A stretch of DNA of 64,000 nt from Candidatus Magasanikiibacteriota bacterium (GTDB lineage Bacteria > Patescibacteriota > Patescibacteriia > Magasanikbacterales > GWA2-37-8). Below the pieces are notes generated by a model. The model did not search any database. It saw only the letters and a program-made list of their open reading frames with translations, and was not told the DNA's origin. Shown piece by piece: positions 1 through 64,000 of this stretch. Every line of letters starts with the position of its first letter. Positions within the stretch are counted from its first letter, which is position 1. The position numbers and the translations under genes were made by a program. Location: contig JAHFHX010000004.1 in NCBI GenBank assembly GCA_023246655.1, positions 2,762-66,761 of the forward strand, read 5' to 3'.

Positions 1-839
1 AAGAAATTTTAAAAAATGGCGTCGCCACCAAAGATGATAAGGTGATTGTGAAAATGGACATGTTTATTGATAAAATCCCGGTGGAGGGTGGGCAGGCAGA
101 TAAACACCAAGTATATTTAAGCGAGCCGCACTATATTCCCGGATTTGCGGAGCAGCTTGTGGGCCTTAAAAAAGATGGTGAGAAAGAATTTACCCTTAAA
201 TTCCCAGCTGACCACTACCAAAAACATATTGCCGGCAAGCAGGTTGATTTTAAAATTAAAGTCAACGATGTATTTGAATTAGAATATCCTACGCTTGATG
301 ATGCGTTCGCCAAAAACTTGGGCCAAGAAAGCCTTGTAAAACTCAAGGAGCTATTGATGGCTAACCTGGGGCGGGAAGCAGAGAAGAAAGAAGATGAGCG
401 TGTTGAAATTGCCATTTTAGAACAAACGATCGAAAAAAGCACCTTTGACGAGATCCCGGATGTATTGATTGATGCTGAAAAACGCAAGATGTTTTATGAA
501 CTCAAGGCGAGTTTGGATCGGCAAGGAATCCCGATGGAAAAATATTTAGCTGATCTTAAAAAGACGCAAGAAGAAATTTTTAAAGATTTTACTGAACAAA
601 GCACTAAACGCGCTAAAGCGGCATTAGTCTCTCGCCAGGTAGCCACCGAACATGCTATTATGGTAGAAAAAGATGAGCTTGAAAAAGAAATTGCTGCCAT
701 TAAACAAGCTTACCCCAACGACAAAACTGTAGAGGAAAATTTGAAGCGCCCGGAAGTAATTGATACAATATCGGCGACTGTACAAAATAAGAAGGTGGTG
801 GGATTGTTAAAAGAGCTGGTATTAGGGGGTGGGGCATAA
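1..839 (+). CDS. tig: trigger factor, C-terminal two thirds (5' end lies upstream of the window; the reading frame is open back to base 3)
   Basis: An FKBP-type PPIase segment (GKQVDFKIKVNDV) is followed by a typical trigger-factor C-terminal helical domain. No in-frame stop occurs before the window edge. Confidence 0.75.
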   Translation, partial: EILKNGVATKDDKVIVKMDMFIDKIPVEGGQADKHQVYLSEPHYIPGFAEQLVGLKKDGEKEFTLKFPADHYQKHIAGKQVDFKIKVNDVFELEYPTLDDAFAKNLGQESLVKLKELLMANLGREAEKKEDERVEIAILEQTIEKSTFDEIPDVLIDAEKRKMFYELKASLDRQGIPMEKYLADLKKTQEEIFKDFTEQSTKRAKAALVSRQVATEHAIMVEKDELEKEIAAIKQAYPNDKTVEENLKRPEVIDTISATVQNKKVVGLLKELVLGGGA

Positions 840-849
840 AGAGTAAAGT

Positions 850-1692
850 ATGTTCTTCGGCGCTCATGTTTCTATTGCCGGCGGAATTTTCAACGCCCCG
901 CTCAATGCGGCGGCTCTTGGATGTGAGGTGTTCCAAATGTTCACTCGCTCACCCCAAGGCGGGCAGGTGCCGGAATTAACGCCAGAGGTGGTGGCGTTAT
1001 TTAAAACTAACTGTGAACTCACTGGGCAACGGGAATGGTATATTCACTGCCCATATTTTATTAACTTTGCTTCAGCTAACCCACGCATTAAACATGGCTC
1101 CATTTCCGTGGTGCGGCAAGAGTTGGAACGTGGAACGCTTCTTGACGCCAAATATATAATGGCACACCTGGGGAGTTATAAAGATTTGGGAGAAGACAAG
1201 GGCTTTACTCAACTCGTAGACGGTCTCGCGGAGATGTTAAAAGGATACAAAGGCTCGACTCAATTTTTAATTGAGATTTCGGCAGGGGCAGGCGCCGTGA
1301 TTGGTGATACATTTGAAGAGATTAAAAAAATTATATACCACCCCAAATTAAAAAAATATGACATTGGCGTATGCTATGACATTCAACATGGATTCGCGAG
1401 TGGCTATGATGTGCGAACGCCAAAGGCGGTGGCCGCAACATTTGACAAGTTTGACCAATTAATCGGTTTGGAAAAATTAAAAATGTTTCACTGCAACGAT
1501 TCCAAAGTGGAATTTAACTCTCATAAAGATCGCCATGAGCATATTGGCGACGGCCATATTGGTCACGCGGGGTTTGAAGCACTCCTCGCCGAACCGCGCT
1601 TGAAGGATAAAAATTTTGTGCTTGAAACGGAACCTAATCGGGTGCGGGAAGATTTATTACTTCTTAAACAGCTGCGTACTCAGCATACTTAA
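850..1692 (+). CDS. nfo: endonuclease IV (AP endonuclease family 2)
   Basis: The N-terminus is MFFGAHVSIAGG. The protein is about 280 aa and has the conserved His and Asp metal ligands of a TIM-barrel endonuclease IV (HLGSY, HCNDSK, HEHIGDGHIG). Confidence 0.85.
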   Translation: MFFGAHVSIAGGIFNAPLNAAALGCEVFQMFTRSPQGGQVPELTPEVVALFKTNCELTGQREWYIHCPYFINFASANPRIKHGSISVVRQELERGTLLDAKYIMAHLGSYKDLGEDKGFTQLVDGLAEMLKGYKGSTQFLIEISAGAGAVIGDTFEEIKKIIYHPKLKKYDIGVCYDIQHGFASGYDVRTPKAVAATFDKFDQLIGLEKLKMFHCNDSKVEFNSHKDRHEHIGDGHIGHAGFEALLAEPRLKDKNFVLETEPNRVREDLLLLKQLRTQHT

Positions 1693-1694
1693 AT

Positions 1695-2033
1695 ATGCCG
1701 TATCGTGATCTTGAGGGTGAACCTTCTGAGCTAGCACGAAAAAGTCCTGCTATTCTGGAATTAGAACAACATATCGCGGAGCTGGGTACAATTGGCATTC
1801 AAATACCGGAAAATGTTTGGGTTGGTTTTATTATTAACTTTCCTCCTGGTTCTGATAGCAACCCCATACAGTTGCGGGATGTTCGACTTTACTGCGAACA
1901 ATATGGTATTCTTGAACCCTCTACAGCCTATAATGCCACCTTAATTATGTGGTATAGTAATAAACTAAAAAAATGGGTGCTTAAAACAACCAACAAAGGA
2001 AAGGTCTTAGAGGTCAAGAATGAAGGAATTTAA
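1695..2033 (+). CDS. hypothetical protein
   Basis: A 112-aa ORF lies tightly coupled 3 nt after the nfo stop and is followed directly by a terminator hairpin. Confidence 0.4.
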   Translation: MPYRDLEGEPSELARKSPAILELEQHIAELGTIGIQIPENVWVGFIINFPPGSDSNPIQLRDVRLYCEQYGILEPSTAYNATLIMWYSNKLKKWVLKTTNKGKVLEVKNEGI

Positions 2034-2066
2034 AAACCATCCCGACTGAGTCGGGATGGTTTTTCG
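2034..2066 (+). terminator. Rho-independent terminator hairpin CCATCCCGACTGAGTCGGGATGG followed by a T-run
   Basis: A perfect 9-bp stem is followed by TTTTTCGTTT. The same hairpin recurs at about 21003 and 34582. Confidence 0.7.
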
Positions 2067-2131
2067 TTTCGGCATCCAAATTAGTATCTTAGAATTTTTG
2101 GTAGTTGGCGACGCTCGTGAAAAGCCTCGCC

Positions 2132-2713
2132 TCACAGCGAGGCAGGCGTGAGTTGCAGAGGCGGCGAGAACGGCCGGCGCGGGTCGGGGCAGGATGCGCC
2201 CTCCACCGTGTCGACCATCGCCGGGTCGGGGATGAGCCACCGCATCCAGCCGGTCACTCCTCCCATGGTGACGGGTGCGTCCCCGCTGGGGGACGAGGCC
2301 AGTGGGCGCTTGGGGGCGATGAGGAGGCGACACTTGCCCTCCGCATCGAGCGGGAGAACCCCACGGATCCGGCCGTCCTTGTACAGCCGGACCTCCTTGA
2401 AGACCGGGTTGGGCGGCGGATCAAACCGCCAGTACCCCAAGATCTCCGTACCCTCCCGGACGAGGGCCTTCTCCCCCGCGGCCCTCATGTCGATCTCTTT
2501 CTTCTCCACCTCCTGCTTGGTGAAGGAAAGAAAAGCGACTTTGGGCGCGGCCCCTTCGACAGGGAAGCCAACGATCATCACCCCGAACCAGAAGCGGGGT
2601 GCCGCGTCGGAGGCAGGCGCCGGGATAGCGGGAGGGCGTGGCAGGGCCACGCTGCGCGGTGCAATACAGCCCGCCGCGAGCGTGGTGATAAAAAGCAAAT
2701 GACGAGCGTTCAT
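2132..2713 (-). CDS. GC-rich lipoprotein (signal peptide plus lipobox LAAGC); function unknown
   Basis: The N-terminus MNARHLLFITTLAAGC is a lipoprotein signal. An AAGGAG ribosome-binding site lies 7 nt upstream of the ATG. The region is about 65% GC. The gene is a paralog of the next gene upstream, sharing a GYWRFDPPP motif. Confidence 0.55.
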   Translation of the reverse strand: MNARHLLFITTLAAGCIAPRSVALPRPPAIPAPASDAAPRFWFGVMIVGFPVEGAAPKVAFLSFTKQEVEKKEIDMRAAGEKALVREGTEILGYWRFDPPPNPVFKEVRLYKDGRIRGVLPLDAEGKCRLLIAPKRPLASSPSGDAPVTMGGVTGWMRWLIPDPAMVDTVEGASCPDPRRPFSPPLQLTPASL

Positions 2714-2858
2714 GGGGTGCTCCTTTGCGCTCTATTAAATGGCGAGCGCCAACCACCGAAAATTCTAAATTGTATTTTCAAAGAACAGAATAATTTACTT
2801 AGTGCCTCTGGCAGGCGGCGGTGCTGTGGGAACGCCACGGACAGAGCGATTGATACTA

Positions 2859-3325
2859 CTACTGCGTCGGGCAGTCAAGCCCGACAAGGCCCTCGACCGT
2901 CGGGAGAAAAACGGCGCGCATCAAGCGGCCGCTCAATCCGCCGGCCGCAATGCGCAGCGGCTTCCCGTGCCGAAGGGCGGTTTGTAGCAGAAACAGCACC
3001 TGGCAGCGGTGCCTTTTGCCCCACACGGCCAGGTAGATGTTTCCGTCCGGGTAAACCCGGAACTCCTGCTCCAGAAGCGGGGGTGGCGGAAAGAACCGCC
3101 AGTACCCATCCTTGCCCTCGCCGGCCTGGACGACGACGACTTTCTCCCCCCGGATGGGAGCCGTTCCCCCGTTGCGCCGAAGATGAAGGCGAGGCGAGGC
3201 GCCTGCCCAGGCGCCACGTCTTCCACCACCATCAGCCCATACCAGCGGCTGGGCTCCATCTTGATGGTGGGGGCGGTGGCGCAACCGCCCAAGATGAGCG
3301 CCAACAAAACGAGGATCCTGCTCAT
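2859..3325 (-). pseudogene. frameshifted tandem paralog of the lipoprotein at 2132..2713
   Basis: The same upstream GCGCAAAGGAGG ribosome-binding site precedes an N-terminus MSRILVLLALILGGC (lipobox). Homology to the paralog then continues in a second reading frame (GYWRFFPPPP...TVEGLVGLDCP). The frame switch falls near a GGCGAG GGCGAG hexamer repeat at about 3175-3195. Confidence 0.45.
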
Positions 3326-3453
3326 ATCGGCCTCCTTTGCGCTCACCACGAGCGCCGGCCACCAGAGGTTCTAAATAGTGGGGTTGTATTGTATAATTGA
3401 CTTGACCCCTACATTACCACACTACCTTACCCTTGAATTTTGTCAAATTTTCT

Positions 3454-3681
3454 ATGCACCTGGCAGTTCATGTTATCCCTCGCTCCTCTAAAAATAAAAT
3501 TATCCCAACTGAACCGGGAACAGATATTTTGAAAGTAAAATTAACTGCTCCGCCAGTGGATGGAAAAGCAAATGAAGCTTTACTTAAACTACTCAGCCAG
3601 CACTTTAGGGTGGCGAAAAATAAACTGAGGATTATACAAGGAGAAAAAGGAAGAAAAAAGATAGTAGAGATAAACATCTAA
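3454..3681 (+). CDS. DUF167/YggU-family small protein
   Basis: The sequence MHLAVHVIPRSSKNKI...GKANEALLKLLSQHFRV...IIQGEKGRKK matches the YggU-type pattern. Confidence 0.6.
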   Translation: MHLAVHVIPRSSKNKIIPTEPGTDILKVKLTAPPVDGKANEALLKLLSQHFRVAKNKLRIIQGEKGRKKIVEINI

Positions 3682-3684
3682 TGT

Positions 3685-3951
3685 ATGCGAAAACTGATCT
3701 TTTTTGTTTTATATTTGCCTAAAAACGCACTTTTGTTATTAATAAAACTATATCAAAAAACCCTTTCTCCTGATCATGGTTTTTTAAAATCCCGCTTTCC
3801 CTATGGTTATTGCCGTTTCTATCCAACTTGCAGTGAATATACTCTCCAAGTTATACAAAAAAGAGGGTTAATGATTGGCCTTATGAGCGCTGTTTGGAGG
3901 GTATTGCGATGTAATCCGTGGAGTAAAGGGGGGGTTGACTTACCAAGGTAA
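3685..3951 (+). CDS. yidD: membrane protein insertion efficiency factor YidD
   Basis: The motif YQKTLSPDHGFLKSRFPYGYCRFYPTCSEY is the conserved YidD Cys and Tyr motif. Confidence 0.8.
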   Translation: MRKLIFFVLYLPKNALLLLIKLYQKTLSPDHGFLKSRFPYGYCRFYPTCSEYTLQVIQKRGLMIGLMSAVWRVLRCNPWSKGGVDLPR

Positions 3952-4022
3952 GTATAAAACAAGGAAAGGAGTGGAAGTTGCCGAGAATGGCTTTCTAAAA
4001 TTTTCAAAGATATTAAAAAATA

Positions 4023-4418
4023 TTATCTTTGGAGGCTGCCTGATTTAAAAAGTAATAATTTCATTTCTTCTCTAATCTCAGAGTAATTTTTTTCCAAAAT
4101 GGGTTTTTTGGCAACAAAAAGCAGGTAGTAGCCGTTTTGGAGCTGGTGGTCCTTAATAAGGAGACGAACAACTTCTCGCATTTGGCGCCTGACGCGGTTG
4201 CGTTTGACAGCGCTTTTAGAAATTTTGACCCCAACTGTAAAAACTAATTTGAGCTGTTTTTTAAACTTTTCTGGATCCTCTTTTTTGGGAAAATAATTTT
4301 GAATTGTGCCTAATCTCAGCCATTTTAAATCACAAAATGAGCCATTAACCCAGCGGCCATATTTTATGATGAGGTTAAAATCACGAACTTTGGCGAGGCG
4401 ATTAATTGACTGTAACAT
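4023..4418 (-). CDS. rnpA: RNase P protein component
   Basis: A basic roughly 130-aa protein lies directly downstream of rpmH in the classic rpmH-rnpA arrangement and contains an RNR-like segment (KSAVKRNRVRRQMREV). The start is ambiguous between 4418 and 4433. Confidence 0.7.
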   Translation of the reverse strand: MLQSINRLAKVRDFNLIIKYGRWVNGSFCDLKWLRLGTIQNYFPKKEDPEKFKKQLKLVFTVGVKISKSAVKRNRVRRQMREVVRLLIKDHQLQNGYYLLFVAKKPILEKNYSEIREEMKLLLFKSGSLQR

Positions 4419-4542
4419 ATGCGAAAAATGCATAACGTGGAACGTTTTGACAGGTTGCGCACTCCACGTTATGCGAGATATCTTACACTAAACAAAAACC
4501 ACCCGCAAATTAACGAGTGGTATCTGTAAATCTAAATAACAA

Positions 4543-4719
4543 CTAACTCTTAAATCTCCGCAACTTGCCGGTAATCTCATCGGACACGGTGAGTTTTTTT
4601 CGCTGCTTGGCACGACGACGACTAAGAACCTCGCGGCCTTGTTTGGTCTTCATGCGTGCTCTGAAACCATGAGTTTTGGCACGTTTACGTTTTTTTGGTT
4701 GGTAAGTGCGCTTAGGCAT
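4543..4719 (-). CDS. rpmH: 50S ribosomal protein L34, with a short C-terminal extension
   Basis: The sequence [45 protein letters not shown] is a canonical L34. About 13 extra C-terminal residues follow. Confidence 0.85.
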
Positions 4720-4774
4720 AATGAAGTTATTGGTTATTGATAAATAATAAAGTATTGGAGAAAAAAAGTCAAGC

Positions 4775-4806
4775 TTTTCCACACCTTGTCCACACCTTGT
4801 CCACGT
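4775..4806 (+). promoter_or_regulatory. cluster of three DnaA-box-like 9-mers (TTTTCCACA, TTGTCCACA, TTGTCCACG) in the rpmH-dnaA intergenic region
   Basis: These are direct matches to the TTATCCACA consensus with one mismatch each. They sit in the expected position upstream of dnaA. Confidence 0.5.
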
Positions 4807-4894
4807 GTTCTTACTCATTGTTCATTTGTCTCTCACACGAACTGTGTTACAATGGATCAGGTTTACTTTCTTCTAACTGGGCTCATTTTAGGAT

Positions 4895-6277
4895 ATGACA
4901 AACGGCGAAATTTGGCAGGCGGTTCTGGGAGAATTAGAGCTTACTATTTCCAAAGCTAATTTTGTGACTTGGTTTAAAAACACCGGCGTTGTTTCATACC
5001 AAGACGGACATGTTTTATTGTGTGTCCCCAATACCTTCACTAAGGCCTGGCTTGAAAAAAAATACCACCACCTTATTATTAAATCACTCGAGAGAATCAC
5101 CGGAAAACCGCTGCGTCGCTTGGAATATAAAATTGATAATATTAAAAACGTTGTCGAACAACCCCCAGCCCTGGCAACAACCTCTTCTCCTACACGTTCG
5201 CTAGAAACTTCATTTGTTTCTCGCCCCCCAACTAACGATCATGGTGGTTTTTCTCTTAACCCTAAGTATACCTTTGAGAGTTTTGTAGTTGGTAAAAGTA
5301 GTGAGCTGGCTTATGCAGCGGCCCAAGCGGTGGTAACGCGCCCTGGGGTAGCTTATAATCCGCTCTTTATTTATGGTGGAGTTGGCCTTGGTAAAACGCA
5401 TCTTATTCAAGCGGTGGGAAATGAACTCCGCCGCAACAACCCACAACTGACTGTTGTGTATGTGAGTGCCGAAAAGTTTTCTAATGATTTCATTACTTCC
5501 ATTAAAGAAAAGACGACCAAGGATTTCCTCGCTCGCTATCGTACTACCGATCTGCTCCTGATTGATGATATCCAGTTCATCGCAGGCAAAGAAGGAACAC
5601 AAGAGTCGTTTTTTCACACTTTCAACGAATTGCACCAACAAAATAAACAAGTAATCTTAACTTCAGATCGTCCACCAAAAGCTATTCCGGCCTTGGAAGA
5701 TCGACTGAAATCTCGTTTTGAGTGGGGCATGATTGCTGATGTTTCGACACCTGATTTTGAAACTCGAGTAGCCATTCTAGAGCGCAAGTGTTTGGAAAAA
5801 AACTTTCCTTTACCTATTAAAACCCTTCAATTTATCGCCAGCAATTTTCAAAGCAATATTCGTGAGTTGGAGGGGGCGCTCAATAAAATTATCGTATTTC
5901 ACCAGCTCAAAAATTGTGTTCCCACCCTAGAAACAATTAAAGAGGTTTTGATTTCCGCCAGCACCGTTTCAGCTCGTCAGTCACTTACTCCGCGTCAGCT
6001 TCTAGAGGTGGTTGGTCAATTTTATTCTTTAACAACTGATGATATTTTGAGTAAAAATAGAGAAAAAAAAATCTCTCTCCCGCGACAAATTATTATGTTT
6101 TTAATGCGCGAGGAGCTTAAAATGTCCTACCCCGCGATTGGTGATGAGTTGGGGGGTCGGGATCACACCACAGCCATGCATGCTCATGAAAAAATTGTTC
6201 GTGAACTTAACCAGGATCTTAAACTAAAACAAGATGTTGATTTATTAAAACAACGCTTGTATGTTAACAATGTATAA
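4895..6277 (+). CDS. dnaA: chromosomal replication initiator protein DnaA
   Basis: The N-terminus reads MTNGEIWQAVLGELE. The protein has a Walker A motif (GGVGLGKTHL), a sensor and box VII, and the C-terminal DNA-binding helix (LSLPRQIIMFLMREE...IGDELGGRDHTT). Confidence 0.95.
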   Translation: MTNGEIWQAVLGELELTISKANFVTWFKNTGVVSYQDGHVLLCVPNTFTKAWLEKKYHHLIIKSLERITGKPLRRLEYKIDNIKNVVEQPPALATTSSPTRSLETSFVSRPPTNDHGGFSLNPKYTFESFVVGKSSELAYAAAQAVVTRPGVAYNPLFIYGGVGLGKTHLIQAVGNELRRNNPQLTVVYVSAEKFSNDFITSIKEKTTKDFLARYRTTDLLLIDDIQFIAGKEGTQESFFHTFNELHQQNKQVILTSDRPPKAIPALEDRLKSRFEWGMIADVSTPDFETRVAILERKCLEKNFPLPIKTLQFIASNFQSNIRELEGALNKIIVFHQLKNCVPTLETIKEVLISASTVSARQSLTPRQLLEVVGQFYSLTTDDILSKNREKKISLPRQIIMFLMREELKMSYPAIGDELGGRDHTTAMHAHEKIVRELNQDLKLKQDVDLLKQRLYVNNV

Positions 6278-6289
6278 ATTTAGATGGAC

Positions 6290-6539
6290 AACTAGTGGAC
6301 AATCTGTTAGTAATTCAATCTTTTCCTCCTCACCCACCCCACATATTATTCCCAAATCAATTTTCTTTTCCACTCTCAATTTTTACCCCTTTCCCATGTC
6401 CACCGTTTTTCCTCTTTTGGCCGTTTTTTCCCCCACCGTTTTTCCACAACAGTTTCCTTTGTATTTTCTTGGTCTCCTTGACTTTTCCACACTTTCCACA
6501 GGCCTTATTATCATTATTAATTATATATATACTTAAACT
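6290..6539 (+). promoter_or_regulatory. candidate oriC in the dnaA-dnaN intergenic region, with DnaA-box-like repeats and an AT-rich unwinding element
   Basis: The plus strand is pyrimidine-rich. TTTTCCACA occurs twice and CTTTCCACA once at about 6443-6510, followed by ATTATCATTATTAATTATATATATAC immediately before dnaN. Confidence 0.5.
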
Positions 6540-7664
6540 ATGAACTTTACGTGCACCAAAGAAAACGCTGTGCGCGCCCTTGCCCTCATGAGTGGGGTAA
6601 CTGGAAAAAGTGTTAACCTACCCATTTTGAGTAATGTGCTTATTCGAGCTGATGAACAGAAGGTCGATTTTATTGCTACCAACCTTGAGGTAGCCCTCAC
6701 AGTAACGATTAGAGCTAAGATTGAGGCGCCGGGGGCCTTTACTGTTCCCGCCAGAACGCTCGTAGAGTGTGTTGGTTTGGCGCCAACCGAAAAAATTGTT
6801 TTTGTAGTTCATGATAACGAGTTGGTGGTTACAGCCGGCAAAGCCGTTACCAAAATTAAAGGAACTGGTGCCGAAGATTTTCCTGTTATTCCGACCTTGG
6901 AAACCGGTTCCGGATTTGTGCTCGAGGCCGCCGCGCTTCGAGAAGGGCTTAATCAGGTTTTACCCGCTGTTGCTAAAAGTGACATTCGACCAGAGCTATC
7001 GGGGGTACTTTTAGAGTTAGATGGAGAAAAGCACTTGGCGACCTTAGCTGCCACCGATAGCTATCGGCTGGCTGAGAGAAAATTTTCGCTACAGCAGGGC
7101 AGCACCCATATACGAGTGGTCGTGCCCGGAAGAACTGCCCAAGAGATCGAACATGTGCTTTCTCCTATTTCTGATGGCACCGAGGAAAACGTACGAGTTT
7201 TGGTGGGTGATAATCAGCTAGCCTTAACTTTTCAGAACATCCAACTCGTTTCGCGTTTAGTGAGTGGAGAATATCCTGACTATACTCAAATTATTCCTAC
7301 TGCTTTTACTACCACTGTTGAAATTTCTACTGATGCACTTGTTAAAGAGCTTAAGGCGGCTGGTTTATTTACGACAAGTGGAGTTAACGCGGCGACACTT
7401 ACTGTTGAGCCAGAGTCCGGTGCGTTAAAAATTTTTTCAGCATCACTACAAACTGGTGAATATGCCTCTGAGCTCCCCGTTAAAATTACTGGTGTGCAAA
7501 CTACCACTGTATTAAATTATCGATATGTTCTTGAGGGGCTAGCACGGATGGGTGCACAGACAGTAGTAATGAAATTAATTAATAGTGACAGCCCCTGTAT
7601 ATTTACACCGGCCGGAGAAAATAAAGAAGCATTTATATATATCGTGATGCCAATTCGTCAATAA
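6540..7664 (+). CDS. dnaN: DNA polymerase III beta sliding clamp
   Basis: The protein is 374 aa, lies immediately after dnaA, and shows the three-domain clamp pattern. Its N-terminus MNFTCTKENAVRAL is typical. Confidence 0.9.
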   Translation: MNFTCTKENAVRALALMSGVTGKSVNLPILSNVLIRADEQKVDFIATNLEVALTVTIRAKIEAPGAFTVPARTLVECVGLAPTEKIVFVVHDNELVVTAGKAVTKIKGTGAEDFPVIPTLETGSGFVLEAAALREGLNQVLPAVAKSDIRPELSGVLLELDGEKHLATLAATDSYRLAERKFSLQQGSTHIRVVVPGRTAQEIEHVLSPISDGTEENVRVLVGDNQLALTFQNIQLVSRLVSGEYPDYTQIIPTAFTTTVEISTDALVKELKAAGLFTTSGVNAATLTVEPESGALKIFSASLQTGEYASELPVKITGVQTTTVLNYRYVLEGLARMGAQTVVMKLINSDSPCIFTPAGENKEAFIYIVMPIRQ

Positions 7665-7761
7665 GAGATATTTTGGCACCAGAGGAATTTTGGTGCAAAG
7701 ATAACAAGATACGCAAAATGTGTTATACTAGAGGAAGTTTGAATTCTAATTTTTTAAAGAT

Positions 7762-9360
7762 ATGAAACAACAAATTTTTTTACGGACACTTTTGGTGTTG
7801 GGAGTTGGTATTTTAATTTTCAGACCAATAGCGCCAGCTCAGGCGTTTTGGCTGGGAGTGCCAAGTCATATCCAGTCTTTGTGGCAGCAGGTGAAAGCAG
7901 AGGAGGGTGGACAGGTATCGCCTCCGCCGGCTGGTGGTGGGCAGCAAATGCCGCCTCCATCTGGAGGTGTACCGGGACAAGCACCTGGTGGCCAAATGCC
8001 ATTGCCCCCAGGTAATATGCCGGGAGGGCAGTCGCTGGGAGTTCCGAGCATGCCCCCGCCACCAGGCGGAATGCCCGGAAAGTTGCCGGGTGGTAAAATG
8101 GGGCCTCTCCCAAATGGAATGATGGGGGAACAGAGAGGGCAACTAGAGGGGATACGCCGAGGTGGTTTTGAGATGGAACGAAATCTTGGGAAGTTTGAGC
8201 GCATGATGCAAGAAGAACAACAAAACGGGAAACCACCATCAGCTGAAATGCAGAGTCGCATGAATCGTGCGCACGGTACAGTGGAACAGGTAAAAGGGGC
8301 AACATCACTTGATGATTTTAAAAATACTGAAATGAACCAGCTGGGGGATGATATGCAAGCGATGGAACAAGAACGGCGTGAACGCCAGATGCAAGAACAA
8401 CAATTGAAAATGTTGCAGCGCGGAATAAAGGGGATAGAGCAGGGTGTGACAGGGTTTGAACGCCAGCTTACTCGGCTTACCAAACAAGGGCTTACACTCC
8501 CTGGTGACGTGAGCGAAAAGTTGAGTAAAGCTAAAGAAATAATTGGCGCTGTAAAAAATGCTAAAACCTTTGAAGAGGCTCAAAATGCTGGCATGGAAGA
8601 CTTGCAGGATATAATGCAAGATTTAAATGATAGCCGTCAGCAACTCGAGATGCTCGCTCGTTGGCCACAGACACTAAAACAAATTGATCGGCAACTTGCT
8701 CAACTCCAGCGTGAACTTAAACAAAGCAAGGCGATTGTAGAAAGGTTAAAGAAAAAGGAAATTGATTTAAGCAGCACGTATAATGCCTTTGCGGAGGCGG
8801 TAGCCAAACTAAAAGGTGTCCGTGATGAAGCAGATATAAAAGCCAAGGCCGGCGACATGGAAGCTGCAATGGAGTTATTGCAGGAGGATTTTTTTGGACA
8901 GCTTGACGATATTCGTCAGAATGAACAGGTGATTATTACCATGAGCAACTTGGGTCGATTTATGAGCGATTTTAAACGCTCACTCTCCGAGGCCGAGCGT
9001 CAAGTGCGCCAGGCCGAGCGCAAGAAACTTGATACCACTGAGCTCAGGGATTTATTAAGCCAGGCACAGGCCAAAGGAGCAGAAATAAAAGCAATGCTCC
9101 AAGGCGGTGGTGAAATTGATGAGGAGGAAATAATGAGTACACTTCATGAGCTCGAAGACATTAAGCAACAGTTTCAAGAAAAAGCCCAGGATTTATTAGG
9201 TACTGGTCAAGATCAACTACAACAATTTCAGGGTGGTGGACAGCAGTTTCAAGAGCTTCGCGTATCACCCGATGTGCGCCAGTTACTTGGTAATCGACGG
9301 ACGGATCAACGTGGTAACACGGAAGAATCAGGGCCGGCCGCACTGCCGGACAGGCAATAA
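7762..9360 (+). CDS. secreted hypothetical protein with a Pro/Gly-rich low-complexity N-region and a long Gln/Glu-rich coiled-coil region
   Basis: A signal-peptide-like N-terminus is followed by PPPAGGGQQMPPPSGG repeats and then heptad-like Q/E/K/L-rich sequence. Confidence 0.5.
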   Translation: MKQQIFLRTLLVLGVGILIFRPIAPAQAFWLGVPSHIQSLWQQVKAEEGGQVSPPPAGGGQQMPPPSGGVPGQAPGGQMPLPPGNMPGGQSLGVPSMPPPPGGMPGKLPGGKMGPLPNGMMGEQRGQLEGIRRGGFEMERNLGKFERMMQEEQQNGKPPSAEMQSRMNRAHGTVEQVKGATSLDDFKNTEMNQLGDDMQAMEQERRERQMQEQQLKMLQRGIKGIEQGVTGFERQLTRLTKQGLTLPGDVSEKLSKAKEIIGAVKNAKTFEEAQNAGMEDLQDIMQDLNDSRQQLEMLARWPQTLKQIDRQLAQLQRELKQSKAIVERLKKKEIDLSSTYNAFAEAVAKLKGVRDEADIKAKAGDMEAAMELLQEDFFGQLDDIRQNEQVIITMSNLGRFMSDFKRSLSEAERQVRQAERKKLDTTELRDLLSQAQAKGAEIKAMLQGGGEIDEEEIMSTLHELEDIKQQFQEKAQDLLGTGQDQLQQFQGGGQQFQELRVSPDVRQLLGNRRTDQRGNTEESGPAALPDRQ

Positions 9361-9380
9361 GCGGATTCAACGTTACTACT

Positions 9381-9414
9381 AAAAAAAGCGTCCCATTCAC
9401 GGACGCTTTTTTAT
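9381..9414. terminator. bidirectional terminator hairpin AGCGTCCCATTCACGGACGCT flanked by A-run and T-run
   Basis: A perfect 7-bp stem with A7 upstream and T6 downstream lies between two convergent genes. Confidence 0.55.
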
Positions 9415-9441
9415 AATAATATTTTTGTTTGGTGTGGTAGA

Positions 9442-10476
9442 TTACCACTCTAGTGTTCCACCGACCTGATATTCAGTTACGCGCGTTTCGAAGAAGTTTT
9501 TTTCTTTATTAAGATCAATCGCCTCACTCATCCAGGGGAAGGGGTTGGGGGTGTTATATTGAGCGGGGAGATTAACACGCCCTAGGCGGCGATCTGCAAT
9601 GTATTCAATATATTTACGGAAACCCTCGGCGTTCATTCCAAAAATTCCTTTGGGAAAAACCTCAGCAGCAAATTTTGCTTCCAGATCTACCGCTTGTTTG
9701 ACTAGATCAATAGTATGTTCCTGAAATTCTGGGGTCCAGAGTTCGGGCTGCTCCTCTTTAATGGCATTAATAATATTGATGCCAAAATTGAGGTGCTGTG
9801 ACTCGTCGCGCATAATATATTGAATTTGCTCAGCGGAGCCGATCATTTTATTTTGGCGTTGGAATCCAAACATAACTGCAAAGGAACTATAGAAAAAGAT
9901 TCCTTCCAAGACAAGTGAGAAGACCACCATGTTTTCTAGAAATTTTTGATCCGCGTCAAATGTTCCAGTTTTGAAGTCAGGATTAAAAATGCCCTCATTA
10001 AAACTAAGGATAAATGCGTCTTTGTTATAGATTGAGTCCACTTCGCGGTACATGTTGAAAATCTCTCCTTCATCGAGACCGAGACTTTCGACAATGTATT
10101 GGTAGGCATGGGTATGAATGGCTTCCTCATAAGCTTGGCGAAGCAGGTACATGCGGCATTCCGGGGAGGTAATGTGACGGTACATGGCCAGGACTACATT
10201 ATTGGCAGCAATGGAATCGGCGGTTGTAAAAAAGCCTAGAACGGTTTTAAGGGCTTTGTGCTCATCTGGAGTGAGAAGGGTAGGAGAATTCCATTGTTCA
10301 ATGTCTTTTTGCATGCTAATTTCCGTGGGGAGCCAGTGGTTGGCATTGCCAACATTATAGGCCTCCCAAGCCCAGGTGTGTTTCATGGGGTAGAGCTGAA
10401 TAACGTCCGCATCCGCGCCGTTGATGACGCGACGGGCATTGATGTCGACCTTGTTAGAGGTTTTGGTGATAGGCAT
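9442..10476 (-). CDS. nrdB: ribonucleoside-diphosphate reductase beta subunit (ferritin-like di-iron R2)
   Basis: The gene is about 344 aa and carries the EEAIHTHAY and EGIFFYSSFAV helices with Glu and His iron ligands. It lies downstream of nrdA in the same operon. Confidence 0.85.
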   Translation of the reverse strand: MPITKTSNKVDINARRVINGADADVIQLYPMKHTWAWEAYNVGNANHWLPTEISMQKDIEQWNSPTLLTPDEHKALKTVLGFFTTADSIAANNVVLAMYRHITSPECRMYLLRQAYEEAIHTHAYQYIVESLGLDEGEIFNMYREVDSIYNKDAFILSFNEGIFNPDFKTGTFDADQKFLENMVVFSLVLEGIFFYSSFAVMFGFQRQNKMIGSAEQIQYIMRDESQHLNFGINIINAIKEEQPELWTPEFQEHTIDLVKQAVDLEAKFAAEVFPKGIFGMNAEGFRKYIEYIADRRLGRVNLPAQYNTPNPFPWMSEAIDLNKEKNFFETRVTEYQVGGTLEW

Positions 10477-10562
10477 ATTGAGAATGATTAGGAAAGTAGA
10501 AAACGGTAGGCAGTAGGCTAGTTAGGAGGAGAGGGAAAAGTAGGACTACTGTCCTTACCTAG

Positions 10563-13382
10563 TTATCCTTGGCATGATTCACAACCGGGGTCATTAATCG
10601 CGCAGGCTTTGGGTGTGGAAGTGGTAGAAGCAGTGGTGACCGTGGGCGGTGGGGGAGGCATGGAAACGGCTTGCGGTTGGCCCTTTTGCATCTGGCGCGT
10701 GTGCGTGCTACCATAGTCGGACGTATTGACGGTTGATTTTTCTACCTGTGAGGCAGCCAGGGTGCGAAGGTAGTAGGTGGTTTTAAGTCCCATTTCCCAG
10801 GCATACATATAGATATCGCTTAAATCTTTACCAGAGGTGCCCTGGAAGAAGATATTGATAGATTGCGATTGATCAATCCATTTGGCACGATAAGCTGCTG
10901 ATTTTACAATCCAGCGTGGGTCAATTTCAAAGACTTCTTTATATTTAGTTCGTAGCGATCCAGGAATTTCGTGAATTTCCGAGATATTACCATCATGGTA
11001 TTTAATTTTGCCGAGCATCTCAAAGTCCCAGAGCCCTAATTTTTTTAGATCTTCTACGAGGTAAGAATTGATGATGACAAAGTCGCCAGCTTGATTGGAT
11101 TTGACATAAATATTTTTATAAATTGGTTCCACCGTGGGAATGCAGCCAACAATATTGGCCGTGGTAGCGGTTGGAGCCACCGCCATACAATTGGAGTTGC
11201 GCATTCCGTATTGTTTAATCGCGCCACGGACAACGTCCCAATTAAGGGTGGTGGTGCGCTCTACCGGAATAGCCATGCCCCGTTCTTTTTCCAGAAGTTC
11301 AATCGTATCCAGTGGCAGAATTCCGCGATCCCACTTGGAGCCGCGATAGGTTTCATAGGCGCCGCGTTCGCGGGCTAACTCCGTTGAGGCGAGGATGGTG
11401 GAATATGATACTACCTCCATGCTGTAGTCTGAGAATTTTACACACTCTTCACTATCAAAATTAATTCCTAGTTGATAGAGTGCGTCCTGGAAGCCGCGGA
11501 GACCCAAGCCAACCGGGCGGTGACGAAGGTTTGAACGCCGGGCATCTTCGGTAGGGTAATAATTGATATCAATAACATTATCAAGCATGCGCATGGCAAT
11601 TGATACCACTTCTTGCACCAACGCGGTATCAAATTTACCGTTGGTAACAAACTTGGCAAAGTTTAAGGAACCAAGATTACAAACTGCAGTTTCATTTTCT
11701 GAGGTGTTTAAGGTGATCTCGGTGCAAAGGTTGGAGTTGTGGACAACACCGATATGATCTTGAGGGGAGCGCAGGTTTGATGGATCTTTAAAGGTAATCC
11801 ATGGATGGCCGGTCTCAAAGAGCATCGCGAGCATTTTTTTCCAAAGGTCTCGCGCCTTCAGGCGTTTAAAGAGGGTAACTTTACCATCATCCGCCATTTT
11901 TTCATATTTTGTGTATTGTTCTTCAAAACGTCGTCCATAGATATGGTGTAAATCGGGCGTTTCATCGGGGCTAAATAATGTCCAATTACCATCTTCGCGA
12001 ACTCGCTGCATGAATAAATCAGGGATCCAGTTAGCAGTATCCATGTCATGGGTTCTAATGCGGTCGTCGCCAGTATTTTTGCGTAGCTCTAAAAACCGTT
12101 CAACATCATAGTGCCACGTTTCCAGATACACACAGGCAGCACCGCGCCGACGGCCGCTTCGGTTGATGGCGACTGTTACATCATTGGCAATTTTGAGGAA
12201 GGGAATGACGCCTTGAGACTCGACACCCGTGCCCTTAATAAAGGCTCCGGTGCCGCGCAGGTTTGTCCAGTCGGTACCAATGCCCCCGGACCACTTAGAA
12301 AGCTGAGCGTTATCCGCATAGGTTTTGAAAATATTATCAAGCGAATCAGAAACGGTATTAAGGTAACAAGACGAAAGCTGCGGTTTGGGCGTGCCGGCGT
12401 GAAACAGCGTGGGGGTAGAGGGGGTGTAGAGGAGCTTCGACATGATGTCGTAGAATTTAATGGTCCATTCAGTTTTCTTTTCACGCTCCTGCAGTGCCGT
12501 GCCCATGGCGATGCGCATCCAGAACATCTGAGGTGTTTCCAAGGTTTGTTTGGTGGTGTGGTCACGAATAAAATAGCGATCGTATAAAGTTTGCAAACCA
12601 AGATATACAAATAAATCATCGCGGTCAATTACCAAGGCATTACTGAGCTGTTCAAGGTCAAAGGCCAGTAGGCGCGGGTCGAGTCGTTCAATTTCTACCC
12701 CCTGCTTAATATTTTTGATAAAAGCAGCCCGATATTGTGCCTGTAATTTTGAGAAATCAATGACCTCGGCTCCGATCGTATCTTTATAATTAGTAAAGAG
12801 CAATAAGCGCGCGGCGACTTTAGCATAGTTTGGATCTTGCTCAATCATGGCCCGGGCTGTCATTATAAGGGCCTTAGCAATATCGGCAGTTGTAATACCT
12901 TCATGGAGTTCCGACCGGCATTGATTAAGGACGGCCTCGATATCCACGCTGGTTTCTAATCCTTTTATGGCGTAGCTTAATGACCGGCGTAGTTTCTCTA
13001 GAGAAAATGCTTCTTTGTTGCCGGCACGTTTGGTTATGAGGAGCGTGTTTTTTTCAATTTTTTCAAGGATTTGTTTTTTCTTTTCGGCGCGTTCTTTGGC
13101 ATGTTCATAACGATACAGAATGTAGGCTTTGGCAACGTCATAATACCCTTGTTGCATTAATTCACGCTCCACAAAGTCCTGGACATTTTCAACGGCCGGG
13201 GGAGTATCAGCAAAGAAACGTTCAATAGTACCAAGTACAGCATCGACGACCAACTTTGCTTTGTCTACTTCGAGCGTACCACGCACTTCTTGAAAGGCCT
13301 TGCTAATAGCGAGGGAGATTTTTTCAGCATTAAAATCCACCATGCTACCGTCGCGTTTTTTTATTTTAGTAAGAGCCCCCAT
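10563..13382 (-). CDS. nrdA: ribonucleoside-diphosphate reductase alpha subunit with an N-terminal ATP-cone
   Basis: The 939-aa protein starts with an ATP-cone (VKRDGSMVDFNAEKISLAI), has catalytic NLCTEI and CNLGSLN motifs, and ends in a C-terminal Cys pair (CESC). Confidence 0.85.
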   Translation of the reverse strand: MGALTKIKKRDGSMVDFNAEKISLAISKAFQEVRGTLEVDKAKLVVDAVLGTIERFFADTPPAVENVQDFVERELMQQGYYDVAKAYILYRYEHAKERAEKKKQILEKIEKNTLLITKRAGNKEAFSLEKLRRSLSYAIKGLETSVDIEAVLNQCRSELHEGITTADIAKALIMTARAMIEQDPNYAKVAARLLLFTNYKDTIGAEVIDFSKLQAQYRAAFIKNIKQGVEIERLDPRLLAFDLEQLSNALVIDRDDLFVYLGLQTLYDRYFIRDHTTKQTLETPQMFWMRIAMGTALQEREKKTEWTIKFYDIMSKLLYTPSTPTLFHAGTPKPQLSSCYLNTVSDSLDNIFKTYADNAQLSKWSGGIGTDWTNLRGTGAFIKGTGVESQGVIPFLKIANDVTVAINRSGRRRGAACVYLETWHYDVERFLELRKNTGDDRIRTHDMDTANWIPDLFMQRVREDGNWTLFSPDETPDLHHIYGRRFEEQYTKYEKMADDGKVTLFKRLKARDLWKKMLAMLFETGHPWITFKDPSNLRSPQDHIGVVHNSNLCTEITLNTSENETAVCNLGSLNFAKFVTNGKFDTALVQEVVSIAMRMLDNVIDINYYPTEDARRSNLRHRPVGLGLRGFQDALYQLGINFDSEECVKFSDYSMEVVSYSTILASTELARERGAYETYRGSKWDRGILPLDTIELLEKERGMAIPVERTTTLNWDVVRGAIKQYGMRNSNCMAVAPTATTANIVGCIPTVEPIYKNIYVKSNQAGDFVIINSYLVEDLKKLGLWDFEMLGKIKYHDGNISEIHEIPGSLRTKYKEVFEIDPRWIVKSAAYRAKWIDQSQSINIFFQGTSGKDLSDIYMYAWEMGLKTTYYLRTLAASQVEKSTVNTSDYGSTHTRQMQKGQPQAVSMPPPPPTVTTASTTSTPKACAINDPGCESCQG

Positions 13383-13490
13383 ATGATTGGAGTTATTAGT
13401 AATTAATTATTAGCAGCGATATCGTTACCAATAATTAGGAACCAATAATAGTTTAATTGACCACAGGGTGCCAAACATTTCGCAGTTGAT

Positions 13491-13606
13491 GGGTCCCGGC
13501 TTGTCGTCGGAACCGATCCTCTCGAGATGTCTAGCGCGCTATGGTCAAAGAGATTAAAAATCTCATACTAATATTAGTATGAGATGGTCCCGATTCAGCC
13601 GGGACG
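13491..13606 (-). promoter_or_regulatory. structured leader upstream of nrdA, with a long-range stem enclosing a perfect 24-bp palindrome
   Basis: GGGTCCCGGC at 13491 pairs with GCCGGGAC at 13598. Inside lies the perfect palindrome TCTCATACTAATATTAGTATGAGA (13561-13584). This may be an NrdR-box-like operator or a leader RNA. Confidence 0.35.
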
Positions 13607-13758
13607 CTTGTGAAAGGTCTAGGACGTAGTATACCACACCTTAAATACTACATGTAGTGGTCAAACCTGTGGATAACTACTATATGTGGTATTATTGGTT
13701 ACTAATGGTTGGTTATTGGTAGTAATAGTTACTTGTAATTCGCTCCTAACCGAAGGCG

Positions 13759-14469
13759 CTACTTTCCTAGCCGGCGCTCAGTTTGTTCGTATGTTTTAAG
13801 TGCTTGGTGAAAATCCTCAACCGAAAATTCCGGTAACATCTTGTCCGTAAAGTACAACTGGGCATCGGCCACATCCCACATCATAAAACCGGTGGAGAGG
13901 TGTGGGTCGCCGCCGGTTCTGATAACGAGATCAACGGGAGGCAGGTCTTTGGTGTAGAGATGTTGTTTGATAGCGGCCGCGGTGATTGGTTGACTCCCTG
14001 GTAGGGGTGAAGCACCATTCGTTACGGCGCCCGTGACAATATTTTGGATCGCTGACGTCATTTCCTCGGTACCGTTGTACGCTAACAGAAAGGTTAGATG
14101 GCGTTCTGAGTAGGTTTTAGTGGCTTCAAGCATACCATTAATTGCTTTTTGGCACTCCTGGGAAAAATAATCTGGCCATCGGCCGATGGCCCGGATGCGG
14201 ACACGACGCTGGTGGATAGCTTTGGCTTTGGTCAATTTTTTAAAATAGCGAGTAAATAATTTGTACAGAAATTGTATTTCAGTGTCCGTTCGTTTGGTAA
14301 TATTATTAATGGAAGCCCCCCAGAGCGACAAGTGACTCACGTTTAATTTTAAGGCTGCTTCAAGGATTTTTTGTATTGCTTCGGCTCCTTTTTTATGCCC
14401 TGCAAAGGCAGGGAGCCCACGTTGTTTTGCCCACCGGCGATTGCCATCAGGAATTATAGCAATATGCAT
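13759..14469 (-). CDS. uppS: undecaprenyl-diphosphate synthase (cis-isoprenyl transferase)
   Basis: MHIAIIPDGNRRWA and LTFLLAYNG are UppS hallmark motifs. Confidence 0.85.
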   Translation of the reverse strand: MHIAIIPDGNRRWAKQRGLPAFAGHKKGAEAIQKILEAALKLNVSHLSLWGASINNITKRTDTEIQFLYKLFTRYFKKLTKAKAIHQRRVRIRAIGRWPDYFSQECQKAINGMLEATKTYSERHLTFLLAYNGTEEMTSAIQNIVTGAVTNGASPLPGSQPITAAAIKQHLYTKDLPPVDLVIRTGGDPHLSTGFMMWDVADAQLYFTDKMLPEFSVEDFHQALKTYEQTERRLGK

Positions 14470-14497
14470 ATATCAATTTACTATCACGTTGAATAAT

Positions 14498-16165
14498 CTA
14501 GATCTCATCAAACAACCCACCCTTACCAAGTAGTCCAACATTATGGCTATAATCTACCGGTACGTCGATGATGACCGGTCCTTTGATTTTGAAAGCTTGG
14601 GCGAGGGTAGGGGCAATGTCAGTAGGTTTTTCAGCACGTAGGCCGGTTGCGCCAAAGGCCTCGGCATATTTAACAATATCAGGATTCCCAAATTTGGTAC
14701 CGGAGATGCGACCATGAGAGACCATTTGCTGAATTTCTACAAGGTTGTAGCCGCCGTCACGCCAGACAATGTGGACCAGATTGAGTTTGCGTCGAACCGC
14801 TGTTTCAAGCTCCATCGCGCTCATGAGGAATGACCCGTCACCAGAACATGAGACAATTCGACGAGTCGGCTCAGCGAGACGCGCGGCAATAGCCCAGGGC
14901 AAGGCGACGCCCATGGTTTGAAAGCCCATGCTAAAGAGGAGTGTTTTTGGCTCAAAGGTAAAGTATTCCCGGGCGAGCCACACCTGGTGGGAGCCGACGT
15001 CAGAGATAACAATGTCGGTATCTTTGAGGGCACGGCGAATTTCCGCGACGAGACGGGCGGGATGAGTTTTTTGGCCGTCGTGGGCCAGGCCACGAGCCTG
15101 CTCTTTGAGGAGAATTTGTTGGGAAGCTCGCTCGCTTTTTGTTAAACTCCAGTGACTATTTTTAAGGTGAAATTGTAGGCGTTTTAAAATTGCAGCAATA
15201 TCGCCAATTAATTCGGCGGCCGGAGTATAGTTGCTGTCAACATCAGCTGGGAGACGGTCGATATGAATAATTTTGGCTTTAGTTGGCCACATGGTGGGAG
15301 CATATTCCACAACGTCGTAGCCAATGGTGAGCACAACATCCGCTTCGCGGAGGGCTACATCGCCGGGCTCTTCTACTGCTAAGCCAACGCGACCAAGGAA
15401 TTGCCCTACTAGCTCGCGGCCTACCACGCCGGCTGCCTCAAAGGTGCCTACGGCAGGGATGCCAGTTTTTTTGAGGAAGACTCGTACGGCGGTAGTTGAT
15501 CGATGATCAGCGGACCCGACGCCGAGGAAGACAACCGGACGCTTAGAATGTTCAAGGCATTTTGCAATCTCGGCCAATTTTTCATCATACACTTCCTCGT
15601 TTTCTTTAGTGTCAGGGAGTCGTACAAGTGGTTTTCCAGCATGTGTTCCGGTGAGAATGTCGGTTGGAAACGCTAGATGCGTGGCGCCAGCGCGTGGAGA
15701 AGCGGCTGTACGAAAGGCTTGGGCTACTGCTTCCGGAATTGCGGCGGTGTCTTCCAGTTCAACGCTCCACTTAGTAATAGGGGCAAATAGTGCGGCGGCG
15801 TCAATATTTTGGTGGCGATTTTGGAATCGATGGGCACGTGGAGTTTGCCCAGTGAGGGCTACCACCGGATCACGGTCAGCTGTGGCCGTCGCTACGCCAG
15901 TAACAAGATTGGTGGCACCCGGACCAACGGTGGCTATACAAACACCCGGTTTTCCGGTAAGCCGGCCCCAGGCCTGGGCCATAAATGCGGCATTTTGTTC
16001 GTGGCGACAGACCACAAATTCTGGCCCACGGTCATGGAGCACATCTAAAATTGGCATTAGTGACGCTCCGGGGACACCAAAAATATATTTAACATCGTGC
16101 GCTTCCAGGCAATCTACCAAGAGTGCGGCGCCCGATTTAGCGATGATTTTTTTGTTTTTTGGCAT
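14498..16165 (-). CDS. thiamine-pyrophosphate enzyme of the acetolactate synthase large-subunit family
   Basis: The protein is about 555 aa with a Pyr domain (GVPGASLMPILD), a central domain and a TPP-binding GDGSF motif. The start is chosen at MPKNKK, the ORF's second Met. Confidence 0.7.
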   Translation of the reverse strand: MPKNKKIIAKSGAALLVDCLEAHDVKYIFGVPGASLMPILDVLHDRGPEFVVCRHEQNAAFMAQAWGRLTGKPGVCIATVGPGATNLVTGVATATADRDPVVALTGQTPRAHRFQNRHQNIDAAALFAPITKWSVELEDTAAIPEAVAQAFRTAASPRAGATHLAFPTDILTGTHAGKPLVRLPDTKENEEVYDEKLAEIAKCLEHSKRPVVFLGVGSADHRSTTAVRVFLKKTGIPAVGTFEAAGVVGRELVGQFLGRVGLAVEEPGDVALREADVVLTIGYDVVEYAPTMWPTKAKIIHIDRLPADVDSNYTPAAELIGDIAAILKRLQFHLKNSHWSLTKSERASQQILLKEQARGLAHDGQKTHPARLVAEIRRALKDTDIVISDVGSHQVWLAREYFTFEPKTLLFSMGFQTMGVALPWAIAARLAEPTRRIVSCSGDGSFLMSAMELETAVRRKLNLVHIVWRDGGYNLVEIQQMVSHGRISGTKFGNPDIVKYAEAFGATGLRAEKPTDIAPTLAQAFKIKGPVIIDVPVDYSHNVGLLGKGGLFDEI

Positions 16166-16469
16166 AGGGAAGCGTGCTTGGCACATAGGTGCCTGCGCGA
16201 ATTACCAGGAGGGTACAGCCCAGCGGAGAGCGCGAGGTGTGCACTGAGTTTTTTGAGTTAATTTTAAAGGCACCTTTTTTGTAGCGACCAAATTCATCTT
16301 GGAGTTCGCCATCAAGTACATAGACCCATTCAAAGTTGGTATGACGATGGGTGGGAAGCACAGTTCCCGCCTTAATACGGACGAGTTCGGTGCGGAGTTT
16401 AGTGGTAAAATCTTCGGCAAGAATTTTGATGGTGACGCCAGTGGGGCGAATGGATTGAGCGGTTGGCAT
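16137..16469 (-). CDS. cupin-domain protein
   Basis: The two-His cupin motif is present (GTVLPTHRHTNFEWVYVLDGEL). The gene overlaps the start of the downstream TPP enzyme. Confidence 0.5.
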   Translation of the reverse strand: MPTAQSIRPTGVTIKILAEDFTTKLRTELVRIKAGTVLPTHRHTNFEWVYVLDGELQDEFGRYKKGAFKINSKNSVHTSRSPLGCTLLVIRAGTYVPSTLPYAKKQKNHR

Positions 16470-16570
16470 AGAGCAATAAGAGCGCCTGTTTTGGCGGCAG
16501 TATTTTATCACGCCTGTTTTTTTTTCACAAACCAAAAAGCCGCTCTTGTGGAGCGACATATTTTTTGGTG

Positions 16571-16643
16571 TGGACCGATGGGGATTCGAACCCCAGACCC
16601 TCGCGTTGCAAACGCGATGCTCTACCAGCTGAGCTATCGGCCC
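16571..16643 (-). tRNA. tRNA-Ala (anticodon UGC); 3' CCA not encoded
   Basis: The reverse complement reads GGGCCGATAGCTCAGCTGGTAGAGCATCGCGTTTGCAACGCGAGGGTCTGGGGTTCGAATCCCCATCGGTCCA. It folds as a cloverleaf with the G3:U70 alanine identity pair and anticodon loop TTTGCAA. Confidence 0.9.
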
Positions 16644-16775
16644 GTGATTAGTTTAGAATCTGTAAAGTCATAAAGCCCGATTTAACTTTGCAGACTTTAA
16701 AAATATATCAGTAGTTCGTGTGAAAGTCAATTGTATGGTATTATATTCCTTGTATTTTTAATGTTTTGATGAAAT

Positions 16776-17216
16776 ATGCAGGAATTTTATTTTCTTGGTC
16801 AAATTATTATCGCGGTTATTTTGGGCGGCGTGCTTGGTTTGCAACGTGAACGATGGGGCAAGCCAGCGGGGCCGCGCACCTATGCGTTGGTAACAGCTGG
16901 ATCAACCTTGTTTACCGTTTTGTCTCTATATGGGTTTGGTGGCGGCCAAAACGTAACCCATGTGGCGGCGCAAATTGTTACGGGGATTGGATTTTTGGGT
17001 GCCGGAATGATTCTCCACAAAGAGAACCGGCTGGAAGGCCTGACGACCGCAGCCGGTCTTTGGATTACGGCCGCAATTGGGATGGCCGTGGGACTGAGAT
17101 ATTTTATTCTTTCGGTCGGCACAACAGCCATTATGCTACTACTCTTAATGTTTGATGATCAACCGTTTAAGAAAATGGTGACGGACAAAATGAATAGTCC
17201 TAAGGTTCAAAAATAA
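16776..17216 (+). CDS. mgtC: MgtC/SapB family membrane protein
   Basis: The N-terminus reads GGVLGLQRERWGKPAGPRTYALV and the protein has four hydrophobic helices. Confidence 0.7.
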   Translation: MQEFYFLGQIIIAVILGGVLGLQRERWGKPAGPRTYALVTAGSTLFTVLSLYGFGGGQNVTHVAAQIVTGIGFLGAGMILHKENRLEGLTTAAGLWITAAIGMAVGLRYFILSVGTTAIMLLLLMFDDQPFKKMVTDKMNSPKVQK

Positions 17217-17279
17217 TACGATAACCTTTTAGGTGGTTTGTGTTTGGGTCTAAAAAGGGTACTGGTGTACTCTTTTTAT

Positions 17280-17783
17280 TTATCCTTTAAGATAGAAGCG
17301 GCCAAGCCAGAATAAGATGATGACATAGAAAAAATCAAAATGGATGCGCTTGAGAAAATTGAGGGTATACAGCACGCCCACAAAAGGTAGGCCAATAATT
17401 TTGAGCGGGTTACGCCAGAGATGGCTAGTGGATGTTCGAAAGAGCGACTCGGCATCACCGGTGGAAGGAATGGCATGGAGGCCAATAGCAACGGCGAGCC
17501 AGGTATAGAGGATTTTGTGCCAGTCTATATATGGCGCCGTGAGTTTTGCGCACAAAAAAAGAGTGAGGAGTGAATTAGCTATGAGTGGCCCAAAAGAAAT
17601 AAAAATTGCTTGGTAAAAGTTGTGTGGTTCATCGTGGGTAACAAAGCCGGCCGTGGTTTTATCAAACTGAAATAGTTTTATTTTATGAATTTTTATTCCT
17701 GCTACCCAGCAAAAAAAAGCGTGGCCGAGTTCATGGACGACGACTCCGGGGGCAGTTAATAGACTGAAAATATAATACCACAT
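17280..17783 (-). CDS. putative membrane zinc metalloprotease (HExxH)
   Basis: The sequence VVHELGHAFFCWVAG lies within a polytopic hydrophobic protein. Confidence 0.5.
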   Translation of the reverse strand: MWYYIFSLLTAPGVVVHELGHAFFCWVAGIKIHKIKLFQFDKTTAGFVTHDEPHNFYQAIFISFGPLIANSLLTLFLCAKLTAPYIDWHKILYTWLAVAIGLHAIPSTGDAESLFRTSTSHLWRNPLKIIGLPFVGVLYTLNFLKRIHFDFFYVIILFWLGRFYLKG

Positions 17784-17854
17784 ACCTTTTGTTTATTCAG
17801 TTTGTTGCTTCATTGTTCGATTGTCTAACAATAGAGTAATGGAGCCATGATAAT

Positions 17855-19285
17855 TTAAGTAATTGAGTCTGTTGTTACATAATATTGATGTGAGGATATG
17901 ACGATGGCTGCCAGTATCCAGAATAACATCGCGAGATCATTTTTAAAATAGGGCACATCGATGAGGCCGTGCAGTATGATGATAGTAAGAGCTGTAATGA
18001 GACTGGCACTGAGAAGCTTGTCGGAGTGTTGATATATTTTATAACAAATAACAAATAACAAATAACAAATAACAACGAACGAGCACATTCCGACGAGACC
18101 GATTTCTGTCCAAAAGTTGAGGAAGATGTTGTGTGGGTAGATGAGGCGTTCCATTTTTTTAACATCATAGTGTGGTTTTTGAATTTTGCGAAAGAATTGG
18201 CGAATGCCGGTGCCAAAGAGGAAGTTTTTGGGTGATTGTGTTAAGTAATTCCACGAATAGGACCAGAGAGTTAAACGATTGGTGAGTGATTGAGATTTTT
18301 GTTGCGGGAAGTAGGAAGTAGGAAGTAGGAAGTAGGCGGCGATGAAAGCGATAGTTATGAGAGTCGCGATAAGCGCGATTTTTTTGTGACCAATGAGATA
18401 GGTAAAGAGAACTGTTCCGAGCACGAGGGCGGTGAAGGTGCCGAGGGATTTGGTAAGGAGGATGACGAGTGTGGAAATGAGAGATAAGGAGATAAGGAGA
18501 TAAGGAGATATTGTTTTGGGTGGAGAGGTGTGATTGTTTTTTCGGTAGTGCAAAATTAAAAATAAAATGAGAGGAACAATCGGCCCGAGATATAATCCAA
18601 CTGCGTTGGGAGAGAGGAAAAATGAGGTGATACGGTGGGTTTGGAGGGCAATCCAGTCCACATTGCCAATGTGCCAGCCGGTAAAGCGTTGGAGGATGCC
18701 GAAGATACTAATGCTGAGGGTGGAGAGGGCGAGGAACCAGATGAGGTTGGTTGGTGTTAGGGTGGTAGGTTGTAGGGCGGTAGCGCAGTAGGCTAGCATT
18801 CCCCGCTGGGGCGGGGTAGGGGTGGGTGAGGACGCCGGCGTGGCCGTTGGCGGAACCGCGAAGTGCCCCCCCCGCCCAAGCGGGGATTTGTCGTCGTCGA
18901 CTCGACCAACGAGCATCACAAATACCAGCATCGGTTCCAAAAAGTAGGCCCGCCATTGGCCAAGTGAGTAATACCACATGTCGGAAACGAAGATGCCGGC
19001 GATTGAAGCAAGAAAGAACAAAGAACAAAGAACAAAGAACAACTTGTTAATTGTTAATTGTTCTTTTATGTGTGACCAGTCCGCGCGGGCATGCTTGACG
19101 AGCCAGACTAAAAATAAAACTCCGAACATGAGTTCGAGCAACGTTGATGGGAGGGGGCCGACTTTGAATCGAATGAGGTATGTGGGGAGACCAATAATAA
19201 ACAGGCCAATGGCGAGGCGGAAATTTTTCCAGGCAAGGAGAGTAAAAGCAAGGCCGTAGAGAGTGAGGAGCAATAATGGTAACAC
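17855..19285 (-). CDS. O-antigen ligase / Wzy_C-family polytopic membrane protein, containing four microsatellite tracts and one GC-hairpin insertion
   Basis: The protein has about 11 TM helices and the Wzy_C/WaaL signature IYPHNIFLNFWTEIGLVG. Several repetitive peptide stretches (ICYLLFVICY, YFLLPTSYF, LLISLSLIS, LFFVLCSLFFLAS) are encoded by the heptamer and octamer repeats. Confidence 0.75.
   Translation of the reverse strand: MLPLLLLTLYGLAFTLLAWKNFRLAIGLFIIGLPTYLIRFKVGPLPSTLLELMFGVLFLVWLVKHARADWSHIKEQLTINKLFFVLCSLFFLASIAGIFVSDMWYYSLGQWRAYFLEPMLVFVMLVGRVDDDKSPLGRGGHFAVPPTATPASSPTPTPPQRGMLAYCATALQPTTLTPTNLIWFLALSTLSISIFGILQRFTGWHIGNVDWIALQTHRITSFFLSPNAVGLYLGPIVPLILFLILHYRKNNHTSPPKTISPYLLISLSLISTLVILLTKSLGTFTALVLGTVLFTYLIGHKKIALIATLITIAFIAAYFLLPTSYFPQQKSQSLTNRLTLWSYSWNYLTQSPKNFLFGTGIRQFFRKIQKPHYDVKKMERLIYPHNIFLNFWTEIGLVGMCSFVVICYLLFVICYKIYQHSDKLLSASLITALTIIILHGLIDVPYFKNDLAMLFWILAAIVISSHQYYVTTDSIT
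18043..18075. repeat. (AACAAAT)x4.7 microsatellite inside the CDS
   Basis: Four perfect heptamers plus a partial copy. Confidence 0.95.
18308..18335. repeat. (GAAGTAG)x4 microsatellite inside the CDS
   Basis: Four perfect heptamers. Confidence 0.95.
18481..18510. repeat. (GAGATAAG)x3.75 microsatellite inside the CDS
   Basis: Three perfect octamers plus 6 nt. Confidence 0.95.
18795..18900. repeat. GC-rich hairpin element (family B) read in-frame inside the O-antigen ligase gene
   Basis: The DNA CCCCGCTGGGGCGGGG...CCCCCCCGCCCAAGCGGGG encodes HFAVPPTATPASSPTPTPPQRG, in an otherwise AT-rich gene. Confidence 0.6.
19012..19062. repeat. (CAAAGAA)x3-4 followed by (TTGTTAA)x2.5, inside the CDS
   Basis: Adjacent perfect heptamer runs. 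Confidence 0.9.
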
Positions 19286-19290
19286 AGGGA

Positions 19291-20064
19291 CTAGGCTGTT
19301 AACATGGGGCGGCTAATACTCCAAAGTAGTTCAAAAAGTTGACGCATCGCGGTGGTTAGTACGGGGCTCTCAATGACAACGGCGGTGCCTTCGCCTTTGG
19401 TGGTGAAGATGGCGATAGTGGTATCCCACCACATAAAAGAGGCGGAAAAAGTTAGCTCGCGTGGTAAAAATTTAGTTTCTCGCAATTCGCGTGTATTGGT
19501 TTCGGGTGAATATTTTTTTATTTCGCGACTTTCTACGCGCAGGCTTTTAAGGCGGGTGCCTCGCTCTTTGCGTCGTCTGGAGAAATGCAGCTTCTCGCCG
19601 ATTATTTCTTGTAGATCGTACGCTGCTACCATTTCATAAATAAGTTTGCTCTTGCAGTGTATTGCTTCCATAAAAATATCAGCCACCCGTTCACGGTGAT
19701 AGATGCGCACCTTGGCTTCTGTAGTATAGCCGGATTTAAGTTTTTGGAAAAGAGGAGCCGCTTCTATAATTTCATACAGATGCCGCTCCAAAATTTTTTT
19801 TAATCCCGCCAAATCGGTAGCTTCGTATACATGACGAGATTTGCGTTTAGTTGCCGTGGCATATCCTTCCCGAAACAATCTTGTGGCTACCGATTCCACC
19901 GTGGTGGGGCGTAAGCCACAGTAGCGCGCTAGTGGGGTAATGGTTAAGGGGCCAGTTTCAAGAAGCGCCAAATACACTATTTGCTCTTTGTCTTTAAGGC
20001 CAAGTGAACTTAAGATTTCCTTTATTTCTTTTTGTTCCCCAGCTTTGAGGTGGTTGAATTTCAT
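19291..20064 (-). CDS. TrmB-family HTH transcriptional regulator
   Basis: An N-terminal winged helix (IVYLALLETGPLTITPLARYCGLRPTTVESVATRL) precedes a TrmB-like C-domain. Confidence 0.55.
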   Translation of the reverse strand: MKFNHLKAGEQKEIKEILSSLGLKDKEQIVYLALLETGPLTITPLARYCGLRPTTVESVATRLFREGYATATKRKSRHVYEATDLAGLKKILERHLYEIIEAAPLFQKLKSGYTTEAKVRIYHRERVADIFMEAIHCKSKLIYEMVAAYDLQEIIGEKLHFSRRRKERGTRLKSLRVESREIKKYSPETNTRELRETKFLPRELTFSASFMWWDTTIAIFTTKGEGTAVVIESPVLTTAMRQLFELLWSISRPMLTA

Positions 20065-20230
20065 ATTTACGAAAAAAATCGTAGTTATTTTTAATATTAT
20101 TTGCTTTTATTTTAGCTATTTATTTAAGTCGTGTCAAGTTTTCCACAGAAAATTATGGAGATACTTTGTCAGATTACGTTATAGTACGCACGTAATCGAT
20201 TGCAGGCTCTTTACAACCAAGGAGGAAATC

Positions 20231-20512
20231 ATGCAGGTGATCAAGAAGGGTCGTAAGCAGATGGGCTGGGCGAAAGAATTTACTTGTACGGGTAGTGGTA
20301 ACGGCGGTGGTGGTTGTGGGGCCACGCTTCTGGTGGAGAAGACCGACGTGTACCAGACGTCGCGTGGTTACTATGATGGTAGCACCGACTACTTTATCAC
20401 CTTTTGTTGTGCTGAGTGTGGGGTGGAGACGGATATTAAGGCGCCGTTTTCCCCGCACGATCTCCCCAACAAACAGGCGTGGCACCGGGCTCACGGTAAG
20501 GAGACGTTCTAA
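20231..20512 (+). CDS. small Cys-rich protein (Cys clusters [12 protein letters not shown] and CCAECG), GC-rich
   Basis: A GGAGG ribosome-binding site lies 6 nt upstream. The ORF is 93 aa and its stop overlaps the start of the following NUDIX gene. Confidence 0.5.
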
Positions 20513-20928
20513 TGCTCCTTACAGTTGATCTGGCATTGACGGTGAACGGCGTTTACCTTGTGCTCATCAAGCGAGCTAAGCCGCCGTTTATGGACAAGCT
20601 GGTGCTGCCGGGCGGGCATGTGGAGGATGGGGAAACCCTGGCCGCAGCGTGCGCTCGGGAGGCCTTTGAGGAAATTGGATTCTGTGTGAACCCGAGCACC
20701 TTGCGGCTTCTTATGGTTCTCGACGACCCCAAGCGCGACCCCCGGCCTGGCAGACGCGTGTCGGCGGTGTTCACGATTGATGTGGCGTTGCATGCGCTGA
20801 GCGCGCTCGCGGCCGGCAGCGATGCTGCTTCGTTGGAACTGCGCAAAATCGCCACGCTCAAATCGGAAGAAGTCGGATTCGACCACTTCGAAGCAGTCAA
20901 ACTCCTTGCCAGGAGGCGATTAAAATAG
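20512..20928 (+). CDS. NUDIX hydrolase
   Basis: The Nudix box is present ([24 protein letters not shown]). The gene is about 60% GC. Confidence 0.7.
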
Positions 20929-21002
20929 TCGCCTCTTAGACATAAAAGCCTTCCGAGCGGCTTACAATAGCTCGGAATCCACAAAGTGCATTTTGTTCGA
21001 AT

Positions 21003-21038
21003 AAAAAACCATCCCGACTGAGTCCGGATGGTTTTTTG
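21003..21038. terminator. bidirectional terminator CCATCCCGACTGAGTCCGGATGG between convergent genes
   Basis: The same hairpin family as at 2034 and 34582, flanked by A-run and T-run. Confidence 0.65.
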
Positions 21039-21058
21039 TTATAAATAATTACGCTTTG

Positions 21059-21373
21059 TTAATCTCGAGCTGGCTTCTTGGCGGCGTCTTTTTCTGCCTT
21101 TTCTTTTTGCAATTGGCTGCCTATTTCCCTTAAGAAATCCATGGCCTCGGCATACCGATTGCCGAGAACAAAAGTTTGTCGAGGATAATTTCGTAGAATA
21201 TCAATGATGTGAGCAATGCTACTATCGTTCAGCAGCAATTTGCATTGCCGGTAAATTTCGGTTCGAATACGTTTTGCTACTGATTCATCAGCAGGCTGTA
21301 TTTCTAATCGTTCTCGACTCTTTTTTATAGATAAGCGAGGGGCTGGCCATGATTGTTCGTTAGCTTCTGACAT
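21059..21373 (-). CDS. hypothetical protein
   Basis: A 104-aa ORF. Confidence 0.4.
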   Translation of the reverse strand: MSEANEQSWPAPRLSIKKSRERLEIQPADESVAKRIRTEIYRQCKLLLNDSSIAHIIDILRNYPRQTFVLGNRYAEAMDFLREIGSQLQKEKAEKDAAKKPARD

Positions 21374-21492
21374 AATGTAGTATAGAAAAAATGTGCGTTT
21401 TTATTATAGCCTATCCTTGACAAAAAGCCAATTTTGTGCTATTCTATAAGGTTTTTATTGATGTAAATACGATTAAATCCCAGCCTTTTGTT

Positions 21493-23469
21493 ATGAGTTA
21501 TAGTCATAATAGTACGTTGACGACAACTAAAATTAATGGCTATCGCATAAGCCAATTTTTTTGGCTAGTTTTATTGCTATTTGCAGCAGGAGCTCCGGTT
21601 GATGTAAGCGCTAAAACTGTTACCTGGATAGGTGGGGGTGCCGATACTAACTGGGCCACGCCAGAGAATTGGGACCAAACACTGGTGAGCGGGGATGCGG
21701 TGATAATTCCGGCTGGTGTGGCCACAACCACTATAATTTCCGATCCAGCAGTGGTAATTAGTTCGCTGGTGCTTGAAAATACCTCAGTAATGGTTTTATC
21801 GGGGGCACTCTTAACTGTTGAAGGCCCTATTACCCTTACTGGCAGTACGATTGTTGGTGATGGGGCGTTGGCTCTTCACGGCGACGTCACCACCCTTATT
21901 TCTCCAAACCCCTCGGCCTTGAGCATAGCTGAGGTTTTGCTTGGTGGGGCTGATCGCAGTTTTACCGTAGGAAATGGCCCTGCTTATACTGATTTCACGT
22001 TGGCTTCACGTGTTAAGGATGGCGGCGCACCGGCCGGCATTATTGTTAATAGTTTGGCAGTTTATCAGGGACGATTTGATATCACAGGTAGTAATACCTT
22101 TACTGGTACCACGAGAGTTAAATCCAATTCAATTGTGTGGGTTGGCAACCCTTTGGGGCTAGGTGCTGCCAGTGGCGGCACTGTGGTGGAAAGCGGTGGA
22201 TCGCTTGCAATTACTACCGCCGACCCTATTGCTGAGCCACTGGAGCTTCACGGCGCTGGATATTTGGGGTGGGGAGCCCTGATTGGTGTGTATGTAGATG
22301 CAACCTGGAGTGGTTCGGTTGTTATCCCTGACGCCAGTGCGATTGATGTGTCGGCTAATAATAATTTGCAGTTGACCGGTACGCTGAGTGGTTCTGGTGC
22401 ATTAACCGCTGGCATCTTCCGTACCCACACCGGCACTATAGTGCTCACACAGAATGAGACGTTACCGGCGTTGACGGTGGCTTATAGCCCTGTTGCGGTA
22501 GCCACGGGGGCAACGTTGACCGTGGCTGGAGATGTAACACTGCAGGGGGGAATTATTACCGGAGGCGGTGCTTTAGCGCTGCAGCGAGATGTGGTAGTTG
22601 CCACTTCATCAGCCTCTGCTGTGTTGAATGTCGCTCAGGTATTTTTGAGTTCTGGTAGGCATGATTTTATTATTGGCAATGGAATGGCGGAACAAGATTT
22701 AATTATTAATTCAAACTTAACAACCACTGGTGGAAATGCTACCGTTGTTAGTCTTGGTGGCGGCGTTTTGTCGTCGCCCGCGGTTAGCAGCAACGTTGTG
22801 TTTCAAACGGCCGAGGCATTAGCACTCGCTCTTGCTACTACCGCGGCTAGTACCATACCCCCTGCGGGTGGTAGTGGCGGCTGGCTAACCGCTACTCTAG
22901 CTGATTCAGGGTTGTCTTCGAATACTATGGTTACGACCACCGCTATAGTTGTACCGCTGGTTTCAGATACCATAGTAGCTTTACCTACTACTACCTTCCG
23001 TGAGCCAATATCGGTGGGTGGCGGTGTAACTCAAGACGATGCTGCGGTTACGAGTTCGTCAGTAGGATTGCTTGTACCGATACCATTAAATAAAATAGAG
23101 GTTGTTGTTACCTCTACTTTAGATGTGTTGCTTAGTGTAACTCGCTTTGGAGAACGCCATGAGTTCGTTCGTATGCTTCAAGTTCAACTTCAGGAGGCAG
23201 GATATTTTTCTGCGGAGCAGCGCCCGACGAATTTTTATGGACCGATTACGGCGCAGGCAGTGCGACGTTATTTTATGAGTAAACCAGGTTTAATAATTCG
23301 CGAACTCCCGTTTGTGCTTCAGTCGGGTGATCGCGGTCCACTGGTACACCAACTGCAAATGTTTCTTAAACAACAGGGGTATTTTCCTTCCGCAGTACCG
23401 GCTACTGGCTGGTATGGCCCTATCACTGCTTGGGCAGCACTAAGGTATCAAGCTCAACTTGGTTTATAG
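21493..23469 (+). CDS. large secreted Gly/Thr/Ala-rich repeat protein with two C-terminal putative peptidoglycan-binding (PG_binding_1-like) domains
   Basis: The signal peptide reads MSYSHNS...WLVLLLFAAGAPVDVSA. Two C-terminal repeats are present: QVQLQEAGYF...FYGPITAQAVRRYF and QMFLKQQGYF...WYGPITAWAALRYQ. Confidence 0.6.
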   Translation: MSYSHNSTLTTTKINGYRISQFFWLVLLLFAAGAPVDVSAKTVTWIGGGADTNWATPENWDQTLVSGDAVIIPAGVATTTIISDPAVVISSLVLENTSVMVLSGALLTVEGPITLTGSTIVGDGALALHGDVTTLISPNPSALSIAEVLLGGADRSFTVGNGPAYTDFTLASRVKDGGAPAGIIVNSLAVYQGRFDITGSNTFTGTTRVKSNSIVWVGNPLGLGAASGGTVVESGGSLAITTADPIAEPLELHGAGYLGWGALIGVYVDATWSGSVVIPDASAIDVSANNNLQLTGTLSGSGALTAGIFRTHTGTIVLTQNETLPALTVAYSPVAVATGATLTVAGDVTLQGGIITGGGALALQRDVVVATSSASAVLNVAQVFLSSGRHDFIIGNGMAEQDLIINSNLTTTGGNATVVSLGGGVLSSPAVSSNVVFQTAEALALALATTAASTIPPAGGSGGWLTATLADSGLSSNTMVTTTAIVVPLVSDTIVALPTTTFREPISVGGGVTQDDAAVTSSSVGLLVPIPLNKIEVVVTSTLDVLLSVTRFGERHEFVRMLQVQLQEAGYFSAEQRPTNFYGPITAQAVRRYFMSKPGLIIRELPFVLQSGDRGPLVHQLQMFLKQQGYFPSAVPATGWYGPITAWAALRYQAQLGL

Positions 23470-23750
23470 AAAGTAAATACTTGGTCGAATAGTTCTTGGT
23501 AAGCTGAATATAATTTTCCTAGTCGTATTTGTAGATTTAAGCGCAATGAGGCAGGGATATCCGGATCGGTAGCCAGGAGCAATTGCTGAAATAGCAGCGC
23601 TCTTTGACCCTCATTAATTTGTAGCGTCTTACCACTTTTAGTGGCGAGTTTTTTGATGTAACTTGTTAATAGATCATCAATACGATTTTCACGCTCATTG
23701 CGAATCTGTTCTGGAGTTTTAAAATTTTTAGGTCGTCCGGTCTCAGCCAT
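23454..23750 (-). CDS. hypothetical protein
   Basis: A 98-aa ORF that ends just upstream of ahcY. Confidence 0.4.
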   Translation of the reverse strand: MAETGRPKNFKTPEQIRNERENRIDDLLTSYIKKLATKSGKTLQINEGQRALLFQQLLLATDPDIPASLRLNLQIRLGKLYSAYQELFDQVFTFYKPS

Positions 23751-23753
23751 ATT

Positions 23754-25055
23754 TTAATATCGATAATGCCCTGGTTTAAATGGTCCGTTTGCTGAGACCC
23801 CAAGGTAATCTGCCTGTTTCTTGGTTAGTTTTGTAAGCTTAACACCAAGTTTGGGGAGATGTAATCGTGCCACCTCTTCGTCTAATTCTTTTGGCAAGGT
23901 GTAGACTTTGCCACTCTCATATTTTTTACCTTCTTGCCACAACGAAAGTTGCGCAAGCACTTGGTTGGTGAATGATGTACTCATTACAAAACTGGGGTGG
24001 CCGTGGGCGTTGCCGAGGTTGACGAGGCGGCCACGGGAGAGAAGCACTAAACATTTTCCCGAATCCCACACGAATTTGTCGACCTGCGGTTGGATGTTTT
24101 CTTCTCTAATATTTTTTTGACTGGTGAGCCAAGCCACGTCGATTTCGGAATCAAAGTGGCCGATGTTGCAGACGATGGCGCCATCTTTCATTTTTGTCAT
24201 GTGTTCGCCCGTGATAACGTCGCAGCAGCCGGTGGCGGTTACAAAGATGTCGCCGATGGGGGCTGCTTCGTCCATGGTGACGACTTCGTAGCCTTCCATG
24301 GCGGCTTGGAGGGCGTTGATAGGGTCAATTTCAGTGACGAGAACACGGGCGCCAAACCCGTCCATGCTTTGCGCACAACCTTTGCCAACGTCACCAAAGC
24401 CAGCCACCACCACTACTTTGCCGGCGATCATAATATCGGTGGCCCGTTTAATACCGTCGGCGAGACTTTCACGGCAGCCATATTTGTTGTCGAATTTGGA
24501 TTTGGTCACCGAATCGTTGACATTAATTGCGACCGTGCCAAGCGTGCTACGCTCCATCATTTGGTACAGACGATGAACGCCGGTCGTTGTCTCTTCGGAA
24601 ACACCTTTAAGTTCTTTAAGCATTTCTGGGTGTTTTTCGTGAACAACAATAGTAAGGTCGCCACCATCATCGAGGAGAAGGTTGGGACCTCGTCCATTGG
24701 AAAATTTTAGACTTTCTTCCACACACCACCAGTATTCCTCTTCTGTCTCACCTTTCCACGCAAATACGGGGATGCCAGCAGCAGCGATCGCGGCGGCGGC
24801 GTGATCTTGCGTGGAGAAAATATTACAGCTACTCCACCGCACCTCGGCACCGAGTTCCACAAGGGTTTCGATGAGGACAGCGGTTTGGATAGTCATATGG
24901 AGGCACCCGGCGATGCGGGCGTCTTTGAGTGGTTTTTTGCCTTTAAATTTTTTACGTAATGCCATAAGACCTGGCATTTCTTTTTCTGCCAGAATAATTT
25001 CCTTGCGGCCCCAAGCAGCAAGAGAGATGTCTTTAACTTTGTAATCATTTTTCAT
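23754..25055 (-). CDS. ahcY: adenosylhomocysteinase
   Basis: The protein is 433 aa with an NAD-binding [10 protein letters not shown] motif and an N-terminus [13 protein letters not shown] typical of SAHH. Confidence 0.9.
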
Positions 25056-25184
25056 AACACGGATTTAGTAAATGATTTAGACAAATTGTGAGGCGTGTTG
25101 TTCTGGGTGTTACAAATTTTTTTATATAGACCGGTACACACCCCAAGTTTTTTGCGATGTTCTCTCTTATAACTTGTGCCATAT

Positions 25185-26207
25185 TTAGAGATTAATTATT
25201 TCACCATATGTTTTTTGGTACCGTACGCAAAACGCTTCTTTTGTAAACGCATGTTCCTGTGTTCCATACGTCTCAATAGCATAACTCGCCGCGACGGAAC
25301 CGATTTGGGCGCAGGTTTTGAGAGGGAGGTTGTTTTCAAAACCCACCAGAAAGCCTGCGCGGAAAGCGTCGCCGGCGCCGGTGGGGTCGTCCACGGATTG
25401 GGGTGGGCAGGGGGCGACGTTGATTTCCTCGCCGTCTTGCGTAGTAATGATGGAACCTTTTTCACCAAGGGTCGTGATGAGAATGTTGGTTTCTTTTAAA
25501 ATATCCGCAGCGCTCCAACTGGTACGGTCTTGGAGGAGTTTCATTTCGTAGTCATTGCCAATAACAAAATGGCTTTTGCTTATCATACTCCGGAGTTCGA
25601 TGTCGGTGAAAGCAGTTATTTGTTGACCCGGGTCGAACATGGCCGGGATGCCGCGTTCATGGCATTCATGGAGATGCTTCATCATGACGGTTTTGTCGGT
25701 GGGGGAGATGATGGCGAGGTTTACTTTTTTGTCATCCCGAGTGAGGTTCGCACCGACGAGGGATCCCTGTCCGTCGATTGGTGATTGAGCCAGAGATTCC
25801 TCCTTCGTCGTCGGAATGACAGTTGGGAGGTGAGGCGTTTCTTCGAGCGGCCCATTGTAAAAGGCGGTTACCTGGTTGTCATCCATGTCGGTGGTGATGT
25901 AGGCGGAGGCGGAGAGTTTGGTTTTGTCTTGATAGATGTGGTCAGTTGCGATGTCGAATCTTTTAAAGTGATCGAGGTAGTCTTTCGCGTCTTTTCCAAC
26001 AGCAGAAACAATCATGGGGTTAGCGCCCAACATTTTTATCGTAAAGGCAATGTTGCCGGCGGTGCCGCCCCAACTGCGTTCTAATTTATCCACCACAAAA
26101 CAGACGTTAAGAATATGAATCTGTTCTGGCATGATGTGATTCTTAAAGCTGTCCGGAAAATTCATGATGTAATCGTAGGCGAGGGAGCCGGAGATGAGGA
26201 TGGACAT
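25185..26207 (-). CDS. PfkB-family carbohydrate/nucleoside kinase carrying an in-frame family-A repeat insertion
   Basis: The PfkB signature DPTGAGDAFRAGFL is present. The extra segment TVIPTTKEESLAQSPIDGQGSLVGANLTRDDKK is encoded by the repeat. Confidence 0.75.
   Translation of the reverse strand: MSILISGSLAYDYIMNFPDSFKNHIMPEQIHILNVCFVVDKLERSWGGTAGNIAFTIKMLGANPMIVSAVGKDAKDYLDHFKRFDIATDHIYQDKTKLSASAYITTDMDDNQVTAFYNGPLEETPHLPTVIPTTKEESLAQSPIDGQGSLVGANLTRDDKKVNLAIISPTDKTVMMKHLHECHERGIPAMFDPGQQITAFTDIELRSMISKSHFVIGNDYEMKLLQDRTSWSAADILKETNILITTLGEKGSIITTQDGEEINVAPCPPQSVDDPTGAGDAFRAGFLVGFENNLPLKTCAQIGSVAASYAIETYGTQEHAFTKEAFCVRYQKTYGEIINL
25731..25822. repeat. family-A nested-palindrome element (GTCATCCCGAG...GGAATGACAG)
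   Basis: It shares both termini and the inner GGGATCCCTGTC / GCCAGAGATTCC inverted repeat with the copies at 37842, 43470/43810, 54131 and 54502. Confidence 0.85.
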
Positions 26208-26364
26208 AGTGTTAGGATTGTAGGAGAGTAGGAAGGTAGGCGGTAGGAAAATTATTTTTCTACTATCCTACCATCTTACCACCCTGCTGCCTTAAAGTCG
26301 CCTTTACTTTACCAAAATCAGTTACTCTTGTCTACCGCCACCTTTTCTATTAGACTGAACATAT

Positions 26365-26736
26365 ATGAAACAAAAAATAACAACTATTCGAGGAGTTGTG
26401 CGGCCAGGGCAAGGACGGGGCGCGGAGGTGGGGGCGCGGACAGCGAATCTTGATGTAGCGCTCGCTGACGGGCTTGTGAAGGGGCTGTATAGTTGTGAAG
26501 TCAAGATCGCTGGGATTCGATTTCGAGGTTTGTTATATTATGGCATCAATTCCCTCACCGGCGATGATTGTCTAGAGGTGCACGTGTTAGCATTTGAGGG
26601 TGAATTGGTAGGCAAGGAGGTCGTTGTTAAAACTCAGCAATACTTACGTCCGGAGAAGAAGTTTGCTACGGTAGCGGAGTTGCAGGCGCAAGTGAGAAAA
26701 GATATTAGCATGGTTATGAGTTGTTCTTCAAAATAG
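26365..26736 (+). CDS. riboflavin kinase domain protein
   Basis: The sequence RGQGRGAEVGARTANLDV...LEVHVLAFEGELVGKEV matches the riboflavin kinase fold pattern. Confidence 0.55.
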   Translation: MKQKITTIRGVVRPGQGRGAEVGARTANLDVALADGLVKGLYSCEVKIAGIRFRGLLYYGINSLTGDDCLEVHVLAFEGELVGKEVVVKTQQYLRPEKKFATVAELQAQVRKDISMVMSCSSK

Positions 26737-26774
26737 CCCAATCAATTAGTTTTGGTGGTTTGGTTCCAATTACA

Positions 26775-27749
26775 TTAAACATTCTCTTTGAGACCACTGC
26801 CTGTTAAAATTAAAACAATCTTTGCGCATTGATTCGGTTGAGGTATTTTTGGCAAGGCAGCAACAGTGGCAGCCGCCGCTGATTCTACAAAGATTCCTTC
26901 AATCCGAGCTAAAAATTGTTGGGCAGCGGTAATTTCTTTATCCGTCACTGATACCAGCGCTCCGTCTGAAGCGCGCACTAAATCAAGCGTCAGTTTTCCA
27001 TCAAGTGGACAACCAACATTCATGGCAGAAGCGATGGTTTTTGGTTTGCGAATCGCGCAGATGGGTTTATTATTTTTCCATGCAGCGGTAAGTGGATCGG
27101 CGCCGAAACCCTGGACGCCGATAAATTGGGGGCGTTGATTTTTTTTTGCAAAACCTTCGGCGGTAGCGCAACCAACGGTGCCATTGCCAATTGGGCATAT
27201 AAATGCCGAAAAATTTATTCCGGAACAGGCCAACTCAATTCCAATGCTGCGTTGTCCTTCACGTCGTACTTCATAATCCCCGCAGAGGAGAAGATTTTTT
27301 TTCGCTGCCAGTGCTATTGCTTCCCCAACACATTCATCATAGTTGCCGTTTATTTTTACTAATTCTGCTCCGGCAATAGTTGCTTGGCGTAATTTGGTTT
27401 CTGGAGTAATGGTCGGTACAACCACGTAACATTTGAGACCAGCTCTGGCGGCGTATGCTGAGAGGCTTGCTGCCATGTTACCGGTCGAAGCACATACTAC
27501 GCCTTGTTTGTTGTGCGACAAGGCAATTTGGATCTCACTAACACTGCCGCGGTCTTTGAATGACCCGGTGGGGTTTTGAAATTCACATTTTGCCCAGATT
27601 TCACCAGCCCACTCTAATTTTTTCTCCAGCTGTAATAACCGAATCAGCGGTGTGCTTCCTTCCCCCATGACACTTTTGTTGGCCGTCGACCATTGGCGGT
27701 ACTCAAGCGATTGGCGGTACATATTTTTTTGGTTGTTTAAGTGGGCCAA
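26775..27749 (-). CDS. PLP-dependent enzyme of the threonine synthase / Trp-synthase-beta fold family
   Basis: The NPTGSFKDRG lysine motif is present. The protein is 324 aa. Confidence 0.6.
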   Translation of the reverse strand: MAHLNNQKNMYRQSLEYRQWSTANKSVMGEGSTPLIRLLQLEKKLEWAGEIWAKCEFQNPTGSFKDRGSVSEIQIALSHNKQGVVCASTGNMAASLSAYAARAGLKCYVVVPTITPETKLRQATIAGAELVKINGNYDECVGEAIALAAKKNLLLCGDYEVRREGQRSIGIELACSGINFSAFICPIGNGTVGCATAEGFAKKNQRPQFIGVQGFGADPLTAAWKNNKPICAIRKPKTIASAMNVGCPLDGKLTLDLVRASDGALVSVTDKEITAAQQFLARIEGIFVESAAAATVAALPKIPQPNQCAKIVLILTGSGLKENV

Positions 27750-29274
27750 TTGCTTTTTCCACCGCCGACACCAATTCTTCCGATTGAATCATGGTTTTTA
27801 TCATCTCTACGTATGGATACAGAATGGTATCCTCTTTTATATAAGGTACTTTACTTCGAACCAATTCATATGCTGCCCGAACGCCAGTGCCTGGCTTCTT
27901 TCCTTTTTTGAATTCGAGAGCTTGGCAACCAAGCATGAGCTCAATGGCGAGGACATATTGAGTGTTTCGTAAAATTCGTTGAATTTTGAGTGCGGCATTG
28001 GTGCCCATGGAGCAATCATCTTCTTGGCCGGCCGAGACCGGGATGGAATCAACAATACCGGGATAACATAAAATTTTATTTTCATTCACAAGCGCGGCCG
28101 AGGCATATTGCGGCATCATGAATCCAGAATTTAACCCGCCGGATTCGATGAGAAACGCTGGCAATATTTTGCTGTAATAGGGGTTATTCATTCGTTCCTG
28201 ACGAATTTCAGATGCACTGGCATATTCTTGAAGAGCTTGGGCCATCGTTTCCAGTGGCATGCAAATAGGCTGTCCATGAAAATTTCCTCCTGATAGCACC
28301 TCATTGGTTTCAATAAATACCAACGGGTTATCTTGAGCGGCATTCATTTCAATTTCAAATTGTCGTTGTATCCATAACAAAGCCTCGCGACTCGCCCCTA
28401 AAATAACGGGGGCACATCGGATTGAATAACAATCCTGCACACGCGTTGGCGGTCCGGCCAAAATTTCACTATTTTTCATCAAAGCGCGGAGATTCCTCGC
28501 TGCCGTTACTTGTCCGGGGAAGCGACGGGCTCGCGCGATTTTATCAGCCAAGGCTTCTTGGACAACTTCGATAGATTCCATAGTAGCGGCGCACGCAATT
28601 TCTGACACCGCCGCAATCTGTATAGCGTCATATAATTCAAGCGCTCCAAGACCGATCATAAAAGTATCTCCATTTATAAGAGCCAACCCTTCCTTGGCTT
28701 CTAGTTGTAGGGGTGTAATTTTGGCACGGTCCAGAGCCTCTTTTGCCGGCAATCGCTGCCCTTCATAAAAAGCTTCACTTTCACCAAGCATTGGCAATGC
28801 CATCATGGCAAGTGGAGCTAAATCACCACTTGAGCCAACTGAACCCTGTTCGAGTACCAGTGGCGTGACGCGCTTATTTAACATGGCGACGAGTGTCTCT
28901 AACACAATTGGTCTGGCTCCAGACATGCCCGATGCTAAATAGTTAGCTCGGCAGAGCATGGTGGCGCGGACAACCTCTTCTTTTGCTGGGTCGCCTACCC
29001 CGGTACTGTGGCTGCGTACTAAATTGAGTTGTAACTGCGCTGCCTGTTCCTCATTAATAAATACTTGAGAAAATTCTCCGAATCCGGTGGTGACTCCATA
29101 TATTTTTTCTTTGGCCTGAATTTTGCTTCGCAAAATTGCGCACCCTTCTTTACAACGTTTGTTGGCTTCTGGGTCAATGCGTACGGTTGCATAATTACGT
29201 GCCACCAGCTTAATTTGCTCGATAGTCAATGACCGTCCGTCGATGGTTACAGTTGTATTTTGCAGATTAGACAT
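27703..29274 (-). CDS. hutH: histidine ammonia-lyase family (aromatic amino acid lyase) protein
   Basis: The protein is 523 aa. The MIO-forming loop reads GSVGSSGDLAPLA, i.e. Ser-Ser-Gly in place of the canonical Ala-Ser-Gly. Confidence 0.8.
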   Translation of the reverse strand: MSNLQNTTVTIDGRSLTIEQIKLVARNYATVRIDPEANKRCKEGCAILRSKIQAKEKIYGVTTGFGEFSQVFINEEQAAQLQLNLVRSHSTGVGDPAKEEVVRATMLCRANYLASGMSGARPIVLETLVAMLNKRVTPLVLEQGSVGSSGDLAPLAMMALPMLGESEAFYEGQRLPAKEALDRAKITPLQLEAKEGLALINGDTFMIGLGALELYDAIQIAAVSEIACAATMESIEVVQEALADKIARARRFPGQVTAARNLRALMKNSEILAGPPTRVQDCYSIRCAPVILGASREALLWIQRQFEIEMNAAQDNPLVFIETNEVLSGGNFHGQPICMPLETMAQALQEYASASEIRQERMNNPYYSKILPAFLIESGGLNSGFMMPQYASAALVNENKILCYPGIVDSIPVSAGQEDDCSMGTNAALKIQRILRNTQYVLAIELMLGCQALEFKKGKKPGTGVRAAYELVRSKVPYIKEDTILYPYVEMIKTMIQSEELVSAVEKAIGPLKQPKKYVPPIA

Positions 29275-29279
29275 ACATT

Positions 29280-30347
29280 TTAAGAATAAGAATTAATGAA
29301 CTGGTTGAGTATAGAGTAATAACTTTCTAAGCTTTTGAGATCGGCCCACTCATTTTTAGCATGGTAGTTACGGCCAATTGGGCCAAATACTACGACAGGC
29401 AGTCCTGCCTCCGAAAAATATTTGGCATCAGAACCAGTGGCCGATTTTTCGAAAGCAGTGGTTTGGCACGTAAATACGTCCAGTAATTTTTTTAATCGTT
29501 GTAGATTACAATTATTTTTTGGCACGGTCATCAGTGGTTTTACCACGCAACCTATCTTTAGCCGCGGCTCTTTAATTTTTTTAATGCCATTTAGCAGTTG
29601 GCGTTTGTCTTCTCCGTTAGTGTAGCGGATGTTTAGAGTTGCCGTGGCAGTAGCAGGGATGCTATTTTTAGCTTCACCGCCGGCCAGGGTAGTTAAAGAA
29701 ATAGTGGGGCGGAATTTTTTTTTGGTTTTCCACAAGGGCAAGTTTTGCAGTTGGGTAATTTTGGCTATTAATTTATCGAGCGCGTTAACCCCGTTTTGCG
29801 GTTCAGCGCTGTGCGCGGCCCGGCCGCGGTAGGTTAGGGTTACATTAACAGTGCCTTTTTGTTGTGTTACCAAATTAAAATCAGTCTGCTCGGCAACAAT
29901 CGTAAAATGGGGCCGTAGGTTTAGTTGTTGTATAGCGACGCGCGCGGCCGTGCCAGTGCTTTTTTCTTCGTCATCAACTAAGAGCAGGCTAAGCGGCGCC
30001 GTTCCAGCAGGGGCATTTTTTATTACCTCAATTAGCACTGCTACCGACCCCTTCATGTCTATGGCACCGCGGCCAAATAATTTATTACCAATTATTTTTG
30101 GAATATAATCGGCGTAATTGCCGGGGACGACATCAATATGCCCGACTAAACATATAATAGGTTTAGTGGTGGTGTTAGTAATGTAGAGAGCGGAGCCAAT
30201 TGGTGTTATGATTTTTTTTATTTTTAGTCGCGAATTTTTTAAATAATTAATAATAAAATTAAAACATTGTTTTTTTGCTTTTTGGTTGTCTTCAGTCGTA
30301 GGGAAACGGATGAGCTGTTTGGCGAGCTTAGTAATATTCTTTGTCAT
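29280..30347 (-). CDS. M20-family metallopeptidase (ArgE/DapE-like)
   Basis: The motifs GHIDVV, AIDMKG and EE are present. The protein is 355 aa. Confidence 0.7.
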   Translation of the reverse strand: MTKNITKLAKQLIRFPTTEDNQKAKKQCFNFIINYLKNSRLKIKKIITPIGSALYITNTTTKPIICLVGHIDVVPGNYADYIPKIIGNKLFGRGAIDMKGSVAVLIEVIKNAPAGTAPLSLLLVDDEEKSTGTAARVAIQQLNLRPHFTIVAEQTDFNLVTQQKGTVNVTLTYRGRAAHSAEPQNGVNALDKLIAKITQLQNLPLWKTKKKFRPTISLTTLAGGEAKNSIPATATATLNIRYTNGEDKRQLLNGIKKIKEPRLKIGCVVKPLMTVPKNNCNLQRLKKLLDVFTCQTTAFEKSATGSDAKYFSEAGLPVVVFGPIGRNYHAKNEWADLKSLESYYSILNQFINSYS

Positions 30348-30404
30348 ATTTTGTACTAAAGATATGGAGAGGAAGCGTGGAGAGGAGTCTCTCCACGCTT
30401 CCTG

Positions 30405-31352
30405 TTAGGTTTGTTCGAGCGACCGGGCAGTGCCGAGACGCAGGAGCCCCACGGCGAAGCCGATCGCCTGCCAGCCCTGGGGCATCCCGAAGCGGCGGGC
30501 GAGAGGACTGAAGTTGCCACCGCCGGCTACCTCGGTGAACTGCCGACCAGTCGTCGTGGTGTAGTCGGTTTCGAAAACCAGCCCTTCGTAGGTAAGCGGT
30601 CCACCTACCAACGTCCGCGACCAGCTGGCTTCTGGGTAGGTCGGGTTCAGGTCGAAGGGGGTGGAAGTCCACTGGCGGATGGTAGCGTGAAGGGGCGGCG
30701 GCACTATGCCCAGGATCTCGGCCAGAATCGGCTCCGTATTTTCCGACTCAGCGCGGGCGGTTTCGAGTTTGTCCATGAGCTTTCGTACCTTCCGCTGTAC
30801 TAGGTACGGAAGTTTGCTAATAAGCTTCACGAACGCGTTATGGTTGTTCAGTCGTACCCGCGGCTGATTTTTCAATCCAATCAGCCGGAACGTCTCATGT
30901 TGGATCTGGAGCAGAAGTTTTAGCAACTCATCCGCAGTGTAGATACTCGGCGCCAGGATTTCCGCCTCGAGTTGGGGGAAAACCGGCTCACGTACCCCCG
31001 GTAGGATTTCGGTTTCCACCCGGGCATAGGCCCCCACCGAAAGGTACAGGAGCGGCTGCGGCGGCAGGTGCCGCAGGTTGGCTACGAAGCTGAGGAGACA
31101 GCTCCGCGACACCACCTGGCCGGTTGCTTCGTCCTGGTAGTGATCTTCGAATTCGCTGGCCTCATCCAGCGTGCAGGCGCGGTAGGTTTCGTAGTCGGCC
31201 ACGCTCACCAGGAAGGCGGGGCAACCCTCCACCACCCTGAGCCCGCTTGCGAGTACAGCCGGGAGGTGGGCAATGAGCTGAAGCGCTGCCTTTCCTTCCG
31301 CAAACAGGGGGGAGGTCTCGACCGCCTTTTTCATCTGCACAAGGTCGTCCAT
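30405..31352 (-). CDS. GC-rich protein resembling the class-II aaRS catalytic core of HisRS/HisZ
   Basis: A motif-3-like segment (AGGGNFSPLARRFG) is present. The gene is about 60% GC, assignment is weak. Confidence 0.35.
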   Translation of the reverse strand: MDDLVQMKKAVETSPLFAEGKAALQLIAHLPAVLASGLRVVEGCPAFLVSVADYETYRACTLDEASEFEDHYQDEATGQVVSRSCLLSFVANLRHLPPQPLLYLSVGAYARVETEILPGVREPVFPQLEAEILAPSIYTADELLKLLLQIQHETFRLIGLKNQPRVRLNNHNAFVKLISKLPYLVQRKVRKLMDKLETARAESENTEPILAEILGIVPPPLHATIRQWTSTPFDLNPTYPEASWSRTLVGGPLTYEGLVFETDYTTTTGRQFTEVAGGGNFSPLARRFGMPQGWQAIGFAVGLLRLGTARSLEQT

Positions 31353-31777
31353 TGTTCTCCTTTGTTGCCGGCTTGGTTGTGCCGGTCCGTGGTACTTGCC
31401 GGTTCTGCCCCGGCAACCCTCGTTTCACGTACGAGTGTGATTAGCTAATTTCACTAAAGTACCTTTTGAAAAATAAAAAATCCCGTTTGTACGGGATATG
31501 ACCTCGGAAATGCGAAACTCTACCTAGAGTTTGCTACCCGAGGTCGAGAAGATGATGTGAAAATTGTACGAACGCTTGTTTCATATGTATTAACGTAGTA
31601 CTACAGTAACACAGAGGGGGAATGGTGTCAAGAGAAAGGTGTGGATAAATGCCTCAATATCTAATTTCTAATATCTAACAAAATGTCCAAACTATAATTT
31701 CCAAACATTAATCATAATTGGGTATTGATTATTGGGAATTTTATTAGGAATTAGATATTGGGTTAATTAGGAATTTT

Positions 31778-32074
31778 TTAGGTTAGTTTTTTGGCTATTT
31801 TTTTCAGAGCAGTCCGATATCCTCCTTCCCCATGTTCCAGCCACCAGGCAATGCGGGTAACGGTAGTGGTGGACACGCCCGTTTTTTTGGCAACGGCGCG
31901 ATAGGATTCGCCGTGGGCCAGGAGTTGAGCAATTTCCCAGCGCGTCCCCAGTTCTTTAAGCTCATCTAGGCTACAGAGGTCACGTAAAAATTTAAGTAAA
32001 TCGTCCTCATTTTTGAATGACAACAAAGCCCGGGCGAGACGTTTGAGAGCAAGGGTTTTCCAGTTTGATGACAT
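31778..32074 (-). CDS. TrpR-like (YerC/YecD family) DNA-binding protein
   Basis: The sequence GTRWEIAQLLAHGESYRAVAKKTGVSTTTVTRIA is an HTH. Confidence 0.6.
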   Translation of the reverse strand: MSSNWKTLALKRLARALLSFKNEDDLLKFLRDLCSLDELKELGTRWEIAQLLAHGESYRAVAKKTGVSTTTVTRIAWWLEHGEGGYRTALKKIAKKLT

Positions 32075-32086
32075 AATGTAGGGATT

Positions 32087-32686
32087 TTATTTGAACAATT
32101 TTTTGTGGAGTAGATACCCCACCGCGATGGCAGCACCAGCAATTATAATGGCCACCTTAATATGCTCAATCCAAGGGCCTACCCGCCCCCACAGCCCACC
32201 AAAGTAATAGCCAATAAGTAGAAAGACCGCACTCGCTGCAAATGTCCCTACCACATTAAAGATAATAAATTTTCTAACCCGCAGGTGGCAGACGCCAGCC
32301 ACAAATGGTACCACCGGGCGCAAGGGCCCAATGAAGCGCGCCAGAATAATACTCATATCACCAAAGCGACGAAAAAATTCTTCCCCCTTTTTATGGTGGG
32401 CGGCACGGAACAGGCGACTGTGCTTAAGACGTTCAGCGTTATGTTGCCCGAGGTAAAAACTTATGCCGTCTCCCAGAATACCGCCCAGCGCCACAAACCA
32501 AATGAGATCCCCAAAATCAAAAACACCTTGGGCTGCTAAAAAACCAACAAAGATGGTGATGGTGGTACCAGGAATAAACAGGCCAACAAAAGCCAGCGAT
32601 TCTAAAAAGGCTGCCAGAAGCACTACCCAGTAACCCCAGAGGCCAAGGTGCTGTAGTTTGGGGAGGAGAAGATGAAGATAATCCAT
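32087..32686 (-). CDS. DedA/VTT-domain membrane protein
   Basis: The Gly-Arg DedA motif (FIGPLRPVVPFVAGV) is present and the protein has four TM helices. Confidence 0.7.
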   Translation of the reverse strand: MDYLHLLLPKLQHLGLWGYWVVLLAAFLESLAFVGLFIPGTTITIFVGFLAAQGVFDFGDLIWFVALGGILGDGISFYLGQHNAERLKHSRLFRAAHHKKGEEFFRRFGDMSIILARFIGPLRPVVPFVAGVCHLRVRKFIIFNVVGTFAASAVFLLIGYYFGGLWGRVGPWIEHIKVAIIIAGAAIAVGYLLHKKLFK

Positions 32687-32868
32687 AGGAGTCTGTGTAT
32701 CATAACAAATTAGGGTAGCGATTTCAATTTTTATTATTAGGACTTAAAACTTATCAACAAAAGCTACTCTTGATTTTTTTCTTAAAAGAGCCTATAGTAA
32801 TGCGTTGGCAATCTTGCCACATTGACCAATCCGCGGCCGAGCCGCGGTAAAGATAGGAGGTTCTACTA

Positions 32869-33528
32869 ATGAGCACTCTCACTCCGCGTCTCCGGGCGCA
32901 GGTCGAGTTGGCCATCCTCGCCGGTATCCTCAAGCCGGTTGATAAGGCCAAGCCTCACTTTGGCGAAGGCGTCGTGGCCGTGATGTGCCCTGACGGCGAT
33001 CAGGCGGGGAAGAAGCAATTTCTCGCTCAGCTCGTCACGGCGCAGCATGGGCAGGAGCGGGTCCACGACGTGGGCAAGTTCCACGGCGGCGCACTCGTGT
33101 TGTCGCCTACCTCGCCCTTGAGCAGCATGGCACCGTTCCTCGCTACGGCGCTTGCGATCCTCGCGCCGGACCGGGCAGCGCAGTGGGCCATCAAGCTCGC
33201 GCAGCCGCTTCTCGGTTTCGCGGGGCGAGCCATCCGGCTCGATCTGCTGCTCTTGTCCTTCCTCGCCATCGCGATCGACATGAAGAAGATTCGGACCGTG
33301 GTCCTCTACGTGCATGCGCCCTGCGGCGCAGCGCAGCATGCCGGCCTGGATTTCTTCGATGAGCTCAGGCACCTCGTGGCGGCCAAGCGTTTTCTCAAGC
33401 GCCGGCTTGGCCACCTTGGACTCAAGGTCCCCTGTTTCGTCCATGTCAACTTCGGTGGCGGACAGGAAGAGACCTACTTCGTGAAAACCCACGAAGTCGA
33501 AGCCTGGCTTGCGCAGGTCGCCCCTTAG
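32869..33528 (+). CDS. GC-rich hypothetical protein with a C-x-D...H-x-x-C-G motif pair
   Basis: A GGAGG ribosome-binding site lies 8 nt upstream of the ATG. The motifs are MCPDGD and HAPCGAAQ. The antisense ORF here was rejected. Confidence 0.45.
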   Translation: MSTLTPRLRAQVELAILAGILKPVDKAKPHFGEGVVAVMCPDGDQAGKKQFLAQLVTAQHGQERVHDVGKFHGGALVLSPTSPLSSMAPFLATALAILAPDRAAQWAIKLAQPLLGFAGRAIRLDLLLLSFLAIAIDMKKIRTVVLYVHAPCGAAQHAGLDFFDELRHLVAAKRFLKRRLGHLGLKVPCFVHVNFGGGQEETYFVKTHEVEAWLAQVAP

Positions 33529-33609
33529 CGCGGGGTGCAAGCTCCCGCCTCCGCTAGGCCCCCCGCCGGACCTAGCGTGAGGCACCCACACTGTGTTAAT
33601 GTATAAAAT

Positions 33610-34563
33610 ATGAGATTTGAAACATTTGGTCGCATGCTCGGTTTAGTTGCTACCCTTAGAGGCAGCGCTGAAGCCAAACCACCTAAACCTATGGAACATA
33701 TGCAAGCAGCAAATTTGGGTACTGAGCAACACCGTGAAGAGCAAGAGCGCGCTTTGTTTGCCAAGCTTGAGGAACGTAAAATGAATGCTCTGCGTAAGCA
33801 GGGCATGGGAAAATATGTGGAGAGTATTCCTCACCTTGAGCACGCGTTTCAGGAGGGTAAGACGGAAAGTTGTACCTGTATTGATGAACGGATTCCCGGC
33901 GGCAAGGTGCGGTTGGCCGGATCGGGGATACTTCTTTCCGGCGGAGCGGAGCAGGCGGCTGAATTACTTATTGCGGCTGGCGTTAAGGAGGTAACGAGCC
34001 ATGAGGGTTGTGGTGCCGCTGCCTTGGCTGCCAAGCAAGCCCACGCCCCCGATGCCAATGTCTATGGGCAGGAATTTGCTAAGCGCGTGGCTGCACTTAT
34101 GTCGCAAAAAATCGGCTACCCTGTTCGTCATCGCCATATTGCTGCCGCCGAGATGCGTCCGCCTAAAGATTTTTATAGTCATACAGAAATATCTAAATCT
34201 CCCGGGCACCACCCGGCACAAGCCGTGTATTATGATTTTACGGGTGGGTTTAATCCTACCAAGGTGCCAGAGTTGCCGCTTGGGTTTGTATCAAGTAGGC
34301 GATATGTTGGGCCAGAGACTGCTACCCACGATGCTCAATTGGCTGTTAAAATTGCCTTGGGGGCACATGGTTTAGGAAAAGATTATTTTCAAAATGGTCG
34401 TCAGGTCCGCGTTATTATTGTGGCGCGTAGCGCACAGGAATTGCAGCAGGCAAAGGCCGTTGAACTAGCCCCGGTGATGCAGGAGTTTGGAGAGACAGTA
34501 GCGATAGATGGTTTTGTAGTACCGAGGAAATTATTACCGCCTGCCGAGAATGCACTTAATTAG
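33610..34563 (+). CDS. hypothetical protein with CIDER...HEGCGAA motifs (possible distant beta-carbonic-anhydrase-like metal site)
   Basis: The protein is 317 aa. It resembles the upstream gene only in the C-x-D...H-x-x-C-G motif pair, so it may be a distant paralog. A terminator follows it. Confidence 0.5.
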   Translation: MRFETFGRMLGLVATLRGSAEAKPPKPMEHMQAANLGTEQHREEQERALFAKLEERKMNALRKQGMGKYVESIPHLEHAFQEGKTESCTCIDERIPGGKVRLAGSGILLSGGAEQAAELLIAAGVKEVTSHEGCGAAALAAKQAHAPDANVYGQEFAKRVAALMSQKIGYPVRHRHIAAAEMRPPKDFYSHTEISKSPGHHPAQAVYYDFTGGFNPTKVPELPLGFVSSRRYVGPETATHDAQLAVKIALGAHGLGKDYFQNGRQVRVIIVARSAQELQQAKAVELAPVMQEFGETVAIDGFVVPRKLLPPAENALN

Positions 34564-34581
34564 AAACGATTTTTAAAATAA

Positions 34582-34612
34582 AACATCCCGACTGAGTCGG
34601 GATGTTTTTATT
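34582..34612 (+). terminator. terminator hairpin ACATCCCGACTGAGTCGGGATGT followed by a T-run
   Basis: Third copy of the CATCCCGACTGAGTCGGGATG hairpin. Confidence 0.7.
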
Positions 34613-34839
34613 CTAGAAGATGCAAGTATTTTGTATGCTCTAGATGCAGGGTTTCATTGCGAGGAAACCCGACTCTTGGCCGGCGATAGTGTTATCGCCT
34701 GTTTCTTTTCAGCCGTCGTTTGGCCTGGCGACGGATATATTCCCGCGTGGCGGGACTATGGGAGGTGCCGAGATTCTCGGGAAGTACGGGCGGAATGGGT
34801 ACCGCCGTCGATTCCGAGCTCTCAGACTCGCGGTGGCGC

Positions 34840-35094
34840 CTAGGGCGCCACGTCGCTACCACCCGCGGGGAGTGGGCAGTAGGACTCGTTGCACGCCGGC
34901 TTGTGGGCCGGCGCGGCGGGCGCCGTCGGACGGTAGCCGGACGTGTCGATCACGTCGGCTCCGCCGGCCGGCAGGGGCGACCAGGGTCCGTGCGCCACGA
35001 AGGCGTGGACCATGATGGTCACCACGATCGCCACCAGGAGCGCGAACAGCGTCCCGGTGGAGATTTCCCGCCTTCTTCTCTTCTGAATGGCCAT
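34840..35094 (-). CDS. small GC-rich membrane-anchored protein
   Basis: A GGAGGAGG ribosome-binding site precedes the ATG. One TM helix (LFALLVAIVVTIMVHAFV) is followed by a Pro/Ala-rich tail. Confidence 0.45.
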   Translation of the reverse strand: MAIQKRRRREISTGTLFALLVAIVVTIMVHAFVAHGPWSPLPAGGADVIDTSGYRPTAPAAPAHKPACNESYCPLPAGGSDVAP

Positions 35095-35220
35095 GTTTCA
35101 CCTCCTCCTAAACTCCATAGTAATAAAGTTTAAAAGGAAATGAAAAACAAGCTAGCATACACCAAAAATACCCTTTTGTCAAGGATACTTGTATTATTTT
35201 GGCTCAGTTAAGCTAAGAAT

Positions 35221-35952
35221 TTATCGCACTACATCATACCCAACCCGAACTGTATTTGCCCCGTTTTGTTTGATTTTACGGATCGTCATTTTGTTAATTT
35301 CTGATAGATTGTTAACGTGCGTGCCGCCACAGGGTATACCAAAATTCCCAAACAGTACCACGCGGGCGGGTTTGCCTTCAGGAATATAATCCGGGACAAA
35401 GGTGCATACGGTGTTCAGTTGTTCTTTTGGCAGGAAGAGCAATGTTGTTGGCCGGGCTTCGGCGATAAATTTATTACAGAGTATTTCTAAATCAACTTTT
35501 ATTTTTTCTTTATCAACCCCTTCTAAATTGCCGGCATATTCTACGTATGGTCCGTCTGGAAAGTGGTAGCCTTTGCCCGGAATCCACGGGAGCTCATAGG
35601 TACTTACCGCCAGATCAACTATGTGGCCAGCAGAATGCAGGCGGCTGTAGAGCAAACGACGATCGCGGTTAACGTAGCAGGTAACCATTTCACCGCTCAT
35701 GAATAGTCCATTTTGAAATTTGCCAATATGCCGCACCAGCCCCGCTTCAAAACGCACTTCTTCTACCAAAAACTCAGCATTTTTTGATACAATCATTCCT
35801 TGATCATAGGGCTGCCCGCCACCTTGCGGGTAAAAAATAGTTTGGTCCAGGATAACAATATCCCGCCCCTCTTCTTTTAGGGCGGCAACAACTTTGGCTT
35901 CGTCGGTTAGTAAATTAAAATTTTCAAGATAGCGCAGTGTTGTTGGGTTCAT
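35221..35952 (-). CDS. alaX: AlaX-type alanyl-tRNA editing (tRNA synthetase second additional domain, SAD) protein
   Basis: The zinc motifs HSAGH and CGGTHV are present. Confidence 0.75.
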   Translation of the reverse strand: MNPTTLRYLENFNLLTDEAKVVAALKEEGRDIVILDQTIFYPQGGGQPYDQGMIVSKNAEFLVEEVRFEAGLVRHIGKFQNGLFMSGEMVTCYVNRDRRLLYSRLHSAGHIVDLAVSTYELPWIPGKGYHFPDGPYVEYAGNLEGVDKEKIKVDLEILCNKFIAEARPTTLLFLPKEQLNTVCTFVPDYIPEGKPARVVLFGNFGIPCGGTHVNNLSEINKMTIRKIKQNGANTVRVGYDVVR

Positions 35953-35987
35953 AGGGGATTTATCTTTATAATTTTATACCATAAAAG

Positions 35988-36881
35988 TTAGTTTTGTTGA
36001 ATGCAACTATTAAATTTTTGTATGCTCGTATTATAGGTAGCGACCAGGGTTTTAAATTCGCCGACAGCGGTATTGTAGTGCGCAACTAATTCGTTGTATT
36101 GGTCTACTTTCATTTTATACTTTTCATATTCCTCTTCAGTTTTTGGTTTATCGGTCTCTAATTCTGCTCGTAATTTTTCGATAGTTATTTGTTCGGTGGT
36201 CAGGTTGGTTTCCTGGGTTTTAATTTCAGCCAGCAGTGTTTCATTAACTAGGGGGCAGCTGGCCAGGGGGTGGCCAAAATGTTGCACGCCAATCCACGTT
36301 TTGTGACCTTCAAAAATACCTTGGCCAACGGCCACACCAATTTCGGTGAAACGTTGATTGAGGATATTGGCCCGATGGCCTGGACTATTCATCCAGGCTG
36401 TTACGATATCGGCGTCGCTATCAAAATTTCCCAAGGCAAGATTCTCGCCAATGATAATAAAACGATAATTAGTTTGCGTCGTTAGGTCTTTAACTGCTAC
36501 CCCACTGGGGGAGACATGTTCAAAATATTGTTGAGCAAACATATCCTTTAGTTTGAGTTCGGCAGAGGCATTAAGTTTAGTATTTTCTTTGAGGAGAGGA
36601 AGGCCAAGTTTTTGTCGTTCGCGATTGGTAGCAGTAATAACACCACTTCGAGTTAAGGTGGTTCCGGGTCGCTTGGTTGACCGGCGAAGCGGTGGAGGTG
36701 CAATAATTTCTGGTCGTAATTCCTGGGTAATTTTTTCAACCAAATTCGTTGTTGGTCGAATAAAGTTTTCCAACGGTGGTAGTTCCAACGTAAATTTTTG
36801 ATACCATTGACGGATGTCACCGCGAAATAACCAAAGACCAGCCACCATTATAAGTAAGATGAGGAGTTTCCAGGTTTTCAT
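35988..36881 (-). CDS. secreted CAP/SCP/PR-1 domain protein with a C-terminal coiled coil
   Basis: The sequence GENLALGNF...WMNSPGHRANILNQRFTEIGV matches the CAP domain and an N-terminal signal anchor is present. Confidence 0.7.
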   Translation of the reverse strand: MKTWKLLILLIMVAGLWLFRGDIRQWYQKFTLELPPLENFIRPTTNLVEKITQELRPEIIAPPPLRRSTKRPGTTLTRSGVITATNRERQKLGLPLLKENTKLNASAELKLKDMFAQQYFEHVSPSGVAVKDLTTQTNYRFIIIGENLALGNFDSDADIVTAWMNSPGHRANILNQRFTEIGVAVGQGIFEGHKTWIGVQHFGHPLASCPLVNETLLAEIKTQETNLTTEQITIEKLRAELETDKPKTEEEYEKYKMKVDQYNELVAHYNTAVGEFKTLVATYNTSIQKFNSCIQQN

Positions 36882-37771
36882 AGCATGAATTGAAATTGTT
36901 GTAATACTTTTTCACACGTTGCCGAACACACAGCCCGCCCGGTTTGTTGATAGCATTTTTCACAACAAATAAAATGGGCATTGCAACTTTTGAGATCGCA
37001 GTTAACATAATTCTCGCTGGGGTTTGCACATTTATCACAGCGGCCCACAATTTGGTGTGGGGTGGTAGGAGAATTGAAGCCAATAGTGACGCGGCCGTCG
37101 AAGACGTACAGTTTGCCTTTGAAATCTTCTTCCGGATATTTTTCCATATAGGAAACAATGCCATTTTCCAACTGATACACATCGGTAAAGCCATTTTTGA
37201 GAAGGAAGCCGGAGGCTTTTTCACAGCGCACGCCGCCGGTGCAGACGGTTACCACGGTTTTATTTTTAAGTTGTTCTAGGGCGGGCAAGATTTGGGAGAG
37301 ATTGCGGAAATTTTTAAGCGGCGGGAGAATGGAGTTTCGAAAAAAGCCAATTTTATGTTCGTAATCGTTGCGCATGTCGACGATGTAAAATTCTTTGTCG
37401 CTATGAATCCATTCGTGGAGCGTCTCTGCGGGTAAATGTTTCCCCGTCACTTGAGTAGGGTTTACATCAGCATCGCCCAAGTGTCCGCTAACTATTTCTG
37501 GCCGCACTTTAACGGAAAGGCGCGGGAAGGCGTTGCCCGTGCCCAGGCTTCGTTTAAAATTCATATCGGCGAAACGAGGATCGAGCTGCATTGCTTGGAT
37601 ATATTTTTCAGTATTCTCAGGCAGCCCTTCCACCGTGCCGTTGATACCTTCTTCGGCAATAATAATACGGCCTTTGAGGTTTAGGCGTTCGCAAAGTTCA
37701 CGTTGCTCGCGCATCAGCGCGGCGGGGTTTTCTATTAAAGTGTATTTGTAGTAGAGGAGGATTTGGTGCAT
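36878..37771 (-). CDS. trhO: rhodanese-domain tRNA uridine(34) hydroxylase TrhO/YceA family
   Basis: UPF0176 N-domain, the rhodanese active site CTGGVRCE, and a C-terminal Cys cluster are all present. Confidence 0.8.
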   Translation of the reverse strand: MHQILLYYKYTLIENPAALMREQRELCERLNLKGRIIIAEEGINGTVEGLPENTEKYIQAMQLDPRFADMNFKRSLGTGNAFPRLSVKVRPEIVSGHLGDADVNPTQVTGKHLPAETLHEWIHSDKEFYIVDMRNDYEHKIGFFRNSILPPLKNFRNLSQILPALEQLKNKTVVTVCTGGVRCEKASGFLLKNGFTDVYQLENGIVSYMEKYPEEDFKGKLYVFDGRVTIGFNSPTTPHQIVGRCDKCANPSENYVNCDLKSCNAHFICCEKCYQQTGRAVCSATCEKVLQQFQFML

Positions 37772-37841
37772 AACGGCGAGAATTTCTAATTCACCTAATA
37801 TACGAATTGTTGCTAATTAATTTTCCCTAAATTTGGCTCAA

Positions 37842-37990
37842 ATACCGTTTTGTCATCCCGAGCAAGCCTTCCGCCAAAGGCGGACACAGCGCGAGGCCTG
37901 CCCGCCTCTGGCGGGAGGGATCTCTCTGTCCGTCGTTGGTTGATTGAGACAGAGATTCCTCACCCCTGCGACGGGGATTCGGAATGACAA
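37842..37990. repeat. family-A element, long intergenic variant (149 bp)
   Basis: It starts GTCATCCCGAGC, contains GGGATCTCTCTGTCCGTC...GAGACAGAGATTCCTC...CGACGGGGATTCGGAATGACAAG, and has an extra internal hairpin. Confidence 0.85.
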
Positions 37991-38055
37991 GTGTTTTTTG
38001 GCTAAAATGAAAGAGGTTAATTAGCATAACTTGTGAATTAGAACTTTGAAATTTT

Positions 38056-38508
38056 TTAACTTTGTTTCTTCAGTGGATGCAATTGTGCGGCGATGCTAAA
38101 AGCCAGGGCAATAATGACCAGATTTTTAATAATATATTGACCTTCCAGTGTTGGTACCAGAAATTTTTGCCAGGTGATAGCAGGAAGCAGAATGAGCGGT
38201 AGGATGGTGGTGATCATGTGCGGAACTAACAGCGCAATAGCAGCGCGTTCGGCTCGCGGAATAATAAAGAGTACGCCAATGATCATTTCATAAATACCAA
38301 AACCAATGATAAAAGAGTGGAATGTAAGAAAAGGCATTGTTTTGTCCAGCAACTCCGAGACGAGTGGATTGGCTGGACTGGCGCTGATAATTTTAAGTGC
38401 GCCAAACCAGAAGAAAACAATAAATAACGCCGCCCGAGCCAGCGCAGGGCTTATTTTTTTAAAAAACTCAATGAGGGTGCGGTCGGTGGTGGGGAGGGAC
38501 TCAATCAT
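38056..38508 (-). CDS. DoxX-family membrane protein
   Basis: A 150-aa protein with four TM helices in a DoxX-like pattern. Confidence 0.55.
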   Translation of the reverse strand: MIESLPTTDRTLIEFFKKISPALARAALFIVFFWFGALKIISASPANPLVSELLDKTMPFLTFHSFIIGFGIYEMIIGVLFIIPRAERAAIALLVPHMITTILPLILLPAITWQKFLVPTLEGQYIIKNLVIIALAFSIAAQLHPLKKQS

Positions 38509-38654
38509 ATTAATGGTTTAAGAAGCGGAATAACTTAGTATGAGTTAAGTTATTAAAGAATTATAATCTTTTTTTGGTTACCTGCCAAGCAATTGACGGA
38601 AGCTATTAGCTATGGTACATTGTAGCCTCACAAACCCGAAGGAGGAAGAAAAAG

Positions 38655-38978
38655 ATGGGCGAAATCACCATCGCTTTTTTTCAGACCAAGCAGGGAATCA
38701 AAGAGTCGGCTATGTTTTTTGGCCGGCTCAACCGGATGCAGGTGCAGAGGCGCCTGGAGGAAGTTGGCCGCGAGATTGCGCGGTTCGAGGCCTTCAACCT
38801 CGATCTCCTCAACGGCGGCAGCCTGCCGCAGGCCCTGCGGTTCATCCTGAACCCCATCATCGGCATGGACACGCAGCGGCGGCGGTCCCTGGAGCACAGG
38901 CTCTCCTTTGCCCTGCAGGCGGTGCTGCGCGCTACCCCGGAATGGTGGTGGCAGTACGCCGGGCCCCGGCGGCGCTAG
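38655..38978 (+). CDS. GC-rich hypothetical protein
   Basis: A GGAGG ribosome-binding site lies 8 nt upstream. The ORF is 107 aa and is followed by the inverted repeat CGCTGCGCGACT...AGTCGCGCAGCG. Confidence 0.45.
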   Translation: MGEITIAFFQTKQGIKESAMFFGRLNRMQVQRRLEEVGREIARFEAFNLDLLNGGSLPQALRFILNPIIGMDTQRRRSLEHRLSFALQAVLRATPEWWWQYAGPRRR

Positions 38979-39052
38979 CGGGGCAACCGGGGCAACGGCA
39001 ACCGCTGCGCGACTAGCAGACGTCAAGTCGCGCAGCGGCCCTTCATACTTAA

Positions 39053-39577
39053 TTATTTGGAGTTAAGATAGGCATGGATGATATTGTGAAAGGCAGGAGT
39101 AAATTGCGTGGGATTATTTTTGATATTTTCAAGGAGCTCAGCCCAAGTTATCCATATAGGTGGTTCTGCAACTTCTTTAGGGTCATGAAAGAATGGTCCA
39201 GGGTAAATTGCTTCATAGAGCGTTAACAGTTCACGGTTATTAGGGAAATCATTTTGAAAGAAGGTAATAATTTTTTTAATTTTGAATTTGGGCAAGTTAT
39301 GATTATAAAAAAGTTCTTCCTGTAGTTCTTTGCGAATACCCTCGTCAGCAGTTTCTCCAGCTAGAATGTGGCCTCCGGCAGCATGTTGCCAGATTCCAGG
39401 ATGTTTGGCCATACGTAAACTACGTCGCTGGATTAACGTTTCATTTCGTGATTTATCCCTAAAAATGAGGATGCTGGCACACTGGTGCAAAAGGCCTTTA
39501 GTATGTACTTCTGTCCAGGTGGCCGTGCCAATTTTAGTACCATTCTTGGCAACGATATCGTAAATTTCATCGGGCAT
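39053..39577 (-). CDS. NUDIX hydrolase
   Basis: Nudix box GGHILAGETADEGIRKELQEELF. Confidence 0.7.
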   Translation of the reverse strand: MPDEIYDIVAKNGTKIGTATWTEVHTKGLLHQCASILIFRDKSRNETLIQRRSLRMAKHPGIWQHAAGGHILAGETADEGIRKELQEELFYNHNLPKFKIKKIITFFQNDFPNNRELLTLYEAIYPGPFFHDPKEVAEPPIWITWAELLENIKNNPTQFTPAFHNIIHAYLNSK

Positions 39578-39733
39578 AATATTAGGGAAATTGGTTCATG
39601 AATCCTCGTTTGTGAGAGACACCCTAACTGATTTTTTCTATCTCAGCAAGTTTATAATTATACCTTCTGAGCCTTTGACTTATACAATTCTATATGTTAT
39701 TTTGGTTACATTATTCACCTAATTTTTAGGAAT

Positions 39734-40357
39734 ATGTTAAAGAGAGAAGGCACAGCGCCTCCACTAGTAGGCGCGGAGGGAGGCCAGGATGGCAAGAAAA
39801 GTTTGGCCCAGTTGGTACATGAATTGCACAGCCTTGTACCAGTTGAGCTGCTTGCTTCCAGTGAGGCCGCTGGGCCGACAGATCGGCTTGACGCTTTGGT
39901 AGAGAAGAACGCAGAGATAGAAACTTTATTAGCAGAGATACTACTGGCAGTACGAAACGAAGCCGCGGTGGCAGCTGATACTAGTAGTTCGGAGCGCACT
40001 TTATTAGATGACAAAATGAGATATATTGGGTTTCTAGAACGATTAGCTGATCTGTATGTTAAAGAACTTGATCGTTTTGGTAGAGCTGGAGAAAAAGATT
40101 TTGAAATGCATCAGTTAAAAACTGATGAGTCCTATGAACTTTTTAAAAATTTATGGGAAGTGCCACTTATTATTAGCCGGATTATTGACAGAATTTATCC
40201 TTCTAAGGAGGTAGGCACGGCTCGCCAGTCTTTAGATTCTCAAACTACCACTAATACTTCTCAGGCTGACTCGACGTTAGATGCTGACATTGGAAAAAGC
40301 ATTTGGATGGTTAGCATCTTAGCACGTAATACGTACGGTACGGTATTGTTAAACTAA
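39734..40357 (+). CDS. hypothetical protein
   Basis: A 207-aa ORF, acidic and helical. Confidence 0.45.
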   Translation: MLKREGTAPPLVGAEGGQDGKKSLAQLVHELHSLVPVELLASSEAAGPTDRLDALVEKNAEIETLLAEILLAVRNEAAVAADTSSSERTLLDDKMRYIGFLERLADLYVKELDRFGRAGEKDFEMHQLKTDESYELFKNLWEVPLIISRIIDRIYPSKEVGTARQSLDSQTTTNTSQADSTLDADIGKSIWMVSILARNTYGTVLLN

Positions 40358-41311
40358 GACAATTGGTTTTCCGTGGTTATTTTCTTCTCGAGCAACTTCA
40401 ATTTTTTTGCGAAACTCTTCATCCACGTCGCTGAGGTGTAGTAATTTTTCTTTTTCAACAAATTCAGGATCCACAAAACGAAATTTTTTATATCTTACTT
40501 CGTTGCTCAGCGGAAAATGACGAAGGGATTTATTTTTGAGAATTTGGAGAACTCGTTCGAGGGTCGGGTTTTTCGATCGGTATATTTTAGTCATAACCCA
40601 GTCATCGTCCTTCCAAAAATCATCAAAAGTGATTATTTTTTCATCCAGGGCTTGGCGTAAAACTTTAGCAAAGAGATACCATCGAGAGATCGACTCAAAT
40701 CCTCCCCAGTGACTTGTTTGTCGCTCGAGAAAATGTTCTGCAAATAGGAGCGCCGTTGTCTTATCATGAAATACTATTTTTCCTCTCCGGGTTGTTATGC
40801 CTATAAGGCAGCGTTCCACAATGGGAGCGGGGAATTCGCGTAGCGCATAATCAACGCGATCGGCGCAGAGCCCAGGAAGTGGTTGTTCGAGCAAGGTAAA
40901 ATTATGATAGTCGCTCATTTGGGTGGCAGTATAACCATATTGTTCAAGAATTTCGGGCAACTCTGAATTGGCAATAATTCGTTCGTGCTGTTCATCCTGG
41001 AAATTTTCCGTCCGACCATCACTTACCACCCAATCCACCGTATGGGAAAAGGCAGTATGGGAAACATCATGGAGTAAGCCGGCAATTTGTTCCGCTTCAC
41101 TCGCTCCGAGTTTCAGTAAAAGGAGCATAACGCCCACCGAGTGCTCAAAGCGGCTAAAACCAGGGAGATGGTAGAATTCATCCGGCATTCCATATTGTCC
41201 AATTCCTTTTAATCGTTGTAGCGTCGGTGTTCCGAGGAGTGCAATAATAGTTGGTGAGGCAAGGGTGAACGTACCATAGATTCTATCTGTAATGGTGAGT
41301 GGAGGAGACAT
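40349..41311 (-). CDS. HD-domain phosphohydrolase
   Basis: The motifs HSVGV and LLHDVSHTAFSH are present. Confidence 0.7.
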   Translation of the reverse strand: MSPPLTITDRIYGTFTLASPTIIALLGTPTLQRLKGIGQYGMPDEFYHLPGFSRFEHSVGVMLLLLKLGASEAEQIAGLLHDVSHTAFSHTVDWVVSDGRTENFQDEQHERIIANSELPEILEQYGYTATQMSDYHNFTLLEQPLPGLCADRVDYALREFPAPIVERCLIGITTRRGKIVFHDKTTALLFAEHFLERQTSHWGGFESISRWYLFAKVLRQALDEKIITFDDFWKDDDWVMTKIYRSKNPTLERVLQILKNKSLRHFPLSNEVRYKKFRFVDPEFVEKEKLLHLSDVDEEFRKKIEVAREENNHGKPIVLV

Positions 41312-41337
41312 AGTATAATCTTCTCTCTAAAATTAGA

Positions 41338-41757
41338 TTATGATAATAAATATAATCCAGTTGCCTCATCCGGTTTTCGCTCGATAGATTTTTTAAATAT
41401 CTGCACGGTTATTTCGCAGGTGGCAGAAACAATTAATTTTTTTACGTGTCCACCACGCACTGCCAGAGTGCTAGTACCAAAGCTGCCATGCAGATGAATC
41501 ATTGGTTTATTATTAAGAATAGCGATATTACCCAGGAGGCTCACGATTTCTAAGTCTTCCTTAAACTGATGATCTTCATAGGTTTTTGTTTCCAGATTAT
41601 AATACGCCAGTATTACTTCAGCCGCCGCGCCAATTCCAAAAATGCTGCCCGCGCCAATATTGTTGGTAACGCACCAAGTAGTAAGGGTTTCCAATACTTC
41701 TTCACCGCGGTCGCAGCGGAGGAGGCAGACGTTTTCTTCATGCGTAATTATTTTCAT
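41338..41757 (-). CDS. PPC/DUF296-domain protein
   Basis: The sequence GSIFGIGAAAEVILAYY...IHLHGSFG matches the PPC fold pattern. Confidence 0.5.
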   Translation of the reverse strand: MKIITHEENVCLLRCDRGEEVLETLTTWCVTNNIGAGSIFGIGAAAEVILAYYNLETKTYEDHQFKEDLEIVSLLGNIAILNNKPMIHLHGSFGTSTLAVRGGHVKKLIVSATCEITVQIFKKSIERKPDEATGLYLLS

Positions 41758-41759
41758 AG

Positions 41760-42239
41760 CTAGAGGGTAATAAAAGTTATTGTATTTTCACAATACGCTA
41801 AAAATTTTTTTACTCCCGCTCGCGGAATCACGAGTGTCGCCGTGTTGGTAAGCGGGTGGGTTTGGATCGCCTCATGTTTCATAATATCCTCGTCTACAAT
41901 AACATTAACTGCATGATGTACGTCGTTGATAAGCGCGAGGAACGTAACTGATCCAGGTGTGATGCCGAGATATTTCATGAGGCGCTCGGGCGAGGCAAAA
42001 CTGAGTTTGGTTTCTCCAACGAGTGCAGCGAGCTTTTTAAGGTCAGCGCGTTTTTCGGCAGCAATGACGACGAGCCAATGTTTGTCGCCGGCACGATTCC
42101 GGAGAAACAAATTTTTGGTTTTGGCACCGGGGATATCTTTACAGATTTTTTCTGATTCGTCTACGGTAAATACTGCTGGGTGATTATAGCGGGTGAAGGG
42201 AATGGAGAGACTTTCTAGAAGGGAGTAGATATTGGGCAT
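41760..42239 (-). CDS. YbaK/ProX-type aminoacyl-tRNA deacylase
   Basis: The motifs KTKNLFLRN and GITPGSVTFLAL are present. Confidence 0.7.
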   Translation of the reverse strand: MPNIYSLLESLSIPFTRYNHPAVFTVDESEKICKDIPGAKTKNLFLRNRAGDKHWLVVIAAEKRADLKKLAALVGETKLSFASPERLMKYLGITPGSVTFLALINDVHHAVNVIVDEDIMKHEAIQTHPLTNTATLVIPRAGVKKFLAYCENTITFITL

Positions 42240-42240
42240 G

Positions 42241-42609
42241 CTATTTCAATTTAATGAGCGCCGATTTTTTAGCACCATATTTATATTTCATCCATTTGGC
42301 GCTTTCCTCAAGCATCCACTCACCATATTTATTATCCGGGACTAACTGAAAATCAACCGACCATTTTTCGTTTTTTTTAGTTGGTTTAGTTTTGAGGAAT
42401 ATCACAACGTCAATATCTTGCGGTCGTATTTTTGCGGTGGTAAAACTACCGAGCATGTGTACCGAAGCAATGGGGAGAATTTTTTCTAGTTTTTTCATTA
42501 CCCGCTCAAAGTGTTTCCACATTTCTTTACGATATTTTGAGTTTAACAATTCTTTAGGAATGGTTGGCTTCATAATTTTAATTATTTTATTCATTCCCCT
42601 CCCCAACAA
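42241..42609 (-). CDS. minimal nucleotidyltransferase (Pol-beta superfamily)
   Basis: The GS...D.D signature is present (LGSFTTAKIRPQDIDVVIFL). Confidence 0.55.
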   Translation of the reverse strand: MLGRGMNKIIKIMKPTIPKELLNSKYRKEMWKHFERVMKKLEKILPIASVHMLGSFTTAKIRPQDIDVVIFLKTKPTKKNEKWSVDFQLVPDNKYGEWMLEESAKWMKYKYGAKKSALIKLK

Positions 42610-42646
42610 GGGGAGGGGCGCAGGGTGGGGTTATCGGGGAATTAAT

Positions 42647-43453
42647 TTACTCCAACGACAACAACCCCCGCTCCAATCGTTTTTTAAAATTCATTTTGAG
42701 AAATAATGTTGCGAAGACGAGATAGACAAAACTAATACTAACGCTCGTTGCTAGTTTCGTCCAGTCGAGTTGTCCAGTTTGGATGACGCCACGCATACCT
42801 TCAAATATGTAGGAAGTGGGGAGGAGGCGGGAGATGGCTTGTGCCCAATGGGGAAGAATTGAGACCGGGTAATAAATTGCGGAGAATGGCGCGAGGATGA
42901 CGCCGAGGGTCCAGGCAAAGGCTTGGAAGCTGGTGCCGTAGCGCAGAATGAGTCCGGCCACAAAAAAGCCAAGCCACCAGCCACACAGGAGGAGCGATAG
43001 GAGAAACGGAATGAGGTAGAATCCGTAGACAAAAATTTTTACCTGGTAGAGGAGAAAGGCAAAAGAGCTGGCGACAGCGGCCGTGATAGTTATTTTAATG
43101 AGGCCAAGGCACAGAAACCCGGCGATCCATTCGGAGAATCTAAGGGGCGAGCAGAAAAAGTTGAGCAGGCTTTTGTTCCAGAGCTCCTCGAGAGTGTCCA
43201 TAGGAATTTCCATTTGGACGCGGTAGAGAATTTCCCAAAAGATAATGCCGGTGACGGTAGCAAGCACAAATACCGGCGAGCCAAACACAGCGTGTGATTG
43301 TGCTGGGGCGATGGAGGTAAAAAACGTGCTGGTCATGCCCCAGAGCATGAGGTTAACCAGCGGAAATACAAACACCTCAGCCCAACGGTCCAGGTTTTTG
43401 CGCAGAAGATAGAGGAAGCGGAGGATGATAGCGTAGATTCTGGTAGGGTTCAT
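42647..43453 (-). CDS. ABC-2 type transporter permease
   Basis: A 268-aa protein with six TM helices, lying downstream of the ABC ATPase gene. Confidence 0.65.
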   Translation of the reverse strand: MNPTRIYAIILRFLYLLRKNLDRWAEVFVFPLVNLMLWGMTSTFFTSIAPAQSHAVFGSPVFVLATVTGIIFWEILYRVQMEIPMDTLEELWNKSLLNFFCSPLRFSEWIAGFLCLGLIKITITAAVASSFAFLLYQVKIFVYGFYLIPFLLSLLLCGWWLGFFVAGLILRYGTSFQAFAWTLGVILAPFSAIYYPVSILPHWAQAISRLLPTSYIFEGMRGVIQTGQLDWTKLATSVSISFVYLVFATLFLKMNFKKRLERGLLSLE

Positions 43454-43456
43454 ATT

Positions 43457-43804
43457 TTATTTTAGATTTGTCATCCCGAGCGAGCCTCGCGGCGACGAGG
43501 GATCCCTGTCCGTTATGTCCCAATACAAATCTTTCCATTTTGGGTTCATACTTTGAATTAATTTAATTTTTTTCTCTCGTCGCCAGGCTTTTATTTCTTT
43601 CTCACGATAGATGGCCTGTTTAATACCATTGTAATGTTCATAATAAACAGGTTTTTTGGTTTTATATTTTTTACTGAAACCACCACCTACCTCATCTTTG
43701 TGTTGTTCGACGCGTTCAATTAAATCATTGGTTACACCAACGTAGATCACATAACTAATACTCGCCATAATGTACGTGTAGAAATTGTAGTGTAATCGCG
43801 GCAT
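43457..43804 (-). CDS. GIY-YIG nuclease-domain protein (115 aa) nested in a family-A repeat
   Basis: The N-terminus YVIYVGVTNDLIERVEQH...YYEHY is the GIY-YIG fold. The last 15 codons (DRDPSSPRGSLGMTN) are encoded by the left arm of the repeat. Confidence 0.8.
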   Translation of the reverse strand: MPRLHYNFYTYIMASISYVIYVGVTNDLIERVEQHKDEVGGGFSKKYKTKKPVYYEHYNGIKQAIYREKEIKAWRREKKIKLIQSMNPKWKDLYWDITDRDPSSPRGSLGMTNLK

Positions 43805-43919
43805 AGCGGTTGATTGGACAGAGATTCCTCAGTCGCGCGAGTTTCTTCGGAATGACAGTTGGGTGGTCTTGATTGAGACAGAGATCCCTCACCCCTGCGA
43901 CGGGGATTCGGGATGACAA
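43457..43919 (-). mobile_element. candidate mobile cassette: family-A left arm, GIY-YIG gene, and two tandem family-A right arms
   Basis: The left arm GTCATCCCGAGCGAGCCTCGCGGCGACGAGGGATCCCTGTCCGTT lies at 43470-43514. Two right arms (TTGATTGGACAGAGATTCCTC...GGAATGACAG at 43810-43858 and TTGATTGAGACAGAGATCCCTC...GGGATGACAA at 43869-43919) flank the gene. The cassette sits between the ABC ATPase and permease genes. Confidence 0.6.
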
Positions 43920-44831
43920 TTACGGTTTAGTTTGTACTGTCTGCAAGAAATAATCTTCCAAACTCGGTTTCGCAATGCTAATTTCGGAATAGGCGATTCC
44001 AGTTTCGGCGAGGGATTGGAGAAATTGGGCAATAGATTTTTCGGAAACATCAACGGTGATGTATTTGCCGTCAGCGTGATGCGGGAGGTTACTTTGAGCG
44101 CAGTAGGAAAGTAGGCCGGTAGGATTGTAGGCGAGTAGGGTGATGTGGGCCACTTCGATTGAGCGCGCGAGGTTTTGGGGTGTGTCGTCGGCGATGAGCT
44201 TGCCGTGGTTGATGAAGATGACGCGATCGCAGATTTCTTCTACCTCACTCATATTATGGGAAGTGATAATGATGGAAACATTAAATTCTTGGCGTTGGGT
44301 TTCTAGAAATTCGCGGATATATTGAGCAACATCGGGGTCGAGTGAGGCGGTGGGTTCGTCGAGCAGTAAGACACGGGGGAAATTAAGCATGGCCTTGGCC
44401 AGGCCGACGCGGGTTTTTTGCCCGGCCGAGAGACGACCGAATTTTACGTTTAGTAATTCGGTGAGATTAAAAATATCGATAATTTTTTCCAAGCGTTTTT
44501 TGCGATCGGAAATTTTGTAGAGATAAGAAATGAACGTGAGATTTTCTTTGACCGTGAGAAGCTCCGGGAGACCAACGTAAGTGGAAGAAAAATTTACCTG
44601 CTCGAGAATTTCTTCGCGAGAGTTAAAAAAATTTTTACCAAAATAATTAATTTCACCACTGGTCGGTGTCAGCACTCCTAAAAGCATTTGGAGTGTTGTC
44701 GTCTTTCCGGCTCCGTTGGGTCCAAGCAAACCTAAAATTTCTCCTTCATTTAAACAGAAGGAGATGTTGTCGACGGCAACAAATCGGGCGGGAAATTTTT
44801 TTGTTAGGTTGGAGATGGAGAGGATAGGCAT
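43920..44831 (-). CDS. ABC transporter ATP-binding protein
   Basis: Walker A (GPNGAGKTT), the LSGGQK ABC signature, and Walker B (LLLDEP) are present. The start is set at MPILSISNLTKKF. Confidence 0.85.
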   Translation of the reverse strand: MPILSISNLTKKFPARFVAVDNISFCLNEGEILGLLGPNGAGKTTTLQMLLGVLTPTSGEINYFGKNFFNSREEILEQVNFSSTYVGLPELLTVKENLTFISYLYKISDRKKRLEKIIDIFNLTELLNVKFGRLSAGQKTRVGLAKAMLNFPRVLLLDEPTASLDPDVAQYIREFLETQRQEFNVSIIITSHNMSEVEEICDRVIFINHGKLIADDTPQNLARSIEVAHITLLAYNPTGLLSYCAQSNLPHHADGKYITVDVSEKSIAQFLQSLAETGIAYSEISIAKPSLEDYFLQTVQTKP

Positions 44832-44835
44832 GATT

Positions 44836-45420
44836 TTATCCAAATAGTTTTTTGTAAAGAGCCTGTTTCTTCTTGGCATCAAAATAGGCATAGAGCAAGT
44901 CGGTGCGCAGGCGGCCTTCGCGGAAGTTTTCGTTATGGCAGAGATTGATAAAGTCATCAAAAGGGATAAGGTTAGTAGTAATTTTTTCGCCAGCATCCAG
45001 CTGGGGTGGCTGCACATAGACGCAGTGGCGGGCAATATAGGTATGGACAGTCCACACTATTTTCATGTGGGGGTTAGTTTGTTTCCACAAAAACCAATCG
45101 GCCGTGCGGTAACCAGTCTCTTCTAAAAGCTCTCGCTCTGCTGCTGCCCGAGGCTCTTCACCTTTATCTACGCGGCCGCCTGGCAGTGATAAAAAGGGCG
45201 CTTCACCAGGTTGCTCTTGCTCTTGTAGCATAATTTTATCTCCTACCAATGCAATAATTTGTATCGTGTCGGGGCGTTTGAGCTTTTCAAAAGTTTCGGT
45301 AGTGCCATCGAACATTTTTTGTTGCCATTGATACACATCAAAAATGGTACCCGTGAAGACACATTGAGCTTGGGGAGGAAGTTTCGGTGGTTTGTTTGCC
45401 GTTAGCTCTTTTTTATTCAT
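44836..45420 (-). CDS. NUDIX hydrolase
   Basis: Nudix box GGRVDKGEEPRAAAERELLEETGY. Confidence 0.7.
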   Translation of the reverse strand: MNKKELTANKPPKLPPQAQCVFTGTIFDVYQWQQKMFDGTTETFEKLKRPDTIQIIALVGDKIMLQEQEQPGEAPFLSLPGGRVDKGEEPRAAAERELLEETGYRTADWFLWKQTNPHMKIVWTVHTYIARHCVYVQPPQLDAGEKITTNLIPFDDFINLCHNENFREGRLRTDLLYAYFDAKKKQALYKKLFG

Positions 45421-45430
45421 ACAGCCTAGT

Positions 45431-46732
45431 TTAATTTAACAATTGTTGTTGTACAATTTGTTCGTTTGCTGGAAGCAACAGAACATGTTTCTTCTTTTTA
45501 AGAACCTGTTTGAGTGCTGAGGGCAGAGAAATTTTTTGGTGGAGGATAGGTTCGAGCGTGTCTTTAAATTTTGCCGGGTGAGCCGTACTCAAAACCACGA
45601 TAGGATGACTAGTGCCACGCTGTTTTTGATAATGCCAGGCGGCCGCAATACCAACAGCCGTGTGTGGATCAATAGTATAGTTGTAATGCTGGTATATTTT
45701 TTTAATGGTCTGCTTTGTTAAAGCCTCGGAAATGCTCGTGCCGATGATATCGCGGCGTATAGCCAGCAGACTGTGTTTATAGAGTTCTACTAGGCGCGCA
45801 AAATTACTTGGATTCCCCACGTCCATGGCATTGGAGATAGTTTGGTGTGAAGGCCTTGGTTTAAATTTTCCGGTTTTGAGAAATTGTGGCACTACATTGT
45901 TACGATTAGTGGCAGCAATAAATTGTTTAATTGGTAAGCCCATTTTTTTAGCCATCAGGCCAGCTACGAGATTACCAAAATTGCCGCTGGGCACTACAAC
46001 CACTGGTGACTCAAAAATTCCAAGGCGGTGCAGTTCAGCAATGGCATGAAAATAATAAAATGACTGGGGCAGCAGGCGCCCAAAGTTAATAGAATTAGCA
46101 GACGAAAGATTTTTTTTAGTTTGTAACTTTGGGTTATTGAGCAGTGCTTTGGCCAGTCGCTGACAATCATCAAATGATCCTTTAATGGCGAACGCGTGAA
46201 TGTTGTTGCCATAAGTAGTAAGTTGTTGTTCTTGGAGGCGACTGACGCGTTTGTGAGGGTAGAGAATATATACGTGCACTCCGGGGACTTTATAAAAACC
46301 ACTGGCTACAGCGCTGCCGGTGTCGCCGGAAGTGGCTACAATAATATTGATGGTTTGGTTAGTCTGTTGTAAATAATAGCTGAGGAGTCGTGCGAGGAAG
46401 CGGGCGCCAACATCTTTGAAGGCGAGGGTGGGGCCGTGAAATAATTCAAGTACGAACAGATTTTTGTCGAGTTGACGGAGAGGGATGGGGAAGTTGAGGG
46501 AATCCTGAAGAATGGACTTAAGTTTGACTGTGGGAATTCCTGCTAAAAATTCTCGGGCGATTGTATGTCCGATGTCTATCAGCGATTGTTTATCAAGCGC
46601 TTTTAAAAATTTTTTAGAGAGTGTTGGAATTTTTGCGGGTATGAACAAACCTCCATCTGGCGCCAAGCCGCGGGTGAGTACGGTGAGAAGATCAGTTGGT
46701 GATATTGTATGATTGGTGCTGTAAAATTTCAT
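45431..46732 (-). CDS. thrC: threonine synthase
   Basis: The PLP lysine motif HGPTLAFKDVG is present. The protein is 433 aa. Confidence 0.85.
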   Translation of the reverse strand: MKFYSTNHTISPTDLLTVLTRGLAPDGGLFIPAKIPTLSKKFLKALDKQSLIDIGHTIAREFLAGIPTVKLKSILQDSLNFPIPLRQLDKNLFVLELFHGPTLAFKDVGARFLARLLSYYLQQTNQTINIIVATSGDTGSAVASGFYKVPGVHVYILYPHKRVSRLQEQQLTTYGNNIHAFAIKGSFDDCQRLAKALLNNPKLQTKKNLSSANSINFGRLLPQSFYYFHAIAELHRLGIFESPVVVVPSGNFGNLVAGLMAKKMGLPIKQFIAATNRNNVVPQFLKTGKFKPRPSHQTISNAMDVGNPSNFARLVELYKHSLLAIRRDIIGTSISEALTKQTIKKIYQHYNYTIDPHTAVGIAAAWHYQKQRGTSHPIVVLSTAHPAKFKDTLEPILHQKISLPSALKQVLKKKKHVLLLPANEQIVQQQLLN

Positions 46733-47226
46733 ACGTGACGTAGTACTCTTTCAACAATAGTAGTAATGTCTAAATCGAGGCAGGGAATAATGTGGTGCGC
46801 GTAGCGCTCGTACACTGGCGTGCGCTCAGTGTAGAGACCAACATATCCTTTCTCTTTAAAGTCCACAATGCCGCGGCTGTTGTCGGCGTTATTGCCTAAG
46901 CGTCGTTGTATTTCGGTAAGGGGGAGTTCCAAGTATATAATTTTCGATTCGTGTTTTATTTTTTCCATCGCCTCTTGCGAATATATAATACTCCCGCCTG
47001 GCGAGAAGACCAAATTAGTAAAGGGTAGCTCTACGGTGAGATCATTTTCTAGTTTAAGGAGCGCTTCTTGGCCTTGTTCGTCAAGAATTTTATCATGACT
47101 GACGCTGGTTTTTTCTAAAATTAAAATATCAAGATCGACAAAGTTCCAGCCGAGTTGATGAGCAATCAATTTTCCGATTGTTGATTTGCCGGAACCCGGC
47201 ATGCCGATGAGGGTGAGGGCGGACAT
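46729..47226 (-). CDS. P-loop kinase of the shikimate-kinase fold, embedded in the threonine operon
   Basis: Walker A (GMPGSGKST), a DLD substrate motif and a LID-like region are present. The protein is 166 aa and its stop overlaps the thrC start. Confidence 0.6.
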   Translation of the reverse strand: MSALTLIGMPGSGKSTIGKLIAHQLGWNFVDLDILILEKTSVSHDKILDEQGQEALLKLENDLTVELPFTNLVFSPGGSIIYSQEAMEKIKHESKIIYLELPLTEIQRRLGNNADNSRGIVDFKEKGYVGLYTERTPVYERYAHHIIPCLDLDITTIVERVLRHV

Positions 47227-47227
47227 A

Positions 47228-47400
47228 GAGTTAGGATGGTAGGACAAGAGTCGTATTCCCCGCTTGAGCGGGGTGGTCGCCTCAAGGCGACCGAGGTGTG
47301 TGAGGCCGGTGAGCGGGCGATTCGTCAATGGATGCGATTTTATTGCCCCCGGCGGCTCACACCCCCCTACCCCCCCCCTCACAGGGGGGAGTTGAATATC
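47228..47400. repeat. family-B GC-rich hairpin cluster (CCCCGCTTGAGCGGGG, GCTCACACCCCCC, CCCCCCTCACAGGGGGG)
   Basis: The same motifs recur at 48517-48550, 48947-48990 and 59764-59815. Confidence 0.8.
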
Positions 47401-48491
47401 TATTTTACAAATCCTTGTGCAACTAACAGCTCCCCGTTCAAAATGCCGCCGCCGGCAGCGCCGCGGATGGTGTTATGGCTGAGGCCAACAAATTTGTAAT
47501 CGAATACCGGGCAGGGGCGCAGGCGCCCAACGGTGACCGCCATGCCTTTATCGGCATCACGATCTTTGCGGGGCTGGGGGCGGTTATCTTCCGTACGGTA
47601 GATAATTGGTTGTACTGGAGCGGAAGGCAAATTCAGTTGCTGTGGTAGAGAACGAAACAATTGCCAGCTATTTTTAATTTCGTCGGGAGTTGGTTTTTTA
47701 TCTTTGAATCTGATACTCACGCATGCTAAGTGCCCGTCAATCACTGGTACCCGGTTGCAGTGTGCAGAGATGGTGAGGCCGGTTCGAGGAAGAATTTTAT
47801 TTTCAGCCATTGTACCCAGAATTTTGAGTGGCTCCTGTTCGGTTTTTTCTTCTTCACCGCCAATATAGGGCACGACGTTATCAAGAATATCTAGGCTCGC
47901 TACTCCTGGGTAACCAGCACCTGAGATCGCTTGGAGGGTCGTTACCACAACATCACTGAGCGTGTAGCCAGCTTGTTCCAGTGCATAGAGCGGTGTGAGA
48001 TAACTTTGCAAACTGCAATTGGGTTTAACAATAATGCAGCCACTCCAGCCGCGTTGCTTCTGTTGTGCGGTAATGAGATTAAGATGAGAGGCATTAATTT
48101 CTGGGATGAGCATGGGGATATCCTCAGTCCAGCGGTGAGCGGAAGCGTTGGAAACTACGGCGAGGCCAGCAACTGCATAGGTGTTTTCGGTTTCTTGCAG
48201 TGCAGTTTTATTCGGAAGTTCAATGGCCGAAAAAACTAGGCGGCAATTTTTCGCGGCATTCGTTATATCTTCAACAGCGTGGACGGGAAGTTCTAAAATG
48301 GCTGTTGGTATATTATCGGCCAGGTGAGAACGGCCGGCGATGGCTTCGCGATATGGTTTACCAGCGGAGTTGGCCGAGGCGGCGAGGTGTGTTAGAGTAA
48401 ACCACGGGTGGTTGGCTAAGAGTTGCACATAACGTTGCCCAACCATGCCCGTTGCACCCAGAATACCAACGGGGATTTTATGAGAGATCAT
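47400..48491 (-). CDS. asd: aspartate-semialdehyde dehydrogenase
   Basis: The N-terminus is VGILGATGMVGQ, and the active-site Cys (CSLQS) and His regions are present. Confidence 0.9.
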   Translation of the reverse strand: MISHKIPVGILGATGMVGQRYVQLLANHPWFTLTHLAASANSAGKPYREAIAGRSHLADNIPTAILELPVHAVEDITNAAKNCRLVFSAIELPNKTALQETENTYAVAGLAVVSNASAHRWTEDIPMLIPEINASHLNLITAQQKQRGWSGCIIVKPNCSLQSYLTPLYALEQAGYTLSDVVVTTLQAISGAGYPGVASLDILDNVVPYIGGEEEKTEQEPLKILGTMAENKILPRTGLTISAHCNRVPVIDGHLACVSIRFKDKKPTPDEIKNSWQLFRSLPQQLNLPSAPVQPIIYRTEDNRPQPRKDRDADKGMAVTVGRLRPCPVFDYKFVGLSHNTIRGAAGGGILNGELLVAQGFVK

Positions 48492-48512
48492 ATTTTGTTG
48501 AGTTATAAAATT

Positions 48513-48926
48513 TTAATCCCCCCTCGAGGGGGGTAGTGGGGGTGTGAGCCCTTTGCGTGGCTCAATCCAATCGACAATTCGTTGGGTTACATTGTCAATA
48601 TCGCGACGCACCTCGTGTTCTTGAAATCGTAATACAATAAATCCTTGTTGTTCTAATTGTTGCTGTCGTTTTTTATCATATTCCATTTGAGCATCATGGC
48701 CAAAGCCATCGAGTTCAATTATAAGTTTTAATTCACGACAGTACAAGTCAACAATATAATTCAGTATTGTTGTTTGACGAATGAACTTGTAACCAAGTAA
48801 TTGGCGGCCTTTTAGTTTTTTCCACAATAATACTTCGCCGAGCGTAGAATTTTTACGTAAGTCTCGAGCTCGATTTTTAAGATTTGTTTTATATAAAGAG
48901 AACGTTCGGTTTGTTTTGATAACCAT
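48513..48926 (-). CDS. DUF559 (Vsr-like very-short-patch-repair endonuclease fold) protein
   Basis: The C-terminal sequence GFIVLRFQEHEV and the motifs LLGYKFIRQ and VDLYC match DUF559. Confidence 0.7.
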   Translation of the reverse strand: MVIKTNRTFSLYKTNLKNRARDLRKNSTLGEVLLWKKLKGRQLLGYKFIRQTTILNYIVDLYCRELKLIIELDGFGHDAQMEYDKKRQQQLEQQGFIVLRFQEHEVRRDIDNVTQRIVDWIEPRKGLTPPLPPSRGD

Positions 48927-48990
48927 ATTAGTGACGACTCTCGGAAGCTCACACCCCCCGTGAACCCCCCTCAAGGGGGGATTTGAGCTC
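48517..48990. mobile_element. DUF559 gene bracketed by roughly 35-bp inverted family-B repeats
   Basis: The left repeat is TCCCCCCTCGAGGGGGGTAGTGGGGGTGTGAGCC (48517-48550). The right repeat, GCTCACACCCCCCGTGAACCCCCCTCAAGGGGGGATTTGAGCTC (48947-48990), is its inverted counterpart. Confidence 0.55.
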
Positions 48991-51405
48991 TTTAATACTT
49001 TGTAAAATTCCAGAGAGGACACCGGCTGCGGTAACCTCGGGGCCAGCACCAGGGCCGCGAATGACCAGCGGAGAGTGGTGATAGTGCGTAGAGGTAATAG
49101 CAACAATATTGTCGCTGCCGGTGAGATTATAGAAGGGATGATCTGGGCCAACGAGGCGAAGTTTTACTAAAGCGCGATTACGTTCTATGGTAGCAATATA
49201 GCGGAGCACTTTTTTATTGCGGGCGGCCTGTTTTTTTTGTTGTTCGAATTCAGCATCGTATTTTGGCAAGAGACGGAAAAATTCGGAAATTGAGGCGGCG
49301 TGCGCACAAGCTTTGGGGAGTAGATTATCGATTTTGACTTCCGATGTTTCCAGTTGCCAACCGCATTCGCGTGCGAGGATGACGACTTTGCGCACCACAT
49401 CAACCCCGCCCAGATCAACGCGCGGATCAGATTCCGTGAAACCTTTATCTCGTGCTTCCTTTACTAGAGCACTCCAGTGCTTGGCGCCAACAAAGCTATT
49501 GAAGAGAAAACTTAATGTTCCTGAAAGAATTCCTTCAATTTTAATTATTCTGTCGCCACTCTCAATGAGGCGTTGTAGAGTGGTGATAATTGGTAGTCCA
49601 GCTCCCACATTGGTTTCATAATGCCACGGTGTTTTTTGAGCCAATGTTTTTAGGAGTTGATAGTTTTTGTTTGGCCCAGCAGCCGCCTGTTTGTTGGGGG
49701 TTACTATCGCAATTCCGGCCTCGAGCAATTCTGGATAGTAAGGAACGATATCTGCTCCGGCTGTGCAATCTACGAGGACGCGACGTGGGAGTAGTGATTT
49801 TTTTAGAGTTTCTAGAAATATCTTTAGATCGGGCGCTCTTCCTACCGTGGTTAACGTTTTTTTCCAGGCGGAACTCTGTATGCCTTGTTCATCAATGAGC
49901 ATCGCGTGGTTATTTGTTAATCCGACGAGCTTGATTGACGGTTGATTTTTTATCATGTTTAACAATGTTCCGCCGACCACACCGGTTCCAACCACAAAGA
50001 CAGCTGTAGTATTGGCAGTATTTTTAAAAAATGCCTCGTGAATAGCTTGGAGCGCTCTAATTTCATCCCGGCCTTGGATTACCACAGAAATATTGAGCTC
50101 AGATGACCCCTGGGCGATAGCCACCACGTTTATTCCGGCGTGCCCAAGCGCATTAAAAACAGTGCCACTCACCCCAGGCGTGTGGCGCATATTTTCTCCT
50201 ACCACGGCGATGATGGAAAGGTTCTCGGTAATTGTGAGAGGTTCTAAGTAATGCCCAGAGAGCTCCAGGGCATATTCATTTTCAACCACGCGGCGCGCTA
50301 AAATAACATCGGCCGCTGCCACCGCAAAGGAAATAGAATATTCAGAGGAGGCCTGGGTAATGAGAATAATATTAATACCAGCTCTTGCAATAGCGCCAAA
50401 GAGGCGTTCGGCCATGCCAGCAACACCGACGAGCCCACTGCCGGCTACGGTGATCATCGCAATTTTTTGAATTGAAGAAATACCTTTTATCGCATAGGAG
50501 AACGGCTTATCTTCGAAATTAATAAGCGTGCCCGGGTGCCGGGGGTTAAAGGTATTTTTAATTAGAAGTGGGATGTTTGCCTCTAGCGCCGGGAGCATGG
50601 TGGGCGGATGGATAACTTTGGCCCCAAAATAAGACATTTCCATAGCTTCACGGTAGGTAAGTGAGGGCAGGGAGAAAGCGGTAGGAACTTGTTTGGGGTT
50701 GGCAGTCATCACACCATTTACATCGGTCCAAATTTCGATGACGTCGGCTGTGAGGGCGGCCCCAAAGAGGGCAGCAGTATAATCTGATCCACCGCGGCCA
50801 AGTGTTGTGGTTTGCCCAGCAGCGGTTTTACCAATAAAGCCCGTAGCGATGGGAAGGGAGGTTGGGTGATTTTTACACCAGGTTTGAATATTGCGATAGC
50901 TATGGGCGCGGTCAACGTGGGCATTGCCAAAGTGGTCGTCGGTCAGAATAACTTCCCGGGTATCTAAGTATACCGCTTTAAGATCTTGACTTATGAAAGC
51001 GGCCGTAATGATGGTAGCTGAGAGGCGTTCACCAAAGCTCATAATAAAATCCAGCATTGACGGTGTTAATTCTTTCACCAGTGAGACACCATGGATGATT
51101 TGTTTTAATTCTTTGAACATCAACTCAATCTGAGCCATGGCAGCAGGCTGCTGTTTTTCCCCGACGAGTTCTTGGATCGCATCCTGGTGTCGAGTATGGA
51201 GCGCTAAGAGAGGTGGTTGAAAATCTTCACTCCCCGTGCTGGCTCGTTTCCCGAGAGCGATAAGCTGATCGGTGATGCCGCTAAAAGCCGAAACTACTAC
51301 CACCAGCTGCCGATGTTTTCTGCGGGTTTCCTTAATAATTTTGATGATTTGTTTAATAGCAGCCGGCGAGCCAACTGATGTTCCTCCAAATTTAAGTATT
51401 TTCAT
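48949..51405 (-). CDS. bifunctional aspartokinase / homoserine dehydrogenase
   Basis: The 818-aa protein starts MKILKFGGTSVGS (aspartokinase), has ACT domains, and has a C-terminal HSDH domain with an NAD GxGxxG motif. Its last 11 codons are encoded by the family-B repeat. Confidence 0.85.
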   Translation of the reverse strand: MKILKFGGTSVGSPAAIKQIIKIIKETRRKHRQLVVVVSAFSGITDQLIALGKRASTGSEDFQPPLLALHTRHQDAIQELVGEKQQPAAMAQIELMFKELKQIIHGVSLVKELTPSMLDFIMSFGERLSATIITAAFISQDLKAVYLDTREVILTDDHFGNAHVDRAHSYRNIQTWCKNHPTSLPIATGFIGKTAAGQTTTLGRGGSDYTAALFGAALTADVIEIWTDVNGVMTANPKQVPTAFSLPSLTYREAMEMSYFGAKVIHPPTMLPALEANIPLLIKNTFNPRHPGTLINFEDKPFSYAIKGISSIQKIAMITVAGSGLVGVAGMAERLFGAIARAGINIILITQASSEYSISFAVAAADVILARRVVENEYALELSGHYLEPLTITENLSIIAVVGENMRHTPGVSGTVFNALGHAGINVVAIAQGSSELNISVVIQGRDEIRALQAIHEAFFKNTANTTAVFVVGTGVVGGTLLNMIKNQPSIKLVGLTNNHAMLIDEQGIQSSAWKKTLTTVGRAPDLKIFLETLKKSLLPRRVLVDCTAGADIVPYYPELLEAGIAIVTPNKQAAAGPNKNYQLLKTLAQKTPWHYETNVGAGLPIITTLQRLIESGDRIIKIEGILSGTLSFLFNSFVGAKHWSALVKEARDKGFTESDPRVDLGGVDVVRKVVILARECGWQLETSEVKIDNLLPKACAHAASISEFFRLLPKYDAEFEQQKKQAARNKKVLRYIATIERNRALVKLRLVGPDHPFYNLTGSDNIVAITSTHYHHSPLVIRGPGAGPEVTAAGVLSGILQSIKELKSPLEGGSRGV

Positions 51406-51652
51406 ATCCTGTATATCAATTTATGTTTTTTAAATAAAACCGACTCCTTAAGGTTGAAGTCGGCTGTTTGATAGGTATGTATCAGACAAACTTCAACCAC
51501 CCTACATGGTGGTAGTGGTGGTTGCAGTATTCGTATTGAGGTGATGCATAGACATGAAAATACTGTAACCCTGGCTTAGGTGTTTGTCAAATTAAGCTGT
51601 GAACAAAAATTGCCGTAGCTCAAACAACGCTTTGTCGTTTCTTCCCTTTCAA

Positions 51653-53374
51653 TTATTTCGCTATTCTGTCATTTACAATTTCCAGCTTATAAATTTTTTC
51701 ATCATCAAACCAATTTTCGTTGGTGCGCTGAGAGGCCCAGAGGTAGCCACCGTATTTGTTATCAGCGTTCTCCCAGGCTAAATCCCAGGTGCCTTCGCTC
51801 GCGATGTAGATGGCGCCTAGCAATTTTCCGGTTTTATCAAATTTGCCAATGCGATTGTCCACCGGAATCCAGAAGTAGTGTCCATCCCAGGTGAGCCCGC
51901 CACCGCCGTCAATGTCTTTGAGTTTGAATTGGCTCATTAATTTGCCCTGGCGATCCATTTTGTAGACGATACTGGTGGTCCAGCCCATGATGTAGAGATA
52001 CTGGCCGTCCCAGGTGAGGCCTTTGGCGCCGCGGGTTTGGTCAGGGTTAGGGAATGAAAATAATTCTTTACCGGTTTCAGGATCAACGGAGTAGGTGCGC
52101 TTTTCGGCAAAGTCGGTGAGCCAGAGATTCGTTCCGTCGAAGGCCATGCCCCAGGGCTGGGCGCTATTCACTTTGAATTGTTTAAGAATTTTGCCGGTGT
52201 CGCCATCGAGTTTGTAGACGTCACCCGAGAGCGTGGCCGCCCAGACATTTTTGCCATCCATGGCAAGCGACCACGTGAGACCCAGACCGGTGCCAATTTT
52301 TTTCACAATGCGCCGAGTTTCGTCATCGGGGTAGACATATTGATATTTGTCCTTGACGCGATCGCCGGGCGTGTAGCCGAGGTCGAAGACTTTGGTGTCG
52401 GGGTAGTCGAAGGCAATTTCGCTGGCGCCGTCCCCGGGTTCATTCTTGGTGATCACCGAATCAGGGCAACGCAGCGGATTATCTTTGGCGACGATTTTAT
52501 AATTGATCAGGGTGAGTTTGTTGTTTCCCTCGCCACACATAATGCCGTTGATAGTGTTATTGAGCATTGAGTTGTTGGTTGCCGTGACGGTGGACGCGTC
52601 GTCGAGCGACAGGCCGGCCGCGCCGTTTTCCTTTAGAATATTATTTTCCACCGTGGCTTCAGAGGCATCAACGTGGAGGCCGTGTGTGCCATTTTTTTCA
52701 AAGAGATTGTTACGCACGACTGCCTTGTTAAATTGTTCCATGGCCATGCCGTTGTAGCCATTTTGGTAGACGCGGTTGAATTCAATGAGCGGCGTGGAGT
52801 AGGATTCGGCGTAGAGCCCTTCCCAGTTGTTCCAGCGGATAATGGAGTGGGAGATGACGGCGTCCGATTGCCACAGGTTAATGCCCTGCTGGCCGAATTC
52901 CACAATGACGTATTTAAAGATACTCCCGGTTTTGCCCGCCAAGTGAATCATACTCCAGTCGCCGTTTTGGGGATTCCGATCGGCGGATGGGAAGGTGATT
53001 TGTTTGTCCGGCGTGCCCACGGCTTTGATGGTTCCAAATATATTCATCCCGAGTTTGTCCGGCCGCTTGTAGTCGCGGCTGGGTTTGAAGGCGATGGTGG
53101 TGCCAGGCTCAATTGTGAGCGTGACGCCTTTGGGAACACTGATTGCCCCAGTGATGAAAATTTTTCCGCCCCAGGTTTCGTTTTTGGAAATTTCTCCAGC
53201 GCGGGTGGTGTCCATAATAATTTTTGGAGTTGGTGCCGGCGCAACCACCACAATTTTTGCTTTGCGTTTGATGATTTTCTTTTTAACTTTTTTTGTCGCG
53301 GTAAAGGCGCTGGAGGTGATGAAGGTGGTGGCGAGGAGGGTGATGAGAATGAGAGCGGGGAGTTTTTTCATCAT
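51653..53374 (-). CDS. secreted protein with parallel beta-helix repeats and a C-terminal beta-propeller-like region
   Basis: A signal peptide is followed by PbH1-like repeats (NNILKENGAAGLSLDDASTVTATNN) and then WG/NHL-like blades. Confidence 0.55.
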   Translation of the reverse strand: MMKKLPALILITLLATTFITSSAFTATKKVKKKIIKRKAKIVVVAPAPTPKIIMDTTRAGEISKNETWGGKIFITGAISVPKGVTLTIEPGTTIAFKPSRDYKRPDKLGMNIFGTIKAVGTPDKQITFPSADRNPQNGDWSMIHLAGKTGSIFKYVIVEFGQQGINLWQSDAVISHSIIRWNNWEGLYAESYSTPLIEFNRVYQNGYNGMAMEQFNKAVVRNNLFEKNGTHGLHVDASEATVENNILKENGAAGLSLDDASTVTATNNSMLNNTINGIMCGEGNNKLTLINYKIVAKDNPLRCPDSVITKNEPGDGASEIAFDYPDTKVFDLGYTPGDRVKDKYQYVYPDDETRRIVKKIGTGLGLTWSLAMDGKNVWAATLSGDVYKLDGDTGKILKQFKVNSAQPWGMAFDGTNLWLTDFAEKRTYSVDPETGKELFSFPNPDQTRGAKGLTWDGQYLYIMGWTTSIVYKMDRQGKLMSQFKLKDIDGGGGLTWDGHYFWIPVDNRIGKFDKTGKLLGAIYIASEGTWDLAWENADNKYGGYLWASQRTNENWFDDEKIYKLEIVNDRIAK

Positions 53375-53389
53375 AATTATTTTGAGATA

Positions 53390-53779
53390 TTAATTTATGG
53401 ACAGAATAAGAAAGGCGCTGGTCGCGAGCGCGATGCCAATGTAGGTTGTGATGGATATTGATTCCCGTAACAATAAGAGCCCGATAATATTAGCAAACAC
53501 AATCGATACTATTGCGAAGAGTGTTATGGTTTTGCCGAGTTGAATAGTTGTAAAGACGTAGAGCTGACCAAGCGTGGCTAAAGAGTGTAATAATACATAT
53601 ATAATAAACCAACCATGCAAAAAACTATTTATCGTAAAGCCATATTTGTGCATGAAGTGGCGACCGAGCACGTCACTGGCAGTGAAAACAAGCTGGGTTA
53701 AAATGAGGATTATGAGGGGCGATGTCATAGCATTGCTTAAGCTAGATAATTTTGTTAAGATGAACGCAAAGTTGTACAT
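53390..53779 (-). CDS. small four-helix membrane protein (SMR/EamA-like, ArnE/ArnF-like)
   Basis: The protein is 129 aa with four TM helices and lies adjacent to a glycosyltransferase. Confidence 0.45.
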   Translation of the reverse strand: MYNFAFILTKLSSLSNAMTSPLIILILTQLVFTASDVLGRHFMHKYGFTINSFLHGWFIIYVLLHSLATLGQLYVFTTIQLGKTITLFAIVSIVFANIIGLLLLRESISITTYIGIALATSAFLILSIN

Positions 53780-53807
53780 ATCATATCAAGAATTTGATAG
53801 GTTGACT

Positions 53808-55139
53808 ATGATGGAAAATGTCCTAAAAATTCTCATCCTCCACGACTATTTTCTCTACAAAGGCGGCGGGGAGCGGTTGGTGATTAGTCTTGCCAAAAAT
53901 TTGGGGGCGGATGTGGCGACGGCGTTTATTGCCAAGGATGCTTTTGATCCGCGTGAGCACGGGATTAGGACGATTGAATTATATAAAGAGAAGGCGTGGT
54001 CGCGTGTGCCCGGGTTTCGATATTTGCAGGTGCAGTCGTCGTTTTTGTTTAAGACGGGGTTTGTAAAGAATTATGATGTAGTGATTTATAGTGGCGATTG
54101 TTTGACGGCAGCACTTCGAACTGGCGTATTGTCATCCCGAGCGAGGCTCGCGCCGACGAGGGATCTCTGTCCGTCGGTGAGTGAGCCAGAGATTCTTCGC
54201 TCTGCTCAGAATGACAGTAAAAAATCAGAAAGACGGCCAGTGAACATCGCTTACATGCACACGCCGCCTCGGCATTTGTATGATTTGTATGACGAGAGAT
54301 TGCGCTCATATCCCTGGTGGAAGAAAATTATTTTTGTGCCGTTTGTCTTGTTTAACCGGTGGAGATTTTTAGCCTTGGCACGAATGATGGATAGGATTGT
54401 GACGAATTCGAAAAATACTCAAGCGCGGATAAAAAAGTATCTGGGACTCGATTCGATAGTAGTGTATCCGCCGTGTGACACTCTTCCGTTCAAAAATCTC
54501 CGTCATTCCGAGCGAGGCCTCGCGGCCGACGAGGAATCTCTGTCCGTTTCGTCAACGAGTGAGACAGAGATTCCTCCTGCGGTCGGGATGACAAGTGTTG
54601 GCGATTATTTTTTCTCCTGGGCGCGATTGTATGATGTGAAACGGGTTCACCTCATCGCGGAGGCATTTGCCAAGATGCCAGACAAAAAAGTAGTCATTGC
54701 ATCGCAGGGCCCAGAGTTTGAGCGGATAAAAAAAATTGTTGAGGGGCACAGCAATATTACGCTTCTAGGTTGGATTGATGACCAACAATTGCTGGAGTAT
54801 TTGGGCAAATCTTTAGCCACGATTTACATTCCCATGGCTGAGGATTTTGGGATGACGGCGGTGGAATCCATGCAAGCGGGGAAGCCGGTGATTGGGGTGG
54901 CGGAGGGAGGACTTTTAGAAATCATTGAAGATAATAAAAATGGGTTGATGTTGAAACCGGATTTTACGGTTGACGATTTACGATTGAAGATTTTAGAAAT
55001 GACACCAGAGCGGGTGCGGGTGATGGAAGCAGCGTGTTATGAAACGGCGAAGAAGTTTAGTGAAGCGGCATTTGTGGAGGGGATGAGGGAGGTGATTGAG
55101 AAATACCAAATACCAAATACCAAATACCAAAGCTGTTGA
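53808..55139 (+). CDS. GT4-family glycosyltransferase with two in-frame family-A repeat insertions
   Basis: The C-terminal GT4 EX7E region (GMTAVESMQAGKPVIGVAEGGLLEII) is present. The inserted segments read VLSSRARLAPTRDLCPSVSEPEILRSAQNDS and RHSERGLAADEESLSVSSTSETEIPPAVGMTS. Confidence 0.75.
   Translation: MMENVLKILILHDYFLYKGGGERLVISLAKNLGADVATAFIAKDAFDPREHGIRTIELYKEKAWSRVPGFRYLQVQSSFLFKTGFVKNYDVVIYSGDCLTAALRTGVLSSRARLAPTRDLCPSVSEPEILRSAQNDSKKSERRPVNIAYMHTPPRHLYDLYDERLRSYPWWKKIIFVPFVLFNRWRFLALARMMDRIVTNSKNTQARIKKYLGLDSIVVYPPCDTLPFKNLRHSERGLAADEESLSVSSTSETEIPPAVGMTSVGDYFFSWARLYDVKRVHLIAEAFAKMPDKKVVIASQGPEFERIKKIVEGHSNITLLGWIDDQQLLEYLGKSLATIYIPMAEDFGMTAVESMQAGKPVIGVAEGGLLEIIEDNKNGLMLKPDFTVDDLRLKILEMTPERVRVMEAACYETAKKFSEAAFVEGMREVIEKYQIPNTKYQSC
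54131..54217. repeat. family-A element (87 bp) translated in-frame within the glycosyltransferase gene
   Basis: GTCATCCCGAGCGAGGCTCGCGCCGACGAGGGATCTCTGTCCGTC...GCCAGAGATTCTTCGCTCTGCTCAGAATGACAG. Confidence 0.85.
54502..54594. repeat. family-A element (93 bp) translated in-frame within the same gene, in a different frame relative to the repeat
   Basis: GTCATTCCGAGCGAGGCCTCGCGGCCGACGAGGAATCTCTGTCCGTT...GAGACAGAGATTCCTCCTGCGGTCGGGATGACAAG. Confidence 0.85.
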
Positions 55140-55145
55140 TTCTTT

Positions 55146-55415
55146 TTATTTCAATAACGCCGTCAACTTCTCCCGCACTTTTTTTAATTTTGGATTAATC
55201 ACGGCCATGCAATACGCCTGGTCTGGGTTCTTGGCGAAATAGTCGTGGTGGTATTCTTCGGCTTCGTAGAATGTGGTGAGGGGCTCTAAAGTGGTGACGA
55301 CGTTAAGGCCATCTTTTTTTAAATCCGCGATGTATTTTTCCGCGGCGGTTTTTTGTTCGTCGTTTGAGTACATAATGGTGGAGCGGTATTGGGTGCCGGT
55401 GTCGCCGCCGCGTCC
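55146..55415 (-). pseudogene. msrA: 3' fragment of peptide methionine sulfoxide reductase A
   Basis: The sequence GGDTGTQYRSTIMYSNDEQ...LEPLTTFYEAEEYHHDYF matches the MsrA C-terminal half. The N-terminal GCFWG/TGHAE half is absent, and a terminator-like hairpin lies in its place. Confidence 0.45.
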
Positions 55416-55504
55416 CCCGTTCTCTTGGCAACAAAGTTTGTTGTTAGAAGAATAAAAATATCCCGCGACGTAACGTCGTGGGATATTCTTTTTAAGAGGA
55501 GTCG

Positions 55505-55657
55505 CAGGGTAAGACCTCCTCGCTTGGTGCGCAATCCCGATTTCGGGATGCCCGCTTCCGTTTGCCAACCGTAAGGCCGGCGGGATAGGAAGCGTTGTGG
55601 CACTGAGCACATTACACGAGAAGACCAGCTGTCTTACCCTGCGTGAGATGTTTTAGC
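55505..55657. other. roughly 150-bp element bounded by a 13-bp perfect inverted repeat (CGCAGGGTAAGAC...GTCTTACCCTGCG), with an internal hairpin
   Basis: The terminal inverted repeats extend into an imperfect stem. The internal hairpin is AATCCCGATTTCGGGAT. The element sits exactly where the 5' half of msrA should be. Confidence 0.4.
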
Positions 55658-55734
55658 ATTTTTTAAATTATATGTCTAATTAACGATGTTTTGAGAAAGG
55701 GGGCACGAGAACCGTGCCCCCCTGTGGCTGCAAT

Positions 55735-56442
55735 TCAGGGAGGGAGGTGGCCAGCGCGGATGGCCTCAAGGAGGAGGCTGTCGTAGAACGCGACGTTCCA
55801 GGTGAGATCTTCGGCCTGGGAAGCTCGGGCTCGTTCGCGGAGCGCACGATCATTCTTGCAGAGCATGTGGAGCTCACGCAGAAGATCGATTGAGTGGCCG
55901 ACGTCGGCTTCGCAGTGGACGGTGAAGTACGGGCTCCAAGTTGCTGGTTCGCCAGAGCGTACGCGCTTGAGTGCAGTCATGAGGCGGGGGAATTCCCGCG
56001 GACAGATGAACTCCTCGGAAGCCATTGTAGCGAGTGCTCGTACGGGGTCGCCAGCAACGGCGTTTTGTAGCCCTTGGAGAATCACTCTAGTTCCGGTGAG
56101 TGCTGGCGCGTGGCGATAGGTTCGCAGGGACACTCCGACGGTTGCGAGCACTCCCTGAAAAAGCTGGAAGTGTTCGGCCTTGGGGTTGCCATTCCCCAAT
56201 TCATCCACGATGTTCCTTTGGATGATGCCGTGAGCGCGGTTGGGAACCAACGGGTTATTCCGAAGTGTCGTGAGAATCCTGCCGAAGATCTCGTCGATCA
56301 TGCCGGCTTGGATGGCCCAGACGCGCAGGAGCGCGAGTGTTGGTTGCGTCTCTATGAGCTTGAACCACGGGTGTTTCCAGAGTGGGTGCTGGAGAGCGCG
56401 GCGAGTAAACTGTTCCTCAAAAACGCGGTAGCGCATGTCCAT
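55735..56442 (-). CDS. GC-rich protein of a heme-oxygenase-like / TenA-PqqC-like fold family (weak assignment)
   Basis: An AGGAGG ribosome-binding site precedes MDMRYRV. The gene is about 58% GC and is flanked on both sides by GC hairpins. Confidence 0.4.
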   Translation of the reverse strand: MDMRYRVFEEQFTRRALQHPLWKHPWFKLIETQPTLALLRVWAIQAGMIDEIFGRILTTLRNNPLVPNRAHGIIQRNIVDELGNGNPKAEHFQLFQGVLATVGVSLRTYRHAPALTGTRVILQGLQNAVAGDPVRALATMASEEFICPREFPRLMTALKRVRSGEPATWSPYFTVHCEADVGHSIDLLRELHMLCKNDRALRERARASQAEDLTWNVAFYDSLLLEAIRAGHLPP

Positions 56443-56646
56443 TGCCTCCTGTTTTTGCAGCATTAAAAAACCGCCCAAGAGGGGCGGCGGTGATTTCTTT
56501 AAAAAAATTTATCTACAGAAATCAAAGCTGCCACTCTTGGGTGAGAGGGGCCTTCTTTGATTTGGTTGTGTTCGCAAATAGCGAGTAGTTCGTTTGCATA
56601 TGTATATAGTTATCTTATCAACTGTAATTGGTATTGTCAAATTATT

Positions 56647-57006
56647 TTAACGACGACGTGTAGAAGACCCTCGGTAATGGGCAAAATCTTCGGGACGAAG
56701 ATAGGCGTCGTCATCTCCTAAGAGATGATCACGCCGGTCATCAATGGCTGCACTCATCGCAGCAGATTGATCTCTTCGCAAACGTTTTTTTGCTTCAAGC
56801 CCCTCTTGTTCTAAACGTTTTTTCCTAAGTCTGCTTGTAGCAGCGCCAAAATAATTCCTCCTCAGGTGTTCCATCTTTCCTAGTGGAACTCCATCCAGCA
56901 CTCGGCCAACCGCTGCACTGTCAATGAGCTTAAGTTTGTCTTGGAGCCGTTTAGCTTCCGCAACAATTTTATCAATAATGGTTGGATCAAGTGTCGGCAT
57001 ATACAA
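56647..57006 (-). CDS. hypothetical protein
   Basis: A 119-aa ORF. Confidence 0.35.
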   Translation of the reverse strand: MYMPTLDPTIIDKIVAEAKRLQDKLKLIDSAAVGRVLDGVPLGKMEHLRRNYFGAATSRLRKKRLEQEGLEAKKRLRRDQSAAMSAAIDDRRDHLLGDDDAYLRPEDFAHYRGSSTRRR

Positions 57007-57022
57007 TCACTATAGGGAATTT

Positions 57023-57832
57023 TTACCGTGAGGTCAAATAGTAATTCTGTTCTTTTTTAGAAAATTTTTCAATGGCATATCGTAGCATGGTGCGGGGCAT
57101 TGTTTGATGATGGTGGTTAAGGAATTTTTTTAGCGTCGGCGGCGATTTTTTTCCCACTTCGCGTAGCATCCAGCCGCAGGCTTTCTGAATCAGATCGTGT
57201 TTGTCAGTGAGGAGGAGTTTGGAAATTTTGAGCGTTTCGTCAAAATGATTCGCGCGGATGAAAGCAAAGGTAGCAACGATGGCAATGCGACGTTCCCAGA
57301 GGTTGGTGGAGCGGGCGAGGGTGACGAGGACAGCCAACCGCGGCCGAACCCCCCTCTCTATCTCCCCCCTATAAGGGGGGAGAGGGCCATCAATGCCCTC
57401 CCCTACAAGGGGAGGGACGGAGGGCGGGGTTTTCGTCTCGCGCATTTGGTTGAGTAAGTACTCGCCGACAATCTGCGGGGCGGAGGTGTCGACTAAATCC
57501 CAATTGTTAATTCGTTTGGTGTTTTTGAGGTAGAAGTTGTAAATTTTTTTCTTCTGTTTATTATCCCCGATTTGAAATTGACGTACCAGGATGATAAGGC
57601 CAGTGAAACGCTCCTCATGAACTTTTGATTTGAGTAGTTTTTGTATGTCGGCGAGTGAAAGATCGTAAAATTTTTTGGCGATGGTTCGTTGCTTCGGTAC
57701 GGTGAGCCCAAGAAATAGGTCGCCATGGCCGTATTCACCCGGTGCGGTTTTAAAAAAGCCAGCATAGATTTTGGCTTTGGTGGGGTTGGCATGGGAGCGA
57801 AGAATTTTTTTGAGTTCGGTGAGATAATACAT
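57023..57832 (-). CDS. AlkD-like HEAT-repeat DNA alkylation repair glycosylase carrying a family-B insertion
   Basis: The sequence MYYLTELKKILRSHANPTKAKIYAGFFKT...NNWDLVD matches AlkD. The segment RETKTPPSVPPLVGEGIDGPLPPYRGEIERGVRPRL is encoded by tandem GC hairpins. Confidence 0.7.
   Translation of the reverse strand: MYYLTELKKILRSHANPTKAKIYAGFFKTAPGEYGHGDLFLGLTVPKQRTIAKKFYDLSLADIQKLLKSKVHEERFTGLIILVRQFQIGDNKQKKKIYNFYLKNTKRINNWDLVDTSAPQIVGEYLLNQMRETKTPPSVPPLVGEGIDGPLPPYRGEIERGVRPRLAVLVTLARSTNLWERRIAIVATFAFIRANHFDETLKISKLLLTDKHDLIQKACGWMLREVGKKSPPTLKKFLNHHHQTMPRTMLRYAIEKFSKKEQNYYLTSR
57345..57435. repeat. family-B tandem GC hairpins (CCCCCCTCTCTATCTCCCCCCTATAAGGGGGGAGAGGG...CCCTCCCCTACAAGGGGAGGG)
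   Basis: A GC island inside an AT-rich gene. Confidence 0.8.
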
Positions 57833-57844
57833 GACAAGGACCCC

Positions 57845-58708
57845 TTATTCTTGGCTCGGATAAATTAATTTTCCATTATATGTCCCTCCAGCAGTATCTG
57901 GTTTGCGATCAATTTCGGTGTTGTTGGTGTTCGGTCCACAATCAGGACTCACCGGGGCAAATTCGAGACGGTTGTTTTCGATGGTCGGCTTAGCACCCTC
58001 CTCACAGTTTACGCCGAGCTGAGAATCGTGGAGAAAATTATTTTTAATGATGGTTCCCTGCGCTTTTTTTATTCCAATCGCCTGGTGCCAGCAGTGGTAG
58101 ACTTCGTTATTTTCAATCCGAACATTGGAAGAGTAAGTATCAATACAACTCCAGAGATTATCGTGCACGCGGCTATTGGTGATGCTGACGTTTGTACCTT
58201 CAATGTTGATGCCGTTGTGAGAATAGCTGAGTTCGACATGGTCGAGTTTGCTTCCACTCGCGAGCACCAATTCATCCCAGTCAGCATATTCGGCCTTAGT
58301 TTGGGCGGAAGTAAAAATAATTGGTTGCTCCTTGGTACCAAGGGCAATGACTTTACCATAGATTTCAAAATGCGATTCATTATATCCCTCGTGGCCAGTG
58401 GGATCATTATGTTTAGTAATAAAATCATCGGCCCATTTAGTCCACGGAGTATTGGGGATATCGGAATTTTTTTCAAACAAAATCTTAGTCCCTGGTTCAA
58501 TTGTTAATGTTGTCCAAGGGGCGAAGTGGACATCTCCAATAATATGAATAGTACCACTCCAGATTTCGGAGCGATGATGTAGACCGGAGCGGGTGGTATT
58601 GTGGACGCGAGCAGGGAAGAGTATTAACCCAGCTATGATAATTACAATCGCGAGCGGGAGTAAGATGAGAGCAGTAATTATTTTGTGATGTGAGAAAAAT
58701 TGGGGCAT
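57845..58708 (-). CDS. secreted parallel beta-helix repeat protein
   Basis: A signal anchor is followed by PbH1-like repeats. Confidence 0.5.
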   Translation of the reverse strand: MPQFFSHHKIITALILLPLAIVIIIAGLILFPARVHNTTRSGLHHRSEIWSGTIHIIGDVHFAPWTTLTIEPGTKILFEKNSDIPNTPWTKWADDFITKHNDPTGHEGYNESHFEIYGKVIALGTKEQPIIFTSAQTKAEYADWDELVLASGSKLDHVELSYSHNGINIEGTNVSITNSRVHDNLWSCIDTYSSNVRIENNEVYHCWHQAIGIKKAQGTIIKNNFLHDSQLGVNCEEGAKPTIENNRLEFAPVSPDCGPNTNNTEIDRKPDTAGGTYNGKLIYPSQE

Positions 58709-58711
58709 AAG

Positions 58712-59323
58712 TTACTTTCTAAAAAAGACAACGCTTGTATAGACCATACTAATTGCGAAGTAGACAAATATGAGAGCAAAAATTTTAAAGATAACTGGAA
58801 TGGCTTTGGGGTGAGATAATATTTTTCTAAAGCGTGAAAAAATAAAGGCAACGCCAGCAGTGGAAATAAACCAGCCAATTTCCACAAGAAGCAGAAAAAT
58901 TAAATTGCCGAGCGGTAGTTGTTGGTTCAACAGTATTGCTTTGGGGATGCACACTGTAATCCAATAGGTCCAGAGTACACCATTAGCAAGAATCATGCCG
59001 GCGATTTTCCAAAAACTAAAATACACTTTTTCTTCGGTATCCAGTTTTTTTATTTTCCAAATGGAAGTGGCAATCCAAACAAGGATACCGGCGCCAAAAA
59101 AAGAGAGACCACGAAAAACGGACTCTGGCAGGCTGAGCGCTGATAAGGCAATGAGGCTCGCGAGTGCCACGGCAGTCTCCGTAGCCATGGCGAGGGTGAT
59201 TATGCGAAAACTTTTCCAAAATCCATTCTGCAGTATCTCAGTAAAGGTGGCGGTGAGGACGGGCCCAGGGATTAAGCCGCCAATGAGACCTAAGACCAGA
59301 GCGCTGAGAAGCTCGTTGAGCAT
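58712..59323 (-). CDS. LysE/RhtB-family amino-acid exporter
   Basis: The N-terminus reads LGLIGGLIPGPV and the protein has six TM helices. Confidence 0.6.
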   Translation of the reverse strand: MLNELLSALVLGLIGGLIPGPVLTATFTEILQNGFWKSFRIITLAMATETAVALASLIALSALSLPESVFRGLSFFGAGILVWIATSIWKIKKLDTEEKVYFSFWKIAGMILANGVLWTYWITVCIPKAILLNQQLPLGNLIFLLLVEIGWFISTAGVAFIFSRFRKILSHPKAIPVIFKIFALIFVYFAISMVYTSVVFFRK

Positions 59324-59348
59324 AGGTATTTAATCGTTTTTAGTTGAT

Positions 59349-59732
59349 TTATTTTTTAATTTCACACCTCCCTCTGTGTCCAAACAGCTGTGATAAAAAA
59401 ATGCGGTGGTGCGCAATGAAACGGTAACAGGCTTCGCATAGCATGGCAAAACCGGGGAGATGGTGGTACATAGAGAGGAAGGATTGGTAATGTCCGGCCA
59501 GCGCGAAGGCGTGGAGAACGGCGGCGGCACCGCTCACAGTTTCTCCATTGATGGAAATTAGTTGTACTGCTTTCTGGCACGCGGCCTTGGAAATTTGGGG
59601 GAAATCGGCGTGGCGTTCTTGGTAGGGCGCATAGTCAATCGCGGTGCTAGTTTTTGCACGCCAATGGTTAGTCCAGTGCTGGCAAAAGGCGCAGTCGCCG
59701 TCGTAGAGCATGAGAGGTTTTGTGAGGAACAT
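59349..59732 (-). CDS. DCC-type thiol-disulfide oxidoreductase (DUF393)
   Basis: The sequence LYDGDCAFCQHW is present. The start is set at the internal Met downstream of the GC-hairpin repeat. Confidence 0.6.
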   Translation of the reverse strand: MFLTKPLMLYDGDCAFCQHWTNHWRAKTSTAIDYAPYQERHADFPQISKAACQKAVQLISINGETVSGAAAVLHAFALAGHYQSFLSMYHHLPGFAMLCEACYRFIAHHRIFLSQLFGHRGRCEIKK

Positions 59733-59763
59733 ATTATTTTTGAGAGGGGGCGGTGGTGAAAAT

Positions 59764-59815
59764 CCCCGCTTGAGCGGGGTGGCCCGCGTCGCAGCGGGAC
59801 CGGGGGTGTGTGAGC
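59764..59815. repeat. family-B element (CCCCGCTTGAGCGGGG...GGGGGTGTGTGAGCG)
   Basis: The same two sub-motifs as at 47228-47400, in opposite orientation. Confidence 0.75.
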
Positions 59816-59912
59816 GTTCCATCCGTAGGCTCAAAGGATGTAATTTTTTTGTCCGCGGATGTTTTTTGATCTTTGTTTTGCTACAATCTAAGGTGGCGTT
59901 CAAGATTGGTTA

Positions 59913-61754
59913 TTATGTTCGCCCTCCACACTTTGCTTCGGCCGCATCTAAGGGTTTGAGTCGTGCATTCATATTATTTTCATCATCCTTCATAATTTTG
60001 TCGGTGGTATCTCGCAAAGCATCGGTGGTGATGGTAGCTTGGGCACCGCAATCGCTTTTAGCATCGTCTGTGGTGGCGTTCGCGATACACTGGTCGCGTT
60101 GTTTTACAGCGTAGTCGACCGCGTTGAAGTGGAGGAGATCGATAACGTGAAGATTGTATCGGCGAATGTCTTCCAGTTTCGTCCGAGCCCGGTCAAGGAC
60201 GCTGCACTGGGCACTAGTGAGTTTGGGGTAGGGCAAGAGTTTCCCGTTGACATCATCCGGGAAATTAGTGTCGGTGTAGGTTGGGATTTGAGAGGGCACC
60301 CCGGAGCTTACCGGGACAGGCGTGTCGGCATTTTTTTCTGGCGGGTTATTTTTTGGAGTAGTTGGTTTTGGTTCTGGCGTGTTAGGGGTGCTTAATTTTT
60401 CGGTGGGTGGAAGTTCGGCAACACTGCCGCATTTTTTTTGCAGTTCATCTAGATAGTGTAAATCTTTTTCCTCTTTTGCAAGCGCCTTGGCTATCGCATC
60501 GGTGAGAATGGTTTCGAGTTGTTTGAGGTTAGCGCGGTAATTCGTTTGGCATTCTTCTTTATCTGAATATCGATCAGAGATACATTCTTGGTAGGCTTTG
60601 CTCGCCACCTTGAGCGCGGCTTTGTGCGCTTTTTCGGCGGCGTCGGTTCGGTCAATAAATTCATCTTTTACATAGAGGCGGAAATCACGGATGGTGGCGC
60701 AGGTGGCTTTGGTTACGTCCACTTCGCCAATTGGGTCATTCTCGCCGTCGCCGCCAGGAAAACTCATGCCGGTTTTTTTCTTACAGAATTCCGCCAATTT
60801 ATCTAAGTAATCCAAATTTTTATTGCGGACGTTGTTTTCTGTTTCCATGTCATCCACGTATTGTGAAAGTAATTTGCTGGTATACTCATCGTACTTTGCC
60901 GTGCAGGTTTTTTTATCGTCGGCATTTTTGGCGTTTGCCAAGCAGCTCTTGAGAGCGTCTTTATAAACTTTTGTTCCTTCGGTGTAGAGTTCCTCGAGGA
61001 TTTTACTGTTGTGTTTAAAAACACTTTCCACCAGCCGCTGGGTGGCGCGGATTTCTGGGCAGGTAGTTTTGGAGACGTCTACGTGTGGGAGTGAGTGGTG
61101 CGGATCCCAGACAGGCGTGCCCGGGTCGTTGGGCGGCGGATTCTTTTTGGGAGCGGCACATTTTTTTTGCAGCTCATCTAAATATTTTGTGTCGGCATCA
61201 TGCTTTTTGGCGAGCCAATCTAATTCCTTGGCCATTTCTTGTTTGGCTTGGGAGAGCATGCGTTCGTGGGCTTCATAACATTCCCACTCTTTGGGAATAA
61301 ATTCTTGCCCTTTGCCTCTATCCTGGCTTTGCTTGTAGCAGGCATCCCATTTGTCTTTGGCGGCTTTATAATCCGCGTTGGCTTGTTTGTCCGATAAATT
61401 TTTGGCGGCTTTGTCGTAGGCTTGTTGTACGTTGTTCCATTCATCGTCGCAACTCTTGGCGTCGGAGCGGAGTTGACTCACCAATAAACATTGTTGCAGT
61501 TGTCTTTCGGAATATTTTTTGGTTTCGTCGTAAGCTTGTTGCACTAATTTTTTGTTGTAGGCATAAGCACCCTCCACTTGTTTGCGGAAGGACTTGATGG
61601 TGAGGCATTTAGCTTGCGTTACGTCCACGAGACGATAATCCAGGCGTGGCCCCTCGTCGGCTTTGGTGGTGTGGGGGAGGAGAAAGACGAGGGTGAGAAT
61701 TAATAAGAGGCTCGCAGGGGTGAACCAACGAGGGAGAGTAGAGAGGTGGGGCAT
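59913..61754 (-). CDS. secreted protein with repeated Cys-containing helical modules (LprI/DUF1311-like)
   Basis: A signal peptide is present. Modules with paired Cys recur, e.g. CDDEWNNVQQAYDKAAK, CTAKYDEYTSK and ECQTNYRANLKQ. Confidence 0.5.
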   Translation of the reverse strand: MPHLSTLPRWFTPASLLLILTLVFLLPHTTKADEGPRLDYRLVDVTQAKCLTIKSFRKQVEGAYAYNKKLVQQAYDETKKYSERQLQQCLLVSQLRSDAKSCDDEWNNVQQAYDKAAKNLSDKQANADYKAAKDKWDACYKQSQDRGKGQEFIPKEWECYEAHERMLSQAKQEMAKELDWLAKKHDADTKYLDELQKKCAAPKKNPPPNDPGTPVWDPHHSLPHVDVSKTTCPEIRATQRLVESVFKHNSKILEELYTEGTKVYKDALKSCLANAKNADDKKTCTAKYDEYTSKLLSQYVDDMETENNVRNKNLDYLDKLAEFCKKKTGMSFPGGDGENDPIGEVDVTKATCATIRDFRLYVKDEFIDRTDAAEKAHKAALKVASKAYQECISDRYSDKEECQTNYRANLKQLETILTDAIAKALAKEEKDLHYLDELQKKCGSVAELPPTEKLSTPNTPEPKPTTPKNNPPEKNADTPVPVSSGVPSQIPTYTDTNFPDDVNGKLLPYPKLTSAQCSVLDRARTKLEDIRRYNLHVIDLLHFNAVDYAVKQRDQCIANATTDDAKSDCGAQATITTDALRDTTDKIMKDDENNMNARLKPLDAAEAKCGGRT

Positions 61755-61939
61755 ATTTTAAAAAGATTAAATGTGATGCGGATATTATATCATAAAGATG
61801 AGAAAATGATTATTGGGGAAACAAAAAACACCGTCCACCTACTGTATCGCCATATTATATAGAAATACAGTAGGCAGTGCGAACGGTGTTCTGTTGCGCT
61901 CTGCCGTTTTCATGTCTCCCTCGAAGGAAACGATTTTTC

Positions 61940-63817
61940 TTATTTTACTTTTCGTTCGCGTTTGGGGATTTTGAGGGAGATTTTGGTTTGGAGATTGTGA
62001 TTATTACAGTAAGTGATGATGGCGGAAACGAAAGGTTGGCCGTATTTTGATGTTTTTAAATCACCGAAGCCGGAGATTTTGCGGATGTCGGTGAGGGTCA
62101 TTGGTAGATACGTCGCGAGTTCGAGAATGGTGGCGTCGGAAAAAATTAAATACGGGGGAACATTTTCGGCGCGGGCGAGATTCGTACGGATGAGTTTGAG
62201 GTTGGTGAATAATTCTGGTTCGTGGGGGATGTGTTCTCCCTCCCCCCGATGGCCCCCCTCGGGCAGGGGGGCAGACGAAGCTCGTACAGCCGTTTTTATC
62301 AACATCACGGTTTCTTTCCCTTGTAGCACTGGGACACTTTTTTCCGTGAGCTTCAAAACTGGATACTCAACGCCACCGACACGGAGGCAGCCGAGACCCA
62401 CGAGGTCTTTGAGATAGCGGAGCCAGAGTTCTTTGGGAATATCGGCGCCGGCGCCGTAGGTTTTGAGGGCGCGATGCTCTTCTTTCATTTTCTCTGATTT
62501 GGAACCGCGGAGAAAATCGGCAACATAGTGGAGGCCGTATTGACCTTCGAGGCGTGCGACGGCGGAGAGGGCTTTTTGGGCAATGAGGGTGCCATCGAAG
62601 CGTTCCACTTCGGTGAGACAACTATCGCAGCTGGCGCAGGCGTTGGGAGCGGTTTCGCCAAAATAATTTAAGAGTAGTTTTCTCCGGCACTCACGACTTT
62701 CGCCGTAGGCCATCATTTGGTTGAGTTTTTTGAGGAGGACGGTGTTTTGTTCTGGATTATTTTCAATTTGTATAAATTTTTTTAATTTCATCACGTCTCC
62801 GGCGCCGTAGAAAAGCAGAGCGTCGCTTTTGAGCCCATCGCGTCCAGCCCGCCCGGTTTCTTGGTAGTAGCTTTCAATATTTTTGGGAAGGTCGACGTGA
62901 ATTACGAATCGTACGTTGGATTTGTTGATGCCCATGCCGAAAGCGATCGTGGCCACAATTATTTTTATTTCGTCTTTAATAAAGAGCTCTTGGTTGGCGC
63001 GCCGTGTTTCGGGGCTCAGACCCGCGTGGTACGGGCGGACGGAGAAACCTTGGAGATCAAGATTGTTAGCCAGATTCTCGGCCGAGGCACGCGAGAGTGT
63101 GTAGATGATACCGGAATCGTCCTTGTGATTGTCTAGATAGTTTGCTAGGCGCGCAGTGAGGTTGCGTTTGGGTTCTACAAAATAGTGAATGTTAGGGCGG
63201 TTGAAGCTAGCGACAAAAATTTCCGGATTTTTGAGGTGCAATTTTTCAATAATATCACGCCGTGTTATGTCGTCCGCTGTGGCAGTGAGGGCAATGGTGG
63301 GGGCGGTTGGAAAAAAATTTTTGAGTTCAGAAAGCAGGCGATACTCAGGACGGAAATCGTGACCCCAGTGCGAGATGCAGTGCGCTTCATCAATTGCAAA
63401 AAGTGAGATGTTGAGGGTTTGTAAAAAATCTAAAAATTCTCCGTTTGCCCCAAGGAGGCGTTCCGGCGCGACGTAAAGAAGTTTCAGTTCGTTGTTGCGG
63501 AGTTGGTCAAACACCCGTCTGCGTTCGTCGGTGGAGAGCGTGGAATTTAAAAACGCCGCTGGGATACCCATAAGGCGTAAGGCGTCTACCTGGTCTTTCA
63601 TGAGGGCGATGAGAGGCGAGATAACCACGGTAAGGCCAGGGAAGATAAGCGCCGGGAGCTGGTAACAGAGGGATTTACCGCCGCCGGTTGGCATCACGGC
63701 CACAACGTCTTTTTGATTGAGAACAGTATTGACAATGGTTTCTTGATCGTGACGGAAGGAATCGTAGCCGAATTTGGTTTGGAGCAATTGGAGAACTGGA
63801 GACATAGTGTTTGTCAT
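61940..63817 (-). CDS. recQ: ATP-dependent DNA helicase RecQ carrying a family-B insertion
   Basis: Helicase motifs I (MPTGGGKS) and II (DEAH), the RQC zinc Cys cluster, and the HRDC domain are present. The extra segment SSAPLPEGGHRGEGEHIPHE is encoded by a GC hairpin. Confidence 0.85.
   Translation of the reverse strand: MTNTMSPVLQLLQTKFGYDSFRHDQETIVNTVLNQKDVVAVMPTGGGKSLCYQLPALIFPGLTVVISPLIALMKDQVDALRLMGIPAAFLNSTLSTDERRRVFDQLRNNELKLLYVAPERLLGANGEFLDFLQTLNISLFAIDEAHCISHWGHDFRPEYRLLSELKNFFPTAPTIALTATADDITRRDIIEKLHLKNPEIFVASFNRPNIHYFVEPKRNLTARLANYLDNHKDDSGIIYTLSRASAENLANNLDLQGFSVRPYHAGLSPETRRANQELFIKDEIKIIVATIAFGMGINKSNVRFVIHVDLPKNIESYYQETGRAGRDGLKSDALLFYGAGDVMKLKKFIQIENNPEQNTVLLKKLNQMMAYGESRECRRKLLLNYFGETAPNACASCDSCLTEVERFDGTLIAQKALSAVARLEGQYGLHYVADFLRGSKSEKMKEEHRALKTYGAGADIPKELWLRYLKDLVGLGCLRVGGVEYPVLKLTEKSVPVLQGKETVMLIKTAVRASSAPLPEGGHRGEGEHIPHEPELFTNLKLIRTNLARAENVPPYLIFSDATILELATYLPMTLTDIRKISGFGDLKTSKYGQPFVSAIITYCNNHNLQTKISLKIPKRERKVK
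62237..62277. repeat. family-B GC hairpin inside recQ
   Basis: CTCCCTCCCCCCGATGGCCCCCCTCGGGCAGGGGGG. Confidence 0.8.
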
Positions 63818-64000
63818 AATAACAGATTTTGGAGGAAAAAACTACGCCTTGAAATATTATGATAAAGGAGTATTATAGGGTCGGGCTATTTACGTATTAA
63901 TTTTACCAATTATGGTTCACCCATTACAAAAAACTGCTCAAAAAATTTTAGATCTCGCCGATATCAAAATTAACGGCGACCGCCCGTGGGACATTGCTGT

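Follow-up and report, generated by a model that had tools for sequence, protein, structure and literature searches.

Perfect heptanucleotide microsatellites in a Wzy_C/WaaL-type glycan ligase gene of Magasanikbacteria: a candidate slippage-driven on/off switch

The DNA analysed here is a 64,000-nucleotide stretch (hereafter the window) from a Candidatus Magasanikiibacteriota bacterium. It bears, on the reverse strand, a gene potentially encoding a membrane glycan ligase, in which five perfect short tandem repeats (T1 to T5) and a GC-rich insert are located. Tracts were detected with TRF and with an in-house scan for perfect tandem repeats. The features are as follows, the hot spots being the fixed sites described below.

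17855..19285, reverse strand: Wzy_C/WaaL-type membrane glycan ligase gene, intact (ON); ORF of 476 aa with a GTG start.
18041..18075, reverse strand: T1, sense TTGTTAT x5.0 (35 nt; forward ATAACAA), perfect; aa 404-415 (VVICYLLFVICY), hot spot E.
18307..18336, reverse strand: T2, sense CCTACTT x4.3 (30 nt; forward GGAAGTA), perfect; aa 317-327 (AYFLLPTSYFP), hot spot D.
18481..18510, reverse strand: T3, an octamer, sense TATCTCCT x3.75 (30 nt; forward GAGATAAG), perfect; aa 259-269 (ISPYLLISLSL), hot spot C.
18798..18888, reverse strand: GC-rich imperfect palindrome, in-frame insert (aa ~133-163); ~90 nt, 75% GC versus ~42% GC for the gene.
19013..19042, reverse strand: T4, sense TTGTTCT x4.3 (30 nt; forward AAAGAAC), perfect; aa 82-91 (LFFVLCSLFF), hot spot B.
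19044..19062, reverse strand: T5, sense AACAATT x2.7 (19 nt; forward TTGTTAA), perfect; aa 75-81 (EQLTINK), adjoining T4.
55101..55131, forward strand: AAATACC x4.4, the sole other perfect tract of the window, within the final 13 codons of the GT4 glycosyltransferase gene at 53574-55139.

The 476-aa product is predicted to be a polytopic membrane protein of the Wzy_C/WaaL-type superfamily of glycan ligases and polymerases with a WaaL-like fold, which bears out the family proposed in the initial annotation. The Pfam domain Wzy_C (PF04932) was matched at residues 268-403 (E=5.4e-15; 55.9 bits versus a cutoff of 31.7). In a Foldseek search against the PDB, WaaL (7TPG) was the sole match with E<1e-3 (probability 1.0, TM 0.55/0.64). 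Both proteins contain a Wzy_C domain, but their sequence identity is 11%, and the family profile searched against PDB sequences gave no match, unlike the fold search. The AlphaFold (AF2) model (pLDDT 75.5, pTM 0.79) has about 12 long helices, with a concordant hydropathy profile. About 1500 homologs were found, the nearest in Candidatus Magasanikbacteria. PF04932 was present in 120 of 120 homologs among the matches listed, and R366, R380 and H385, within the motifs QFFRKIQKP and ERLIYPHN, were invariant and are candidates for the catalytic Arg/His residues that this superfamily has in an extracytoplasmic loop.

The ligase gene is a syntenic core gene with housekeeping neighbours and lies about 13 kb from oriC. 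The uppS gene (undecaprenyl-PP carrier) lies two to three genes away, and this linkage is conserved. Because LPS production is not known from CPR bacteria, the acceptor is probably other than lipid A-core. In the 64-kb window, Rfam reported a tRNA-Ala alone and nothing at the tracts.

All five tracts are in the frame of the intact ORF, as had been noted at the outset. The copy numbers first given (4.7, 4, 3.75, 3-4 and 2.5) were slightly low, although the tracts themselves are real. The encoded peptides had all been described as hydrophobic; this holds for T1 to T4, which encode transmembrane peptides, but not for T5, a short polar pre-helix segment and the weakest of the five. In the AF2 model, T1 lies within helix 387-420, T2 at the end of helix 301-320, T3 at the start of helix 261-278 and T4 in helix 81-100. 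The occurrence of several tracts in one gene, considered unusual in the initial annotation, was far above expectation: second-order Markov replicas of the gene averaged 0.006 tracts each (18 of the 3000 had any), versus 5 observed. Moreover, five of the six perfect tracts of the window fall in this 1.4-kb gene (binomial p=3e-8). The main tracts hold 3.75 to 5 units, against a field threshold of at least three for 7-8 nt repeats, the count from which SSRs with long units qualify as candidate or proven mediators of phase variation (PMC2651432). At three or more heptamer units, none occurs in the 1.8 Mb of Haemophilus influenzae Rd (PMC2651432).

The GC-hairpin insert mentioned in the initial annotation is also real. 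The palindrome has a DNA fold of -34.1 kcal/mol (z=-3.1). Its termini are inverted (CCCCGCTGGGGCGGGG/CCCCGCTTGGGCGGGG), and sites related to them occur at 47258 and 59764. It encodes an inter-helix loop that appears disordered in the AF2 model (pLDDT <50). The palindrome is missing from most orthologs, some of which hold unrelated inserts in that loop. As for the AAATACC tract, the gene in which it lies has a Glycos_transf_1 match (3.3e-23), and slippage there would alter the C-terminal tail and nothing more. A further tract was found upstream of uppS in one related locus (L012). These other tracts adjoin glycan-pathway genes (the GT4 tail and, in L012, uppS).

Since the 7- and 8-nt units are not multiples of three, slips of one or two units at T1 to T4 shift the reading frame, and the frameshift anticipated for a one-unit change was reproduced in simulation. 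Any change of ±1 or ±2 units at these four tracts produced a frameshift with truncation or a replaced C-terminus, most stops falling between aa 121 and 418. At T1, +1 and -2 units led to stops at aa 418 and 411, while -1 and +2 units gave a C-terminus in another frame, with stops at aa 468 and 475, respectively. The stops caused by ±1 unit were at aa 336 or 376 for T2, aa 313 or 371 for T3, and aa 121 or 195 for T4. Changes of ±3 units at T1 to T4 kept the frame and altered the protein by ±7-8 aa.

For comparison, some 105 loci orthologous to that of the window were drawn from related CPR genomes (126 kb of gene and 421 kb of flank). Perfect tracts were about 13-fold denser in the gene (27 in 126 kb) than in the flanks (7 in 421 kb; binomial p=6e-12), and three of the seven flank tracts abut the ends of the ligase gene. 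Perfect short tandem repeats at the orthologous loci were almost all of period 7; the gene holds 15 period-7 tracts and the flanks hold 2, while other periods numbered 0-2. Imperfect lag-7 segments were similarly distributed (20 in the gene versus 3 in the flanks, ~22-fold; at most 2 for other lags). Non-triplet units outnumber 6-, 9- and 12-mers in the gene, the opposite of usual coding SSRs. Heptamer tracts were absent both from 85 further multi-TM ORFs (60.8 kb) and from the extended flanks of close relatives, which covered 71.5 kb. Hydrophobic T-rich coding was rejected as the cause because of these 85 tract-free ORFs. Head-on orientation near oriC was likewise rejected as a sufficient cause, the head-on neighbours RNR and uppS being tract-free.

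Within the gene, the tracts gather at five or six fixed sites (clusters at aa 6-16, 75-94, 244-270, 305-327 and 404-415), all four main sites of the window among them. Orthologous tracts occur at matching sites in at least 12 other species, each with its own homogenised unit: the units differ between species yet are perfect within each, and register and total length are kept. It was the cross-genome comparison suggested in the initial annotation that revealed these recurring tracts. The majority of orthologs are repeat-free at these positions. L121 is the locus of protein P0121, a cluster-mate of P0002 that stood in for the P0002 DNA. At site B, L121 matches T4 in both unit and copy number. 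Other loci have GTTTTTT (L004), GTTTCTT (L009) or an 11-mer (L003) in one register and with no indels, the heptamers of this site in common register being GTTCTTT, GTTTTTT and GTTTCTT. T5 has a counterpart in L121 with one substitution. Heptamer tracts of 28-31 nt lie at site C in L121, L003, L042 and L009, and tracts are found at site D in L121, L062 and L064. At site E, L042 carries TTACTAT x4.9, L002 CTATTGG x3.3 and L062 an imperfect repeat, with no indels across the clade.

The window and L121 share 64% amino acid identity and a gene-wide nucleotide identity of 65% (50% at third positions), as compared with 94% (88% at third positions) at site B. Recent horizontal transfer is an unlikely source of this local identity, because the block is about 50 nt and, as read from the alignment, its flanks are ~70-75% identical. 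The orthologous tracts, with units homogenised per species and register kept, are in concerted evolution, which implies ongoing slippage; replication would have to slip or misalign in them time and again. This pattern and a tract identity well above the synonymous background are indirect signs of slippage activity. The recurrence of tracts at matching sites strongly supports the view that they are active microsatellites specific to the ligase gene.

Length variants and OFF alleles were searched for in several ways. Every ortholog has an ORF that covers more than 90% of the match. There were no OFF alleles among the ~105 orthologs, including 13 tract-bearing loci (~30 tracts), all of them read from MAG consensus sequences, which hide minority alleles. 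The sole near-identical pair, the window and L001, showed no difference in tract length, and no close pair with a tract-bearing locus was available among the 105 loci for length comparison. Cluster members of the tract-bearing proteins P0001-P0005 were all of equal length, with no length-variant or truncated form. Ten simulated products of ±1- and ±3-unit changes had no counterpart in a collection of 15 billion proteins, a search of low power, the gene being present on only two contigs. The window and L121 have equal copy numbers at site B despite near-saturated synonymous divergence. In the P0060 cluster, a gene split into 99 aa and 374 aa on one contig was considered as a possible OFF allele and found irrelevant: L118 and L119 differ by 7 substitutions with no gaps, and both are tract-free.

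With similar tracts at matching sites in related species, the ligase gene is a strong candidate, though not a proven one, for a slippage-driven on/off switch. The WaaL/Wzy_C-type predicted ligase would pass a glycan from its undecaprenyl carrier to an acceptor at the cell surface. In four transmembrane-helix segments, the coding sequence consists of perfect microsatellites of 30-35 nt with 7- or 8-nt units, which are not recent accidents. Replication slippage or misalignment may act repeatedly within them, homogenising the units in each species, and any main tract that gained or lost one or two units would shift the frame and yield a truncated protein or a replaced C-terminus. A reverse slip would restore the frame, giving reversible ON/OFF switching with four independent triggers. 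Tract length would be pinned by the length of the transmembrane helices, and the gene mostly held ON. This reading, a low-frequency contingency locus for a surface glycan that is mostly ON and has a slippage switch with four triggers, has in our estimate a probability of about 0.5; it presumes a suitable slip rate, viable OFF cells and an adaptive benefit. The wider proposition, that a clade of Magasanikbacteria keeps five or six orthologous heptanucleotide microsatellites over family-level divergence, in the transmembrane helices of this core ligase, as a multi-trigger contingency switch for the surface glycan, is tentative and falls a little short of even odds.

The phase variation proposed in the initial annotation is therefore partly supported, because the slippage substrate and its evolutionary activity were found and adaptive switching, with neither length polymorphism nor an OFF allele, was not. 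Several observations count against switching. The tracts are short (3-5 units), all orthologs are ON, and at site B copy number does not differ between the window and L121. Being syntenic, core and close to oriC, the gene is unlike the typical dispensable contingency genes and is no accessory gene for a surface antigen. Several mid-gene tracts inside transmembrane helices are atypical, and the GT4 tract is placed where a slip switches nothing.

Known systems resemble this locus in part. The neuO gene of the E. coli CUS-3 prophage, encoding the K1 capsule O-acetyltransferase, bears coding 5'-AAGACTC-3' heptanucleotide repeats; its single 5' tract has 3-53 units, the gene is OFF in 66% of complete genomes, measurements exist of subpopulations differing by ±1 unit, and full-length protein is made only at certain copy numbers, three units encoding a 7-aa repeat (PMC13001214). 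Both cases involve a heptanucleotide SSR within the ORF of a surface-glycan enzyme gene. However, neuO is accessory phage cargo of freely varying length with one 5' tract, whereas the ligase gene is a core gene with invariant lengths, all alleles ON, and four or five tracts of 3-5 units in or near transmembrane helices. In Neisseria, a heptanucleotide repeat controls ON/OFF expression of pglE, a glycosyltransferase gene of pilin/protein O-glycosylation (PMC7157529). This is again a heptanucleotide repeat in a glycan-pathway gene, but pglE has a single tract, encodes a soluble glycosyltransferase and has been seen to switch in carriage isolates, whereas in the present case it is the Wzy_C-type membrane protein that bears the tracts, and switching is putative. 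PglL, the oligosaccharyltransferase of the pglE pathway, presumably belongs to the Wzy_C family, as does the ligase.

In H. influenzae, SSR loci include TGAAAGA at the hmw1A/2A promoters, AACAACC at a TonB-dependent receptor and AATTTTG inside hmw1A (PMC2651432). Some of these hepta- and octanucleotide SSRs are intragenic and frameshifting, as here, but they range from 1 to 38 units between strains, with frameshifted alleles and a single tract in each gene, and no report describes tract sites that persist across species-level divergence. Cyanobacterial STRR are genome-wide intergenic heptamer repeats. Similarly, TAACTGA heptamer direct repeats are described as intergenic and genome-wide in Beggiatoaceae (PMC4679880). 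The likeness lies in tandem heptanucleotide direct repeats being unusually common in a bacterial lineage; there, one unit occupies many intergenic sites, whereas here the units differ per site and are almost only coding, in one gene.

The alternative that survives best, though doubtful on balance, is that the tracts are non-adaptive microsatellites without switching function, produced by length-neutral, misalignment-driven homogenisation in weakly constrained helices. The process would be transient misalignment, quasi-repeat correction or rare +1/-1 cycles, acting on helices that already have 7-residue periodicity; OFF slips would be rare and deleterious, with a negligible load. Since a 7-nt unit, through its three frames, encodes a 7-aa repeat that spans roughly two turns of a helix, the protein structure would tolerate the tracts. 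Such a process accounts for alleles that are all ON and of invariant length, for tracts that substitute for equal-length segments and are not insertions, and for their confinement to poorly conserved helices. Degenerate period-7 DNA and a conserved Y-x6-Y are present at site E even in tract-free orthologs, tract boundaries move between species without indels, and site C of the window has switched to an 8-nt unit with the 30-nt total retained. The housekeeping context of this core gene and the GT4-tail tract, which cannot switch anything, fit as well. What it leaves unexplained is gene specificity, since the 85 multi-TM ORFs, head-on RNR and uppS, and intergenic DNA, which should tolerate tracts best, have no heptamer tracts. 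Nor does it explain the dominance of non-triplet units over frameshift-free 6-, 9- and 12-mers, and no known mutational process favours 7-nt units in one gene.

It is improbable that the tracts are cis-acting DNA or RNA elements, such as 7-nt periodic pyrimidine-rich binding sites or translation-pausing signals for membrane insertion. The conserved sites and the nucleotide-level perfection, with the raised identity at site B over the gene-wide background, would suit such elements, and every unit is rich in T on its sense strand and is placed at the beginning of a helix or close to it. Yet this T-richness follows from the hydrophobic codons, and no common motif exists either within the gene (TTGTTAT, CCTACTT, TATCTCCT, TTGTTCT and AACAATT) or between species at one site, in contrast to genome-wide single-unit heptamers such as TAACTGA, described in Beggiatoaceae (PMC4679880). 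The Rfam search also speaks against such elements at the tracts.

Still less probable, and largely refuted, is a structural repeat at the protein level, in which selection for a heptad peptide leaves DNA repeats as a by-product. The tracts do encode 7-aa periodic hydrophobic peptides, and the window and P0002/L121 share the identical peptide QLTINKLFFVLCSLFF. Nevertheless, the units are 100% identical in DNA, and protein selection would not be expected to fix third codon positions. The peptides at site E also vary between species (ICYLLFVICY, TIYYLLFTIYY and MYYWLLAIGW), and most orthologs are repeat-free at the tract sites. Conservation of the repeats as protein, named in the initial annotation as a sign of structural function, was found for the sites and mostly not for the repeat sequences or peptides, which argues against a purely structural protein repeat. 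Finally, chance low-complexity sequence or an assembly or sequencing artefact is already refuted by the expectation of 0.006 tracts per gene, by homologous tracts in MAGs from many unrelated studies, and by the agreement of two independent assemblies, as L001 (an ENA assembly with 2 SNPs in 11.4 kb) carries tracts identical to those of the window.

Returning to the proposed switch, CPR/Patescibacteria are ultra-small, mostly uncultured episymbionts whose surface structures mediate host attachment and phage susceptibility. In the literature searched, we found no account of how surface heterogeneity is generated in these bacteria, no description of SSR phase variation in them, and no report of an O-antigen ligase with slipped-strand mispairing or of WaaL with SSRs. 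If the clade-wide proposition is true, no SSR phase-variation system would have been described in CPR/Patescibacteria before it, and it would be unusual in having tract positions and lengths frozen by helix geometry and units turning over by concerted evolution. If the switch is real, stochastic loss and regain of a surface glycan becomes a testable hypothesis. Whatever the function, the locus is an unusually clean natural case of coding-microsatellite concerted evolution under strict length constraint. Orthologous, in-register, length-invariant tracts homogenised per species imply either hypermutable slip rates or length-neutral templated conversion. They also raise the question of why 7-nt units are favoured, 7 nt times three frames giving a 7-residue repeat of about two helical turns.

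The Wzy_C gene (17855-19285, minus strand) is one intact ORF of 476 aa and matches Pfam Wzy_C far over threshold (E=5.4e-15). A search of PDB sequences with the family profile gave no match; its AlphaFold model (pLDDT 75.5, pTM 0.79) points to the WaaL O-antigen ligase 7TPG (probability 1.0) as its sole match among solved structures. The nearest homologs come from MAGs of Candidatus Magasanikbacteria and other Patescibacteria, the closest being just ~61-64% identical. Gene order is kept across species (AdoHcyase, NUDIX, TrmB-type regulator, Wzy_C, M50B-like peptidase, MgtC, uppS, ribonucleotide reductase, dnaN/dnaA), and the gene is a syntenic core gene outside any variable glycan island. Since dnaA and dnaN lie in the window, it is placed ~13 kb from the likely replication origin and is transcribed head-on.

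Features of the window
4895-6277, dnaA
6540-7664, dnaN
18041-18075, T1, perfect, plus-strand unit ATAACAA x5.0, sense TTGTTAT
18307-18336, T2, perfect, plus-strand unit GGAAGTA x4.3, sense CCTACTT
18481-18510, T3, perfect, plus-strand unit GAGATAAG x3.75, sense TATCTCCT
19013-19042, T4, perfect, plus-strand unit AAAGAAC x4.3, sense TTGTTCT
19044-19062, T5, perfect, plus-strand unit TTGTTAA x2.7, sense AACAATT
25729-25831, 37846-37990, 43468-43919, 54125-54203 and 54557-54586, MITE-like repeat family
55101-55131, AAATACC x4.4, the window's one remaining perfect heptamer tract

The initial annotation had described a gene with multiple repeat tracts, and the case proved stronger than a first reading could know: TRF and an independent exact-repeat scan detected five perfect tracts, against 0.006 expected per second-order Markov replica of the gene. 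Five of the six perfect tracts in the 64-kb window sit in 1.4 kb (p=3e-8). An assembly artefact is excluded, as identical tracts are present in L001, an ENA assembly that is independent and differs by 2 SNPs in 11.4 kb. The peptides of T1 (VVICYLLFVICY), T2 (AYFLLPTSYFP), T3 (ISPYLLISLSL) and T4 (LFFVLCSLFF) fall inside predicted helices or at helix ends (helices 387-420, 301-320, 261-278 and 81-100, respectively), while the T5 peptide, EQLTINK, is polar. In simulations, every one- or two-unit change in T1-T4 shifted the frame, mostly to a premature stop between aa 121 and 418. With one T1 unit lost or two gained, translation continued out of frame as far as aa 468 and 475, swapping out the conserved C-terminus. 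Three-unit changes kept the frame and altered helix length by 7-8 residues.

The tracts were then compared across ~105 non-redundant orthologous loci with flanks (L numbers below), counting perfect tandem repeats from 2.5 copies up. Nearly all had period 7 and were concentrated in the Wzy_C gene (15 in gene versus 2 in flank; other periods, 0-2). In an enlarged set, the 126 kb of gene sequence contained 27 tracts and the 421 kb of flanking sequence 7 (p=6e-12); three of these seven adjoin the ends of the gene itself. Imperfect lag-7 segments were distributed likewise (20 versus 3; all other lags from 4 to 12 at most 2). Heptamer tracts were absent from a further 85 ORFs for multi-pass membrane proteins (60.8 kb) and from the extended flanks (71.5 kb) of four close relatives. 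The tracts occupy discrete sites (aa 6-16, 75-94, 244-270, 305-327 and 404-415 of the window protein, plus a variable loop), and the sites of all four main tracts are also occupied in other species. Loci more distant from the window bear tracts less often: 8 of 11 with at least 52% aa identity, 5 of 43 with 46-52%, 1 of 25 with 42-46% and none of 10 below that.

This extreme specificity, the recurrence at several sites and in several species, and the dominance of non-triplet units, the opposite of normal coding SSRs, argue for an SSR contingency locus, to which we give about even odds (~0.5). Further tracts at the gene's 5' or 3' end in some species point the same way: CGTGATA x3.9 (L005, 2926-2952), ATACATA x2.9 (L004, 2983-3002) and AGCAATGT x3.4 (L075, 2356-2382) indicate that the gene attracts tracts beyond its transmembrane helices too. 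So does the location of the remaining tracts at glycan-pathway genes. One is the AAATACC tract, which makes up the final 13 codons (EKYQIPNTKYQSC*) of a gene for a GT4 glycosyltransferase, where a slip would alter the tail only. The other lies upstream of uppS in L012 (6149-6196, AGTAAAC x6.9). No heptamer tract observed is longer and no other is clearly intergenic; it lies between a putative polyprenyl-synthase-like ORF (by sequence inspection) and a uppS-like ORF, and unit changes there could alter promoter or 5'-UTR spacing.

Units differ between species at a shared site. At site B, occupied by T4, the window and L121 have (GTTCTTT)4.3, L004 (GTTTTTT)3.9 and L009 (GTTTCTT)4.1, in one common register with no indels; in L003 the repeat unit is an 11-mer, and in L042 and L002 the site is degenerate. 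At site E (T1), the window has (TTGTTAT)5, L042 (TTACTAT)4.9 and L002 (CTATTGG)3.3, again without indels, with an imperfect heptamer in L062 and degenerate period-7 sequence in more distant relatives. At site C, the octamer T3 (x3.75, 30 nt) corresponds to heptamers of 28-31 nt in L121, L003, L042 and L009. Independent point mutations cannot place one substitution in all unit copies of a species, so the arrays must have been repeatedly homogenised. Window and L121 share 94% of nucleotides (third positions, 88%) across site B, with an identical 30-nt tract, against 65% (50%) gene-wide, which indicates old, orthologous and dynamically maintained tracts. The cross-genome comparison suggested in the initial annotation bore out shared, misalignment-active sites, with register and length kept at sites B and E.

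Somewhat less probable, at perhaps one chance in three, is that these are non-adaptive microsatellites that the protein structure tolerates. Against a contingency locus, every allele is ON with frozen length, copy numbers are low, Wzy_C is a core gene and the GT4 tract can switch nothing; moreover, orthologs without tracts still show degenerate period-7 sequence along with a Y-x6-Y pattern. A role as cis-elements is improbable, the tracts having no common motif, and a structural repeat at the protein level is more doubtful still, since units are nucleotide-perfect and peptides species-specific. The phase-variable locus originally proposed is supported in part: the slippage substrate, its effects on the frame and its evolutionary activity hold. 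Of two defining features, no OFF allele was found among the orthologous loci, and no length polymorphism in the one near-identical pair (window and L001). The gene is therefore not filed as demonstrated phase-variable, and high-frequency adaptive switching is a candidate only.

The gene also carries the GC-hairpin insert reported earlier, an imperfect palindrome of ~90 nt at 18798-18888 (75% GC, DNA fold -34 kcal/mol) that keeps the frame and falls in a disordered loop (aa ~133-163). Its inverted termini are found again at 47258-47273 and 59764-59779. Most orthologs lack it; some (e.g. P0003, P0008) have unrelated GC-rich inserts in the same loop, and L005 has one in another loop. Palindromic elements inserted in frame, such as the Rickettsia RPEs, are a similar case.

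Other repeats were observed in the window. The MITE-like family (TTGTCATCCCGAGCGAGG...GGGATC..., inverted partner ...GGAATGACAA) occurs in at least four places, two parts being in frame within the GT4 ORF (53574-55139) and adding peptide segments such as SSRARLAPTRDLCPSVSEPEILRSAQND. Three terminator-like hairpins, AAAAACCATCCCGACTGAGTCGGGATGGTTTTT (2032-2068, 21004-21040 and 34578-34614; 81-95% identical), look like a reused or mobile terminator module. An AT-rich intergenic stretch (31640-31810) has several imperfect repeats of 7, 12 and 14 nt and a 28-nt inverted repeat (31646-31673/31742-31769). The AT-rich region 3990-4900 (GC 0.39), adjoining dnaA/dnaN and close to the cumulative GC skew minimum, is a likely replication origin; the 11-mer CTTGTCCACAC x2.8 (4774-4804), immediately upstream of dnaA, is DnaA-box-like by eye. 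Local GC reaches 0.55-0.61 at 2105-3400 and 33000-35000 (window, ~0.46), and a 431-aa ORF at 2105-3400 has no Pfam match.

Surface-glycan genes with established heptanucleotide switches are neuO (AAGACTC, 3-53 units, 65.6% of complete genomes OFF, subpopulations differing by one unit measured; PMC13001214), Neisseria pglE (PMC7157529) and several H. influenzae loci (PMC2651432). At least three heptamer units make a candidate SSR in the field, a length that no tract reaches in the 1.8 Mb of H. influenzae Rd (PMC2651432). The Wzy_C gene shares their mechanism class and functional class. Unlike them, it is a uniformly ON core gene whose transmembrane helices contain four or five short tracts, of invariant length and at sites conserved across deep divergence. 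The searchable literature yielded no account of phase variation through SSRs in CPR/Patescibacteria, and none of O-antigen-ligase genes that carry SSRs.

With register and length conserved, homogenisation could proceed by cycles of gain and loss of one unit through a frameshifted OFF allele, or by length-neutral templated correction through transient misalignment. By a back-of-envelope estimate for the case of deleterious OFF intermediates, a 30-nt tract would stay perfect against point mutation at a phase-variation-like slip rate of ~1e-4 per generation; alternatively, OFF was at times tolerated or favoured, or the length-neutral route was taken, for which ~1e-7 would suffice. By either route the tracts would be misalignment-active, and as a physical consequence the gene would undergo reversible frameshifts at an elevated rate at four positions.

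What the first reader, a model, noticed from the sequence alone, without database searches (positions are those of the whole stretch)
25185..26207. PfkB kinase interrupted in-frame by a family-A element
The PfkB kinase shows the same phenomenon as the glycosyltransferase. It retains its PfkB signature DPTGAGDAFRAGFL, with the repeat copy at 25731-25822 lying mid-gene.
Basis: seen in the sequence. Interest (0 to 1): 0.55.

Follow-up and report, generated by a model that had tools for sequence, protein, structure and literature searches.

The report
Selfish hairpin repeat inside kinase gene
An apparently intact adenosine-kinase-type gene of a tiny-genome (CPR/Magasanikbacteria) bacterium carries, in frame, a 90-base palindromic repeat made of two hairpins of the kind recognised by Ssn single-strand DNA nucleases, a CPR counterpart of the "selfish DNA in protein-coding genes" known from Rickettsia.

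Summary
ORF 25185-26207 (-) is a 340-aa PfkB-family kinase closest to M. tuberculosis adenosine kinase, and its catalytic motifs are intact. Codons 130-159 (window 25731-25820, exactly 90 nt, no stop) are a copy of a repeat that occurs five times in the window. Most orthologues lack it: 68 of 72 aligned homologues, including four whose DNA I read, and so does the solved Mtb enzyme. Three close orthologues carry an insert in the same 16-aa loop.

AlphaFold gives a confident kinase core and a low-confidence insert just before a core beta-strand.

The repeat is an inverted pair of hairpins (GTCATYCC...GGRATC) that resemble the NTS/SRM motifs of Ssn GIY-YIG ssDNA nucleases (Chenal 2025). One window copy encloses such a nuclease gene.

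The same element sits in frame in LeuRS, IleRS-like, KsgA, RsmH, ThiI and UvrA genes in metagenomes.

Best reading: a translated, tolerated selfish insertion, similar in behaviour to a Rickettsia RPE. This is a new variant of known kinds. How it inserts is not resolved: there is no target duplication. Whether the shared site reflects one old insertion or repeated insertions is also open.

The parts
25185..26207 (-). PfkB-family (adenosine/nucleoside kinase-like) coding sequence, 340 aa, intact
   Evidence: ORF list. Pfam PF00294 at 129 bits. Mtb adenosine kinase E=2e-62. AF2 model mean pLDDT 83. Foldseek TM 0.84 to 6c9r. An identical protein, P0001, is called as a gene in public data.
25731..25820 (.). 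Inserted palindromic element (GTCAT...ATGAC), 90 nt, equal to codons 130-159 of the kinase
   Evidence: Repeat family D1/D2/D5. Pattern matches. Comparison with empty orthologous sites gives exactly +90 nt between two codons.
25731..25765 (+). Hairpin 1: NTS/SRM-like unit GTCATCCC-(loop hairpin)-GGGATC, read on the + strand
   Evidence: Half-site scan. The ATYCC/GGRAT stem covaries within the half in 34 of 34 family copies.
25766..25794 (.). Central stem-loop (CYCTG ... CAGRG) between the two hairpins. This is the position where the nuclease gene sits in the long copy at 43470-43917.
   Evidence: Consensus structure. DNA folds. Anatomy of 43468-43919.
25795..25820 (-). Hairpin 2: NTS/SRM-like unit GTCATTCC-GACGACGAAGGA-GGAATC, read on the - strand (the coding strand of the kinase)
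   Evidence: The right-half stem pairs in 33 of 34 copies.
23754..25055 (-). S-adenosylhomocysteine hydrolase gene immediately downstream. This is conserved synteny that supports an adenosine-kinase role.
   Evidence: ORF. An AdoHcyase gene lies directly after or near the PfkB gene in L001, L002 and L206; in L207 only a short 36-aa AdoHcyase fragment is called nearby.
43470..43917 (.). Long copy of the element: left hairpin 43470-43504 (+), GIY-YIG gene, right hairpins 43823-43856 (-) and 43883-43917 (-)
   Evidence: Sequence. Half-site scan.
43457..43804 (-). Single-domain GIY-YIG nuclease gene (115 aa ORF; a 103-aa form is in public data), Ssn-like. Its C-terminal tail reads into the left hairpin.
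   Evidence: Pfam PF01541 at 39.5 bits. Homologues in many phyla are flanked by the same 10-mer.
37852..37988 (.). Intergenic copy of the element (137 nt, with a longer left hairpin)
54131..54215 (.). Copy in frame inside the glycosyltransferase ORF (first of two)
54502..54592 (.). Copy in frame inside the glycosyltransferase ORF (second of two)

Best explanation
The kinase gene has been colonised by a short non-autonomous palindromic repeat. The repeat is an inverted pair of hairpin motifs of the NTS/SRM type, the motifs that flank, and in Neisseria are bound and cut as single-stranded DNA by, small GIY-YIG 'Ssn' nucleases. A longer copy that encloses such a nuclease gene lies 18 kb away in the same window. 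The 90-nt copy sits exactly between two codons of a short surface loop, just before a core beta-strand. It has no stop codon in the kinase frame, so it is transcribed and translated as about 30 extra hydrophilic residues. The enzyme tolerates these residues: they are neutral or slightly deleterious passenger sequence, not a functional module. Shown here: the insert is real, in frame and lineage-restricted; the catalytic motifs are kept; the element is a two-hairpin unit; it is associated with the nuclease gene; and in-frame copies recur in many housekeeping genes. Inferred: that the insert is translated; that the loop is far from the active site (argued from fold topology); and that the Ssn-like nuclease is what spreads or maintains the repeats.
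For: The ORF is intact and is a PfkB kinase. In the alignment to Mtb adenosine kinase the residues D12, G47-G48, N52, Q195-Q196, N218/E221, T246 and D280 are identical, and the extra sequence is confined to aa 128-160. These residues are invariant or nearly invariant in 72 homologues.

The insert is absent in 68 of 72 homologues. The empty sites read CCA AAT|AAG and similar, against ACT|90 nt|AAA in the window.

In the AF2 model pLDDT is 85 and 92 on either side of the insert and 51-61 within aa 131-160. The insert directly precedes strand E162-167. The fold matches nucleoside and adenosine kinases with TM 0.81-0.84.

Occupied orthologues from three independent assemblies all keep the frame, with inserts of 90, 93 and 81 nt. 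Host third codon positions are only 47-59% identical, so the gene has stayed under purifying selection for a long time.

Element anatomy: the variable Y/R stem position pairs Watson-Crick within each half in 34/34 and 33/34 copies, but across halves in only 12-13/34.

Nuclease link: the 10-mer GTCATYCYGA occurs 187 times in 713 kb of fetched loci (80 of the 84 were fetched as flanks of GIY-YIG homologue genes), against about 5 expected. It lies upstream of 31, downstream of 41, and on both sides of 26 of 83 homologue genes from many phyla.

Published biochemistry: Ssn nucleases are flanked by NTS/SRM hairpins (consensus CGTCATTCCCGCGMAVGCGGGAATCYRG) and cut them only as ssDNA (PMC11893778).

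Generality: of 113 metagenomic copies, 17 lie in frame in long ORFs. Eight of these ORFs match Pfam families when the UvrA call in L117, made from the sequence and not put through Pfam, is counted: LeuRS with 3 copies, KsgA with 3, an IleRS-like synthetase, a class II aaRS, RsmH, ThiI, UvrA and AllH. RsmH shows a clean 27-aa insertion relative to a solved structure.
Against: No RNA or protein data show that the insert is translated. The model coordinates could not be inspected, so 'away from the active site' rests on fold topology, not on measured distances. The element is better conserved at DNA level than the host's synonymous sites: 90% identity between the window and L003, against 53% at third positions. 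A purely neutral passenger would not be expected to behave this way. This points to DNA-level constraint, homogenisation between copies, or recent re-insertion. No target-site duplication is seen and the junction phase is heterogeneous, so the insertion mechanism is unknown. Nm SsnA cuts about 3 nt upstream of its motif, not at the boundary seen here. The published degenerate SRM search string finds nothing in the window.
Confidence: 0.8

Rival explanations
1. The insert is an exapted, functional loop. Under this reading it is kept by selection at the protein level in this Magasanikbacteria clade, for example as a regulatory or interaction surface, and is no longer passenger DNA.
For: Inserts are retained in the same loop in four related genomes with the frame kept. 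The first 10 residues, VIPTTKEESL, are identical between the window and P0004, and the single nucleotide change there is synonymous.
Against: The peptide is dictated by the repeat's DNA consensus. The same VIP..EESL...RDD peptides occur in unrelated proteins. The three SRM-type orthologous inserts differ in length (30, 31 and 27 aa) and in whole arms, and P0002 has an unrelated sequence there. The sister orthologues P0005 and P0006 do without it. AF2 confidence in the insert is low.
Confidence: 0.07
2. The element is kept in essential genes, or repeatedly targeted to them, because of what the DNA hairpins do with the Ssn nuclease. One possibility is that they mark these loci so that incoming single-stranded DNA is cut, which would limit allelic replacement by transformation as NTS does in Neisseria. 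Another is that the element homes site-specifically into the same T|A position.
For: DNA-level conservation exceeds that of the host's synonymous sites. The same codon boundary is occupied in lineages that an NJ tree separates from empty sister orthologues. The arms are mosaic: the window shares its left arm with L003, and L001 shares its right arm with L003, as expected from templated repair between copies. In Neisseria, SsnA with NTS modulates transformation (PMC11893778).
Against: No functional data exist for CPR. About half of the family copies are intergenic or lie at gene ends. The NJ tree has no support values, and one ancestral insertion followed by loss also fits. No common target sequence beyond T|A is seen.
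Confidence: 0.1
3. The gene is a decaying pseudogene, or the insert is an assembly artefact.
For: Repeats are classic sites of misassembly, and many GIY-YIG homologues sit on very short contigs.
Against: The ORF is complete and every catalytic motif is kept. The insert is found at the same codon in three independent assemblies from different sources: the window, NCBI GCA_964533715.1 and JGI 3300045398. Lengths are multiples of three. Synteny with ahcY is conserved.
Confidence: 0.03

Closest known systems
Rickettsia palindromic elements (RPEs; Ogata et al. 2000, as summarised in the MITE review PMC10969869)
   Same: Both are short palindromic repeats inserted in frame into many unrelated, conserved housekeeping genes. 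Both add a peptide segment that the host protein tolerates. Both occur in bacteria with reduced genomes.
   Different: The host is a different phylum (CPR/Patescibacteria). The element here is about 75-135 nt and is built from two NTS/SRM-like hairpins, with a GIY-YIG nuclease gene in the long form. Sequence relatedness to RPE families was not tested. That Rickettsia is among the SRM-rich genomes is stated in PMC11893778, but an RPE-SRM identity is only a lead.
Ssn nucleases with NTS/SRM hairpin repeats (Chenal et al. 2025, Nat Commun, PMC11893778)
   Same: Each hairpin has the NTS framework: 5' GTCATTCC, then a hairpin, then GGAATC plus a 3' tail. The stem is maintained by compensatory change. 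The motif flanks a single-domain GIY-YIG gene of about 100 aa on both sides. The same 10-mer brackets homologues across many phyla.
   Different: The hairpins here have a much longer loop (8-55 nt, itself a hairpin) and do not match the published degenerate SRM search string (0 hits). They occur as fixed inverted dimers with a central stem-loop. NTS is reported inside genes in only 2% of cases in N. meningitidis, whereas 3 of 5 copies in this window, and about 9-15% of metagenomic copies, are in frame inside genes. CPR is not mentioned in that paper.
REP/BIME repeats with RAYT (IS200/IS605-like Y1) transposases
   Same: Both have hairpin repeats dispersed in many copies, a cognate small nuclease gene bracketed by the repeats, and no target-site duplication. 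Single-strand hairpin recognition is proposed for both.
   Different: The enzyme superfamily differs: GIY-YIG here, HUH/Y1 there. REPs are by definition extragenic. Transposition by Ssn has not been shown.
Bacterial MITEs found intragenically (ERIC, Coxiella QMITE1, Anabaena MITEs, Correia elements; PMC10969869, PMC5896051)
   Same: Both are small, multicopy, have terminal inverted repeats, and occasionally form in-frame fusions with host ORFs.
   Different: No TSD is found, and no DDE transposase partner is present. The halves behave as two independent hairpins and not as one long TIR duplex.

Membership tests
PfkB / ribokinase-like nucleoside (adenosine) kinase | Significant match to the PfkB family profile | tested here: met
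   PF00294 at 129.2 bits against a cut-off of 25.8, covering aa 39-318
PfkB / ribokinase-like nucleoside (adenosine) kinase | Catalytic and substrate motifs: GG dipeptide, NxxE, and DPTGAGD with the catalytic Asp | tested here: met
   G47-G48, N218..E221 and D274-D280 are identical to Mtb AdoK in the alignment and invariant in 72 homologues
PfkB / ribokinase-like nucleoside (adenosine) kinase | Ribokinase fold | tested here: met
   AF2 mean pLDDT 83 and pTM 0.84. Foldseek TM 0.81-0.84 to BthNK and Mtb AdoK, E about 1e-34.
PfkB / ribokinase-like nucleoside (adenosine) kinase | Adenosine phosphorylation activity | not testable with these tools
   Support is indirect only: the best PDB relatives are adenosine and nucleoside kinases; NCBIfam equivalog cut-offs are not reached; the gene is syntenic with ahcY
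Ssn-related motif (NTS/SRM) hairpin repeat | NTS framework: GTCATTCC, hairpin, GGAATC, with orientation-giving flanks | tested here: met
   10 half-sites of the form GTCATYCC-N(8-55)-GGRATC in the window, two of them in the PfkB insert. NTS consensus taken from PMC11893778.
Ssn-related motif (NTS/SRM) hairpin repeat | Match to the published degenerate SRM search string HGTCWYN(0-2)YYVSBRHN(0-5)WNVSBRGN(0-2)RNCYNB | tested here: not met
   0 matches on either strand of the window; shuffles give 0.34. The loops here are longer than that string allows.
Ssn-related motif (NTS/SRM) hairpin repeat | Hairpin stem maintained by compensatory change | tested here: met
   The ATYCC/GGRAT stem shows 11 and 12 double changes in 34 copies. 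Watson-Crick pairing within a half is 34/34 and 33/34, against 12-13/34 across halves.
Ssn-related motif (NTS/SRM) hairpin repeat | Flanks a small single-domain GIY-YIG (ssn) gene on both sides | tested here: met
   Window 43470-43917. The terminal 10-mer lies on both sides of 26 of 83 homologue genes and on at least one side of many more.
Ssn-related motif (NTS/SRM) hairpin repeat | Bound and cut as ssDNA by the cognate Ssn | not testable with these tools
   This needs biochemistry
Ssn nuclease family (CDD cd10448), for ORF 43457-43804 | Single GIY-YIG domain, about 95-115 aa, no extra domain | tested here: met
   PF01541 at 39.5 bits over aa 8-80 of 115. Homologues are 82-158 aa, mostly 94-128 aa.
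Ssn nuclease family (CDD cd10448), for ORF 43457-43804 | Assignment to cd10448, or homology to N. meningitidis SsnA | not testable with these tools
   No CDD library and no SsnA sequence were available. NCBIfam gave no hit. The spacing of Tyr, Tyr and Glu (Y11, Y21, E68 of the 115-aa ORF) resembles Y6, Y17, E64 of Nm SsnA. This comes from reading the sequence only.
MITE | Terminal inverted repeats, small size, many copies | tested here: met
MITE | Target-site duplication | tested here: not met
   Direct repeats at the junctions occur at chance level in 75 copies. The PfkB empty and occupied sites show a clean +90 nt.
MITE | Derived from an autonomous element that encodes a transposase | tested here: inconclusive
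   The long form carries a GIY-YIG nuclease in the central loop, but no transposase activity is known for this family (PMC11893778 discussion)
Rickettsia palindromic element (RPE) | In-frame insertion into many unrelated conserved genes | tested here: met
   PfkB, GT (twice), LeuRS, KsgA, IleRS-like, class II aaRS, RsmH, ThiI and UvrA
Rickettsia palindromic element (RPE) | Sequence similarity to RPE family consensus sequences | not tested
   No Rickettsia sequence was compared. This is an analogy of behaviour, not membership.
Intron or intein | Ribozyme or intron RNA family match, or intein splice-junction residues | tested here: not met
   Rfam at gathering threshold finds only a tRNA in the window. 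The insert starts with Val, ends with Asp, and is followed by Lys, so it lacks the Cys/Ser/Thr nucleophiles and the His-Asn of inteins.

The most novel reading that the evidence does not exclude
Ssn-type hairpin dimers may be an active ssDNA-based mobile element, with a GIY-YIG nuclease acting as its 'transposase' or homing enzyme. Such an element would repeatedly target the same T|A position in CPR essential genes, or would be maintained there by selection on the DNA hairpins, for example through Ssn-mediated restriction of incoming single-stranded DNA at those loci. Either way, the in-frame inserts would be a functional genome-maintenance feature and not merely tolerated junk.
Probability: 0.15. 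Interest if true: 0.8.

Novelty: new variant of a known kind. Interest (0 to 1): 0.55.

Why it matters
The finding links two things that are described separately in the literature. One is the 25-year-old puzzle of palindromic 'selfish DNA' translated inside essential genes (RPEs). The other is the recently discovered Ssn family of site-specific single-strand DNA nucleases, whose hairpin repeats were reported to be almost always extragenic and whose role outside Neisseria is unknown.

CPR bacteria have minimal genomes, yet they carry these hairpin dimers in frame in aminoacyl-tRNA synthetases, rRNA methyltransferases, UvrA and this kinase. This gives three things: a natural map of insertion-tolerant loops, a set of occupied and empty orthologous sites with which to test whether Ssn elements move and how, and a practical warning for annotation and structure prediction of CPR proteins.

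For this particular gene the practical conclusion is ordinary: it is most likely a working adenosine kinase with a passenger loop.

Tried and rejected
- Rfam search of the whole window at gathering threshold, and of 43400-44000 at E<=10: only a tRNA and sub-threshold noise. No known RNA family, intron or ribozyme matches.
- The published SRM degenerate string: 0 hits. I therefore do not file the hairpins as canonical SRMs, only as NTS/SRM-like.
- NCBIfam for the GIY-YIG protein: no family.
- IMG/VR scan for the element pattern: 0 hits, so there is no sign of phage carriage.
- Target-site duplication search: none.
- Looking for a multiple-of-three design in the element: unit lengths are uniform modulo 3, so frame preservation is a survivorship effect and not a built-in property.
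- Literature searches for GIY-YIG with MITE or palindromic elements, CPR in-frame repeats, the terminal DNA words, and COG2827/UPF0213 found nothing describing this in CPR.
- Several 'intragenic' calls in high-GC contigs (L094, L138, L142, L183, L185, L188) look like spurious long ORFs and were not counted as confirmed.
- The intein, intron, pseudogene and misassembly readings were rejected for the reasons given under rival explanations and the membership tests.
- A long single hairpin (TIR duplex) model of the element was rejected in favour of two independent hairpins.
Full report
**1. The observation**

The minus-strand ORF 25185-26207 is open for 340 codons. It matches Pfam PfkB at 129 bits and contains the motif VDDPTGAGDAFRAGFL.

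The stretch 25729-25823 is a member of a repeat family. It is 88% identical over 56 nt to 54129-54184 and 77% identical to 43468-43523. Other blocks match 37929-37961 and 54166-54198. The terminal 13-mer TTGTCATCCCGAG occurs 8 times with up to 2 mismatches, against 1.4 expected. A three-block pattern of the element hits the PfkB copy and two further copies, against none in 100 shuffles.

Defined by its conserved ends GTCAT...ATGAC, the element is 25731-25820, which is 90 nt and codons 130-159 (VIPTTKEESLAQSPIDGQGSLVGANLTRDD).

**2. The host gene**

The closest solved relatives are M. tuberculosis adenosine kinase (E = 2e-62) and Burkholderia nucleoside kinase. Residues 1-127 and 161-336 align collinearly to Mtb residues 1-127 and 138-313, so the extra sequence is confined to about aa 128-160.

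In that alignment D12, G47-G48, N52, Q195-Q196, the NDYE motif, TTLG and DPTGxGDAFRAGF are all identical. They are invariant or nearly invariant in 72 homologues.

Public names of hits place the organism in Candidatus Magasanikbacteria (CPR/Patescibacteria). An identical 340-aa protein, P0001, is called as a gene in public data.

An S-adenosylhomocysteine hydrolase gene lies immediately downstream (23754-25055). That neighbourhood recurs in L001, L002 and L206, and in L207 only a short 36-aa AdoHcyase fragment is called nearby. This fits an adenosine-salvage kinase. The assignment is inferred, because NCBIfam equivalog cut-offs are not reached.

**3. Is it an insertion?**

Among the 120 best of about 8,000 homologues, almost all are 310-320 aa. 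Only the query's own entry (P0001) and P0002, P0003 and P0004 are longer in this region.

I read the DNA of seven orthologues. The four empty sites read:
- CCA AAT|AAG (L004)
- CCA AGT|ACG (L205)
- CCT AAT|AAA (L206)
- CCA AAT|GAT (L207)

The occupied sites read:
- ACT|GTCAT..90 nt..ATGAC|AAA (window)
- TCT|..93 nt..|AAA (L001, NCBI GCA_964533715.1)
- TCT|..81 nt..|AAA (L003, JGI 3300045398)

So the element sits exactly between two codons of a 16-residue loop. Its length is a multiple of three in each case. It comes from three independent assemblies, which excludes an assembly artefact.

**4. Where in the protein**

An AlphaFold2 model built from 72 homologues has mean pLDDT 83 and pTM 0.84. 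The ten-residue blocks flanking the insert score 85 (121-130) and 92 (161-170). Blocks 131-160 score 61, 58 and 51.

Foldseek places the model on nucleoside and adenosine kinases with TM 0.81-0.84.

The insert ends directly at the N-terminal end of core strand E162-167, which is followed by the SPTDK turn and helix 172-184. In Rossmann-like ribokinase folds the active site lies at the C-terminal ends of the strands, so this loop is on the opposite face. That last step is an inference from topology, because I could not inspect coordinates.

**5. What the element is**

Each half has the form GTCATYCC, then a variable region that is itself a hairpin, then GGRATC. The halves are inverted and are joined by a short stem-loop CYCTG...CAGRG.

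In 34 aligned copies the single variable stem position (ATYCC/GGRAT) pairs Watson-Crick within each half in 34/34 and 33/34 copies. It pairs across halves in only 12-13/34. The unit is therefore two independent hairpins, not one long inverted-repeat duplex.

The copy at 43470-43917 has the same left hairpin and two right hairpins. In place of the central loop it carries a 115-aa single-domain GIY-YIG gene (43457-43804, minus strand; Pfam PF01541), whose C-terminal tail reads into the hairpin.

Homologues of that protein occur in many phyla, and their tails often read into similar motifs. In the 713 kb of loci fetched up to that point, 80 of 84 of which are flanks of homologue genes from genome assemblies, the 10-mer GTCATYCYGA or its complement occurs 187 times, against about 5 expected. 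It lies within 300 nt upstream of 31, within 250 nt downstream of 41, and on both sides of 26 of 83 homologue genes, in the inverted orientation expected of terminal repeats.

**6. Comparison with what is known**

This architecture was published in 2025 (Chenal et al., Nat Commun, PMC11893778). Small GIY-YIG proteins of CDD family cd10448, named Ssn, are flanked by hairpin repeats called NTS or, more generally, SRM. The N. meningitidis NTS is CGTCATTCCCGCGMAVGCGGGAATCYRG. SsnA binds it only as single-stranded DNA, in one orientation, and cuts a few nucleotides upstream.

The authors make three further points. The NTS-ssnA-NTS arrangement looks like an insertion sequence and resembles REP/RAYT. 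NTS is inside genes in only 2% of cases. SRM-rich genomes include Rickettsia and Wolbachia.

The window's hairpins share the GTCATTCC...GGAATC frame, the compensatory stem and the gene association. Their loops are much longer, and the published degenerate SRM string finds nothing in the window. I therefore call them NTS/SRM-like and do not claim strict membership. Assignment of the nuclease to cd10448 could not be tested, and NCBIfam gave no hit.

The behaviour of the short copies, in-frame insertion into conserved genes, is that of Rickettsia palindromic elements and of a few intragenic MITEs (review PMC10969869).

Searches of the held literature found no description of this in CPR, and none of Ssn-type repeats as in-frame inserts.

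**7. Generality**

Of the 113 elements I could delimit, 17 lie in one open frame with at least 60 codons on both sides, 39 overlap an ORF end, and about 50 are intergenic.

Translating the hosts and scanning Pfam shows genuine housekeeping genes:
- leucyl-tRNA synthetase, with three copies
- KsgA/RsmA, with three copies
- an isoleucyl-type synthetase
- a class II synthetase
- RsmH
- ThiI
- AllH

A UvrA-like ORF (L117) is added on the strength of its sequence; it was not put through the Pfam scan.

RsmH shows a clean 27-aa insertion relative to the Thermus structure 1wg8. Six high-GC 'hosts' look like spurious ORFs and are not counted.

In the window itself, 3 of 5 copies are intragenic: the kinase and the glycosyltransferase twice. 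None of the short copies is next to a GIY-YIG gene, as expected for non-autonomous derivatives. No copy was found in IMG/VR viral contigs.

**8. History of this site, not resolved**

A neighbour-joining tree without support values groups the window, P0002, (P0003, P0004) and (P0005, P0006). P0007 and P0008 lie outside this group. P0005-P0008 are empty.

There are two possibilities. Either one ancestral insertion was later lost precisely in the P0005/6 lineage, or the same position was hit more than once.

The arms are mosaic. The window and L003 share an identical left arm, and even the loop word CAATCACCAA. L001 and L003 share the right arm. The window's right arm and L001's left arm are different variants.

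The window and L003 elements are 90% identical (71 of 79 aligned positions), although host third codon positions are only 53% identical. This points to DNA-level constraint, exchange between copies, or recent insertion.

P0002 carries a 90-nt insert in the same loop that belongs to a different family of poly-C/poly-G hairpins. That family also occurs elsewhere in L002 and in the window. The loop is therefore at least a repeatedly permissive site.

**9. Mechanism**

Shown: the element is a pair of hairpins linked to a GIY-YIG nuclease. It is multicopy. It inserts without a detectable target-site duplication. The flanks are T (69/75) and A (71/75), with Y at -2 and R at +2. Its unit length has no bias toward multiples of three (24:23:28).

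In-frame, stop-free copies inside genes are therefore the survivors of selection, not a design feature. One of the three frames at the right end contains TGA (TCG GAA TGA). This explains why the observed peptide endings are ...GMT or ...RDD/RND.

Inferred: spread involves the Ssn-like nuclease acting on hairpins extruded in single-stranded DNA, by analogy with REP/RAYT and IS200/IS605.

Two findings argue against a simple cut-out model. Nm SsnA cuts about 3 nt upstream of its motif, not at the boundary seen here. The junction phase differs among intragenic copies.

**10. Verdict**

For the kinase itself the consequence is probably modest: a working enzyme with a disordered passenger loop.

The interest lies in the class. 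These are Ssn-type hairpin dimers behaving like RPEs in CPR housekeeping genes. I could not find this described, and it offers matched occupied and empty sites for testing whether Ssn elements are mobile. I rate it a new variant of known kinds, with interest 0.55.

Noticed in passing
window 42596-42618, 47370-47389, 48518-48533, 48965-48980, 57364-57416, 62253-62271; L002 4871-5018, 5544-5560, 10401-10454: A second repeat family made of poly-C/poly-G hairpins (for example CCCCTCCCCAACAAGGGGAGGGG). In L002 two such hairpins form a 90-nt in-frame insert in the PfkB orthologue P0002, in the same loop that holds the SRM-like element in the window.
   Followed up: partly
window 2032-2068, 21004-21040, 34578-34614: Three copies of a perfect hairpin AAAAACCATCCCGACTGAGTCGGGATGGTTTTT. 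They look like terminators, but the stem ATCCCGA/TCGGGAT is the same word as the terminus of the family-A element. The relationship is unknown.
   Followed up: no
window 43457-43804 (-): The public protein for the GIY-YIG gene (P0121, 103 aa) starts at an internal Met and lacks the first Tyr motif. The 115-aa ORF (MPRLHYNFYTYIMAS...) restores the family consensus YxYIMAS, so the annotated start is probably too short.
   Followed up: partly
window 43816-43919: The long element has two right-hand hairpins in tandem (43823-43856 and 43883-43917) but only one left-hand hairpin. It may be a nested or partially duplicated end.
   Followed up: no
L193 5069-8824: A CPR leucyl-tRNA synthetase ORF of 1252 aa carries three in-frame hairpin-dimer copies. 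It also has NUDIX and Ser_hydrolase/alpha-beta-hydrolase domain matches embedded between the synthetase domains.
   Followed up: no
L195 9833-11155; L117 4281-8735: KsgA/RsmA carries three in-frame copies in three different reading frames of the element (CHSE.., EIPRFARD.., VIPTTKEESL..). UvrA carries at least two copies.
   Followed up: partly
L100 902-1238; L042 5335-6125; L023 5314-6019: Tandem arrays of the hairpin elements with periods of about 122-260 nt, next to or downstream of GIY-YIG genes. This organisation resembles BIMEs.
   Followed up: no
L002 11205-12964: Between the PfkB and ahcY genes of this relative lie two HTH genes, two further ORFs without Pfam hits and a 55-aa AdoHcyase fragment. 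This suggests an insertion that duplicated the 5' end of ahcY.
   Followed up: no
alignment A2, loop after GPL (aa 122-167 of the window protein): The clade that contains all occupied orthologues, and also P0005-P0008, has a 16-residue loop here. Most Patescibacteria homologues have 20-21 residues, so the helix before strand 6 was already shortened before any insertion.
   Followed up: no

Follow-up and report, generated by a model that had tools for sequence, protein, structure and literature searches.

The closest described counterparts of the locus analysed here are the Ssn nucleases, a family of single-domain GIY-YIG proteins (CDD cd10448; Chenal et al., Nat Commun 2025, PMC11893778). Each ssn gene lies between hairpin repeats, which are named NTS in Neisseria (CGTCATTCCCGCGMAVGCGGGAATCYRG) and more generally SRM, and the association between gene and repeat has been published at genome-wide scale (PMC11893778). 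Binding by four purified Ssn homologs is restricted to the single-stranded DNA (ssDNA) form of the repeat, cleavage occurs a few nucleotides to its 5′ side, and mutagenesis indicates that the 5′ GTCAT tag, the ATYCC/GGRAT stem and the C that follows matter most (PMC11893778). In N. meningitidis, where SsnA is about 94 amino acids long and 2% of NTS lie within genes, knockout and complementation change transformation by NTS-bearing DNA approximately fivefold, with SsnA lowering its frequency (PMC11893778). The authors of that study likened NTS-ssnA-NTS to an insertion sequence, as a hypothesis only with regard to insertion behaviour, and also to RAYT/REP. The preliminary description of the present DNA had drawn the same RAYT/REP parallel, which we find apt, and had not recognised the pairing of a GIY-YIG gene with repeats as a described system; that pairing is already described as Ssn with NTS/SRM (2025, PMC11893778).

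The window, by which we mean the whole 64-kb stretch of DNA that was analysed, contains a GIY-YIG gene lying within a repeat element, as had been proposed: an ORF of 115 amino acids is bracketed by one repeat arm downstream and by two upstream. The features of this locus are as follows, with arm positions taken from an nhmmer profile.

42647–43453, minus strand: ABC-2 permease gene, with its start at 43453
43457–43804, minus strand: GIY-YIG nuclease gene, an Ssn-family candidate encoding a single-domain protein of 115 amino acids
43468–43511, plus strand: downstream arm, reading GTCAT..., inverted relative to the gene and encoding the protein tail TDRDPSSPRGSLGMTNLK
43816–43858, minus strand: proximal upstream arm, GTCATTCCGAAG...GAGGAATCTCTGTC in gene orientation, ending 13 nt before the ATG
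43874–43919, minus strand: distal upstream arm, adjoining the stop codon of the ABC ATPase gene
43920–44831, minus strand: ABC transporter ATPase gene, whose stop codon (43920) directly adjoins the cassette

The sole Pfam match of the protein is GIY-YIG (PF01541; residues 8–80, E = 6.9e-10). It comprises the catalytic domain alone, with no second domain or DNA-binding module among the Pfam matches, and neither a PDB sequence search nor NCBIfam returned a match. Because its N-terminus (MPRLHYNFYTYIMAS) agrees with the conserved YxVYIMAS beginning of its homologs, the upstream ATG at 43804 is taken as the true start. Every residue invariant in the family is found in the protein, and 47 residues separate the YIG tyrosine from the catalytic glutamate (Y21 and E68), the same spacing as between the residues Y17 and E64 that were mutated in N. 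meningitidis SsnA (PMC11893778). Its nearest homologs come from Candidatus Magasanikbacteria, with 81% identity. A homolog from Burkholderiales shares 54% identity (E = 2e-31), and the gene encoding it carries cgtcattcccgcgcaggcgggaatcc at its flank, which matches the published NTS consensus; literal NTS sequences adjoin several of the sampled homologs that are 50–54% identical to the window protein. A search seeded with the Burkholderiales homolog found at least 8000 relatives, with no Neisseria protein among the 120 matches listed.

The repeat arms are readily distinguished from background in the window. Two motifs named in the preliminary description proved to be genuine repeats: GTCATCCCGAGCGAG, with up to three mismatches allowed, occurs 7 times where 0.98 matches are expected, a number reached in 0 of 100 shuffles, and GACAGAGATYCCTCA occurs 11 times where 1.32 are expected. 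A census with an nhmmer profile made from the arms and run on the 64-kb window found 11 arms at five loci and nothing else; a weak match at 14963 was excluded from the family by the profile. Short copies do exist elsewhere in the window, as had been stated, and the family occupies five loci in all, not six or more. In addition to the single gene-bearing locus, there are four inverted doublets that carry no gene.

25729–25822: doublet in frame in a PfkB-family kinase ORF (25185–26207, minus strand); arms 25729–25772 and 25787–25822
37850–37990: intergenic doublet with an enlarged left-arm interior; arms 37850–37877 with 37913–37925 (long left arm) and 37946–37990
54129–54217: doublet in frame in a GT4 glycosyltransferase gene, in the loop after CLxAxxR; arms 54129–54172 and 54183–54217
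54502–54594: doublet in frame in the same GT4 glycosyltransferase gene, in the loop after PFKNL; arms 54502–54545 and 54561–54594

The arm consensus is (T)TGTCATYCCGA, a variable interior of 17–50 nt, and GAGGRATCYCTGTC. Its plan can be read as a long-interior variant of the Ssn repeat: GTC, then ATCCC and GGGAT enclosing a variable mini-hairpin, then C. In a doublet, two inverted arms surround a spacer of 13–18 nt with the sequence CGTCG[AT]TTGGT(T)GATTGA. Whole doublets are predicted to fold as long hairpins beyond shuffled controls (z = −1.9 to −5.0), and single arms show no such excess over shuffled sequence (z = −0.7 to +0.9). The repeats have no Rfam match at the gathering threshold for the whole window or at E ≤ 1 for the two glycosyltransferase doublets. 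A purely structural rule (GTC, then a 7-nt stem whose complement follows within 70 nt) was discarded, as it gave 32 matches in the window, compared with 31 for simulated sequence, and the real arms were not among them.

Chance placement of a common repeat around a small gene with no connection to it would be compatible with the window alone, which has a single gene-bearing locus. Homologs were sampled by a scan with one genome per species that found at least 586 relatives, from which 80 loci in many phyla were kept (L001–L080). For each locus, the 160 nt upstream and the 160 nt downstream of the gene were scored for an inverted repeat against matched controls from the same loci. The flanking inverted repeat exceeded the 95th percentile of the controls in 65 of 77 scorable loci and the 99th percentile in 58. 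Arm sequences vary between genomes (for example gtcattcccgcgaaagcgggaatcc, gtcatcctgagcgaagcgaaggatc, and gtcattccggggcgcg...cccggaatcc), and a GTCAT-like motif (GTC[AG][TC]) is present in the arms at 51 of the 77 loci. For 14 of 48 genes, the gene's own arm has a further copy within the same 20-kb locus, compared with 2 of 48 when the search is made in another genome. The link between gene and arms is real, because inverted repeats flank most of the loci and a gene's own arms recur in the same genome.

The arms also enter the protein sequence. The preliminary description had assigned the last 15 codons and the stop of the window gene to the left arm; the arm at 43468–43511 supplies approximately the last 17 codons (TDRDPSSPRGSLGMTNLK), and the stop comes after it. 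In many database homologs from other phyla, C-terminal peptides such as DPSxxLGMT or DPSTPLRSGRDD are likewise translated repeat arm, which also argues against chance, as does the genome-wide association already in print (PMC11893778). Other GIY-YIG homologs in the genome without flanking arms, or an identical distribution of copies in genomes without any GIY-YIG gene, had been named beforehand as observations that would make the association coincidental, and neither is borne out. With the flank test and the nhmmer arm census taken together, chance juxtaposition is ruled out, its probability being negligible, and the association between the GIY-YIG gene and its repeat arms is not coincidental.

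The published SRM pattern, HGTCWYN(0-2)YYVSBRHN(0-5)WNVSBRGN(0-2)RNCYNB, has no match in the window and matches only 14 of the 80 homolog loci. The window arms keep GTCAT, the ATCCC/GGGAT stem and the 3′ C, with an interior much longer than the pattern permits (17–50 nt against a loop of at most 5 nt), and it is because arm interiors are longer that the pattern misses the window and most related loci. It thus under-detects the repeats of non-proteobacterial members of the family. From these sequence comparisons, we read the mismatch as a limit of the search pattern and not as the mark of a different system. In other respects the likeness to Ssn/SRM is close: a single-domain GIY-YIG protein of about 95–115 amino acids is encoded by a gene flanked by inverted hairpin repeats that open with GTCAT and close with ...GGAATC/GGGATC, further copies are dispersed in the genome, the repeat sequence co-varies with the gene, and the distribution spans many phyla. 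Unlike the published repeats, those of the window are arranged in inverted doublets, three of the four gene-less ones lie in genes as against 2% of NTS in N. meningitidis, and the host is a patescibacterium, a group absent from the main text of PMC11893778. As far as that main text shows, the doublets, the long-interior arms, the Patescibacteria hosts and the frequent in-frame location in genes are not described there. Taken with the explanation as a whole, the window ORF probably encodes a Patescibacteria member of the Ssn family, with Candidatus Magasanikbacteria the probable host, and the locus would carry the Ssn/SRM system into candidate-phyla bacteria.

The cassette occupies the gap between the ATPase and permease genes of an ABC transporter operon (43453–43920), where the preliminary description had placed it, and the ATPase, nuclease and permease genes are all on the minus strand. 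To establish the ancestral arrangement, orthologous ABC-2 operons were gathered by a metagenome scan with the permease; 40 of the 51 loci obtained include the upstream gene. In all 40, the ATPase gene ends either within the permease gene or no more than 20 nt from its start, mostly with a 4-nt ATGA overlap, and a GIY-YIG gene is absent from between the two in every one. The empty sites that had been proposed as a check are thus present. Because the genes abut in all of these orthologs, the 466-nt gap in the window represents the insertion of a 452-nt arm-gene-arm unit, and the cassette broke a translationally coupled junction. Both flanking genes are still intact. The distal upstream arm is 74% complementary to the downstream arm over 43 nt.

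Target-site duplications had been proposed as a further sign of insertion, and none is visible: not one of the five loci has a direct repeat at its boundaries. The arm-gene-arm layout is also seen on L001. Homologs 80–81% identical to the window protein (on L081 and L082) have the same layout in unrelated contexts, between AP_endonuc_2 and DUF1761 or between ZnuA and ZnuC (znuA and the zinc ABC ATPase gene). The G+C content of the nuclease gene core (43512–43804) is 34%, compared with 42.5% for the whole cassette and 46.8% for the window. The arm-gene-arm cassette is an insertion, and, as part of the same overall explanation, it is likely to be a unit resembling an insertion sequence that entered at the coupled ATPase/permease junction. 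Together, the empty sites in 40 of 40 operons, the near-identical genes in unrelated contexts and the foreign base composition give sequence-level support for insertion behaviour.

The gene-less doublets point in the same direction. Three of the four lie within coding genes and are read in frame, where they add approximately 25–36 residues to loops. In the kinase, the doublet constitutes a loop insertion of about 25 amino acids that is absent from homologs, nearly all of the 150 best of which match in two stretches around the extra loop. Orthologs of the GT4 glycosyltransferase (window 53808–55139) range from 361 to 447 amino acids; some have both loops empty, and others have repeat-derived insertions at the same two loops. 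Two orthologs from other Patescibacteria (L135:1416–2696 and L136:1123–2466) carry related GTCAT...ATGAC doublets in the loop after PF[KR]NL (tGTCATTCCGAC...GGAATCTC / GAGATCCCTCG...CTCGGGATGACa), and a 79%-identical ortholog (L134:1501–2595) has an empty site at this position. Compared with their homologs, the kinase and glycosyltransferase doublets are to be read as insertions for which empty alleles exist.

In L135 a second, C/G-rich palindrome is nested within the doublet spacer, and in L136 the other glycosyltransferase loop is occupied by a different palindrome (cctctcctctgcagaggagagg). At both of these loops, members of several repeat families have repeatedly landed or been retained. 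A doublet has only one or two open frames among its six, and the genic copies always lie in an open one. A length rule under which a constant element size and a 2-nt duplication would keep insertions in frame was ruled out, since the GTCAT..ATGAC spans measure 90, 85 and 91 nt.

With its gene removed, the cassette matches the gene-less doublets. Parts of the doublet spacer are still present beside the gene, CGT to one side and GGTTGATTG to the other, and the gene therefore occupies the middle of such a spacer. This precise position, together with a gene core whose A+T content far exceeds that of arms and host, is what would be expected if a palindromic repeat had been there first and a homing-type GIY-YIG gene had entered its spacer, with the doublets spreading independently of the nuclease. 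GIY-YIG homing endonucleases such as I-TevI and the Seg proteins are an established class; the window protein shares their catalytic domain, and its gene, like theirs, has the character of an insertion placed between conserved genes of the host. Homing endonucleases, however, have extra DNA-binding domains and double-stranded target genes, and are encoded in introns or inteins or by free-standing genes next to the target, whereas the window protein is a bare domain without homing-type modules, encoded within a dispersed repeat to which it is tied. With 65 of 77 loci showing the arm-gene-arm layout with matched, genome-specific arms, such invasions would have to have occurred repeatedly, each time into a matching repeat. 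Moreover, the characterised members cut ssDNA beside the repeat, not double-stranded DNA within a target gene (PMC11893778). We regard this homing invasion as the main rival to the explanation preferred here, and as improbable.

A different reading is that nuclease and repeats form a domesticated system serving the cell, by cutting incoming ssDNA during transformation or by modulating recombination, with the repeats themselves immobile. The roughly fivefold shift in transformation by NTS-bearing DNA in N. meningitidis (PMC11893778) is in keeping with such a role, and the window gene is intact and co-oriented with the host operon. Against immobility, the cassette interrupts a junction that is tightly coupled in all 40 orthologous operons, homologs with 80% identity are found in different contexts, and doublets reside in coding genes for which relatives have empty alleles; these are marks of selfish spread. 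We consider the domesticated system possible but doubtful as a full account. A role for the host and selfish spread are compatible, and the cutting of incoming ssDNA, as in Neisseria, may coexist with mobility.

The explanation that we judge likely as a whole combines an Ssn-type nuclease, cognate hairpin arms, a cassette resembling an insertion sequence, doublets resembling REPINs, and three steps. By analogy with the characterised enzymes, the nuclease would bind its cognate hairpin repeat as ssDNA only and would nick a few nucleotides 5′ of the GTCAT end. In the first step, the arms would be recognised in DNA that has become single-stranded in the course of replication, repair or uptake. 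Nicking at the outer GTCAT boundaries could then initiate host-mediated copying or insertion of the cassette and of the doublets. Finally, only tolerated insertions would survive, namely those that are intergenic, or in frame and free of stops in surface loops. That the short copies are mobilised by the nuclease is something that we infer, as the literature does. A hydrolytic GIY-YIG nuclease alone cannot join DNA or perform strand transfer, and because a doublet has its two arms on opposite strands, excision from a single strand as in IS200/IS605 cannot apply as such. The Ssn cassettes and doublets described here provide the clearest sequence evidence that we could assemble that these elements may behave as mobile DNA.

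As in the REP/REPIN-RAYT system, a single-copy gene lies between two inverted hairpin repeats, gene-less inverted doublets are dispersed, there is no target-site duplication, and recognition of an ssDNA hairpin has been proposed. RAYTs are HUH Y1 enzymes resembling those of IS200/IS605, whereas the window enzyme is a hydrolytic GIY-YIG nuclease that lacks a covalent intermediate for strand transfer; the nuclease is the only gene carried between the arms, and an HUH Y1 (IS200/IS605 TnpA-like) transposase is absent from the Pfam matches. REPs are extragenic, unlike the window doublets, which are also found within genes. With classical MITEs such as Correia/NEMIS, the doublets share small size, terminal inverted repeats, many copies and an occasional in-frame position in genes, but the window loci have no target-site duplication and no parent insertion sequence with a DDE transposase. 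The term MITE-like, used in the preliminary description, is loose, given the lack of such duplications and a partner that is not a DDE transposase. Literature searches on GIY-YIG with MITE or palindromic elements, COG2827, RAYT or the Candidate Phyla Radiation found nothing relevant.

The doublets also resemble the Rickettsia palindromic elements (RPE), which are palindromes of about 90–150 bp found in frame in unrelated genes and encoding surface-loop peptides (PMC10969869); the resemblance is functional only. Literature searches found no paper on a gene mobilising RPE or on a GIY-YIG protein linked to them. Among the peptides encoded by RPE are some that finish in ...LLAMT, the expected counterpart of a GTCATTGCGAGG end; this is a lead and not a result. 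The in-frame doublets in the kinase and glycosyltransferase tie the nuclease family to the old puzzle of palindromes in coding genes. We raise as a tentative idea, less probable than the explanation above, that Ssn nucleases and hairpin doublets may form a class of autonomous and non-autonomous mobile elements that uses an ssDNA nuclease in place of a transposase and, in Patescibacteria, seeds in-frame palindromes in protein-coding genes. If true, this would supply the enzyme, so far missing, that mobilises RPE-like 'protein-coding palindromes', a question open since 2000.

Several other elements in the window were noted. A tRNA gene (16571–16643, minus strand) is the sole Rfam match in the window at the gathering threshold. 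A perfect hairpin with A and T runs at its flanks (AAAAACCATCCCGACTGAGTCGGGATGGTTTTT) is present in three copies, at 2032–2068, 21004–21040 and 34578–34614, and looks like a shared bidirectional intrinsic terminator. Other short C/G-rich palindromic families (CCCCTCCCC..GGGGAGGGG, and TCCCCGCTTGAGCGGGG) are unrelated to the GTCAT arms. Their copies lie at the following positions, with one copy just downstream of the ABC-2 permease gene.

42591–42636 and 57390–57435: C/G-rich palindrome
47257–47276, 59763–59782, 18800–18819 and 48517–48536: C/G-rich palindrome
47350–47388 and 48942–48980: C/G-rich palindrome
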